Positions 1 to 64,000 of a DNA stretch of 64,000 bases are shown here, piece after piece. Source of the DNA: Octopus vulgaris. Its lineage: Eukaryota. Position 1 is the first letter of the stretch; every line of letters starts with the position of its first letter. The notes beneath the pieces are model-generated. The model was not told the DNA's origin. It worked only from the letters and a program-made list of their open reading frames with translations, and did not search any database. The stretch spans positions 13,888,001-13,952,000 of the forward strand of contig OX597829.1 of assembly GCA_951406725.2 (NCBI GenBank), written 5' to 3'. The position numbers and the translations under genes are program-made.

Positions 1-34
1 CACATACCTAACGTCTATGTGTTTTTATTTGTTT

Positions 35-115
35 CTCTCCGAAGAGATTATGCCCCAAAATATGAACTAAATATTTAATTAATTTCACTGTGTTTAATTG
101 AAACAGCTGTAGGGA
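35..115 (+). ncRNA. Type I hammerhead ribozyme-like motif (U4C core variant, degenerate stem I)
   Basis: CCGAAGA (39-45), stem II GATTA/TAATT with long loop, GAA (100-102), palindromic stem III ACAGCTGT, GTA triplet; stem I tct/ggg is weak. Confidence 0.5.
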
Positions 116-721
116 TAATGATCGATTTCATGCTGATAATAAACACTTAGTAACTTAAAAATCTCCATTTTCTTCTTTTTCCTTTAAAGATATATATATA
201 TATGTATGTGTGTGTGTGTGTGTGTGTAGTCAGCAGAATCCAGAGATTCTCAGTATAGAAAACACGTAGTAGCGCTCAAATGAATCAAACTTAGACTCTT
301 ATGTCTTTATGAATGTCCAATTCCGCGGTGTAAAGAGAGACTATATGAGGAATCAAGTTCAACAGATATGGAGGCAATTATGTAGACAAATAAATTGAAT
401 ATAACTGCTTGTATATATGTATAAACAAAAAACGAGGGAAAACTAACACTGAAGACATTCAGACAATGAATACCTAAGTATAAATATATACATATTTATG
501 ATAACATATCTTTTCTACCCTGGTGATGGAAGCTCGATATATCTAAAATTGGTTCCTTCCATTATGGCCTGATTATCAGATAGATAATTATGATAGATCC
601 CCGAGCCCCCAGAGACTGTTGTACTTATAACACCTTACTTCCTTCCCTTTATTTTCTTTGTCGTTTGTACTGTGTGTAAGTTTGATCTGTTAATATAAAT
701 ATCTATATATTTATACTTTGA

Positions 722-871
722 AATGCAGGTACTACTCATTTTTGCCAGATGAGTGAGCTGAAGCAACGTGAAATGAAGTGTCTTACTCAAGGACACAACC
801 CGTCACCGGGAATTGAACCCACGACCTTACGATCGTGAGCTGAATGCCCTAAACATTAAGCCACGCGCCTC
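722..871 (-). mobile_element. tRNA-derived SINE, 5' part
   Basis: Reverse strand GAGGCGCGTGGCTTAATG (A box) ... GGGTTCAATTCCC (B box), then gtgtccttgagtaagacacttcatttcac; homologous to 40662-40905. Confidence 0.75.
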
Positions 872-1082
872 GACCCCCTTCAAGACCAAGTGGAAACTAC
901 TACAGAAGGCGCGCTCGTACACAGGAGGACATACCTGCTGTGACCTATGCATATCAGAGAGCCTAGAGATCTTGTTCGCCAAAGGCCCTCTCCTTAACAA
1001 ATTTTCAGAACACTCCCCAAATTGCATGCATATGAAATATGCGAACTACAAGAACTATAGACCTACCCGGCAACCTGATTGA
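872..1082 (+). mobile_element. Penelope-like element, C-terminal GIY-YIG endonuclease fragment (Naiad-type motif)
   Basis: KWKLLQKARSY...CDLCISE..EI....LLNK.SE...CMH matches the W..Y..CxLC..E..LN..E..CxH tail of PLE endonucleases; 5' truncated. Confidence 0.7.
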
Positions 1083-1200
1083 TGACAACCCCCCCTACAA
1101 CCCCCCCCCTACAACCCCCCTACAACCCCCTCCCCTACAACCCCCCCCCAACCCCACTGTTCCCCTAGCACCCCCGATTACCTTTTCTCCTAAGACCTTT

Positions 1201-1347
1201 CACATATATGTGCACGCTTGTATATGTGTATCGTATGTATGTATGTATATATGTATAGAAATGCATGGGTACAGTAAGAATATACGCATGTATTATGTGT
1301 GTGTGTGTGTATGTATGCATGTAAAAAAATATATATGTATATATATT

Positions 1348-1394
<47 letters not shown>

Positions 1395-2749
1395 GCTTGT
1401 ATGTGTGTGTGTGTGTATATGTGTATATGTGTTTGTATGTATATGTGTATATATGTATATGCATATGTATGTGTAAATGTATGTGCTTATGTATGTGTAT
1501 GTATGTATAAAATATTATATAATTAGGGCTTAGGAAAATAAAATAAATTACTTTGCCACATACTAAACTTTCTAGAAATAGCAGCCAATAAAGTTTTTTA
1601 GCCTCTTCCACTACTTAGAGAATTTTTTTCCCTCTAACATTGTTTACTCAAAATAATAATGGTCCCTTTACATACTGAACACTTGATGAAATTGATTAAT
1701 AACTAATTAACTTTACCCTCCCTTGTTGATATATATATACATATGTATATGTGTACATGTATGTATATATATATATATATATGTATATGTGTGTGTGTAT
1801 GTGTGTATGTATGTATTTGTATATGTGTGTGTGTATATGTATGTGTGCGCGTGTGTGTGTATGTATGTGTATGTATACTTGTATATGTATATGCATGAAT
1901 GTATATATATGTGTGTGTATATGTGTATTATGTATGTATTTATATAGATATGTAGTTTATATATATATATATGTATGTATATGCATCTGTCTGTGTGTGT
2001 GTATGTGTATATATGTGTATCATTTTTGCGTATGTATACATGTATATGTGTATATGTATGTGTGTGTGTGTGTGTATGTATGTATATATATATATATATA
2101 TGTGTATATATATGTATATATATATATATATGCATGCGTATGTGTATGTACATGTATATATGTATGTGTGTATATGTATATATGTTTATATATATGAGTA
2201 TGTAGTGATATAAGTATATGCATGTGTATGTATGGGTATGTGTATCAGTGTATATGTATATATGTATGTGTGTGTGTATGTATATGTATGTATATGTGTA
2301 TATATGTATGTGTATATGTGTATATATGTATATATGTATATATATGTGTGTATATGTATGTGTGTATGTATGTGTATGTGTATGTATGTGTATGTATATC
2401 TATATATGTATATATATGTATATATATATATATGTGTATGTGTATATATATGTATATATATATATATATGAGTGCGTGTGTGTATGTATGCATATATGTA
2501 TGTATGCATGTATATGTGTATGTATATATATGTGTGTAAGTGTGTGCATATATGTATTTGTAAGTATGTGCGCGCGTATGAGTATGTATGTATACTTGCA
2601 CACGTGTATATATATGTGTGTGTGTGTATATATATGGATGCGCGTGCGTGTGTGCACGTGTATGGGTACGCATGTATATGTGTATGTGCGTGTATGCGTA
2701 TACGTGTATGTATGTATGTGTGTGCGTAGATTTGTATATGTATGTGTGA

Positions 2750-2786
<37 letters not shown>

Positions 2787-2990
2787 TATAGATGGGTGTG
2801 TGTATGCGTATAAATGCATGTAAGTATGGATGTATGGATGTATGTATGTATGTATACGTATGTATGTGTGTATGTGTGTATGTATATATATATGTGTGTA
2901 TATATGTTTGTGTATGTATATATATGTGTATGTATGTGTGTGTATATGTATGTGTGTATGTGTATGTATGTGTATATATATATATATGTA

Positions 2991-3022
<32 letters not shown>

Positions 3023-3914
3023 GGTATGTATCTGTATGTAGGAGTATATATGTGTGTGTGTGTATGTATATGCGGGTATATATATATATATATGTATATT
3101 TATTGGGGTATATGTATAGACTAGCCTCCTAAAGTGTAGACACGAATCTGTAGGTACGAGTACGTATGTGTATATACGTGAACGTATGTAGATGTTTGTA
3201 TGTATGAATATAACGCGTGCGTACGTGTATGTGTATGAGTGTACGAATGGGTGAATGTACGTGCTAATGAGTGTGCGTGCGGGAATGAGTACTTGCCTTC
3301 TAGTAGACAGACAAATGGACATGCAGCCATTGCCAGGATTCTTAGCCCTAGCGATCAAAGATAACAAAAGTAATAAATGAAGATAATAAAATTAAAATTA
3401 GGGAATGGGCCTGTATTGGATTGTATATATATATATATATGTATATGTATATTTGTATGTATGTATGTGTGTATGTGTAGGTATGTATAGGTACACATGT
3501 GTATGTGTATGTGTATGTATATATGTGTGTATGTATGTATGTGCACACATGTATATATATGTATGCGTGTATATGTTTATATATATATATGTGTACATAG
3601 GTGTATGTGGGTGTATGTATGTATATATAGGTGTAAATATGTGTATATAGGGAACTAGGTGTGTTGTGTGTGCATGAGTGTATGTGCGTATGAATATATA
3701 TTTTTATGTGTATATATGTATGTGTGGTCGTGGGTATATATATATATATATATATATACATGTGTGTATGCGTGCATGCATGGGAGTGAGTGTATGCATA
3801 TATACGTGTGTGTATGTGTAGACAGGTATAGGCATGTGCATGTGTATAAATTTGTATATGTGGGCGGGTGTATGTATGTGTGTATGTAGATATGTATGTA
3901 TGTGTGTACATATG

Positions 3915-3963
<49 letters not shown>

Positions 3964-4025
3964 GTGTGTGTATATATATGTGTATGTATGTATGTGTGTG
4001 TAGGTACGTATACATGTGTGTATAG
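1201..4025. repeat. Degenerate TA/TG/TATG microsatellite field
   Basis: About 2.8 kb of mostly alternating purine-pyrimidine sequence with short unique islands. Confidence 0.95.
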
Positions 4026-4370
4026 GTATAAGTGAGAATCTCCTTATTTACCTATAACTCTATCCCCCCTTTTTTTATATATATATTTTTTTATATATAT
4101 ATTTTATATATATATTTTTTTATATATATTTTTTATATTTTTATTTTCTTATTTTTTTATTTTATTTTTTTATTTTTTTATTTTTTTATTTTTTTATTTT
4201 TTATTTTTTTATTTTTTTATTTATCTATTCTTTCATCTAAATTACCACTGACTCCTTGACCACTCCCCCAAGTATGATATTTTGCGCTATGCCTACCCCC
4301 AAAAAGTCCCCCACCACCACTCCTTTAAACCTGCCTAAATGTATAAATGCTAATACAATTCTTGTTAAAT

Positions 4371-4421
4371 AGCTTCCTGAAGATTTCTCTTGAATGAAAC
4401 AGTACTAGTCCTGTAGAAGCT
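4371..4421 (+). ncRNA. Type I hammerhead ribozyme (probable PLE 3' pseudo-LTR)
   Basis: AGCTTC-CTGAAGA-tTTC tctt GAAt-GAA-ACAG tactagtc CTGT-A-GAAGCT: 6-bp stem I, 4-bp stem III, GUA cleavage triplet, one stem II mismatch; AATAAA follows at ~4432. Confidence 0.8.
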
Positions 4422-4504
4422 CCTTCTATATAATAAAATATTTTTACTCTGCTATGTATTGAGTACCTTACTTACTGTGGTTAACCCCGAATCAACCCGG
4501 GACC

Positions 4505-4545
<41 letters not shown>

Positions 4546-4555
4546 GTGTATATAT

Positions 4556-4706
4556 ACACGACGGGCGTCTTTCAGTTTCTGTATCCCAAATCCATTCACA
4601 AGGCTTTGGTCGGTCTGTGGCCACAGTAAAAGACCACGCTTTGGGACTGAAGTCGGAACCAAGTGTTTGGGAAGCAAGTTTCTTACCGCACACCCACACG
4701 TGCGCC
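4556..4706 (-). mobile_element. tRNA-derived SINE family 1, 5' half
   Basis: Homologous to the head and central domain of the copy at 34378-34793 (tttcagtttc...caaatccattcacaaggctttggtcgg). Confidence 0.75.
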
Positions 4707-5583
4707 CGTATGTAGACAAAAGTGATTATCATTATTTATTTTAAAAAATCTATTGTTTGCTCTGGAACTTGGAAATCACATTTTAAGCAATATCTATTAA
4801 TTTCATACCTAACCTCTTGGATGAAATTATGCCTAATATCTCTATCATTTGTAACATGAATATCTTTTTACTATTTCTACGATTACTGTTACAACACTGA
4901 AGATTTTGCCATTGGATGCATGGGCAATGACATCTAATTAGACGCAAATCTTGACTCATAGAGGGAAAAAAAATATTTTGTCCGTGTCCAACTGAAGATA
5001 CTGCTTGCTGTAAGCAATGGTAACAATATAAAACTGCAATGTGTTCTGTTAACTTGCAGCCCCAGAACCGAGCTTCAGTTCCTCACGAATTATCGACAAA
5101 AGAGCAAGGGGAAAAAAACATTTTCCTGTGCTTGCGTGTGCCCTATGAATAATCATGCGAAAGACTGAGCCTTCGTTTATACTACCCACCCACTGCCCAT
5201 CTTCAACACGATCAACTCGACATGGAAACATACCAGTGTGTTATTAGTTTTATCATACTTTTTTCCTTTGTATCATATGTACTTTTGACCCGATTATACA
5301 TTCATGGATAAGGAGAGAATTGAAAATGAGTACAACACCAACAACAACATCAATAAGGAAAAATAAAATCGTTCTAGATATATTGGCTTTGCTGCTGCTG
5401 TCGAAATGATTTTTGTCGTCGGTGGCAGCGAAAGAAAGAAAAATGGAATTTGTTGTGAAGGAACACATATCTGCAGGTTTAGTCAAGTATTATCGAAGAA
5501 TAACTTGTGGAGAAAGTGAGTAGCGAAGCGATGCAATGTGTGTGCGTGTGTTTCCATACATACATATATGTATGCAAATATAT

Positions 5584-5633
<50 letters not shown>

Positions 5634-5748
5634 AGGAGATGTGGAACACGAGTTGTGATAACAAATGCGCAACCGGTAAGAAGAACTTTCACCTAATTAA
5701 ATACGCTCTCCTTTACTTAAATTATTTTGTCAGCATTTTCTTCATTTC

Positions 5749-5789
<41 letters not shown>

Positions 5790-5829
5790 ATATATATACG
5801 TGTGTATATATACATACATACATATGTAC

Positions 5830-5918
<89 letters not shown>

Positions 5919-6075
5919 TATACAAAGCAATTAAAATTCAAGTAAATTCCAATGAATTTACTTGAATGTGGTACTTAACTTAGATGCACCAGAAAAACTA
6001 TATGGTGTTAACCATACAGTAATGTGGGGTGATTATAAACGAGAAAGAAGCATTCTTGTTACTTCTTTCTCGTAC

Positions 6076-6300
<225 letters not shown>

Positions 6301-6387
6301 ATATATATTGTTATATTTCGGAATGGTCATATTGCCAGTTTAGCCAATATATATATTATATATATATATATATATATACAGATATAG

Positions 6388-6565
6388 ATCGCTAGCCACT
6401 GCACATTTTTTATTTTCTCTCTATGTTTCTTTCTGTGGAAGAGCGTAGACTCGAAATGTTAAAGACTTTTTCACTTCCCGAGCGGTAAACTAACACATTT
6501 GTTTGTTGTCTACACCACCTGTCTTCGTCATTTTGTTTTTGTTCTTTTTTTTGTGAATTCTCCCC
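6388..6565 (+). repeat. Short dispersed repeat with variant minimal hammerhead (6428-6465); PLE pLTR/retrozyme-like
   Basis: TCTTT-CTGTGGA-A-GAGC gtag aCTC-GAA-AT-GT-T-AAAGA; further copies at 41137-41310 and 41660-41890 (minus). Confidence 0.65.
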
Positions 6566-6677
6566 TATATATATATATATGTATGGCTGTATGTTTGTAC
6601 GTATGTATGTATGTATGTATGTATGTAAGTATGTATGTATGTATGTATGTATGTATGTATGTATGTATGTATGTATG

Positions 6678-9600
6678 TGTCAGGTCTCCGCTTGGAGCTA
6701 CTGGTAACATGTAACCCAGTACAACCTGTTACATGGTCGGGTCGTTGGCGACTAAACTGGCAACCCCACCAAGATTTCTTGGTGAGGAGGGTGATTTGGA
6801 CACCCAGCAGGACTAAAAACAAAACCTGTCAAAGGGCAGAGGAACTTTCTCATGAGTCAATGGCCATCCAAAATCCGGAGTGGAGTCCCTAAGGCGGTTG
6901 GATTGCGCCATGTGTGCCACCTTCCGGCAGCTCCTGCATCCTGGTCTACCCCCAGCCGTCTTGACTTTGTCTTGCCACTGGATCCGGCGCACCAGGACGA
7001 GAGAGTGAGGCTGATCCTGCGCAAGTCACCCTCACTATAATCCAAGTCACGCGCACGTCATGACATCATGACACCAACATCACACCAACATCACAAAGTC
7101 CTGTGGCGATGGGGAAACGGCGAAGTAGCAGGTGAGGATACACTGGGAGCTGCAGTCGTGAACCCACACACAGGCGGCTCAGGACATGTGGTCGCCCCTC
7201 ACTGAACTGAGGCAGCAGTGGAGTCCGGCAGCCTCCTGAGTGACCGAGCAGCCCTCTTCAGGATCGCTCTGCTCGCCTCCCCAGCATGAGGACGGGGCTA
7301 GAAAATGTTGCCCTAAACATAGCCTGCCTCACCTCACCCTGGTCAGCAAACCGCGGCTGGCGGGGATCCTTTCCAAACGGTCGAAACAAAGAAAGAAAAC
7401 AAACAAAGGTGCTCACTTTCGCAACTTGGAACGTGAGAACTCTGCTTGACAACACCGAAGCGGACAGACCAGAGAGACGAACTGCCCTGGTGGCCAGAGA
7501 ACTGAGCCGATACAATGTCGATATCGCAGCACTGAGCGAGACCCGCCTTGCGGACAAAGGCCAGCTGATAGAGACAGGCGACGGCTACACTTTCTTTTGG
7601 AGTGGTCGCAGCGGCGAAGAGCGTCGTGAGGCTGGTGTTGGTTTTGCCATCAAGTCAGTACACGTGCGGAAACTGGAAAGCTCCCCCGAGGGTATCAACG
7701 ATCGGCTGATGAAGATGCAGCTCCCACTTGGAAACAAGACTAGTGCGACCATCATCAGCGCTTACGCCTCCACCATGACCAACCCTGAAGAAGTTAAGGA
7801 CAGGTTCTATGAGCAACTCGACTTCCTCATCACGTCAGTCCAGCCTGGGAAGCTCATCCTCCTTGGGGATTTTAACGCCCGTGTCGGGACTGACCACCAA
7901 GCCTGGCATCGTGTGCTGGGAAAGCAAGGAATCGGAAAGTGCAACAACAACGGGCAGCTCCTCCTGCGTGCGTGTGCCTCTCATGATCTTACCATCGCCA
8001 ACACCTTGTTCCGTCTGCCAACACGCAACAAGACATCATGGATGCATCCACGCTCTAAACACTGGCATCTGATAGATTACGTCATCGTCAGGGCGAAAGA
8101 CAGGCGGGACGTGAGACTGGTCAAAGCCATGTGTGGAGCTGATTGCTGGACGGACCATCGCCTCATCATCTCCAGGATGGATTTCTACATCCGACCTAAA
8201 AGAAGACCACAGGGTCAGAAAGTGACGAGGAAGCTTAACATCACGAAATTAAAGAACCAGCTGACTGCACAAGATCTCCAGTCACGTATGGACAGCAAGC
8301 TGTTGGACATTCGGAATGACCAGTCCAGCATCGATGAGTAGTGGGAATCATTGAGGGACACGGTTCATTCCATCGCCCTTGAAATTCTAGGCCAAGTTAC
8401 GAGGAACCACCAGGACTGGTTCGACGAAAACGACCGGGAAATCCAAAAGCTCCTGGAAGAGAAACGCCGTCTGCTGCGGGCTCACCAAAATGACACCACC
8501 TGCACGGCAAAGAAGGCCGCTTTCAACAACATTCGCAGCACAGTCCAGGCAAAACTCCGCCTCATGCAAGACGCATGGTTAAACGCCAAGGCGGATGAGA
8601 TTCAGGGATACGCAGAAAAACACTACACCAAGAAATTCTACGAGGCGCTGAAAGCTGTCTATGGACGGCAATCCTCCTTTGGATCAACCCCCCTGCTCAG
8701 CTCGGATGGAACCTCACTCCTGACTAACAAGAAGCTGATCCTGGAGAGATGGGCGGAGCATTTCAACATCGTGCTCAACCGACCAGCCCAGATCAACGAG
8801 GAAGCCATCGCACGACTCCCCCAGGTGCCGACAAACCACGAGCTGGCTGTTCCCCCTGCAGTCGAGGAAGTGAGCAGAGCCATCAAAAAAATGTCCACCG
8901 GCAAAGCTCCAGGCTCTGACGCCATCCCTTCAGAGGTGTTCAAGTCGGGCGGCCCCACCATAATCAGTCAGCTCACCAGCCTGTTCCAGTCGATGTGGGA
9001 CAGGGAACAACTTCCTCAAGATTTCCGGGACGCAACAATCGTCCACATTTATAAGCGGAAAGGAGATCGGCAGTCCTGCGACAACCACCGAGGAATCTCC
9101 CTCTTGTCCATAGCAGGCAAGATCCTGGCCCGAGTCCTGCTTGACCGCCTTCTGGAACACTTGGAGCAAGGCCTTCTCCCTGAGAGCCAGTGTGGCTTCC
9201 GCGCGGGTCGAGGGACCACTGACATGATATTCGCCGCCCGTCAGCTCCAGGAGAAATGCATGGAGCAGCACCTTGACCTCTGCATGACCTTTGTTGACCT
9301 CACCAAGGCTTTCGATACAGTCAGTCGGGAGGGACTATGGAAGGTCATGGGAAAATTTGGTTGCCCCAGCAAATTTATTGCAATTGTCCGCCAGTTCCAC
9401 GATGGAATGACAGCCAGAGTCCTTGAGGACGGCAACTCATCTGAAGCCTTCCAGGTGACCAACGGAGTTAGGCAGGGCTGTGTCCAACACTGTTCAGCAT
9501 CATGTTCTCGGCAATGCTGTCCGACGCCTTCAAGGACTGCAAGTCCGGTATCGACATCAAGTACAGGACAGACGGGAAACTTTTCAACTCCAGAAGATTG

Positions 9601-10636
9601 CAGGCCGTCACAAAGGTAAGGGAGACAGTCGTCAGAGACTTCCTCTTTGCTGACGACTGCCCCCTTAATGCAATCGATGAGCAGGAGATGCAGCTCGGGA
9701 TGGACAGGTTCTCATCAGCCTGTGACAACTTCGGTCTCACCATCAGTGCCAAGAAAACCGAAGTGATGTTTCAGCCAGCACCCGGCAAACAATACCATGA
9801 GCCTCAGATAAAGGTGAACGGACGGATCCTACGAGCGGTGGAAAACTTCACCTACCTGGGCAGCACTCTCTCCTGCAATGCCAACATAGATGCTGAAATC
9901 TTCAAAAGAATCTCCAAGGCAAGCAGCGCGTTTGGGAAACTGCGAAAGAAAGTCTGGGAGCAGAGAGGAATCAGCCTCAACACCAAGCTGAAAGTCTACC
10001 GGGCAGTCGTGCTTACCACCCTACTATACGGCTGCGAGACGTGGACTGCTTACCGAAGGCACGAGCGCCAGATAAACCACTTCCACCTGAGGTGTCTTCG
10101 GAACCTCCTTCACATCCGCTGGCAGGACAAAGTCCCAGACACGGAAGTTCTGAAACAGGCAGATCTCCCTAGCACCATCACGATCATGCGCAAGGCCCAG
10201 CTGAGATGGGCGGGCCACGTCTCCCACATGTCCGACACTCGCATCCCAAAACAGCTCTTCTACGGTGAACTCAGCCAGGGCAAACGCAAAGTCGGAGGGC
10301 AGAAGAAGCGCTTCAAGGACAGTCTCAAAGTCTCTCACAAAGACTTCTCCATCGACACAGAGACTTGGGAGACACTTGCTGCCGACCGCTCATCCTGGCG
10401 TAGCGCAATCACCACAGGAGCAAAGACAGCCGAGGGGAGACGGATTCAGTCAGCAGAGCAGAAACGCCAGATGCGGAAAGCCAGAGCCACTTGCACCAAT
10501 AGCACAGCCCCTACCCACTTCTGCCCCACCTGTGGGAGGGGCTTCCAGCCTCACCAGCCACCTCCGGTCTCATAGCAGCAATTCCACCGAATGATGTCAA
10601 TGGTCATCTTCGAACCCGAAGGACGAACATCATCAT
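6678..10636 (+). mobile_element. Full-length RTE-clade (BovB-like) LINE
   Basis: ~600-bp structured 5'UTR, single APE-RT ORF, 3' end ttcgaacccgaaggacgaacatcatcat; flanked on both sides by (TATG)n. Confidence 0.95.
7286..10590 (+). pseudogene. RTE ORF: AP endonuclease + reverse transcriptase + C-terminal C2H2 finger, three visible lesions
   Basis: ATWNVRTL, LSETR, LGDFNAR, IDY, TDH (APE); RGISLL, QCGFR, FVDLTKAFD, GVRQG, FADD, FTYLGS (RT); CPTC..HLRSH. Stop at 8339-8341, frameshift near 9482, deletion near 10548. Confidence 0.93.
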
Positions 10637-10853
10637 ATGTACGTATGTATGAATGTGTGTATCTGTGCATGTATTATGTATGTACGTATGTATGTATGTA
10701 TGTATGTATGTACGATCGTGAGCTGAATGCCCTAAACATTAAGCCACGCGCCTCGACATATATACACGTATACATATTTTGCATATCAAACTTAAGCTGT
10801 CATATTTAATTTGTTTATCCGCATAACTGCTTAGATAGATCGATCGATACACA

Positions 10854-10966
<113 letters not shown>

Positions 10967-11075
10967 GATAAGCATATTTTGATAAGCATAACAAATGCGC
11001 AACCGGTAAAAAGAACTTTCACCTAATTAAATTACTTAAATTACTTCAATTATTTGTCAGCATTTTCTTCATTTC

Positions 11076-11148
<73 letters not shown>

Positions 11149-11155
11149 TTATGTT

Positions 11156-11711
11156 GTGTCAGGTCACTTTTGAGTGCTACTGGTAACATATAACCAGTAC
11201 AACCTATTGCATGGTCGAGTCGTCGGCGACTAAACCGGCAACCCCACCAAGCTTGCTTGATGAGGAAGGTGTTTATTGGACACCCTGCGGAATTAAAAAC
11301 AAAATCCGTCAAAGTGTGGAGGAACTCTTGAGCGTCAACCGCCATCCAATAAATGTCTTAAGGCTGAATCATACGCGGGGACATAGAAATAATCAGACTG
11401 AATACCCGATCGCGCGGTTAAACCATTGGGAGTGAAGGACTCCTAGCTTTTGTTAGGGCATCCTTCTAGGAGAAGGTAACTCAGGTAACTGGGATAACTC
11501 CGACATAAAACCTGCGGTTCAGTGGTTACCGATGATGTTGACTTGTTCTTCTTTTCGGATTATGGCTGCTGTTGCTTAGTGAGTGGGATTGACTCAGTGC
11601 ACAGCCTTTCCTCACTTAAAAAAAAATCTTCTTGCACAGGCATTGCACGATAACAACATTGATTAAGTTTCGTGCAATGGTCATACTCGATAACGAGGGG
11701 GCAGCCACCAT
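11156..11711 (+). mobile_element. Non-autonomous bipartite RTE-derived element (RTE 5' head + RTE 3' tail, no ORF)
   Basis: 11156-11350 aligns to 6678-6870; internal tctaggagaaggtaactc motif; tail caatggtcatactcgataacgagggg resembles RTE tail at 10598-10625. Confidence 0.8.
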
Positions 11712-11776
11712 GTATGTATGTATGTATGTATGTATGTATGTATGTATGTATTTATGTATGTATGTATGTATGTATG

Positions 11777-11808
<32 letters not shown>

Positions 11809-11899
11809 TGTATGTATGTATGTATGTATGTATGTATGTATGTATGCATGTACGTTTGTATGTGTTTGTATGTATTTATGTATGTATATCTTTTTTATA

Positions 11900-12400
11900 A
11901 TTTTTTCATACATTTGACTACGATCATGCTGGACCACTACCGTCAAGGGTTTGCTTTATTGTTTTTGAGCCTAATACTTATTCTATCAGTTCTCTTTCCG
12001 AACTGCTAAGTTACTGGAACGTAAACTCACCAACACAGGTTGTCAAGCGGCGGAGAGGAACAAACACAGCTACATACACACATGCATATATATATGTATT
12101 GTCGAAGAATAACTTATGGAGAAAGTATATATATATATTTATGTATTTGCACATATGTTTATATATATATATATATATACATATATATAATATATTTATA
12201 TATATTTATATATATATATTTATATATATATGTATATATATAAATATGTTTGTGTATGTGTGTGTGTGTATTTGACGAATTTCAGTTTCCGTCTACCAAA
12301 TCACTCAGACCTTGGTCAGCCTGAAGCTATGCTAGAAGACTCTTTTTGAACCCGAAAGCATGTTGCGAAGGAAGCTTCCTACCACACACCCGTGCCTGCG
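11900..12400 (-). mobile_element. SINE family 1, degenerate copy
   Basis: Tail catttgactacgatcatgctgg, body aactgctaagttac...gttgtcaagc, head tttccgtctaccaaatc. Confidence 0.7.
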
Positions 12401-12594
12401 CATACAATATATATATATATTTATATACACACGCGCACACGTTATCCTTACGCATTATCTAGCCTCTATGTAGACAGAACAAGCAGAATCAATATAATTA
12501 GTTTCTAGTCTTCATCACAGAGAAACATAGTTGTATTTTGTCCACAGAGAAATTAAATGCCAAAAGTTTTTATAACATATTTTTTCTCTTTTTT

Positions 12595-12970
12595 TTTATT
12601 TGCTTCAGTCATTTGACTGCAGCCATGCAGATCACCGCAAACCGACCCAAGGACTTATTCTTTGTAAGCCTAGTACCTATTTTATTGATCCATTTTACCG
12701 AACCACTAAGTTACGGGAACGTAGACACATCAACATCGGTTGTCAGGCGATGGGTGGGGGGGACAAACACAAACACACAAACACACACACACATACATAT
12801 ATATATAAATATGTGCGACAGGCTTCTTTCAGTTTCCGTTTACCAAATCCATTCACAAGGCTTTGGTCGGCCCGAGGCTATAGTGAAAGACACTTGGACA
12901 AAGTTCCACGCAGTGGGACCTAACCCTGTGATGGGTAAGCAAGCTACTTACCATATAGCCACTCCTGCAC
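12595..12970 (-). mobile_element. SINE family 1, near full length
   Basis: Colinear with 34378-34793. Confidence 0.8.
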
Positions 12971-13767
12971 CTATGTACAAACTCAGATAAAAGCAAATCC
13001 TTCACAACCATCTGAGCGCGAAGAGCTTCTCACGTCTGCGTGTTCGTGCGACGGTTGTGATCTGTAAACTGTTTTGAGTAGAAAGCGGGAAGAGAAGTAT
13101 CGACATACAATGCGCATGTGCACAATGAATTCATAAAACGGAAGAGAATAAAAACGCAATGTCATATAGCCGGTGGTCAATCACAGCTTTGTAAGTCGAA
13201 GTAGATGGAAGAAGACCGCCACATGGTTTGTACATTGTACCTGAAATTCGAAGGTCCAGCCTTATCGCACGTTGTATTATGCTGAAACTGTCTGTGAATT
13301 ACATTAACTGTACATATTCCTTGAGAATACTCAATCCCGTAGCTCACAGTGAGAGGATTGACCCAGTTGTCTGAACAAGAGAACGATCATAGGTAGAAAT
13401 TAGTCTAAGAGTCTGTCTCTCTCTCACACACCCACATACACACACACACACATATATATAAAATTTGTATATGTGCATGTATACATGCATATATATGTGT
13501 ATATATATAAGTCGGATTCGAGTAATTCTGTAATACTCATAAAAAGCTTAATGTAAGTAATTCATTTATCATTGGATATAATTATATAAATTATTTACAA
13601 GTTTTTAAGTTACGAAACAATTTGTCGTAATACTAGAATTTTTTGTTGTTAATAATTTCATTAAACTATTTCTGTCATTTATGACTTTATGTGTGAATAT
13701 GTGTGTGTAGGCGCATGTATACATACATGTATATTTATATATACATACATATGTGTGTATATATTAT

Positions 13768-13814
<47 letters not shown>

Positions 13815-14386
13815 TGCACACACATATAGTTTCCGTTTGCCAAATATCACTATAGTTTCCCTCCACCTGACTCCACCTGTGTATTAGTGTGAAGAAAAGT
13901 GCAAGTCCTGTGCACTAATACTCGAAGAAGTCGATTATAAATTCATATATACTTGGATGTTTGTTTTGGCAAGGGGGAAAATACTCTGGAATGAAAGCTA
14001 AAAACTTCCATGTTGATATCATTTGATTAATCCTGTTTTGGTGTGATTTTGTGCTACCTGCTCTGTTTCTACTGGGTTTTAATCTTACTTAGTTTAATGG
14101 CTTAATTTAAAATGGAAAGATACAGCGTCCTTGATATTTACAAAAGCCTTTGAGACACGTTAGGAGGGAAGGAGGGCAAGGGATCAAGATTGAGGACTTA
14201 CTGCTAACTATCTACCTGTAAAGATCGTTGTAAGCACCACAGCTGAAATTTACGACTGGCATGTGGATCTGAAACTGAATTGGGGGGCGTCCATTTATAG
14301 CTTTTCATATTTCAAAATAGATATGCATTTACTTATATAAATCTGTGGATATTTGCATGTTTGTGTGTGTGTGTGTGTGTGTGTTT

Positions 14387-14439
<53 letters not shown>

Positions 14440-14956
14440 CGCATGTGTGTCCATGCGTGCGTCTGTGTGATTGTGTGTATTCATGTATATATTATTCGGA
14501 TGATCGTGTGAACGTTTCTTCAGATGATAAAAATTTAATATGGTAGAAACTCAAACATTTCATTTCCCAAAGAAGGTCTTACGTTATAAACGCATGGAAT
14601 ATTGCGTGGTTCAGGAAAAACCTCATTGAGCGTCAGTGCAAGAGAAAAAGTTTTAGAGGCCGGACCAAGTAGTGAAAAAGGTAAATGATCAATAAAATTG
14701 AATTAATAAATATAAAACATAAATTTGTGTGAGATAATATCAGTTAAATAACAATAAAATATATTAATAATGGTGCCTGAAATGATTAAATAGTGCATGA
14801 TTAGACACCATTATCTATGGGAGTTACTCATAAAAAATACCTTAGAACTTGTCATTAGGAAAATTTTAAGACTGGTTGTTGCATTAATAGTAATTAAATA
14901 GTTTAATAAATAACTAATAAGAGAAGCAATGATAGAAATAACATAAAAATAATAGA

Positions 14957-15104
14957 TGGCGTGTCCGTGTTGTAGGAAGATAACTTCCTAACCACGTGGT
15001 CTCTGGTTCAGTCTCACTGCGTAGCACCTTGGACCAGTGTCTTCTACTATAGCCTCGAGCCGACCAAAGCCTTATGAGTGGATTTGGTTGAACGAAATCT
15101 AGCG
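14957..15104 (+). mobile_element. SINE family 1, 5' half
   Basis: ggttcagtctcactgcgtagcaccttggaccagtgtcttctactatagcctcgagccgaccaaagcc. Confidence 0.75.
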
Positions 15105-15329
15105 TATATATATATATATATATAAATATATATATGTGTGTGTATGTGTGTGTGTGTGTGCATTATACATACATACACACACACACACACATACGTGAAG
15201 GATTCTCTTGTGAATGACAAATGAGGGTTCAGTAAAATAAAGCGTTAAACATGTGCTATGGATAAGAATGTGTCTCTTGAGGTAAACTGGTGCCTTGCAA
15301 ACCTTTTGACAAATGGAATGAGTTAAGGG

Positions 15330-16250
15330 CTCAGTTTGCTTTTTGCTTTTAGATTATTCACTATGTGTTTTCTTGAGTGGACAAGACCTGCTTTGCTTCA
15401 TGCTACAATACCACAATGACGGGTAAGATTTTCATTCAGAGGACCAGCATTTTGCCAGCTTTCCTTCATGACTGCACGAAGGTGGTCCCTATGTTGGAGT
15501 TGACCTTGCTCAAATCGTTGAACTGAGGAACAGGAGGACTTGTGCCAGGTCCTGCGTTTTGTTGCTTTGTTTCGTCAGGAAGAAAAGAGAATATTGCATC
15601 GCTTTCGGAATGACTTTTAGTTTGTCTTTGAAGCGCCTGAGTGGCCTTTCAATTTTGATATAACTCATACGAGAGAGAAGATCTGGCACCTAAGCTGTAT
15701 TTTTATGATAATGGCTTCAAAACCTGATATGTTTCATTTTTTATTACCCCGCTGTTATGAATGTAGCCACACAGTTTTATGCAAGCATCGCATATAAAAA
15801 GCGTCAAGCTGGTTGATATTCTTTGGGTACAGACTTCAAAATTCAGCACCATAAAGCAATGTTGTCAAGACCACCCATTTATCCAAAGCCTGTGTTAAAG
15901 CTTACCGAAAGCATCATTAGACACAATGGAACCAAGGTAAGTGAAGGAGGAAAGAGTTTTTAATGTTTTCCCATCAACATATACAGTAGGGGGCAATAGC
16001 GCGAGATAGTCACGGATGGGCTGATGGACAAGCTCAGTTTTCTTGATGTTGATAGTCAGATCAAAAGTCTTCAATGCACGCGTGTTGTTTAGAATCCATT
16101 GCATGTCCTCAAGAGTGTATGCTACAAGTGCACAATCGTCTGCGAAGAGCATGTCTCGAACTGTTTGCACTAGTCTTGCTTGGTGAGAAGAGAACAAAAA
16201 ACAAAAGCCGTCGAAGGGTAGAGGAACTCATGAGTAGTCAACGGTCATCC
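15330..16250 (-). mobile_element. Degenerate RTE LINE 3' fragment
   Basis: VRDMLFADDCALVA, LTINIKKTE, FTYLGS; many stops and deletions downstream. Confidence 0.85.
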
Positions 16251-16359
16251 AACAAACATGTGTTTACATACGTATATATTGCTTTTATATGTCGTATATA
16301 TTCTTAAATCTCATCTACTTTTACTTTTTATATCTATTTATATATATATATATATGTAT

Positions 16360-16600
16360 GGGGCAGTTCCTTAGCCATGGTGAGGACAACCCATCTAGGA
16401 GAAGGAAAACTCTGATATAGAACCAGTTTGGGGGGTTGCTGACAGTCCCCATAGCTGATGTGCACTATCAGCATCTACTTATTCATAGGACAGTCTGGGG
16501 CCTGTAGATTTTGAGCAACTAGACAAGGAGAAGGCTACTCTGATTTCAAATCTGCGATCGATTTAGCATCTGAAGCGTGGCCCACTGTGCACCTGTAGAG
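16360..16600 (+). mobile_element. RTE 5'UTR / Ceph-domain-like fragment
   Basis: Two copies of the ggagaagg(aa/ct)actctgat motif (~16398 and ~16527), as at ~11468. Confidence 0.55.
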
Positions 16601-16632
16601 GTAATATATATATATATATATATATATACATT

Positions 16633-16852
16633 TGTGTGTGTGTCTATGTCTGTGTCCCTCACTACTGCTTGACAACCGGTGTTGGTGTGCATATGTTCCC
16701 GCAACTTAGCGCTTCGGCAACAGACTCCAACAGAATAAGTACTTGGCTTTAAAAAATAAATAATTCCTAGGGTCGATTTGTTCGACTAAAATCCTTCAAG
16801 GCGGTGCCCCAGCATGGCCGCAGTCAAATGACTGAAACAAGTAAAAGAGTAA
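16633..16852 (+). mobile_element. SINE family 1, 3' half
   Basis: gcttgacaaccggtgttggtg ... aaggcggtgccccagcatggccgcagtcaaatgactgaaacaagtaaaaga. Confidence 0.8.
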
Positions 16853-17514
16853 AATATTAAATACATAATTGAAAATTAGGTAATTGAATAGGATATTGTC
16901 TAATTAAATAAATATTTAACTAATCATTTAAATAATTGATAAATAAAATATTAGTAAATGATATGGGATAAGCTAGAGATATATCACAGCATCACACAAT
17001 ATAGTATCAGGGTATAATAAAGGAAAATAAGGCGTTAGTGAATGCATCAAGCGGTTGAGTTGAAGTGGAGTTACATGGTGTTGCTCAACAACGCAAGTTA
17101 ACGAATTAAGGATTTGTAAGTAAATATCATTTGTTCTCTGTCATAGTTCAGGTGCCTCTTATATAGGATTGGTATAAGCGCGATCACAAACGGCGAAGGT
17201 GAAGTTAATACTCGTGAAGGAATATAATCAGACTGTGTTGCAAAAGACATTACCTCTTCGTTCGAGATAATGATCCAAAAACGGTGATAAAAAACGTGAC
17301 CTATTTCTGTTTGGGGTGAGGTTTCTGTTTGTTCTTGAGGTAGAGAAAGCATTTTCTGATATGACAGGACAGATGACCGTGTGCCAAATATTTAAGCCCA
17401 AAGATGAGACGAGAAAGCATGTGGATGTAGGTTAAATACTTTCCCAAGAAGCTGGAGATATAGATATGGAGAATATGGAGAATATAGATATGGAGAATAT
17501 AGATACGAGTCACG

Positions 17515-17592
<78 letters not shown>

Positions 17593-18449
17593 TAGCAGCA
17601 GCAGCAGCAGTAATGGTGGCGGAATTTCTGGCGCGGATGGACGACAGAATCGGTTGTACAAAAATACAATGTGGTTTAAATTCAGAATTGAAACCTCACC
17701 GATGTCATATCTGCCTTTTACTCCTGATTCGGAAAAAAGTGAGCTTATTTTTGAAGCCACTATTAGATTCATGAAATCAAGTTTTGAATTCGATTTAATC
17801 GATACTTCTCTAGACTCACCTATGTATGATCGCATGACCATCTAATAATAACCGCAGAGCTTTCTTCAATTACATTCCACCGATTTAAATAGAATCGTGG
17901 GCTATATTCCTGCATAAAACTAAAAAGGTACATTTGTAACTGCTTAAATTCCTTTGAAGACACATCTACCTGATTGTACTTAACCTGGGGCTACACTTTT
18001 GGCTAGGTTATTATATTTCATCATAAGGAAAATCCTAGATAGCACTGATGTTCTTCATGGTTTGAGAAATGCATCAAGAATATGTTTCTTACGTCAAAGA
18101 CAATTGGGCACATCTTGGTATATAAACTTGTTCAACACTAACAACGTAATATCGCGCTAACAATATCTAAATTTCCCGCTATTGCGATATTCATTTCTAC
18201 AAATTTATAAATTTACACCAGATATAAGCAGGTTGAAAGACACTTTCTTTAACTGCCATGTTTTTTAGTTCAATACTTAACATTACAAACACTATTATTG
18301 CTATATTTACGGATGTACTTATATCCATCCTCTGAGCTACTTCTTTATAACAATGGCTGGGTTTTACCCAAATTACAGCAGCTACAAGTAAATTTATAGA
18401 CATGTTCTTTAACTGCCATTTTGTATTTAGTACAGTAGCTAGGTCAGTT

Positions 18450-18590
<141 letters not shown>

Positions 18591-21220
18591 ATGTTTATTT
18601 ATTAGCTACACAGGGGTGCACACAGACGGGACAGATTACAAACTAGAGCTTTTCTTTTTTGGGGAAAAAAAGTGGGGTAGGTTTTCGATCAAAAGGGATC
18701 GTAAAAGGGAAAGAAGAAAATAAAAAGAACAGAAAAAAGAGAAAGAACGATCAATAGGGATCGTGTATCACAGTATCATGATGTAAGGTGTAAAGGGGGA
18801 AGCAGATAAGTTTTATCCGTGGAAAGAAAAGACCACGGTAAACTCGGTCAATATTGTTATATGTTACCACATTTGTTTGCAAGTGGGTAACCCTCTGTTT
18901 TCAATTTCTGCGTTCATAGGATGATACTCAAGGTAGCTTCGTCATTCATATGTGCAATCCTTGCTACATTCACTCATCTTTTTTTAAACATTCGTTAGAC
19001 AAAACTTGCCTCTCTACTCTCATTTTCCTTTTCAAATGATACTTGAAGAAGTTGATGAGAGATTGATCAGAGAAAAAGTGTTTGTCTTCAATCCTTTCAG
19101 ACGCATTCACCAGATACATTCTTTCGCCATAGCCATAAGGATGATGAAAATAGCTCTTCCTTCCCGTTTGAAAGAAGGAGGCGTGACAATATTGACGATA
19201 GACTCGACTGATAAACCGACTCGTCCCACACGTGACAGCAGTTGTTCGACATAAGCCCTCAGGTCGGAGATTGTTGGACACTCCACGATTGCGTGCAGAA
19301 CGGTTTCGTCGCTCTGACCACATCTCGAGTAGGTCGGCTCCATGTTTCTCGAGCCATGATCTATGACTGCAGTTCGGTTATGGAGATGAGTTGCGCGAAA
19401 GCGTGCCTCACAAACGGCGATCACACCTGTTCACCGTCGTCTACGTAGAGCCTGAGATGTCGCAGTCTCAGCGCGTGTCTGCACATCATCAACCACGGCA
19501 TGCCCAGTCCTCCTTTTAACGGGTGTTGACAGCAAATGGATCGCCTGACCATCGGGACGCAGCCTTTCCACAAGAAGCGAAAGAGAATGCGTTCTAGTTT
19601 GGTGATGGTTGGGTTGAGACAAGGCACGACGGTCAGGCGGTAGTAGATGACGGACGCGATGTACGAGTTCGCCACCTCCGCCCGACCTTTTAGGGACAGT
19701 TTCCTCTCGGCCCATAGCCTGGTGAGAGTGAACACCCTACGCGTTATCTCGTTCCAGTTGGAGGTCCGGACCAAACCAACCCCGAGCAACTCGACCGGAC
19801 CGTCGGTCCAGCGACCCACGACGGAGGCGCTTCTGGACGACATGGCTTGTTTCTCCAGGTGCCTAGTCGCAAGCCCACTGATATTTTCCGGTTGATTTTC
19901 GCTCCTGTCACCGCTTCGTAGTTTTTCAGTGTATCGCCGACCTGCTCGATGTGCTCATGGCTAGACACTATGACGGTGACGTCGTCAGCGTATGCAGACA
20001 CGCTCATCCCGCATCCCAATTCTCGCGGGATGCCCCTCAGAGTTGTCAGCTTCCGCAATAATGGCTCGAGAGTCAATACGTAGAGAAGCTACGAGAGGGG
20101 GCATCCCTGACGGACCGAACGTGCGATGTCGAAGAGTCTCGATAGATGTCCATTTACGCGAATTACCGAACGGATGCCTCTGTACAAAGCGGCTGTTCAG
20201 CCGCGGAAGACTGGACCGAAACCAGCCGCTCTGAGGACAGCCTCCAATTATCGATGGTCTACCTTATCGAAAGCTTTCGATTGATCCAAATTGATCAGCG
20301 CCCCACCCATGCCAGGTTCCTTAACTACCCTGTCTCTGATGTAGCGCATCAGGTGGAGCTTGTCATGGATGGTCCGGCCCGGCACGGCGCACGTTTGCGC
20401 CTTGTCGACCAGTTTCTCGATGACAAGCGCCAACCTCTTGGCTAACACCTTGGCCAAAATTTTGAAGTCTGCATTAAGCAGAGTGATGGACCTAAAGTTA
20501 TCAATTACATCCAAACCCGGTGATTTGTCCCTCGAGCATTCTGCCATCGCGTCCTGCACTTCCGCCGCCGTGATGGCACCTTCGCAGAGCCCTGCCTCTC
20601 TTGTCGAAAGTCGTGGTAGGCTGTGTAGGTAGGTACTGAAGTTTATCCTACGTTTTTGCCCGCCACTCGTCCCGAACGGTCGGGCAAAATGCTGTTGAAA
20701 GGCCTCACACATTTTACTTGGTTCGAGCAATTCGCGCCCCTGTTCATCTACCAGAGACCGAATAGTGGCTTTGTTGCCCTGTTGCACCTCTGCCACCCGG
20801 GCCCCTCTAACAGCTCCAACACCTTCCTTCCTTAGAGCACGCATCCTAGCTCTGACAACACACCCTTCGTGTTTGGCGTTGAAGTGTTGGTCGAGGGCCA
20901 ACCTCGCCGCCAAAACGTCGGATGCGATGCCGCTTCTAATTGCCTCTTCTAGCTTCTTAACTAGCTCACCCTATACTCTATTTCTATCTATGGCTAGTGC
21001 TTCACTGTACCTAATCGCTTCTGCTTTTACTTCTCTTTTGGGGGCAAACCACCATTTGTTGTTGACGATGGCTCCTGTCAAAGCCCTCTTTACAAGTGTG
21101 CTAATCCGGTCTCTGAAAACCTGTCTCGATGGGAAAGACGCGTTTAGTATCCAGTATCCGGGACCCTGCCTATGTGTCTTACATAAGTCACAACCAATCT
21201 TGACCATAATCCTAGTGAAT
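18591..21220 (-). mobile_element. Tx1/L1-clade LINE ORF2 (RT + Cys finger) and 3'UTR, frameshifted
   Basis: KSPGLD, FRSITLLNADFKILAKVLAKRL, LDQSKAFDKVDH, AYADD, LSLKGR, FLWKG, GGLG, RCG..ETVLHAIVECP; AATAAA at 3' end. Confidence 0.9.
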
Positions 21221-22390
21221 TAGAATACAAGCGAAAGAAACAGAGTGTTACTTACTGCTCGAAAGTTTTGCTTTCTCCTCCTTTGGTTTGTCCTCCAGGA
21301 GATCCCAGTAAAGTTTCTTTGTGAGGTATTTTTGGCATTTACCAACCGCACTGGGGAAAATGCCTTTTACTGTGTGGTGCAGACTTCTGGAGATGTGTAA
21401 TATTTTGATGTGATCCGGTGGTGTTGTGTATGGGTGGTTGTTTGTTTTTATGTCATCTTCTGTTATGTTTGTTTTAGATTTGATGTATTCCATCAAATTT
21501 GTGTTTTTGGTGTCTATAGCTGTGAGCATGTTTGCTGTATATATTTTTGTGGTGTTGGTGTGGCTGTTGTTTTTGTTGGGTTTCGAAATGTCTTCGGGAG
21601 ATGTATTTCCCCCTGCTTTGTTTGTGTTTGCATTGGGTTTGGTTGTGTTTCTGCTCTTTATTTTCCTTCCTTTTCTAGCTATTTGCCATTCCTTGCTGGT
21701 TTCGTCTTCCGACGAATTTTCTGAGGAATGAGAAGTGGGTAGGGGCATGTTGTAGGCTTCTATGTATGTCTGCATGTGGTTGTGTTGTTGTTTTCGTTGC
21801 TGTTGGTTGTTGAGTGTTTGTGTGTGTTGAGTGCGGTATAGGGGATGGGGAATCAGTTTTGTATATATTTTTTTGTTTTTCTGTTCCTTTGGTTCTTGCT
21901 GTTGTTGGTGGTGTTGGTATTTTCTCAGGTGTTTTTTCAGGTGTTGCATTATTTTTGATTGGTGATTGATTCGCTTGGTGTGCTTCTCTTGTCGCCTTCT
22001 GTGTTGATGGTGGTGTGGGTAGTAGTGCTTTTTTCTCGGAGTGTTTTGGTTGTGGTAGTGGTTGTTGTTGTTGCTCTTGTTGTGCCGTGGTTGGACACTT
22101 CTTTTTCAAAAGTGTTTCGCCTCCGCACAAATAGCAACGTGGTCGCCTGCCCTCTACCACTACATAGAGTTTGTAGCCTTCTGGCAGTTCTATAGTGGTG
22201 GGTATCTTTTCTCTTGTTGCTTCCTCCAATTGAAGGAGGAATTGGATTGATTTTCCCACCCAGTTTTCTGTTCTAGAATAACGATTTCAAGAATGTGTGA
22301 CTCTGCCATTTCAAAGCAGATGGCAGAAACTAACCATTATATTTCGACTTCAGGTGGTACATTTTTAATTTGGACTTTTGTCACCCTCTA
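21221..22390 (-). mobile_element. Tx1-like ORF1 (gag-like, degenerate zinc knuckle), 5' truncated
   Basis: IPTTIELPEG.KLYVVVEGRRPRCYLCGGETLLKKKCP (CCHC knuckle with H>L); Q/T/K-rich linker with EWQ..RKGRK; frameshift. Confidence 0.7.
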
Positions 22391-22449
22391 GATCGTACAC
22401 ACACAGACAGACATATAATACACGGATACATATATACGTATATACACGA

Positions 22450-22480
<31 letters not shown>

Positions 22481-23389
22481 CATACCTACATACATAAATA
22501 TATACAATATAACATAAATATATACTTTATACATACATAAATTCATACATTATACATACGATTGAAGAAAGCAATAGCCTACATGTCGGAAGTGAGGTCC
22601 TCAGGAAGCAATCTCTTTTTTAATGACCTTCCATACAGCCCCAAATCAACCGAGCTAGCATACCTCAAAGAAAACTTGGTCTCAAAAAAAAAAGACCATG
22701 CACAGTTATGTTTCATGAAAACTTGAAGAAGAAAGCAACATTGACATGAAGCGAAGTCTCTCTCACTCTCTCTCAGACTGTTACATCACATCTGACTTTG
22801 AAAGCAATAATAATTGGTGCATTTCATTTTGTAAGTGCATGTCTAACTATGAAACTGGATAAGCAGGGATTTTCAGGAACTGACTCGCACATTGCAAATA
22901 CAATCTGTAAGCAAAGCGGGACTGTAAAACTATGCAAGACTTTTCTTTGGTTTAAAATGTGACATTGTTTTCGTTATCTGCAATCCAACGATAGGGCTAC
23001 ATATCTTTGTTAGAAACCAGCTCCTTCGTGAAAGGAAAAGTTTTTAATTGTGTATCAAAAACTGTGTCTGTATCTATCTTAACAATGGTCCAAAAACAAT
23101 TGTTTTATTTTCCGAAAACTAACGGATCGACCATTTATTTACGATAATGACAGTGTTTAAAACAAGTTTTAGACTACATATGTCCTGCTTACTTGAAAGT
23201 TGTACCCTACCGTGACTGTTGTCTAGATTTAAGCAAGTATAACAATAGAGAGAATGAAGGAGAGAGAAAGAGAGAGGGGAAAGAAGGAGAGAAGGAGAAA
23301 GAAAAGCAAATAGAGATTGTTCAGAAAACTTCTGCCAGTTAAAAAGAACCAGGAAGCGAATGTGTATACGTGTATCTATATTTTTTATT

Positions 23390-23438
<49 letters not shown>

Positions 23439-23915
23439 TTTTATGTATGTACACATATATATACACAAATGTATATACATGTAACCATATATATGTGTAT
23501 ATACATATATCTATGCATATATGTACGTATGTATATGGTGAAAAAAACGAGCGGGAGATATATAGTAAAGATTAAAAACATTGAAAAATGTAGAAAAGTG
23601 TTCAATATTATATTTTTTCTCACCCAATTATCGATCAGTCATCTTTCAACGTTTTCCATTTATTTATTCATTCCACAATGTCTTATGCACTCTGAAAATG
23701 TTTTGATATTTTTACATTTCCTTTTTGTTTTATTTATATTTTGTTCCTTTTTTTTTCCTGCTATGTCTTTATTTTTCTGTTTTTCGATTATTTCCATGTT
23801 ATGAACACCACTGCATTGTATTTCTGTCTATGAATGCAGTGCAGCGTGTATATCTATGTTTATCTATGTGCGTCTGCGTATGTTCATGTGTGTGTTCGTA
23901 TATGTATATATATAC

Positions 23916-23992
<77 letters not shown>

Positions 23993-24779
23993 GACAGAGA
24001 CAGAGACAGAGACAGAGACAGAGACAGAGACAGAGACAGACAGAGACAGACAGACAGACAGATCGAAAAATTATGACTTGGGTAAGTCTAGTGTGTAGAA
24101 ACCGACAAGATTGCATATATCAGCACAATCATAAAGGTTCTCCGAGATATCAGATATACAGGTTCAAAATTTTTACCCATACTGGTTGTATGCCGAAGAA
24201 TATGATTTTACATGCAGCCCTGGTTCTCACCTTAACTAAGAACTTTACGTAAAAGTCTATTAATGTCCTTTAAAAGATAAGAAAAAAAAACCTAATCAAG
24301 TTCAAACCTGTTTCTATTATGCTTCTTACAATTCTACTCTTCATTAGAGGTGGAATACTCAGATACGGAAACAATTCCAATATGAAACTTCATCGGTAAT
24401 CAAAACAAGACTATACATATCAACCTCCCAGAATATCTGAGATAATCTCAAGAACAAATAATAGTTTTTAATACAAACATATTAAATAACAAACATAATT
24501 CTGGACAGTCCGAAGGACGTAACCATGTTCTTTTTCCAAACTACACAATTTACTAGCTCTTCACGATGACCGCGTTTTCTCGTTATATATCGTAAATACT
24601 GTTAGCCAATTTTGCCGTATTATCCGGTGCAAGCAGAAGAGTAACTCAAGCTATTAAGTATATCTATCCCTAAAAAATTGATATGATTTGCACAAATATG
24701 GAGCGAGTCACCGCAAGGATTTCGTTCATTTACTGTACAAAGTATTATGTAGATATATATATACACATATGCATACATA

Positions 24780-24864
<85 letters not shown>

Positions 24865-24920
24865 GAGATGTACTCGCATAGCAAGTAATTTGATCTGAGA
24901 TCGTGTGCTGAAACGAAAAC

Positions 24921-25120
24921 AATTGCAGCGTGGAAGGTGTTTATAAGCCATTTAAGAAACACACAAAAGCCGTTCGATTCACTTCAACTTTAAGTTTAAT
25001 TTGTCAAAATATTTTCGTCGCTAAAATCCACTATGACAAATTAAACTTAAATGTTGAAGTGAATTGAACGGCTTTTGTGTGTTTCTTAAATGGCTTATAA
25101 ACACCTTCCACGCTGCAATT
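24921..25120. repeat. ~86-bp inverted repeat (fold-back) with a half hammerhead at the spacer
   Basis: 24921-25006 is the near-perfect reverse complement of 25034-25120; minus strand 25000-25021 reads GCGAC-GAA-AATATT-T-TGACAAA. Confidence 0.85.
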
Positions 25121-25129
25121 ATATATATA

Positions 25130-25212
25130 TTTCTTTATTGCCCACAAGGGGCTAAACATTGAGGGGACAAACAAGGACAGACAAAGGGATTAAGTCGATT
25201 ACATCGACCCTA
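25130..25212 (-). mobile_element. SINE family 2, 3' fragment with target-site duplication
   Basis: Matches 49965-50050; flanked by direct repeat gctgcaattatatatata (25112 and 25213). Confidence 0.75.
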
Positions 25213-25354
25213 GCTGCAATTATATATATATCCATATACATATACATGTATATACATATATGTATACATGTGTACATGTATATATGTATATATATACATA
25301 TATATATGCATGTGTATATATATGTATATATATATACGTGTATGCGTGTATATA

Positions 25355-25396
<42 letters not shown>

Positions 25397-25399
25397 ATA

Positions 25400-25830
25400 T
25401 AGTCGTTCCTTGTCGTGGTGGAAGAGCTTGTGTGTTCAAATGAGTCTGAGATCGATACCGTCTGGAGTCTTAGACTCCTGGTAAGACCATCCATGGCGGG
25501 AAGATCGAGGATGAGGTCCCAGACTAAACACGACCAAACACCAACATCAAGACCCTAATTGTGGAGCAAGCGGAGGAGGGCTATCTCAAGCCTCCAAGGC
25601 TTGACTGTGGTGGAAGAGGGCAACGCCTAGCTGGCAGACGGGACAAAAGAGGATAGAGTCCAGCAGCTCACTGCAACCAGCCTTATCAAGACTGCACGTC
25701 TCAATTCTTGAGCTGCAGTGGAGAAGTTCCTGGCCAAGGGGACCGGAGGCAGCCTGGAAAGCTGGAAGCCCACGAGGCTCCGGTAGGGGATGGTGGTTAT
25801 CCCTGCTGTACCCTTTCGCCGCAACTTTCT
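25400..25830 (+). mobile_element. RTE/BovB-type 5'UTR fragment
   Basis: ccttgtcgtggtggaagagcttgtgtgttcaaatga...ctggtaagaccatccatggcggg...ccagactaa resembles RTE 5' leaders; GC-rich island. Confidence 0.6.
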
Positions 25831-25970
25831 CTCAATGTTTCTTATGTTGGCCTGCTCGCTTAGCCAGCGGGGTGGCGTCATTTGAAGGCTAAAACAATGC
25901 GAAGCTCATTGCGAGCAGCGATGTGTAGCGACATCTGATAGCCTGGTCGGTCATGGTGATCACAGTAATG

Positions 25971-26031
<61 letters not shown>

Positions 26032-26360
26032 AAATATACATGAGTATTTATATCTATATATTTAATACATATCTATGTTTTATATAAATTTAATTTGTAT
26101 CTATATGTTTTATATATGAGTGTGTGTGCATGTGTGTGTACATTTATTCAGGTGAATGTAGGTTATTGAATGATTATATGTATGTATATCTGTATGTTAG
26201 CTTCCATGTATGTATGCGTGTGTATATATTCGTTGCGTCTTTCAAACTCATATAACATATAACAATAAAACTGGTACCAATATAAAACCCTGACGTGACG
26301 CCCCAGTATGGCCGCTGTTCAGAGATTCTGAAATCAATAAAAATATGAATAACATAGTAA

Positions 26361-26449
<89 letters not shown>

Positions 26450-26725
26450 TGTGTGTGTATGTATGTATGTATGCATGCATATATGCCTGTATGTATGTCT
26501 TGTATGTAACACGTAACACTGTATGAATCAGCAGATTTATTCGTGCATACACTTGTGTGTGCATGTGTGTGTGCGTGCGTGCGTACAACGGGCGGCGAAG
26601 AGCAGAGTAATACTTGTAGAGAGCAGTGAGAACAGAAGGAGTGGCTGAAAATACAATATTTGTATTTAGCAGTGTAAACAACATATGAGCGTGTATGCCT
26701 GCGTGTGCGCGTGAGTATCTATGTG

Positions 26726-26761
26726 TAAGTGTGTAAGTGTATCCCCATACATATACATGCA

Positions 26762-26799
<38 letters not shown>

Positions 26800-26835
26800 T
26801 GCATGTATATGTATGGGGATACACTTACACACTTA
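26726..26835. repeat. Perfect 110-bp palindrome centred on (AT)16
   Basis: 26726-26764 is the exact reverse complement of 26797-26835. Confidence 0.92.
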
Positions 26836-26905
26836 TGTATATGTGTGTGTGTGTGTGCATTTATATATGTATATACATGCATGTATATAATATATATACA
26901 TATAT

Positions 26906-26982
<77 letters not shown>

Positions 26983-27914
26983 TATACAGTCGAACTGACC
27001 ATATATCATATTGAGTTTGACATTTTTCTAACACATTGCAATATTCTTGCTGATATCTTAATATTTTATGATATTTCTGAAGAAAAAAATAAAAACGAAA
27101 TATATATATATATATATATATAGTAGAATGAAAGGAAAAAAATAAAAGAAAAGAGATGTCTTCCAACACCCTAATCATTTCCTCGAAAAAAAATCTGTAC
27201 TACGAATATAACAAGATTATTACAGGAATTCACTGTTCTTTTTATTCTTTGTATTCATTATTGTTTCCCTCCAAGTTTTATTCAGCAAATTTTTGCTATA
27301 TTTTATTATTATTATTATTTTTTTGGCATATTTTGTTATGTTCCCTATCATTATTTCTTGCTGGGTTTAAACAAATCTCAGATAATTTGGTGGAGTGTCA
27401 GGTCATTCTCTGTAAATATAGCAACACATATCAATGTGATATTTTACGTGTAAATGTGATGAGAAACACGCCACACTCACTTTCTTTCTCATTGTCTCTC
27501 CCACTCTCTCTCACACACACCCACACTCAGTCACACATAAACACACACATTTGCTCTCCACCCTCTCACATTCTGTTTGTGTAAATGGTTTGCACACAGG
27601 CATACATGTACATATATATATTTAATTACGAACACACACATACACAGATATACATAAGTGTGTGTGTGTAAGAGTTGTCATGCCTGTGTGGGTGTGTTGC
27701 TGAAAATCCAAAGGGAACATGAAAACGATTAATGGGAAAGGACTAAGTAAAACACAGAAAAAACTTCTCATCAGCCAAGGAATCTGGAATCCACATAGTT
27801 TCAATTCATTCAAAGCTAGGATTTTTAATTCGATAGTACTACTCCTTAAGTTGTGTCAGAGATAGTTTGTATCACTGTTTTGATATATATGTATGTGTGT
27901 GTGCTTGTGTGTGC

Positions 27915-27994
<80 letters not shown>

Positions 27995-28689
27995 GTGTTA
28001 TGTATGTATATTTTGGAAGAATGACTTTTATACATGGAAACAAGTGTACTGTCTGGCCACCGGGGAGAGATGTAACAGTGTTAGAAAGACCAGAACATTA
28101 AAAGCCTGAAAAATATCAAATATTTCGTCCAAGATTGTAACAATTACTTTAATTGACCATCTTGTACCGATTTTTAAAAAATGTTAAACGATGGATTAGC
28201 AGAATAGTTAGAGGCACTAACAAAATGGTTTGTGGTATTTCTTTCGTTTATTTGCTTCATGAGTTGAAATTTCACGCATTCCAAATCTTGTATGCATTTG
28301 TATGTGTGTATGTGTGTGTGAGCGCATAAGAGTTCTGACGTCTTTAGGTCTATATTTATGTGACTAATAATGGGTGTTATGTTAATATGTGTTTTTCTTT
28401 GTCTCATAACTGTTCAATAAAAAGGTTTCTATAAATTAAGTCGGAGGTTGCAATGTATACTGGAGTAGATATACTCGAATACGCCATAAAATGTTGTACC
28501 ATTAGCAAAAATATCCGCTTTTACGATAGGGAATGTGAAATTGGAATAACTTGATGTGAGGCACCAGTAACAATAACCATATGCTAATACATGCAAGGTG
28601 CATTCTAGAAGTTTTGTGGCTTTTTTCAAGAGAGACATTTATTAATTTCTAAGAGATTCAAAATTCTAATTTCCTTCAAGATTGGGTCC

Positions 28690-29250
28690 TATGACTTCAG
28701 TGCATTCGTTGTAGCATCCCAGTCACTTCGTGAAGGCTGCCATGGAAGTCGTCCAAAATGAAGATGTCCAGGACACCTGTCACAGCCTCCTTCATGTGCT
28801 TCAGCGTGAGTAACAACCAAATATTTCAGGCTGCAAAATCTGAATTGTAGGGAGAGTGAGGATCGGTTAGTTGGTTACTAGGGAGGAAATGTGAATTGGT
28901 GCAAAACAAAGTATTATTTTTGACCGTTTAGCCAGAGGAAACTCACTGGATGTAGATGAAGCCCTTGCTTTCGAAAGAAAAGGACATCATAAGCTTCCCA
29001 GTGGACTTGCTTTGCCTCCTTCTTTTGCTCGCGAAAAATAGATATTCGGCTCATACAAACTAATCTATATTCAGTCTGGAGCACTTCATAAGTTTCAGTA
29101 GCGTTTTTACCAAGTTAAACACAAAACTTTATTGCATAGTGATCTTACAAATTTTCTTCGTGTCCCGACTGCATTCTGAAAATTACTCATCTGTGACACG
29201 CTGCTTTAGTTTAGTAAGTGCTGTTATATCCGTCTTCTTCAATCTGGAAT
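28690..29250 (-). mobile_element. Highly degenerate mariner-like transposon relic
   Basis: Remnant transposase-like sequence on minus strand (tcctcactctccctacaattcagattttgcagcc, PHxPYSxDLAP-like). Confidence 0.45.
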
Positions 29251-29476
29251 TACAAAACTTGGTAAGTCGGTTTATAAGATGAACAGCAATGATAAGAGAA
29301 AATGCAATATTGGCACAGAGAGACTGCGTCGCCTAAAAATATTTCAAAATTCCTACAATGCACCTGGAATATGTACATGAGCAAGTGTGTATGTAAGTAT
29401 ATACACACATATATGAATATATATGTATATATAAATATACATGTGTGTGTGTGCATTTGCGTTTGGAAGAAGATTT

Positions 29477-29509
<33 letters not shown>

Positions 29510-29510
<1 letters not shown>

Positions 29511-30224
29511 TAATTTACATTATTTACAATTGAGGGATATTTGTCCTCATCTTGTTTATTGTTAACACAACGTTTCGGCTGATATACCCTCCAAGGTGTC
29601 TTGGGGTAATTTCTCATTTCTAAGGTATTTTCCGATGTTATTATTATTATTATTATTATTGAGTGAGAGAGCAATTCATGCCATCAAAGTGACACTGGGG
29701 TAAAATATATAAAGCCAAGTATACCCATCATGACTACCCGTCTGATAAAGGTACACTAGGCACATGCATCACAACCATGTATGCGCGACATGGTGATCTC
29801 ATATCAAGATGAACAGCACATGATCTTGCAGGTGGGGCCCAGTTAGAATTTTCTTCTGGTCGAGTAACCCATCCTGCTCAAAAAGTCCTTAAATAAGGAT
29901 TGTTTAAGGATGTTGAAAGAAACACCCATGTTTCCAGATGTGAATTATTCAAACCCCAAAGAATCCCTCTCAACACATGGCTATGATGCTCCCCCACTAC
30001 TTCTGCTCGTGATCAGAGATGCACATATCGTCAGCCACTAAGGGACATGCTCAACTGGTTAAGGTCAAACAACTGACAAGCAAATCTGTGGTATTCAGCA
30101 GAATATTTGCTGTAGCCCATCTTTTATTATTATTATTATTATTATTATTTAGGTCACTGCCTGGAATCGAACTCAGAATCTTGGTGTTAGTAGCTCGCGC
30201 TCTTAACCACTAAGCCATATGCCC
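29510..30224 (-). mobile_element. Composite tRNA-head + (TAA)n + hammerhead SINE-like element, interrupted by an insertion
   Basis: Head 30149-30224 (minus): GGGCATATGGCTTAGTGG...GAGTTCGATTCC; body 29510-29637 ends GACAC-CT(del)...CAGCC-GAA-AC-GT-T-GTGTT. Confidence 0.75.
29661..30124 (-). mobile_element. Non-coding element inserted in a (TAA)n tract
   Basis: ~460-bp block bounded on both sides by (TTA)n, splitting the composite SINE. Confidence 0.6.
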
Positions 30225-30272
30225 GGGGGTATGTGGCGCAGTGGTTATAATAATAATAATAATAATAATAAT

Positions 30273-30364
<92 letters not shown>

Positions 30365-30504
30365 TAATAATAATAATAAAGATAATGATGATGATAATAA
30401 TAATAATAACAACAACAACAACAACAACAACAACATAGAAAAATACCTTAAGAATGAGAACTCAGGTTCGAAATTTTCCCAAGACACCTGATGAAGGCTG
30501 GAGG
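30225..30504 (+). mobile_element. Inverted partial copy of the composite tRNA/(AAT)n/HHR element
   Basis: gggggtatgtggcgcagtggtta + expanded (AAT)n + catagaaaaataccttaagaatgagaa...GACAC-CTGATGA-A-GGCTG. Confidence 0.75.
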
Positions 30505-31341
30505 TTTACATTTGGGGTCGTACGTGAGAACCCCGTGATACCTATTGACTCATGTAATGAAAGCCAAAAGGCATGACATGGCCAAAAAAATGTTGCGATA
30601 CCTGAAGCACAATGGACAAACCGTCAAAATCTTTTCAGATGATAATATCTTAACCTTTGATGTTGTTTTCAAACGTCGTAATGATGGATACATTGCTAAG
30701 TGACCTTCTAAAGTTAAAGGCGTCTTTAAGACCAACCTCCTAGCTCAAGTCATGATACTGGGAGACGTGGCATCTGACGGAAAAAAGATGCCTCTCCATT
30801 TTTTTCAAGTCTGAAGAAAAGGTGAGGGCTGACGGTTATTATGAAGTCCAGCGGTATAAGGTTTTGCCTTAGCTGAAGTCTAAATACCAACGGTAATTAT
30901 GTGTGGACCCAAGATAGTTCTCCTGCTCATACGGCGAAGTAAGTGCAGAAATTCTGCGAAGATAATTTCGCCGATTTTTGGCATGTCAACTTCTAGCTTT
31001 CTTCCAGCCAAGACTTGAACTCCCTGGACTATGTCATATGGGTCAAATTGGAGCATTTTACCGATATAACTTCGCATCCCAGTCTTGATCATTTTAAGCA
31101 AACCCTGAAGGAAGAGTGAGACAACATGTTTGAGTACTTCATAATGAAGAGTTATGACGCCTTCAGCTGGTGTATGACGGTTGTGGTGGATAATGAAGGC
31201 AGGCATATTGAATAAATTCTCTCTTTATAACCCCAATATACTTGTTTTAAAACTATATTTATGTCAGGTTGCTGGTTGTTGAAATGTAAACAATTTCGTG
31301 AATTATGTATTATTTTCTAAGTTTTGCTTCCCCACCCTGTA
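30505..31341 (+). mobile_element. Tc1/mariner-superfamily transposase relic with right end
   Basis: VMILGDVASDGKKMPLHFF, QD..PAHTAK, PSSQDLNSLDY; terminus cccaccctg-TA. Confidence 0.8.
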
Positions 31342-31377
31342 AATATAAATATATATATATATATATATTTTTTTTTT

Positions 31378-32139
31378 AATGTAGGATAAAATTTTTTCGA
31401 AAAAGAATTTTATCAATGGCCAGCATATTAAAAAATACCTTTAAAGGTTAAAATTATAAACAACTTGTAAATAAGAGCAAACGAAAAAATTTCTAATGCC
31501 AAATATGCCGAAAATTGGACAAATTGTCCATTATCATATAATTTTTCACAATACGCACGCTACTCGAAAAAAAGCCGACAGAAATTTCTAAAAAGTTCCA
31601 TTATTACCATATCGGACCGATTTCAGGGTTAGTTCGTAAGAACCCTCCCTTCGTCAGTGATAAACGTAGTAAAGAAATAAATGAGATACTTACTCATACC
31701 CATGGAAGAAGCAAAATACTAAGTCATGAGCACAATTAAGTACCCCAAATACATCCAAAATAGAAATACTCCAGCCCATTCAAGACACGTGCGATTTGAA
31801 CTGAGGCTCTCACAGAGTCAGAGATTCCGGAAGTGAACACTTAAATTTATATTTAATATAGGATAAAATTTTTTCGAAAAATCTTTTATCAATGGCCAGC
31901 ATATTAAAAAATGCCTTTCAAGGTTAAAATTATAAACAACTTATAAATAAGGGCAAACGAAAACATTTCTAATGCCAAATATGCCGAAAAATTGAACATA
32001 TTGTCCATTAACCATATACTTTTTCACAATACGCACGCTACTCGAAAAAAAGCCGACAGAAATTTCTAAAAAGCTCCATTATTACCATATCGGACAGATT
32101 TCAGGGTTAGAAATGTTTTCGTTTGTCCTTATTTATAAG

Positions 32140-32141
<2 letters not shown>
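31378..32141 (-). repeat. ~477-nt non-coding tandem unit (1.5 copies) with one HHR per unit and a terminal inversion (retrozyme-like)
   Basis: aggataaaa at 31383 and 31860; inverted piece ~32107-32141; same family as 61668-62478. Confidence 0.85.
31610..31662 (-). ncRNA. Minimal type I hammerhead ribozyme
   Basis: TATCA-CTGACGA-AGGG...CCCT-GAA-ATCGGT-C-CGATA; GUC triplet, quasi-palindromic stem III, A.C mismatch closing stem I. Confidence 0.75.
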
Positions 32142-32230
<89 letters not shown>

Positions 32231-32244
32231 ATAGATAAAACTTA

Positions 32245-32862
32245 GATATGTTTCGACCAAAGATTGGTCCAGGCCATGTCTAACTTAATAGCACCACCTA
32301 ATAGGATTATCTGAATCCTGTTTAAGTCAAGTTTTGTTTATGGTCCATTCAAGTAGTAAGTTTTTGTTGGGTGAGTTGTATCCAATTATGGGTGGCTTAT
32401 CTGGTATTCCTTGAAGGAATCTATCCAGACTCCGTTTGAAATTGATGGGATCCTTTTCCTCTTTGATCTCTTTCGGGACAATGTTAAATAGGGCAGGGCC
32501 TGTTGAGGAAAAGAAATTATGTTGCAGTGTACATGTATGCTGTGATCTTGAATTGGGCAGGGGACGTATGGCCCGTGGTCCCAGTCTTGGATGAACCTTG
32601 AAGCTAATGTTCAGGTCGTTTGGGCAAAGTTGGCGGTATATTCTCCACATCGTACAAATGATGTACCGCTCACGGCGACGCTGGAGAGAGTAGAGTTTCA
32701 AGGCTTTAAGGCAGTCCCAATAATGAGAGCATCCATGCCTTCAATTCGTTTAGTGAGTGCCTTCTGGGGTGATTCAATCCTCGAGATGTTTTGTCTTGTA
32801 TGGGGAGACCACAGTGGGCAGCAGTATTCGAGGTGTGGCCGTACAAAGGAGGAGAAAAGTGG
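32245..32862 (-). mobile_element. CR1-group LINE 3' fragment
   Basis: FVRPHLEYCCPLWSP, LKLYSLQRRRERY, GPALFNIVPKEI, FKRSLDRFL..IPD.P. Confidence 0.85.
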
Positions 32863-33387
32863 TATATATATATATATGAATGTGTGTGTATGTGTAGGTA
32901 GATAGATATACACATATATTTATGTATATATACATATATACATACATAATTGATGTGATCTTAAAGTTATGCATTTACAAGGACGTTACAAGATGAAGAA
33001 AGAAATAAAAGCCATCTTAAAATAAATATTATTTACACTTTATATTCTTCTTAGTTATGATACAGTTATTAATACGACAGTAATTTCTGTATGTCAGCGA
33101 TGATACTGAATTAAATAAGACAATGCTGGAACCTTCTAAAATAATGGTGATTGAATGACTACGATTCATGCATGAGAAACGTAAAAAATGCTAGTAAAGG
33201 TAAAAAATGCTAGGTCATTCAATAAAGCATTTATAAATTCAAACTTGATGAGTTAAATCTCGCGGAGATAGTTAAATATAATAGGCAAAGGCCCTCGATA
33301 AACAACAGATGCCTAGATTGACCTATATATCGGTTTAGTTCACATTTTATTTCTTAGACCTTAGTCAGTTTGGGTGCGCGCTATGTC

Positions 33388-33438
<51 letters not shown>

Positions 33439-33466
33439 TATATATATATATATACTATATCTACTT

Positions 33467-33469
<3 letters not shown>

Positions 33470-33508
<39 letters not shown>

Positions 33509-34591
33509 GAAATATAATATAAAAAGAAATTATAAAATACACGTGGAAATGTAAGGGTAAAATATGAAAAATTAACGAAAATGCACATTGCAAATAGAAA
33601 AAGGCTATTTATGACAGGTATCGACAAATATATACATTTAGACTCACTGAGGTAGTAATACGAGTCATAAAAGTCAGTATTATGAGATGATAATAAGTTG
33701 ATAATAAAGTAAGAGAGCAAAACGAACCAGTGGTTTACGCAAATCTATTCCTCGTTTGAAAAACACCGGCTAATATACGGTGTCAGGTCTAATAGCTCCT
33801 GAGAAAAAAGATTATTTGTAACGGAGGTAAGTAGGTCTGGATTATTTGTAAGGGAGGTAAGTAGTTCTGGATTTAGGGATGTGAATGGTGTAGGAAGTGT
33901 ATAAGGGTTAGTGGTTTCAATTGAAGAGTTAGTGGTGTTCTGTATTGAGTTGTGTCTTCATATTTAGTTGGGAGAGAAATTTATTGATGAAAATGCCTCT
34001 TTATTCAACCTTTGTTGCATTGTGGTGTTCTGTGAACATTGGTAAAAGGGAAATATTTGGAAATTGGGATTAAGATTCCTGGCGCATCTTTCTATGTGTT
34101 CACTCACCTTTAACTGTCTTTATTGTGGGTGGCGGATTTGCTCTTTGTGAATGGGGATTCTTTGACAGAGAGAAATTCCTGTTTGTCCAATATAGAGTTT
34201 ACCACATCCTATGTATGTCATGACATAGATTACATTTACTGAGGCGCAGGTGAAATTTGATTTGATCTTAAATATTTCTCCTTGTTTGAATTGGAATTCT
34301 GAACCCTCCAGAAGGTTGGGGCATGTTCCACAGTTAGAACGTCCACATTTTGTCACTTTTGGCTCTGTTGTTAGTGGATACTCTTTTACTCTTTTACTTG
34401 TTTCAGTCATTTGACTGCGGCCATGCTGGAGCACCGCCTTTAGTCGGGCAAATCGACCCCGGGACTTATTCTTTGTCAGCCCAGTACTTATTCTATCGGT
34501 CTCTTTTGCCGAACCGCTAAGTGACGGGGACGTAAACACACACCAGCATCGGTTGTCAAGCAATGCTAGGGGGACAAACACAGACACACAA

Positions 34592-34654
<63 letters not shown>

Positions 34655-36175
34655 CATATATACGACAGGCTTCTTTCAGTTTCCGTCTACCAAATCCACT
34701 CTATAGCAGAAGACACTTGCCCAAGATGCCACGCAGTGGGATTGAACCCAGAACCATGTGGTTGGTTAGCAAGCTACTTACCACACAGCCAGTCTAGCGC
34801 TGGTTAATATTTTTTTCAGTGACTTCTGTTGCTTTTTGCTTTTTATAATTTTATATGAGCTTAAGATTTCGTTCATTGTTTTGTCTGCTGTGAGGAAGGT
34901 TTTGGGTGATGATGTTGAAGGCTTCGTTGTTTCTGGGGTTATGTGTGGAAATGTACGGGAGTATTTTTAAGTCTTGTTTAGTATTTCAGCTAGTTTTCCT
35001 TAACATTTGTATATCTATTTCCTTAGTTCTTTTGATGCCTTCTTTTACTAATGAGATTGGGTAATGTCTTTTAGTTAGTGTAGATCTAAGTTCAAGGAAT
35101 CTATGTTCTCGAGTGTATGTATCGGAAACTATGATGCAGATTCTTTTTGCTAGGTTAAAGGGTATGTTGATTTTTATGTGTTTGGGGTGGCAGGAGTTAA
35201 ATAATAGGTATTGTTTAGAATCTGTGGGTTTATAAAAGATGTCTCTTTCTATGTGGTTGTTAACTATTCTAATTAAGATGTCTAGAAAAGGGAGTTACTT
35301 ACTGTTGTGTTCCATAGTGAATTGTATATTGCTGTGTATGTTGTTGAGCATTCTTTTGAAATCAAGGAGTTGATCCATGCTGTCTTTCCAAAGTATGAAG
35401 CAATCATCTAAATATCTCTTCCAGTTCTCCTTTAAGTAGCAATTAAAAGAGGCGCCATATTTTTCTAGTGATGATTGGTATAACTTGAGTTCGTGGTAAC
35501 CCATTACGAGGTTTGCAACCACTGGAGCAGCTCTGGGGCCCATTGCAATACCGCATTTTTGTCGATAGTATGTAGTATCGAACAAGAAGTGATTGTTCAG
35601 CAGTACGAATTTCAATGCTTCAATTATAAAATTGTGGTTAATTCGTCCTGGGATCTCTTCTGGGTATTTTTCTAGCCAAAATGTGATTGCTTCTATACCA
35701 TAGTCGTGTGGGATATTGGTGTATAGATTCACCACATCGAAAGATACCAGTAGTATTCCGTCCTTTACTGTCTTCGGGGGGGGGGGGTTCAGCATGTCTA
35801 GGTGATCCCTGATAAAACTTTTCACATATTTTAAAAGAGGTTTGAGTAATATGTCGAGGAAGTTGCTCAAACGGTGGGTTTCACAAGAAGGGCCAGCTAT
35901 GATGGGTCTGAGTTTGAGGTCAGTAGGGGGAGGGACATTAAGGCATAGGCTTCTAGAGACTTTGCAGGCTTCACAAATGTGTGGATTTTTATGTATTTTG
36001 GGTAATCCGTAGAATAGACTAGGACTGTATTTGAAATTGGATAAATAGTCTATTTCATGTTTAGTGAGACCTTTTCCATGAATTTTGAGTAAGGAGGATA
36101 AGTTTTTCAGTGTTTTCTGTGGGTTGTAATATGTTAGTTTCTCGTAGTAAGTATTATTTTCCAACATGGAAAGTA
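33470..36175 (-). mobile_element. Penelope-like element (Neptune-like), RT + Cys motif + GIY-YIG, 5' truncated
   Basis: FYGLPKIHK, LRPII, SFDVVNLYTNIP, GIAMG, WKRYLDDCF, IQFTME; KCGRSNCGTC; NVIYVMT..GCGKLYIGQTG. Confidence 0.9.
34378..34793 (-). mobile_element. Full-length tRNA-derived SINE family 1 inserted in the PLE
   Basis: A box TGGCTGTGTGG, B box GGGTTCAATCCC, internal TA/TG tract, tail gcatggccgcagtcaaatgactgaaacaagtaaaagagtaaaagagta. Confidence 0.9.
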
Positions 36176-36432
36176 TTATATATATATATATAACAGAATA
36201 CAAAAATGGAACAAGAACGCAACAGGCGACTACAAAACATCCAGACAGTTAGACGATACAAAAGGGGAGAAGAAGAAACAAGAACGGGCCATTCGGACTT
36301 TTCTATATATATGCTATTATCATTTTAATTGTTACACTAGATAATAATAGAGTCAATATCTTCGCAAGTATTTTCTTCTGAATCATTTGCTCCGTATATA
36401 TATGTGTGTGTATGTGTGTATGTGTGTAAGTG

Positions 36433-36464
<32 letters not shown>

Positions 36465-36496
36465 TGTGAGTGTTTACATGTGTATGTATATATACT

Positions 36497-37487
36497 TAAT
36501 CCAGTGCTGTTTCCATTGAGGAAGCATTCCTGGAACTCATTTTCTGGATAATCAGCCGCTACATCGTCGCATTCACTTTAATTTCCTCCTGGAGTTTTCT
36601 TTTTACGTAGAAAAGAGGAAAAAGTCGCAAGGGGGAGATCTGGGGAATACAGTGGCTGTCGGACCTGAGGGGTGCATGTCTAGGCAAAAACACCTATATA
36701 AGCTGCGCTGAATATGCAGGTTCGTTGTCATGGTGAAATTGCTTCTCACCGCACACATGCAACTGTAGCTCTTGCCCGACGAACAGTATCCCGCAAACGC
36801 CGTAAAAAGTCACTTGTTCACTGTCTGACCGGGTGGCGCGTACTCATGATGATATCCTAGTCGAAGAAAACGGTCAACAGTGTCTCCACATAGCTTCGGT
36901 CTCGGAGAGGGTGAGCTCTTCCACTGCGAAGACTGATCCTTTGTTTCGGGATAATAGCCATAGACCCACGATTCATCATCTGTTATGACCGTTTTCAAAA
37001 AGTTTTCATTTTTCTCGACACACTCAAGATCTTTAGTGATAATGGACTGAACTGAACCGTAACTAATCTGCACGCCCTCTAGAAACTCACGGATGGTGAT
37101 TCACCGATTTCCCCTCCCAGCTACATGCATATCTGCGATGCTTTTCTCAGTTCTGCTGCTTTCGAGTCTCCCGGAACGTTCGTCAATATCAACATTTTTT
37201 CAGCTCATACACTCCTCTCAATACACCTTTTGCAAGTTTGCGTCGGCCTCTGAGCAGGTATCATCAAGCTTTTCGCAAAATTTGTTGCAGATACTCTGCT
37301 TAACTTTCTCTGTCATGGTCAATGCGATGATCACACGCTACGCACAGAGGAAGGACGCTAAAACGTTAAATCTTAGTGCACATGCACTGCAGAGTTCAAG
37401 GTTAATCTGTGCCAAACCGTTTGACTCCGAGTGCTTTAGCTTCACTACTATGGCAAGAGTCTGGATATTTATTGATCAGACCTTGTA
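36497..37487 (-). mobile_element. Mariner transposase relic with left terminus
   Basis: FLKTVITDDESWVYGYYPETKDQSSQWKS; minus-strand end TA-caaggtctgatcaataaatatccagact. Confidence 0.85.
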
Positions 37488-37603
37488 TATGTACGTGCGA
37501 ATATGTGTGCGCACGCGTGTATGTATGTATTTGTTTAATCATACATTTATAGGTATGTATACATGCATATACACATAAGTCGAACGTGCAAATATATGTA
37601 CAT

Positions 37604-37665
<62 letters not shown>

Positions 37666-37667
37666 TA

Positions 37668-37698
<31 letters not shown>

Positions 37699-37703
37699 TA
37701 ATG

Positions 37704-37797
<94 letters not shown>

Positions 37798-37798
<1 letters not shown>

Positions 37799-38742
37799 CT
37801 GATATGCTAAATAGTACTGGATGCGGATATAAATGTTACGGCAAAACGATCAGCCACCTTTTATATATGGATGACCTAAAACTATATGCTGCAAATGACA
37901 AACAGCTGGAAACACTACTAAAGACAGTTCATGGATTTATCAAAGAAATAGATATGAAATTTAGATTAGAAAAATGCGCCAAAGTAACCCTGAAAAGAGG
38001 AAGACTAGTTAAGAGTAGTAACATCACACTAGATAAAACCAATGAAATAAAAGAATTAGACCAAAGCCAAACTTACAAATACTTAGAAATCCATGAACTA
38101 GATAAGACACAACACACACAAATGAAAGAGAAAATAAAAAAAGAATATTATAGACGAGTTAGATCAATACTAAAAACAGAGCTCAATGCTAACAACAAGA
38201 TAATAGCTATTAACACTTTAGCTGTCCCAGTTATAAGTTACAGCTACAATATCCTTAACTAGGAAAACAAGAAAATAATGACAGGATCTAGGATGCATCA
38301 CCCAAAATCTGACATAGAAAGGCTATATATACAACAGACCAGATATAGTTGTCAGAGATCAGGAAGAAAAAAAATGCTTTCTAATTGATGTATCAATACC
38401 AGCATATGACAACGTGTCTCTAAAAGAAATAGAGAAGCTTTCAAAATACAAAGACCTGGAAATAGAGGTAACCAGAATGTGGAATCTAAAAACAGAAACA
38501 ATTCCTATCATAGTAGGTGCATTAGGTATGATAAAAAAATATTCAGACAAATACATAACAAAAACACCAGGACTTACAAACACATATAACATACAGAAAA
38601 TTGCACTACTAGGCACTGCACACATCCTACGCAGAGCACTTTCAATACAGTAACCATCAGAGCACCACAACTCACAGCACATACCCAAGGCACACAGAGC
38701 TGCACTCGGTAGTGAAGTGAAAACACGATATAAAAAAATACT
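37798..38742 (+). mobile_element. R4/Dong-clade RLE non-LTR retrotransposon, 5' truncated and internally deleted, in (AAT)n
   Basis: ISHLLYMDDLKLYA, YKYLEI, NKIIAINTLAVPV; RPDIVV...LIDVSIP...KEIEKLSKYKDL..GALG (restriction-like endonuclease); (AAT)n at 37606-37797 and from 38743. Confidence 0.88.
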
Positions 38743-38750
38743 GAATAATA

Positions 38751-38878
<128 letters not shown>

Positions 38879-38980
38879 AATAATAATATGACAACAAAAG
38901 AATGTATGAGACCTCGATATTATGTAGATAGAGGAATTCATCTATAAATATATAATTTAAGGCAGTCAGTTAGTTGCCAT

Positions 38981-39072
38981 AATTATACTCAGAGTTTCAG
39001 ATGCCGGGGCTAAAAGACATCCTCCTTGGTTATTAGGAGGATGTCCTTTAGGCCCGGCATCTGAAACTCTGA
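38981..39072. repeat. Hairpin palindrome built from a degenerate hammerhead
   Basis: Arms 38989-39026 and 39035-39072; minus strand reads AATAA-CCAAGGA-GGATG...CATCT-GAA-ACTC-T-GAGT-A-TAATT. Confidence 0.75.
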
Positions 39073-39107
39073 CGACTAACTGATTGACGTGTATTATATA
39101 TATATAT

Positions 39108-39152
<45 letters not shown>

Positions 39153-40661
39153 ATGATGATGATGATGACGACGCTGTCGACGACGACGCTGTCGACGACG
39201 ACGAAAAAGATGAGGTGAAGGAGGAGGGACAGGAGAATCAAGAGAAACAGTAGGAGGAAGAGGGAGAAAGAAGAAGAAGAAGAAGAAGAAGAGGGGGAGC
39301 GGAGGAGGTGGAAGAGGTACAGCAGCAATAACAGCAGGAAGAGGAGGAGAAGGAGGAGGAAAGGGAACAGGAAAAAATGTAGATTGAGAAATATACATGT
39401 GCAAATGGAAAAGTGTGTGCGTGTGTGTGTTTGTGTGGTACATGTATGTAGGCGTGTTGTTTTGTGTGTATGACCGCGATTTTACTATTTCCCAACAGTG
39501 CAGAAAGCTTAGAGAAGTTAGTCACACAAACTCCATTTCACATTTTCTATTTGCATTGACTACATTTAATATTCTGATAAATTGTAGAAGTGATTCTCTA
39601 CAGCATTGGCATGAGAGAATAAATTCATATTTCAATGTACTGTCTGGAGAAAATGTTCCTGAAACATTAGTTTCTATAATACAATCTGAACCAATTCTGT
39701 TCACAAAAGAATATTAATGTAAGCTGCATTAGTGGGGTATTTTTTATTCAGTATTTTTATTATAAGTGTTTTTTTTTTATTTTTCTTGTTCAGGATTCTT
39801 AAGCCTTCCTGATGATATTGATTGGTGTGTGGGGTGTATATATACATACACATATACACATATATACCTATATACATATATGCATATAAAGACACACATA
39901 CACACATATATACGCCCATTTTTCTTCTAATTATATATATATATACATACACACACACACATATATATATATATATACCCTTTTTTCTTGCAATTATATA
40001 TATATAATATATACACGCATAAACATAAAACCATATACATATACATACGCATATATGTATGCATATACGTATACATAACCAAAAGCCCACAGACATACAT
40101 TGATACAATTATGCGCACATATTTTCACCCTTTGTACACTTTTACCAGAATAAATATTTAGATACACACATACGCGTGAACATTAAATACGTACATACAT
40201 TGATGTACATACATACACATAAATGTGTGTGTGTGCGTGCGTGCGCACGTGTGTGCGTGTGTGTGTGCGTGAGTGTGTGTGTGTGATGAAGAGTGACCGA
40301 AATTGAACATGAGAATGCAAGACTCATCCTACTCACAATTGGTGTCTCAGCCTGAAATGGTACCCACACCCAGGATCACTGGGCATATGGATACCTGACC
40401 ACTCGGGTATAGGTTAGTCAGAATTAAGTGGTACAAAACAAGGGAGCTAACCAAGATTAATGGCCTGGATGCAGCCTGTCCCCATGGATTTTTAAGGAGG
40501 TCAGGGCCGAAATATTTGCATATGGTTTTGAGACTTCTTTGCTGAAGATCTCCTTGCTTTTCAGCTCCTAGATTTTCTCGCCAAATAGATACATACATAC
40601 AGACAGACAGACAGATGTACAGATGCATATACTGTGTGTGGGGAGGGGAGCATGTGTGTGT

Positions 40662-40905
40662 GTGGAGGAATGTGGCTTGGTTGTTAGGGTGTTGGACTCA
40701 CGATCGTAAAATTGTTGTTTCGATTCCTGGACTGGGCGATGCGTTCTGTTCTTGAGCAAAACACTTCATTTCACATGGCTCCAGTTCATTCAGCTGGCAA
40801 AAATGAGTAATCCCGCGACGGAGCGGCGTCCCGTCCAGTTGGGGAACATATACGCCATTGAAACAGGGAATCGGGCTCGAATGAGGCTGGCATGACTCAT
40901 TCGAA
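40662..40905 (+). mobile_element. tRNA-derived SINE (same family as 722-871)
   Basis: tgtggcttggttgttagg...gtttcgattcctgg; cttgagcaaaacacttcatttcac; cccgcgacggagcggcgtcccgtccag. Confidence 0.75.
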
Positions 40906-41012
40906 GGAAATATTATTTTTTATACACACACACAGACGCACGCACGCACACATGCACGCACACACACACGCAGACATTCACGCACAGGCACAAACATAAT
41001 GTATATATATAT

Positions 41013-41140
41013 GACTGTGAAGAAGCTTACTTCCCAACTAAATGTTTCCGAGTTCAGTCCCACTGCATGACACCTTGGGCAAGTATCATCTATTATCATC
41101 TCGGGCCAACCAAAGCCTTGAGAGTGAATTTGGTAGTTGG
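41013..41140 (+). mobile_element. SINE family 1, 5' half
   Basis: gagttcagtcccactgcatgacaccttgggcaagt...gggccaaccaaagccttgagagtgaatttggtag. Confidence 0.75.
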
Positions 41141-41310
41141 AATTTACAAAAACAAAAAACAAAGAGGACGACGGATGTGCAATCAACAAACTGATGTATT
41201 TGTTTAACGTTCGGGAAGTGAGAAGGTCTTTTATGTGTCAAGCCCATGCTCTTCAACAGAAAGGAACACGGGAAAACAGAGAGAATAAAAAAGCTTTTGT
41301 GGCTAGCGGT
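41137..41310 (-). repeat. Degenerate copy of the 6388-6565 HHR repeat
   Basis: Minus strand CTTT-CTGTTGA-A-GAGC atgg GCTT-GACAC...AAAAGA. Confidence 0.6.
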
Positions 41311-41399
41311 CAATCATGGAGATAGATAGATAGATATAGATAAATGTGGTTATATATATGTGTGTGCGTGTATATGTGTATGCATATACATATTAACAC

Positions 41400-41440
<41 letters not shown>

Positions 41441-41502
41441 CATACACGCACACATGTTTACATATATATATATATACCCACACATACACACACACACACA
41501 CA

Positions 41503-41606
41503 TAGCGTTAGATAGTTTCTTTAACATTATATTGTGGTCGACTCTGTCAATGGCCTTGCTGAAATCAAGGTATTTGACATCCGCGTTGGAGCCCTCAGTG
41601 CATTTA

Positions 41607-41610
<4 letters not shown>
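41503..41610 (-). mobile_element. CR1-group RT fragment
   Basis: EGSNADVKYLDFSKAIDRVDHNIMLKKL. Confidence 0.75.
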
Positions 41611-41659
<49 letters not shown>

Positions 41660-41662
<3 letters not shown>

Positions 41663-41890
41663 GGAAAGTTTACGAAAATAAACAAAAGACGAAGGCAGGT
41701 GGTGTACAAACAAACAAATGTATTAGTATAGCGCTCAGGAATAAAAAGTCTTTTACGTTTCGAGCCTACGCTCTTCTACAGAAAGATACACAGAAAAAAA
41801 CAAGGAGAGAAACAAGGAGTGATAAAAAAAGGAGAGAAAAAAGGAGGGTAGAAATTAAATTTTAATTTTTTTACCAGTGGCTAGCGTGAG
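41660..41890 (-). repeat. Best-preserved copy of the variant-HHR repeat (HHR 41749-41786)
   Basis: TCTTT-CTGTAGA-A-GAGC gtag GCTC-GAA-AC-GT-A-AAAGA. Confidence 0.7.
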
Positions 41891-41914
41891 TAAAAATGTC
41901 CGTAGACTGAAAAT

Positions 41915-42085
41915 ATTATTATATTATCTGAGTGTATAAGAGTTATACACTGAGGGCAACCCACTAAGCCAAAAGAAAAATAGCTTTTTCGTGGTGTGGG
42001 ATTTAGCTCCCATTTCTAGCGTGATGGAAAATCACATAGTGGCTTTCCCTCAGTGTATAACTCTTATACTCAAATATAATATTAT
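41915..42085. mobile_element. MITE-like element with ~40-bp terminal inverted repeats
   Basis: tataagagttatacactgaggg ... ccctcagtgtataactcttata. Confidence 0.65.
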
Positions 42086-42722
42086 ATACGAGTTTGTTAG
42101 TGCCTAAATTATATATATAATCACTTCAAATACGTTAAAATAATTTAATAAATATCATTTGTATCACGCAGAATTACTGAAGTCAAGAGACTCACAAGCG
42201 GATTCAAATTGAGTTTCATGGAAAAAAAAAAAAACGCGCAAATTTCTAAATATACACAGAACATGAAATAAAATGTTACGTTATTCTCTGTATATTTTCT
42301 GAGAAAACATCACGTTACTTTTGAAAGACTGTATCAATTTACATAATTAGTATTTTGAATTGTTTTTCTCTAATCTGTTAAACTTTCAACCGTTTCAATA
42401 CTTGAAGGTATAAAATATTCCTTATTTGATATTTGTTGTCTTTGGCTGGGGTTGTTTGGGGATTTTTTAATTTTTTTTTTTAGCTAAACAGACCCAAATT
42501 CATATACAATGGCATGTCTTATGACATTTTATCTAGGAAATATGTGCGTAAATCTGTGACAACACATTGAATGTATAAATGTATAGACGTTTACACCAAT
42601 ATATTAACAAATATAATTTATACATACGTACACACACACACATAGAACCACACACACATATACACATACACATATACATATATATGTATATCTATGTACC
42701 TCTACCGTTCTATCTTTTGTAC

Positions 42723-42774
<52 letters not shown>

Positions 42775-42776
42775 TG

Positions 42777-42837
<61 letters not shown>

Positions 42838-43830
42838 TGCATACGTACAAATATATATGTATAAACATACAGGCATATATACATAAGTATGTGTGTATGT
42901 GAGTTTGGTGGGGATGTGTGTGTATTATTGGGAATTGTCTTTGGGATAAACCGCATTTGCTACAGGAATGGAGTGGAATTTAAAGAAGACGAAAAAATAA
43001 AAGGAAGAATTTCAATTAAATAAATTCCCAAAATAATGATTTTTGAAACTCTGGCAGAAGACAACTAATTCCCAGCATAATAGAAATAATAGAATAACAT
43101 TATGTTTGCTAATTAAATTCGTTTCTGGGATTTAATCTGACATTGAATGGTGAATAGGTTTTATATTTTAAAACTAATTGTTATGGTTGTTGTTGTTAGC
43201 GGTGGTTGTGCTGTTATTGATGTTGCTAGTGCTGGTGCTGGTGGTCATAGTGGTGGAATCGGTTGCGGCGGGGCTGCTGCTACTGCTGTTTACTGTTTGT
43301 CAGTTCTGCTTGAGCAGATCTCTCATCTAGGATTAAAAGCATTCCAGCAGTGACCATCACAACTGTTTGTATTTTAAAAACTAGATATAGCGTGACTGCA
43401 AGTTAGTTAGAGTATAGACTTAAAAGAAAATTCCTTGCAATATTCATTCCAGTTCTTTGTGTTCTTAGCTCAAATCCCACGTTTCGAATCCGGGGCTGTG
43501 GACTGGTGGAATATTCACTACCCAATATTTGGTCCACTTCATTGAGTTTTGAGGTTTTAGGGTGCTAGATTTCAACCGTTGCTTGGTCTAACATTCCAAG
43601 ACCTGCTTTTAAGGTGTTTTCAACAGAGTTCAATCTGTTGGAACTACCTCAAGTTTGAAAAATAACTTCGTCTTACCTGTCTTCCCACATACATACATAC
43701 TTACATACATACATACACACACATATACATACATAAATACATACACACATGCATACATACATACATACATGCATACATACATACATACATGCATACATAC
43801 ATACATAAATACATACTTACATACATACAA

Positions 43831-43861
<31 letters not shown>

Positions 43862-44013
43862 CACACACATACATACATAAATACATACATACATACATAC
43901 ATACATACATACAAACATACATACGTACATACATACGCACATACATACATACATACATACATACATACATACATACATGCATGCATGCATGCATACATAC
44001 ATACATACATACA

Positions 44014-44046
<33 letters not shown>

Positions 44047-44049
<3 letters not shown>

Positions 44050-44308
44050 GGGTGTTTAAAAGTCTCTTTGGAGTGAATTTTTTATCCTGACTCTCTTAGA
44101 GTCAGACTCTCCAAGGTGTATTTCAAAATATGTGTAGAAGAGTTAACTTGTGTATTGAAAATGAAAGACGACACTATCAACACCTCTTATAAAGTGTTTT
44201 AAATCTTTTAAAGTCAACTATGTTCCCTTGTAGTTTTAAACCATCTTAATATATTTATTTTGCAATAACGTACTGATACTGCGGAGAGACGTTTTGAACA
44301 TCCAGTAC
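44047..44308. mobile_element. Degenerate Tc1/mariner-type MITE
   Basis: Imperfect TIRs tagggtgtttaaaagtctctttggagt / actgcggagagacgttttgaacatccagta in TA context. Confidence 0.5.
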
Positions 44309-44316
44309 ATATATAC

Positions 44317-45405
<1,089 letters not shown>

Positions 45406-45410
45406 GTGTG

Positions 45411-45458
<48 letters not shown>

Positions 45459-45710
45459 GTGGAGCTTTACTATAGCGTTGTAAATTTATGATTGCTATTT
45501 CCAATAAACATTGGTGCCTTATTGTATCGTTACTTTATATTTTACTTCTACCTTTACGCTGCTTTATTTAACCGGAAAGCAATACATTTGTATTGCAGTA
45601 TTTTACTTTTCATTAAAAACTTTTTAACTGTTATCGGTTCTGTTAACGGCTCGGCTTTCAGGTTAATATACTGGCCATGATGTAGCAACATTTGACATAT
45701 TGCTCAGGTA

Positions 45711-45785
45711 AATCTAGCTGAAGAAGACTAATCAAATTTACGATAACAAATGTATTTGAAGAATCCGAAACCTGGGTACTAGATT
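45711..45785 (+). ncRNA. Type I hammerhead ribozyme
   Basis: AATCTAG-CTGAAGA-(eroded stem II with tcaaat/atttga)-GAA-ACC tg GGT-A-CTAGATT; 7-bp stem I, GUA triplet. Confidence 0.72.
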
Positions 45786-45947
45786 ATCCAATTCTGGGTT
45801 GTCCATTTATCTAATGTTCTCCTTAGAGGTAAGACGAAAATGTTAATGTTCACTGTCCACACAGGTCTTTGCCAGTATATACTCAGTGAAGCTTTACAAC
45901 AAGGCACCAATGTTTACTGGAAATAGCAGTCGATAAATTTACGACCC

Positions 45948-45979
<32 letters not shown>

Positions 45980-48388
45980 CGTTTAAATATTTGTTGTGCA
46001 AGATTTTTTATGTGAAGTCGTGTGTTTAAACAGATATTGTTATATTTCGGAATGGTCATTTTGCCATTTCAGCCAATAAAAACACACGTACTATATATTT
46101 GGTGTTATTTTGCTTCAGTGTTATTTATTTTTTACATTAATCTTAATCTTATTTCGGCCAGAATTCTTTCGTCACACTCCTGTGACCGCATCAGTGGTCT
46201 TTTGCTTTCTTCTTTCTTATTTGTGTGTCTCTCCTTACTAACCGTCAGCCATTTTGTATTTCTATTGTATGTCTTCATTTGCGCATGCTTATATCTCTAT
46301 GTGCGTCTATGTTTATTTAGTGTGGGGGGGATGCCTGTAATATTTGTATCTTCTGTTTATATACGTTCATGTAATTTGTTTTTGTTGTTGTTGTTTTTGT
46401 TTATTCTTATTTTGTTCATGTGTTTACATTCACTTATTATTATCATTACATATGCTTGTATGTATGTATGTATAACAACAATACTAGTAATAATAATAAT
46501 AAATCGAGTCGAAAAAATATATATATATAGTTATTTATTTCTATTTGTTTATTTATCTGTGTATTTATTATGTTTTCGGGATCCTCTATCGTCATATGTT
46601 GTGGTGTGTGCTAGTGCTCCATTCTAGTTTCTATTCAGTTTTCTATTCAGGCTAGGTTTATTTTCTATTATGTGTGTAGCTTCTGTGTGATTGTTACATC
46701 TGTTCTATGTGTGGACAATATTTTAATTTCTATATTGTTGATTGATCCCCCGTGTTCCTGTTCGGCGTGTTGGTACAGAATCGATGAGCTTTTACCTTCC
46801 TTGAGTTGTCTCCAATGTACATTTACCCGCTCTCCTATGCTTCTTGCCGTTTCCCCTACGTATGTCGTTGTCTTGTTACTGCATCGTCCCTCTATATATC
46901 TTGTACTATAGACTACATTTCTGGCTTTACAGTTTGTTTGTGGGCCAAATCTACATACAGTACAGTACTTATCCGTACAGGGGGTTCTACTAAAAGGATG
47001 GGTTCTAACAATTATAGATTTGATAGGGTTCCCTGGCTTTTCAACAACCTTAATTCCTAGCTTAAGTTTGTCTAGGGTCCTTCTAAAGCGGTACGCCAGT
47101 TCACCTCCAGGGGTGGTGTCAACGAACATGACACTCTGGTATTTATGGCTATCATACCAAGAGTTGGTCTTCCGTATTTTCTTTTTGTCCTTTCTATAGT
47201 GTTCCATGACTTGTTCCTATAGAGTGGGCAAATCCCATTCCTATCATTACATAATATATTATCAAATTTCTTCATGGCTCCTTTGTATACTCTGATACTT
47301 TCTTTATGGCTGTAACCTGAGAACTGCATGCGGTGAATGAAATATTGTATGTGTCTCTTTAACTCTTTGGGCTCGCACATGCGTGACAGATTTTTCATTA
47401 TTCTGACGAGATCTGCCATCAAAATATTGAATTTGGCATTGTCCGCAATGACTGAGTTCCGGTGGATCAAGTATTTTGAAGCCATAGGTTTGGCATAGTA
47501 TGAATGAAGAATTTGGGTTTTATTATTCACAATTTCTAGCCAGAGTTCAGTGTCTAGTACTGGTAGTCTATTGTTGGGGTGTTTAGTGGGGTAATCTATT
47601 GTGACCTTAATACTCTAGTGGATGGAGTTAGCTATTTGCTGGATGCTCTCCATAGTATTAGTTTCTATTACTATATCAACATTACTCTCTTGTGGGGGTG
47701 CCTTTACCACTATGTTGATATCATCAACATAGCGAGAGTACATGTTTACGAGTATGGAGTTCTGTATTAGGCGTTCTTTAAGCCTTCTGTCCCACCATAC
47801 CATGAAAAGGTTGGCTACAACACCAGCGATACTAACGCTGATGGCTGCCCCCTCGTCCTGGGCATATATTTTGTTGTTAAACTTAAACGTGTGGCCTTTT
47901 ATATATATATATATTTTCGATTCGATTTATTATTATTATTACTAGTATTGTTGTTATACATACATACATACAAGCATATGTAATGATAATAATAAGTGGA
48001 TGTAAACACATGAACAAAATAAGAATAAACAAATACAACAACAACAAAAACAACTTACAGAAGATACAAATATTACAGGCATGCCCCCCCCCACACACAC
48101 ACACACTAAATAAACATAGACGCACATAGAGATATAAGCATGCGCAAATGAAGACATACAATAGAAATACAAAATGGCTGACGGTTAGTAAGGAGAGACA
48201 CAAATAAGAAAGAAGAAAACAAAGGAGCACTGATGCGGTCACAGGAGTGTGACGAAAGAACTCTGGCCGAAATAAGATTAAGATTAATGTAAGAAATAAA
48301 TAACACTGAAGCAAAATAACACCAAATATATAGTGCGTGTGTTTTTATTGGCTGAACTGGCAAAATGACCATTCCGAAATATAACAAC

Positions 48389-48390
<2 letters not shown>
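45980..48390 (-). mobile_element. Penelope-like element, 3' half, with 3' pLTR and inverted 5' pLTR
   Basis: SRYVDDINI, HSYYAKPMAS, RMQFSGY, NVVYS..YVGETARSIGER (46668-47890); 46035-46520 is the reverse complement of ~47905-48390; HHRs at 46156-46199 (-) and 48225-48268 (+). Confidence 0.92.
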
Positions 48391-48439
<49 letters not shown>

Positions 48440-49339
48440 CATATATATCCGTATATATATATACATATAAACATACTCATGTATGTACGTATGTATGTAT
48501 GTATGTTTGTATATATGTATGTATGTGAGTGTGTGTATGTATGTATGTATGTATGTATGTATGTATGTATGTATGTATGTATGTATGTATATATGAATGT
48601 ATGTATAGACCAAAGCGTTTATATTTGGCATTTTTTTAACATTTTAATAAACTGGATTCGATTTTCTTCTCAAATGGATGTAACGTACCACTATATCAAC
48701 ATAAGAAAAGTTACTTTCTTTATGACTCGGACAAGGAAATCGTTGACTTCCTCCACCATCCATACAAGCTATCACGTAGCACAATAATACATACTTTATT
48801 TCATCAATCATATTCTTTCAAACTTCAAAGTATCTTTCATTTTTATTCAGTTGAGTGAACAGAATTCATAGAATATTTTTGATAAGGGCGACCGAACATA
48901 TCTTAATTGACTCCTCGACTCCGAAATGAAATGCGAAGCATAAAGTGGAACTCCCTTCTGTTAGCAATGGAACAGTCCAAGCGATGAGTCACGAGGCTGT
49001 TTGTCCATTATCGTATCAACCCTTCAGCTAACTTCAAAATTAAAACAAAGGCACATCCAACATTTTAAAAATAGAAAGGTAGAAATGTTTTACTAAAGAA
49101 CAATGAAGCAATTTTTTTTACCTGACATACCAGATTAACCTACATCGTGACAAATAACGCAAAGTAGGGCAGCTCATTACTTCATCACGACCGATTCCGG
49201 AGACAGGACTAGAGTGAATCCAGAATAAACAAAGCATTGGTGCTAATGGCAATGATCCAGCATGGCCACAGACTCTGTTTAAAACCAATAGGAGAATAAT
49301 AGGATAAAGATAAAAAGATAATTGGTTTTAGCATAAGGA

Positions 49340-50195
49340 CAAAACAGAAATGTTTTGGTTGGTGCAGGAAACATTCGATTATTCCGATCTTTCACTTCAC
49401 TGTTACTTAATTTTGATGACCCCGAAAGAAAAAATGAGATGCAAAGTAAATCTCGGCAGGATTTCAATTCAAAATAGAAGGAACTAGAAGTAATACCGCA
49501 AGGCACTTTTCTTGGCGCTCATAATTTTGCCAATCCGCAACTCTAATAATAACAATATTGACTTCCAATTTTGGCACAAAACCCACAATTTTGGAGGAGG
49601 GGATGAGTCGATTACATCGACCCCAGTGTTCAACTGGCACTTATTTTATCGACCACGAAAGGATGACAGTCAGAGAGTACCACGGCGGAATTTGGACTCA
49701 GAACGTAAAGTCGAACGAAATGCTGTTAGACATTTTTCCCGGCGTGCTAACGATTCTGCCAGCTCGTTGCCTTCGCAATAATAATAATAACAATAATAAT
49801 CCTTTCTACTATAGGCACAAGGCCTGAAATTTTGGGAAAGGAGCCAGTCGATTATATCGACCCCAGTACACAACTGGTACTTATTTCATCAACCCCGAAG
49901 TGATGAAAGGTAAATTCGACCTCAGTGAATTTGGAACTCAGAACACAGTGACAGACGAAATACTTATTTCTTTACTACCCACAAGGGGCTAAACACAGAG
50001 GAGACAAACAAGGACAGACAAAGGGATTAAGTCGATTATATCGACTCCAGTGCGTAACTGGTACTTAATTTATCGATCCCGAAAGGATGAAAGGCAAAGT
50101 CGACCTCGGCGGAATTTGAACTCAGAACGTATCGGCAGACGAAATACGGCTACGCATTTCGCCCGGCGTACTAACGATTCTGCCATCGCGCCGTC
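49340..50195 (-). mobile_element. Tandem cluster of about four SINE family 2 copies
   Basis: Repeated ggatgaaaggcaaagtcgacctcggcggaatttgaactcagaac / cggcgtgctaacgattctgcca blocks, partly separated by (AAT)n. Confidence 0.8.
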
Positions 50196-50580
50196 TTATT
50201 TAATAATAATAGCAATAAAAACTTTCTATTCTTTTCCATCTATAAATTAAATATTCTGTCTCATGTTAATATTGCCAAGTCCCAGAAGCCATGCATCATG
50301 TTCATTAATAAACATTTTCACTTATGAAGTCTTTTTCGTTTTCTTTAATGAAAATTTCTGAGTCAATCTTTCAATTTGGAAAGAGTCAATCTTTCAATTT
50401 GGGGCTTCAAAATCTTCAGGTAAGGACACTTTGAGATTGAACAATCGCTCACTTATTTATTATGTACAACACTTGTTTGGTCAGTAATGATTTCTTCAAG
50501 AATACCTTCAATCTCTGACCAACACATGATTTCTCTCCCTTTTTTATTATTTTCAGTTTCTCGCTCTCTTTGTCACTCTC

Positions 50581-50613
<33 letters not shown>

Positions 50614-51334
50614 GTACTTCCTATTCTTACTGTGTGTTATATCTGTAATTAACAGGCGTGGCCTTTTAGAACTTGTTAGTTGCACTCTAACTGCATTGAA
50701 ACGTATTCAGTAATTGATAAGTTGTTAATCTTATCAACTAATATCCTATTTCTTCAATACTAAACATTATACCAAGCATATTATGATAATCGGACATCAG
50801 TCATTGCGAATTTTGAGGAGAAGGATTAACAGTTTAAACAGTAGAGGCTCATGACTGGTGGTAGGAAGGGAATATGTCATATCTAAAACCAAAGTCATGG
50901 CTTGCAAGGGACGACGGGTTAACTCTAGCGCCAAAAACAGGAATGATCCCTATGTTGAGCTTCGTATACACAGTTTCCGTCGATCAAATTTCACTCAAAA
51001 GAACTTGTGCAGGAACTGAGGTTACGATAAATGACTTTAACGATGTACTGTGTACCGTGGTGGTTCCTTCAAGAACGCAGGATATGCAATTCCTGCCAAA
51101 ATGTATATATATATATATCAAATCAAATTCCAATACAAATATTTCAACATTACGAGATACGGCTGAAATAAGTTTATATATAAGCTACATGTAGTTTAGA
51201 ACAATTTGCACTTTTTACACAAGTACCAGGGGTCACCCGACTATCAAATCCGTCACCTCAAGGTTACGAAATATCTTAACTGCAAAACCTTTTCTGTGTC
51301 CACAGAACACCGCTATATCTTTTATCGTTTACCG

Positions 51335-51695
51335 TTTATCTTTCACTTGTTTCAGTCATTTGCTGGGGCAACGCCTTGAAAGGTTTTAATCGAACAAATC
51401 GAGCTCAGGACTTTAAACCAAGTACTTATTCTCTTTTACCGAACCGCTAGGTTACAGGGATATAAACGCTACAACACTAATTTTAAAGCAGTGATGAGGA
51501 GACAAGCACCACACGATCAAAAGTATATAAATACATATATATAAATACGACGGGCTTCTTTCAGTTTCCGTCGACCAAATCCACTTACAATGCTTTAGTT
51601 GGCCCGAGGCTATAGTAGAAGACAACTGCCCAAACTGATACACAATTGGACTGAACTCAGAACCATGTGGTTGGAAAACAGCCATACCTGCGCCT
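51335..51695 (-). mobile_element. SINE family 1, degenerate full length
   Basis: Colinear with 34378-34793. Confidence 0.75.
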
Positions 51696-52388
51696 AAATG
51701 TAATTTTCTTGTTACGAAACCCAAGATTAACAAAAAAATCAAACTTGTTTCGTTCTCGATATCTCACTGATCGGGAAAGAAAAGCCCATCTAAGACAGCC
51801 CTTAAATGATTTTCCTTCCTTACTGCCATAGTAACGGCATAAGAAAAATATCTCTTCAAATAAACAACTTCTCACAAAGCAAACCGAAAAACGGTGGAAT
51901 AATCCATTAACAGATAAAGTGAGATACATTTTCAAAAAATACAAATCATTATTAAGGTTTTGTTTTTATTTACTTTTTATGCCAAAATGTTTTATTAAGT
52001 ACGTTATTACAAAAGATTTCTTAATGAAAATGGAACACGTTAAAAGTTATGGGAATTTTTACTGATTTGTTTGTTAATTTTATATTTTTATTGTTTAGTT
52101 GTTGTTTTCTTTTTCCTTTTATTTTTTGATTTTTATTTCAATTTCAGATAGTTATTGTTCCACGAAACATGAAATACTTTTTAATGTCATTTTTATGCAT
52201 TATATTAGTATATGTTTATCTATTTATGCGTATATGTGTGTGTGTGTAAGGTATATATATATGTGTGTGTATGTATCTATGTACGTATTATGCATATTCA
52301 ATGTATATAACCGTATATGAATAAATATATTTGCATATATATACACACACACACTCATACATATGTATATATATATTTCTGTGTGTGC

Positions 52389-52455
<67 letters not shown>

Positions 52456-52539
52456 TGTATGTATGTATGTATGTATGTATGTTTATATATATATGTATGT
52501 ATGTATATGTATGTATATATATATATATATGTGTATATA

Positions 52540-52601
<62 letters not shown>

Positions 52602-53029
52602 CGTATACATACATATATACATATATAGATATATATAATGAGAGAGCGAATGAAAAAGAGAAGTGAGAAAGCGTATAAAGATCTTAAATGCTTTTTTGTT
52701 CCTTTTCCTTGTTTTAACTTTTACGTTCTATCAACAGAAAATTTTAATAAAATTCTTATTTCTACTTTATGTTTTTCATTTAAATGGTTTCATCGTAGTC
52801 ATTATAGGGTAATAGAAACTAGAATTACACAAATACATACAGCGACATGTATGTATGTTTATACGTAAATTTGTTTATGTGTGTGTGTGTATATACGTAT
52901 GTGTGTGTGTATGTGTGTGTGTGTGTGTGTTTGTGCGTATGAGTGCGTATGTGAATAAGTATGTTTATGATTTAATATACACACGTTAACACAGTTCTAA
53001 ATCTTATATATTTATAATCAGTATAATGT

Positions 53030-53331
53030 CTTAATCCTAGTTCCTCCTGTTCTCCGCAGAGCATCTGGTGTCAAGTGATCTTTATCCAGCTTGTTCGAAA
53101 GCACCGTCAAGCATCTTCTAGGCCTGACGCAAATCTATCATGTCTTCAAGGGCCTTGACGAGCCTGCCTCTTTTCCTCCGCTCCATCTCTGACTTCTACC
53201 CGAGTCAGACTCTCATTGATCTCTGCGTTGGCTGGCGTAACGTATGCTTGAGCATCTCGTGCCATCTTACGGTGGTGGTATCCTATAAGTTACTAAAGCC
53301 GGTTCTTTTCCATGACTTCGTAATATGGTAG
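53030..53331 (-). mobile_element. RTE-like LINE, extreme 3' end
   Basis: Minus strand ...RRKRGRL..., ends cagatgctctgcggagaacaggaggaactaggattaag; continuous with 55710-56206. Confidence 0.65.
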
Positions 53332-53587
53332 CTGTTCGGCTAGATAAAAATTTGTTATCGTTGATTCGTCCAGCTATATCTTTTATGGATGTGATGTGTT
53401 TAAAAAACAATAAATATTGGACGGATATGAACATACAAACATACATACATGCATACATACATACATACATACATACATACATACATACATACATACATAC
53501 ATACATACATACATACATTCATACATTCATACATACATACACACATGAATGCATACATGCATACATACATTCATTCATACATACATG

Positions 53588-53619
<32 letters not shown>

Positions 53620-55709
53620 CCTTCATTTATTTATTCATACATACGTACATACACAAACATATATACATTCATTCATACATTCATACCTACGTGCAAAGAT
53701 AGATATATATATACATACGTACATACATACATACACAAATACACAAACATATAATTCATTCATTCATGCATTCTTACAAACATGCATTAATAGATAGATG
53801 CATACATACACACACACGTACGCACGTATATACATACATATACACAAACATATATACATTCATTCAAACAAATATACATACATGCACACATATATACATA
53901 CATACATAAATATACACATACAAGTGAAAGAGAGCGTCTATAGACCTTTGAGAAAGAGTTTGCAAATACAATAGCAAAGGTACATTTTCAGCTTCATATC
54001 CATTATTATTGGAGCAACAGGATACATACAAACCCGTCTGAAACAAAGTATGGCTGAAATTGGGTTCCTGAATTCATACATTAAAAATGATCACGAAATC
54101 TTTGTCTAGATTTAAAGGGTAATGGTTTAAAAGAAGATACTTTCTTTCACAACTTTGCTTTCAAGCAGGTGGTCAGTCAAAATTTACTCGAAATTAAGAA
54201 AAGAAAGCGATCATACATACATAAATGCATAGATAAAACAAACACATATAAATATTTCCGTTCAGTTGGAGTAAATAGCAAGGAATTACCCTCCTAGTCG
54301 TCCAATTTAAGAATTTGTGTCGGAAAGTGTCTATTCGCAACATTATACTAACTGAAATAATTTTATTTTTATATCAATACAATGAAACTTTGCCGCCATT
54401 GCTGCCCTCTATACAACCAGCTTCCCTGCCTGTTGTTTACGCGCGCGCGCGTGTGTGTGTATAAAAGGATATATATGTGTATATGTGTATGTTTGTGTGC
54501 GTGTGTGTGTGTGTGTGTGTGTATGTATATTTGTATGTGTATGTGTGTGTGTGAAAAATTAAAAATACCAAAATTTCAATTTGGCAACTATTTTGAGCAT
54601 CTCTCGTCTGCAAATGAACGAGACGAACGCAATTAGCGTGGATCTCAGTTGTGACTAAATGACATTTTGGAAGATTTCACTTGCGGTATAAATAACCTCT
54701 CCTTCACATGTAGTCACTATTCCTATCTTTTATTTGTTTATTTCTACAAGTGATATACAAATGGCACTAACTCACCGGCTAAAGGTAGCCACTGACGGAT
54801 TGTTGGAGTATAGTGAAACCACGAACTTGCAATATTTTTCTTTTTTGTGTGTGTGTGTGTTCTGGTGGGAGAAGTAAATGAAGAAAAATTAACCATAAAA
54901 CCTCAACAGAAAGGCAAGATGTACGCGCAGGTAATGAGACAGCAGTCGAAGTGTGAGAGAGAGAGGGATAGAAAGAGGAGGGAGCGAGAATGGTTGTTGG
55001 GTAGATAGATAAACACAAATACAGATTGATTGACTGATAGAGAAGAAGATAAGCAATAAACCAATGATAATTCATTTTCCGATCGGAATGAGTGGTAGTC
55101 TGAAAATATAAAAATAAATAAAAATTGTACTTGTAGAGTCTCTTTCTGAATTTAACTGTGGTATGGTATAAGTCACTTACAGACTTATGAAACACTGTTA
55201 CCATTAGTTGAGATATTTATGCCGAAGAAAAAAATTGTTATGCAAAAATTACTGAATTGGTACCAACGATCTCCACAAAAATCTAATGTTTCTTTAGTGC
55301 TATTGCTGTTTCCTTTTGTTATAAAGATAGTGGTATTGATTTATTAAAAATATGTGATCATATATGTTTAACCGATCGTAGGTAACCATAATGAAACTTT
55401 GTTGGTTCACCGTAAGTATTACTGTTAATGAATGTGGATTATATGCTCGCAATAAGGGATATAATCGCCGACATTGTGAAGGGTGCATATTCGCCTTTGG
55501 ACACCGTTTGTTTTTAAGGGAACTTCAGGAAAACAAATCAATAACACCTATGACATTAAAGTGACTTTGCTCTTTAACGGAATCGAGAAAAATAATCGCA
55601 ACCTGAGAAAACTTACCCTTTATGTGAAAATAAGGGACAAAAAATTGATATAGCAATAAGCAACTAAATTAAGCGCATGAACAGATAGCATAGAGCTTGT
55701 GCATTATTC

Positions 55710-56206
55710 ATTCCTTCTCGTTTTTGGATCTATTCAAGCAGGTTTTGCGCTGAGATCCATTGTACCCGGATGTTGTCCCCTGCCCTGTGTGGAACTACAC
55801 TGTGGGTACTTGATGTTGTAAACAGTCCACTCCCCCTCATCGTCAGAAGATTCAGACGCTGGAGATCATTGACTTATTCATCAGAGCAGTGATATCGATA
55901 CAATGGAATATCAGAAAGTGATATGGCGAAGAGACTAGGCAAAAAATTGCAGCGGTACTGGAGCTCCATGGAGCTTCTATATTCCAACTCCATCTATTAT
56001 ATTGCACCTATATTTGACCATCGTTATGTCGTCGACATTTTTCGATTGTGACACGCGGAAACACAGCAACAGAATGATAAGAATTACAGATGACTGCCAC
56101 ATGTTTTACCTTAGGACAAGAATGGGAGTTTCTCAATACTACCATATTACGAAGTCATGGAAAAGAACCGGCTTTAGTAACTTATAGGATACCACCACCG
56201 TAAGAT
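55710..56206 (+). mobile_element. RTE-like LINE RT-distal fragment (partner of 53030-53331)
   Basis: Degenerate coding sequence; last 68 bp are an exact inverted copy of 53264-53331. Confidence 0.6.
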
Positions 56207-56227
56207 ATATATATATATGTATGTATG

Positions 56228-56262
<35 letters not shown>

Positions 56263-57608
56263 TGTTTTAAAACATATACTGTCCATAAGAAATGTTATCT
56301 CTTTACGTCTACTGCACTTCATTACCCTTTGAACGATCTTTTTACATTATGTATGATACATGGGTGGCTATTTATTGATTTATTTGATTTTAAAGTTCTC
56401 AAGTTAGAGCTTAGCTTAAAGTATGTAAACTCTGATACATCTCCATATAGTATGTATATAAGGAAGGTTATCATATACAAATCAAGGCTTCTATCAATCT
56501 ATCTCTTGGGCAAATGAACATAGCGGGTTGAATAATTATTACTAATTAGTCAACTAAATAAGCATCTAATCAAGCTGCCAACCAACTAATCAACCATCGA
56601 ACAACCAAGCAGCCAACTAGTCAACCATCTAACCACCTAAACAATCAACAAATAGCCTAAAGCGAACTAATCCATCAAAGAATGAGCTAACCATTCAACA
56701 AGCCAACCAGCCATTAAAAGAACGAACAAGTCAGCTCCTTCAGTCAACCAATGTTGCAACCAACCGGCCAACCAGCCAACCAGTCATATTGCAAAACTGA
56801 ACCAACTGACATATCAGTCACTGAAAAGAAACATAAAAATCAAACAATAAATAATTAAATAAAACCAAACCAAACAAGACACACAAAAATACAAAAAAAA
56901 AAAAAATAAATAAAGTAAAATAAAAGAATTTCCACCCTCCACGTCCATCTTCCAAACAACAAACAACTACAGTAAGAACAAATGCTAATATTTATACTTT
57001 AGTACGATGATGGTTTTTCAGGGTCAACTCTGACATACGTCCAGTCGTCTCAGTCTCTTCGTCTGTCTGTATGTCTGTCTGTGTGTATTTTTGTTGGTTT
57101 CATTTAGTCAGAGACTAAATAAAACATCAGTATCGCCAGGACTGACCAGGACACATTGTTTTCTCACATTCTGTCTTCTACATTCAGCAAACATCGGAGG
57201 TAGGGTGCGATTGCGACGTCATCGGTGGTGGAGGAGTTGGTGCAAGGTCTTGAGAAAAATGACAAGAAGGGGAGGCGATTTAAGAAGGATCAACATTAGC
57301 AAGGGAGCTGATAACAACACCAGTTGGTTTTGGTACATGACCGTGAGGAATCTAGGAAAGACGACAGGAATTTTGCATGTTGGTACACAGCAAAATAGGT
57401 CACTTTGATACGTGTATGCGTGCATACGCACGAAAAAAGAGGGTAAAAAGAAGAGAATATTTTTGCGTCTATATATGTGTAGGTGTGAATATTTTTACGT
57501 GCTTTCATTCTAAATATTCTTGCTTACGATTTCGTAGGACCTCTTTCTTTGTTAATTGACTAGTACGTCCATTATTTTATTATTAATATTGTCATTTCTG
57601 TTGTCATT

Positions 57609-57846
<238 letters not shown>

Positions 57847-57847
57847 T

Positions 57848-59865
57848 GGTTTGCAAGATTCTTTATGTGAGTTCGTGTGTTGAAGCATATTCTGATGTGT
57901 CTGGGGAGAGTCATTCTCTTTTAGTACCTTATTATTTAACACACTCACCGGTAAAATTTCCACTTATTTCTTATTTTTATTTTCTAAAATTTTCGTTGCG
58001 TCTTGCAACCTTTTCAATAGTCTTGACTCTGTCCGTTATTTACACTGCGTTCCCATTTGTTTGTTTGTGCGCATGTGTGTGGGTCAGTGTGTCAGTATGT
58101 GTGTGTGCCTATACATGCATGTACGTATATATGTGTGTGTATGTTTGCATGTGTATGTATGTATATATGTGTGTGTATGCATATGTATGTATGTGTGTGC
58201 ATCTGTATGTACGTACCCTGCATATTTATATGCTTGTATGTCCGTGTTTGTGTATTTTCTATGTATGTGTGTGAGCAAATGTTTGTATATGTATGCACCT
58301 CTGTCTCCTTGTGTGTGCATGTCTGTGTGTGTTATGTAACTATGTACCATGTTTGTATGTATGGATGTGTATCTTTATATGTGTGGATCCGTGTCTCCAT
58401 ATGTGTCTGTTCATATAGTCTATATACCTATCCGTCTGTATATTGATCTGTTTATTTACATATCTAAATGCTTACATACAGAAATAAACGTAGATGACAT
58501 TAATATAATAGTTAGAACCAACTCTAGTGACGGTAATGTAGAGATTGAGAAGAACGTAATGGAGAGCATCCAGCAAATAGCTAACTCCATTCACCAAAGT
58601 ATCAAGGTAACTATAGATTACCCCACTAAGAACCCTAACAATAGACTACCTGTACTTGATAACGAACTTTGGTTAGAGACTGTGAACAATAGAGTGCAGC
58701 TCCTCCACTCTTATTATATGAAACCCATAACTTCAAAATATGTTGTTCACAAGAACTCAGCTTTGTCACACGACATGAAAATTAACATACTGATAGTAGA
58801 CTTAGTTAGAATAATGAACAATGTGTCCCCACTATGCGAACCCTATGAAATGAAGAAACATATACAGAACTTCATGCACCGCATGCAGTTCTCTGGATAT
58901 GATCAGAAAGATAGGGTTCGAGTATACAGCGGGGCTAGAAAGAAATTAGACAACATTATACGTAATGATACCAGTGGTGCCTGCCCTAGATAGAGAAACA
59001 AAGAATGGAATAGAATACAAAGAACTTGTGACAAATCAAACAGGGCGAACACGTGGTAGAAAACCGACAAATATCAAGGAGTGATGTTTGTAGAGACCAC
59101 AGCCCATGAAGAACTAGCCCACAGATTTAGAAAAGCTCTGAAGGAGACCTAACTCAACATTAAAATTGTTGAAAAGCCAGGGAACTCCGTCAGATCACAA
59201 CTATGTAGGACACACCCGTTTAAGAATACCATATACACCAATGATAACTGCATGGTATGTAGAATTAGCCCTGGTATTAAGTGTAGAACTCAAAATGTAG
59301 TTTACAGCATAAGATGCATAGAATGTGCTTGTAAGGACATGAACATGATGTACATAGGGGAGACGTGTAGGAGCATTGCGGAACGGATAAATGAACATCT
59401 AAGACAATATGACGACAGAAAACAGTCCTCCATACTCTACCAACATGCCAAAGACCACCATGGAGGTAACTTGGGTCAACTTGACATCCGCATCTTATCC
59501 AAGCACCCAAAAGACCCAACACTCAGACAAATACGGGAGTACGTCCTTATAAATAAAACATCCCCAATATTAAATAGGAAATATACACAGTAAATACCAT
59601 ACCTCCATACCCACAGTTTACACAGGTAGAGTAGAATAGTTAGTGGACTGTCAGGTAGATAAATGTAAGTATGTATGTATGTATGTGGGTGTGAGTGTGT
59701 GTATGCCGTTTTTTTTAGTTATTTTTATATATTTTTAAAATATTTTTTATTTTTATTTTAATTTTTTTAATTTCTGTATGTAAGCATTTAGATATGTAAA
59801 TAAACAGATCAATATAAAGACGGATAGGTATATAGAATGTATAGGTATATAGACTGTATAGAAAA
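57848..59865 (+). mobile_element. Penelope-like element (related to 45980-48390), truncated at the RT active site, with inverted pLTR
   Basis: VDDINI, LPVLD, HSYYMKP, RMQFSGY, NVVYSIRC..C..YIGETCRSIAERINEH, LNRK (58486-59593); 58419-58485 is the reverse complement of 59770-59836. Confidence 0.9.
57984..58020 (-). ncRNA. Minimal hammerhead with U3-A8 covariant core
   Basis: CTA-TTGAAAA-G-GTTGC aagac GCAAC-GAA-AATT-T-TAG. Confidence 0.6.
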
Positions 59866-60007
59866 TACTCATTGACTAATGGATGTAAGTGTTCTCACTG
59901 ATAAAAATTTATCTGCAAAAGAATTTGACAAAATGATTGGCCTGAGCCCAACGAGGTTTCTGTAACGAATCTTACTAATTGTGTTGTGTGTCTCTTTCAC
60001 ACACACA

Positions 60008-60145
<138 letters not shown>

Positions 60146-60316
60146 ATGTATGTATGTATGTATGTATATACGAGAAACGTTTTGAATATGTATATAAAGC
60201 TCCTATTCCCTTATGCCAGGCACAGTCTAATGATGCTGACTGATGAACCAGTTATTTTAGGGTTGCATCGAGCTGTACTGATAAATTCTATCCAATGATT
60301 ATTGTTTATATTACGC

Positions 60317-60348
<32 letters not shown>

Positions 60349-60820
60349 GACAGTTTATAGGTATACTATGTGGGCATCATCCAACGTAGTACTCACTACA
60401 CATATATTGCATACAATAAATATTCAATTAATATACATTTAATTATATACACAATGACGCTACAGCTGTTCCGAACAGAGTAGAAACAAATGTAATGCAA
60501 TTGTGTCTCTGATTCTCAATATATATCCATCTTAAATTTGTTCTGCATAAAAATGCAAGTTCGCTTCCGTATTCCCTTTATTTAATTTTGCTTATAATTT
60601 TGAGCTTGCTTCTCTCTACGACATCTTATATCGAAACTGATGAAAAGTAACTTTCTCATGGTCAACTTACTTATACATAACATACATATACAGATTTCTT
60701 TGTCAATAAGTTTTCATATTTCAAACAAAATTAGACGTGTATTTTTGTAGCGCGAGTCTGAGATTTATGTACATGTATAGCCTTATTTCATGGACATATA
60801 CGTGTGCCTTTGTGTGTGCC

Positions 60821-60862
<42 letters not shown>

Positions 60863-61237
60863 TATGTCTGTGTGTGTGTCTATGCCTGTGTGTGCTTCTG
60901 TGCGTGTGGAGTGTGTGTGTGTGTATGTGTGTGTATGTATATGTATGCCGATAATGCGAAACAAGACGGGAGAGTTTCTTCCTCTGTTAGTCATATATAT
61001 CATCAAGTTCGTGATGATTGCATAACGCATGAAAGTACTAGTTTTATCACAATAAATATATAATATTGTATTATAATAATATTGTAAACTTGTAGAAATT
61101 GTAAATAATAAAATATGAAAATCAGACTAGGATGGAATGTCATTGATTAATACATATATGCATATATACATATATATATGTAAACACATATATATACAGA
61201 GACAGACATTTATATATATGTGTATATATATATATAC

Positions 61238-61272
<35 letters not shown>

Positions 61273-61418
61273 CATATATTTACAGACAGACAGACATGTA
61301 TAGGTTTCATATTCTCTACTATACAATTATATATTCTAATTGCAGCACTCTCTTTGAATTAGGTTTATTCATTATGTATGTATGTATGTATGTATGTATG
61401 TGTGTATATATATACATG

Positions 61419-61470
<52 letters not shown>

Positions 61471-61501
61471 TATGTATGTGTGTGTATATATATATATGTA
61501 A

Positions 61502-61559
<58 letters not shown>

Positions 61560-61561
<2 letters not shown>

Positions 61562-61623
61562 TTTGATACTTTGATAGGTTTCGGCCATTATTGGCCCAGG
61601 CCATGTCTAACTTAATAGCACCA

Positions 61624-61626
<3 letters not shown>
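61560..61626 (-). mobile_element. 3' tail of the CR1-group LINE seen at 32245-32862
   Basis: ccaggccatgtctaacttaatagcaccacc identical to 32269-32298. Confidence 0.7.
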
Positions 61627-61665
<39 letters not shown>

Positions 61666-61667
61666 CT

Positions 61668-62478
61668 AATGTAGGATTACATTTTTTTTCCAAAAAAAAT
61701 TTTATCAATGGCCAACATATTAAAAAATACCTTTAAAGGTTAAATTATAAACAATTTATAAATAAGGGCGAACGAAAAAATTCTAATGCCATATATACCG
61801 AAAATTGGACATATTGTCCATTTACCATATTATTTTTTTCCCAGTACGCACGCTACTCGAAAATGGTCGACAGAAATTTCTAAAAAAAGTCCATTATTAC
61901 CATATCGGACCGATTTCAGAGTTAGTTCAAAATATGTCCAATTTTCGGCATATTTGGCATTAGAATTTTTTCGTTTGCCCTTATTTATAAGTTGTTTATA
62001 ATTTAACCTTTAAAGGTATTTTTTAATATGCTGGCCATTGATAAAAATTTTTTTCGAAAAAATTTTATCCTATATTAAATATAAATTTAAGTGTTCACTT
62101 CCGGACTCTCCCACTCTGTGAGGGCCTCAGTTCAAATCGCACGTGTCTTGAATGGGCTGGAGTATTTCTATTTTGGATTTATTTGGGGTACTTAATTGTG
62201 CTCATGACTTAGTATTTTGCTTCTTCCATGGGTATGAGTAAGTATCTCATTTACTTCTTTGCCACATGTATCACTGACGAAGGGAGGGTTCTTTTTGAAG
62301 TAACCCTGAAATTTGTCCGATATGGTAATAATGGAATTTTTTTAGAGATTTCTGTCGACCTTTTTTCGAGTAGCGTGCGTATTGTGAAAAATTATATGGT
62401 AAATGGACAATATGTCCAATTTTCGGCATATTTGGCATTAGAATTTTTTCGTTTGCCCTTATTTATAAGTTGTTTATA
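61668..62478. repeat. Second locus of the ~478-nt HHR tandem repeat, head-to-head arrangement
   Basis: 61668-61928 has the same orientation as the 31378 copy; 61931-62478 is inverted and circularly permuted (aatatgtccaatt at 61931 and 62409). Confidence 0.88.
62269..62322 (+). ncRNA. Minimal type I hammerhead ribozyme
   Basis: TATCA-CTGACGA-AGGG...CCCT-GAA-ATTTGT-C-CGATA. Confidence 0.72.
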
Positions 62479-62487
62479 CATACATAC

Positions 62488-62521
<34 letters not shown>

Positions 62522-64000
62522 TCGCAGACGTTCGTCATAGGCTCAGTTAAATTTTCATTAGCTTCGTTAGAACTGAATGAGGCGATAACATGAATAAAGT
62601 TATGGCTTATAATAAACGTGTGTGTTTGTGTGTGTGTAAGTGTGTGAGTGTGTATGTATGCCTGTGCATAACTGTATGTATGCATGTATATATCGAAGGA
62701 GGTAAGAGAGAGAGGGTAACTGGGAAATAGGTAGCTAAACGTAGATAAGCACACGATTATATATACACGCTCCCATACACACACACACAAATATTAAAAT
62801 CATGTTGCAAATGTATATATACAATTTGTATACATATATAATTACAGAAATATGTAAACACATATATGCGTGTGTGTGTGTGCATATATATATATATGTA
62901 TATATATACATATATATATATGTATGTATGTATGCATGTATATATGTATATGCATAAACATATATACTTATATAGATAAGCAGACAAATCGACGGATAGG
63001 TGTATAAAAGAAATTTAGCATTAAACTATAGGATTAGTCAACATTTTTTAATGGAGTACATCACTCTGTTCAAGAGTGAGCAAACCGATACATCAAACTA
63101 ACTCTCACCTGTTTCCTTAATAACTAAACACATACACATAGATATACATATGTACATATTTATATCTATGTGTGTAAATGCATAGATACACACGCGTGTT
63201 TGTGCGCGCGAAAGCGTGTGTATATGTGTGGCGTGCATAAGTATATTTATTCTTTAAAAAATTCTTCTGGTAATATTACAGTCTATTTCTCTTTCAAATA
63301 TATTTCGGTTCTTTTGTTTTCTTTGCTTTTTTAAAGATATTTTCATGCATTTTACTCGTCCAATATTACAATAGTATTGCTACTGCAATATTAACCCTTG
63401 TTTACTTGATATTTAGATATAGATCTTGTTGTTGGTGTTGTTGATGTTATTTTCTCCCGACCCTTGGTCTATTTTAATGGCATATACCCATGATCAAAGG
63501 CCCTATAGCGCTACAGCTGTCACTGAAAAATTCTATTTTGTTCTTCAGACATCGTGTATTTATGATTACATTTTCTATTTCATATTTCTACATAGCAGAT
63601 ACTTTGCTACCGATAGGTGTTAATTAGTCCTGCTTATTTTGTTTCTTAAGGCAACGTAACGGTTTGAATGTGATTTAATGGCTATCTGGCTAACCATGTA
63701 GTTGCTGGTATAGCCGAGTAAGAGGCCTTTACGTTATCTCACATGTAAGTTACAGTAACTGATAGAAGCTGCTTTCGTTCTTTATATGTATACTGAAACA
63801 AATTGTCTTTTTTGCGGGTGGAAATATTTTGGTCCAATTACAAAATTGTTTTAATTTCCTTCTGTAAAAATTTGCCAAAACCTTTTCGTAAAAATATACC
63901 GTGGAGAAAATATGAGGTGTGTAGAATGATTATTACTGTTACAAATATAGAATTCAACCATTTCAAATTTAGGATACGCCAGGTATCGGAGAAACATTCC

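Follow-up and report, generated by a model that had tools for sequence, protein, structure and literature searches.

The 64,000 nucleotides of Octopus vulgaris DNA analysed here (the window) contain, at 29510-30504, a tRNA-like head, an (AAT)n tract and parts of a hammerhead ribozyme, and raise the question of what kind of element holds these three together. The sequence-only reading took the locus for a separate non-autonomous SINE, transcribed by Pol III and self-cleaving, which would use a Penelope RT/endonuclease in trans. According to our analysis it is probably a dead, head-to-head pair of pseudo-LTRs (pLTRs) of an autonomous Penelope/Poseidon element with a tRNA-derived head, the latter likely serving as an internal Pol III promoter.

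The left arm of the pair is on the minus strand. Its head, with the A and B boxes that had been noticed from the letters, occupies 30151-30224 (A box 30207-30217, B box 30163-30174) and is followed by the (AAT)n tract, which is present as one portion 5′ (30126-30150) and one portion 3′ (29640-29660) of a foreign insertion at 29661-30125, also on the minus strand. This insertion is a 5′-truncated copy of an unrelated ~580-bp repeat, does not belong to the element, and with its ~465 bp makes up about half of the interval. The body (29510-29639) is the 5′ end of a Penelope ORF with a damaged hammerhead, and terminates (~29510) at a short, tail-less 3′ end. The hammerhead remnant (29564-29600) keeps both strands of stem I, the 3′ strand of stem II, the GAAA and a palindromic helix III, with the 3′ half of the ribozyme at 29564-29581; it lacks 9 nt including most of the CUGAUGA, and another 12 nt are deleted further 5′ of this lost core. 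The body ending in a hammerhead, as first described, therefore stands for the 3′ half of the ribozyme and falls for its core and for 29661-30125, which is foreign repeat and not body.

The second, partial copy that had been reported on the plus strand is the right arm, head-to-head with the left. It consists of a head remnant (30227-30247) with only the A box (30234-30244) and the remainder deleted, an (AAT)n/(AAC)n tract of ~185 nt (30248-30431), and the 5′ part of a body (30432-30504), in which the start codon of the ORF lies at 30454 and a hammerhead is represented by its 5′ half at 30483-30504. The break of this arm inside loop II has removed its 3′ end together with any target duplication. 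With no complete ribozyme on either arm, the locus is dead. Intact hammerheads are common in other copies of the family. ARAGORN and Rfam called no tRNA or hammerhead either at the locus or in the near-consensus copy L034.

Several unrelated sequences surround or interrupt such copies. Directly after the broken right arm, at 30540-31345 (+), lies a decayed transposase fragment that we take to be Tc1/mariner-like, and it may be related to the truncation of that arm. The ~580-bp repeat has a fixed 5′ start and an (AAT)n 3′ end, targets AAT, is very abundant and is without an Rfam match; it was common in random genome samples, mostly within (AAT)n tracts, and besides the window (29661-30125) was seen in loci L045 (1630-2215), L054, L069, L238 and L246. 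It is possibly the non-autonomous partner of an AAT-targeting LINE. Two other loci (L039 and L131) carry the 3′ ends of another retroelement, presumably similar to Dong/R4, inserted in the AAT tract.

Beyond this locus, head and body are linked at the fixed order and orientation for which the first reading had asked: when loci were selected by their head only, the body followed downstream, on the strand of the head, in 27 of 29. A sample of sixty 10-kb stretches at even spacing (599,800 bases) from the 2.8-Gb genome contained 10 sites of the family, corresponding to ~47,000 genome-wide (95% range 22,000-86,000), and one of the ten retained the ORF interior. Compared with nine genomic tRNA genes, the head showed 39-48 identities and 60-66% identity to the best; the highest-scoring match was tRNA-Arg (Arg-TCG 46/73, Arg-TCT 48/73, z 7.6-8.3), with 47/72 identities to tRNA-Ala, and since this comparison covered six amino acids only, a tRNA-Arg parent is tentative. 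Common head variation falls at CpG sites, except at two non-CpG positions, and the A and B boxes are intact in the head consensus. One locus (L217, 1-3072) has seven tRNA-Cys-like genes clustered within 3 kb.

The family consensus also bears out a minimal type I hammerhead of the Penelope type. Its stems I and II have 5 bp each, the latter closed by G-C; it carries CUGAUGA, an extra A and GAAA, and its helix III is palindromic. It thus shows the extra nucleotide after A9, the G10.1-C11.1 pair and the helix III palindrome that define this type in the part of PMC4209133 covered. In the core, one non-CpG variant alone is common, and it falls at position 7, a free one (36 of about 170). The lowest-energy fold of the monomer (-13.6) keeps stems I and II and mispairs the core, the hammerhead fold being at -12.2, so that folding gives no sign of activity. 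The helix III palindrome (29569-29574) reaches six bases, pairing A14 with the cleavage-site U, and to judge from these letters dimers could get caught by it in an inactive fold. Just 5′ of stem I, inside the ORF, the body consensus has a run of pyrimidines that ends in AG (window 30473-30483). For D. virilis Penelope, which has an intron in its 5′ UTR, the intron end is described at this place (PMC4209133, in part), and no joint matching a pyrimidine-AG intron end was found among the assembled contigs of the presumed RNA runs.

The sequences to both sides of these copies reveal a coding parent. At one random locus (L099), the end of an RT-GIY-YIG ORF is directly upstream of the head; in loci picked by the ORF end, the ORF continued into a clear head in 27 of 30 and into the first ~10 nt of the head, followed by the AAT tract, in the other three. 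When 30 loci were selected by the stretch of ORF that immediately follows the tail, 26 had body or tail upstream. The body supplies the first codons of the ORF, with the hammerhead inside them; the order head-tract-body-ORF is seen in L179/L272 and L288, and L288 translates from the ATG in the body through the hammerhead. ORF end and head are also bridged by contigs from runs labelled organisms B, C and D. Since the ORF runs into the head and the body runs into the ORF, the head-(AAT)n-hammerhead sequence is the pLTR of an autonomous element and not, as first proposed, a non-autonomous SINE of its own. The parent unit is head, (AAT)n, ORF (834 aa), a 3′ UTR of ~25 nt, and head again.

The consensus ORF is open for its 834 aa, and copies are 94% identical (median). 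The longest natural open frame found (569 aa) contains RVT_1, just under the Pfam cut-off (E 2.7e-6), gave no GIY-YIG Pfam match, and shares 36% identity with an Anolis protein across 544 aa. The match to P0114 is collinear through the endonuclease region. The homologs are PLE proteins carrying PF00078/PF28514/PF26215; relatives P0001-P0011 have 60-72% protein identity, and in P0004 the peptide that the hammerhead encodes recurs close to the N terminus. As in Penelope/Poseidon PLEs, a single ORF encodes an RT together with, at the C terminus, a GIY-YIG-type endonuclease (EN), the pLTRs are both direct and inverted and contain the ORF start, and the CxxC linker between RT and EN is absent from the consensus and from the L242 frames. 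A Zn-finger-like linker of this kind marks Neptune/Nematis in the covered part of PMC8557442. The element is accordingly placed in the Penelope/Poseidon clade by the domain order of its predicted protein and by the missing linker. Searching with a distant PLE protein for a second Poseidon family returned only the focal family (30/30 loci).

The window holds another PLE at ~46,060-48,400 (-), which was considered as a partner of the short copies and rejected: its hammerhead is different, it has no match to the body, and the A+B pattern occurs in 0/30 of its 3′ regions vs 8/30 in the focal family. This second family is younger (copies ~97% alike), contains a CxxC linker and thus appears Neptune/Nematis-like, and carries an inverted pLTR (47920-48400) as well as, near 46190, a hammerhead of its own. 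Long retroelement-like coding fragments were also observed at 7244-10572 (+), presumably RTE-like, and at 19400-22300 (-).

The ends of the copies tell how they were probably made. Two 3′ end forms exist, ~36 nt apart. Among the 31 head-to-head pairs that came from 118 loci, one arm was long (tailed) and the other short in every case (P 5e-10 against 50:50), two of the short calls (L019 and L060) being near the score threshold. The family thus has the 30-40-nt tail on one end only that is typical of Penelope/Poseidon elements; a one-sided tail is described as a PLE signature (PMC8557442, PMC3846280 and PMC11167929, each in part) and in PAc has been linked to two internal RT start sites (PMC11167929). 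Flanking direct repeats of 8-15 nt were found in 16/31 pairs vs 5% in mismatched pairs, with two pairs unscorable and many repeats merging with the short end through AAT. Target-site duplications of ~10 nt, likewise typical of Penelope/Poseidon, are therefore present in the family, and any at the focal locus has been lost. The inverted layout is indeed the Penelope hallmark it was suspected to be, and tails and duplications together support a Penelope RT/endonuclease as the likely mobiliser.

Self-cleavage, a feature of the first proposal, does not define the copies. The predicted cut is spanned by 94 of 111 body matches; no match begins within 3 nt of it, and three stop there. Cleavage by the ribozyme is thus not what fixes the ends of the copies. 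The insertion of PAc, which nicks at ATT, is likewise described to proceed without need for hammerhead cleavage (PMC11167929, in part). As to whether the inverted arm comes about by fold-back or from two templates, the signs are mixed: the two arms of a pair share non-consensus variants above chance (6/23 vs 1.8, P 0.003), but most pairs differ, and several inverted arms are not mirrors of the junction. Whatever the polymerase, the model in which PLE reverse transcription has two start sites can be tested cleanly in vivo on these tens of thousands of copies, with their one tail per inverted pair.

We propose that the RNA would start at about tRNA position +1 of the head, fixing the 5′ boundary, with Pol III as the simplest polymerase. 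The element's own protein would bind just downstream of the hammerhead and nick AT-rich DNA, and reverse transcription would be primed, after the model of the anole PAc, at either of two internal positions separated by ~36 nt; with one priming site used per arm, one end would carry the tail and the other would lack it. When priming takes place in the 5′ or a solo pLTR, the cDNA would run out at the head, so that the same source elements could give rise, through their uncleaved RNA and in cis or in trans, to short, SINE-like copies. The ribozyme would be inherited coding sequence of the parent, unneeded for making the short copies.

Two observations bear on the polymerase. On the one hand, among 58 heads extending as far as the start, 50 end in the interval -12..+4 around tRNA +1, as do 4 of 5 in the random set at the head start, whereas ORF truncation points spread over more than a kilobase. 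Three of the six full-length 5′ ends that reach the head start stop there (one by eye) and three enter the previous unit; together with the eight of 58 heads that continue upstream, these indicate that read-through or tandem templates also exist. On the other hand, four or more T terminate transcription by metazoan Pol III, and TTTT is absent from the head, the body and the whole sense strand of the 2,538-nt consensus, which has 13 TTT runs and 29 AAAA runs (P 0.010 with a mononucleotide null, 0.030 with a synonymous-codon null and 0.086 with a Markov null). The second PLE family of the window, equal in length and T content, has five TTTT, and natural copies contain 0.37 TTTT per kb in the focal family vs 2.06 in this control, a comparison of one family against one other. 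The pile-up at the head start and the TTTT-free sense strand point to Pol III transcription and are suggestive only. The assembled contigs of the presumed RNA runs, which do not resolve starts, strand or level, revealed no pile-up of ends. A and B boxes by themselves are no proof of Pol III use (PMC3531059, in part).

It is a tentative thought, and a doubtful one, that an autonomous coding element may have given up its Pol II promoter in favour of a Pol III promoter of tRNA origin and purged TTTT from its whole 2.6-kb sense strand, with Pol III making both the full-length template and the solo SINE-like RNA, that is, a LINE-SINE pair in one element. If true, this would be a direct route for the birth of SINEs from a Penelope pLTR; if Pol III reads the ORF, it also has to be asked how an uncapped RNA gets translated and what the embedded hammerhead does.

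Alternatively, the head could be a passive relic, a tRNA-SINE head captured once into a pLTR that is transcribed by Pol II, with RT stalling or folding back at the head start. We regard this as rather unlikely, even if some templates do read through the head and an uncapped Pol III RNA would be a poor mRNA. A small hairpin is present at the head start and could be an RT stop or fold-back site rather than a start site; the Drosophila Penelope pLTR is described with an Inr/DPE-type internal promoter (PMC2377424, in part), and palindromes at the 5′ ends of pLTRs and inverted junctions are known (PMC3846280, in part). However, this hairpin has merely a 5-bp stem and a 2-nt loop, and the boundary coincides with tRNA +1, where Pol III would be expected to start. 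A relic would also fit poorly with a head that varies mostly at CpG and keeps its consensus boxes intact, and with the lack of TTTT in the sense strand. A head in use as a promoter thus remains our preferred reading.

The short copies might, as an improbable second alternative, form an independent Pol III SINE lineage that descends from its own solo masters, with Penelope protein acting in trans and its ribozyme doing the processing. Nine of ten random sites are without ORF interior, and pLTR sequences are reported to suffice for mobilisation in trans (PMC3846280, in part). SINEBase asks for interspersed sequences under 1 kb in 100 or more copies, with 60% or more tRNA identity over 60 nt, and the solo copies have all of these. 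It also asks for a non-autonomous family distinct from its partner and dependent on a LINE RT, and here the copies fail, because their whole sequence is the pLTR of an autonomous PLE and haplotypes are shared: two linked variant haplotypes are common to 53 ORF-linked and 59 solo heads. A variant at head position 33 is commoner in solos (19/57 vs 1/52 ORF-linked), an excess expected from the picking of solos with the focal copy, which carries the variant. No clear solo-only subfamily was found among the 59 solo vs 53 ORF-linked heads, a weak test given that solos were mostly picked by their likeness to the focal copy. Copy ends that ignore the cut site and the lack of head-to-tail arrays of the short unit in the loci examined also speak against such a lineage. 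The short copies therefore behave like a SINE without being one as a separate family, and are best read as pLTRs of the autonomous element. That an unrelated tRNA-SINE and a Penelope fragment met by chance in an AAT microsatellite is scarcely credible: AAT tracts here do attract unrelated insertions, but the head-body linkage (27/29) and the 53 heads directly linked to the ORF refute it.

Full-text searches of the literature found no published description of a tRNA head in a PLE pLTR, and PMC13282606 names no such family in the parts covered. Autonomous retrotransposons are viewed as Pol II-transcribed and SINEs as separate Pol III parasites (PMC3531059 and PMC10886601, in part). A tRNA head in Penelope's own terminal repeat blurs this line between autonomous element and SINE and would illustrate how pLTRs can give rise to SINE-like families. 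Such pLTR ends are also easily mislabelled as SINEs by repeat annotators. Octopus tRNA retroposons are said to have been described by Ohshima and Okada in 1994, and the sequence may already be catalogued under another label there or in Dfam, Repbase or deposited repeat libraries.

The known systems are compared below from the covered parts of the sources cited. Like Anolis PAc (PMC11167929), Adineta Pen2a (PMC3846280) and D. virilis Penelope (PMC2377424), the octopus element has a single RT-GIY-YIG ORF (~835 aa), pLTRs with the ORF start and a minimal hammerhead, and an inverted 5′ pLTR; with Penelope/Poseidon PLEs in general it shares the 30-40-nt tail at one end, the ~10-nt target duplications and, in the proposed mechanism, an uncleaved RNA template. 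Unlike these three, whose promoters are described as Inr/DPE or TATA/Inr-type in the same papers, it has a pLTR that opens with an A/B-box head resembling a tRNA, and an (AAT)n tract. As in tRNA-derived SINEs (PMC3531059), the copies are short, dispersed and present in tens of thousands, with a head 60% or more identical to tRNA; in contrast to them, the 3′ part is the start of a Penelope ORF rather than a LINE tail, and the sequence doubles as the terminal repeat of an autonomous element.

A type I hammerhead in a short repeat is also found in Schistosoma Sm-alpha/Sj-alpha and in animal non-LTR retrozymes (PMC6765202, PMC7761336). Sm-alpha appears to be transcribed by Pol III, and retrozymes have been proposed to derive from pLTRs (PMC6765202 and PMC7761336, both reviews; preprint 10.64898/2026.07.22.740005). 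Those repeats are tandem, ribozyme-processed and described as non-coding, whereas octopus copies are dispersed or inverted, span the cut and have a coding parent attached; in place of head-to-tail monomers bounded by cleavage, the octopus pairs are head-to-head. Non-autonomous Chlamys PLEs such as MRC1 are similarly short PLE derivatives sharing their 3′ ends with autonomous families (PMC8557442), but MRC1 belongs to a different clade and is without canonical hammerheads, and a tRNA head is unmentioned for it in the part of that paper covered. Finally, the TRIMp3 elements Cassandra, Helenus and Ajax (PMC10886601) likewise carry a small-RNA-derived Pol III promoter, putative in our case, inside a retrotransposon terminal repeat. 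TRIMp3 are non-autonomous LTR elements with true LTRs, a PBS and a PPT, and their autonomous partners have been argued to need Pol II and to be unlikely to share the LTR (PMC10886601). In octopus, by contrast, the interior is a PLE ORF, the ends are tailed pLTRs, and the head is carried by the autonomous element.
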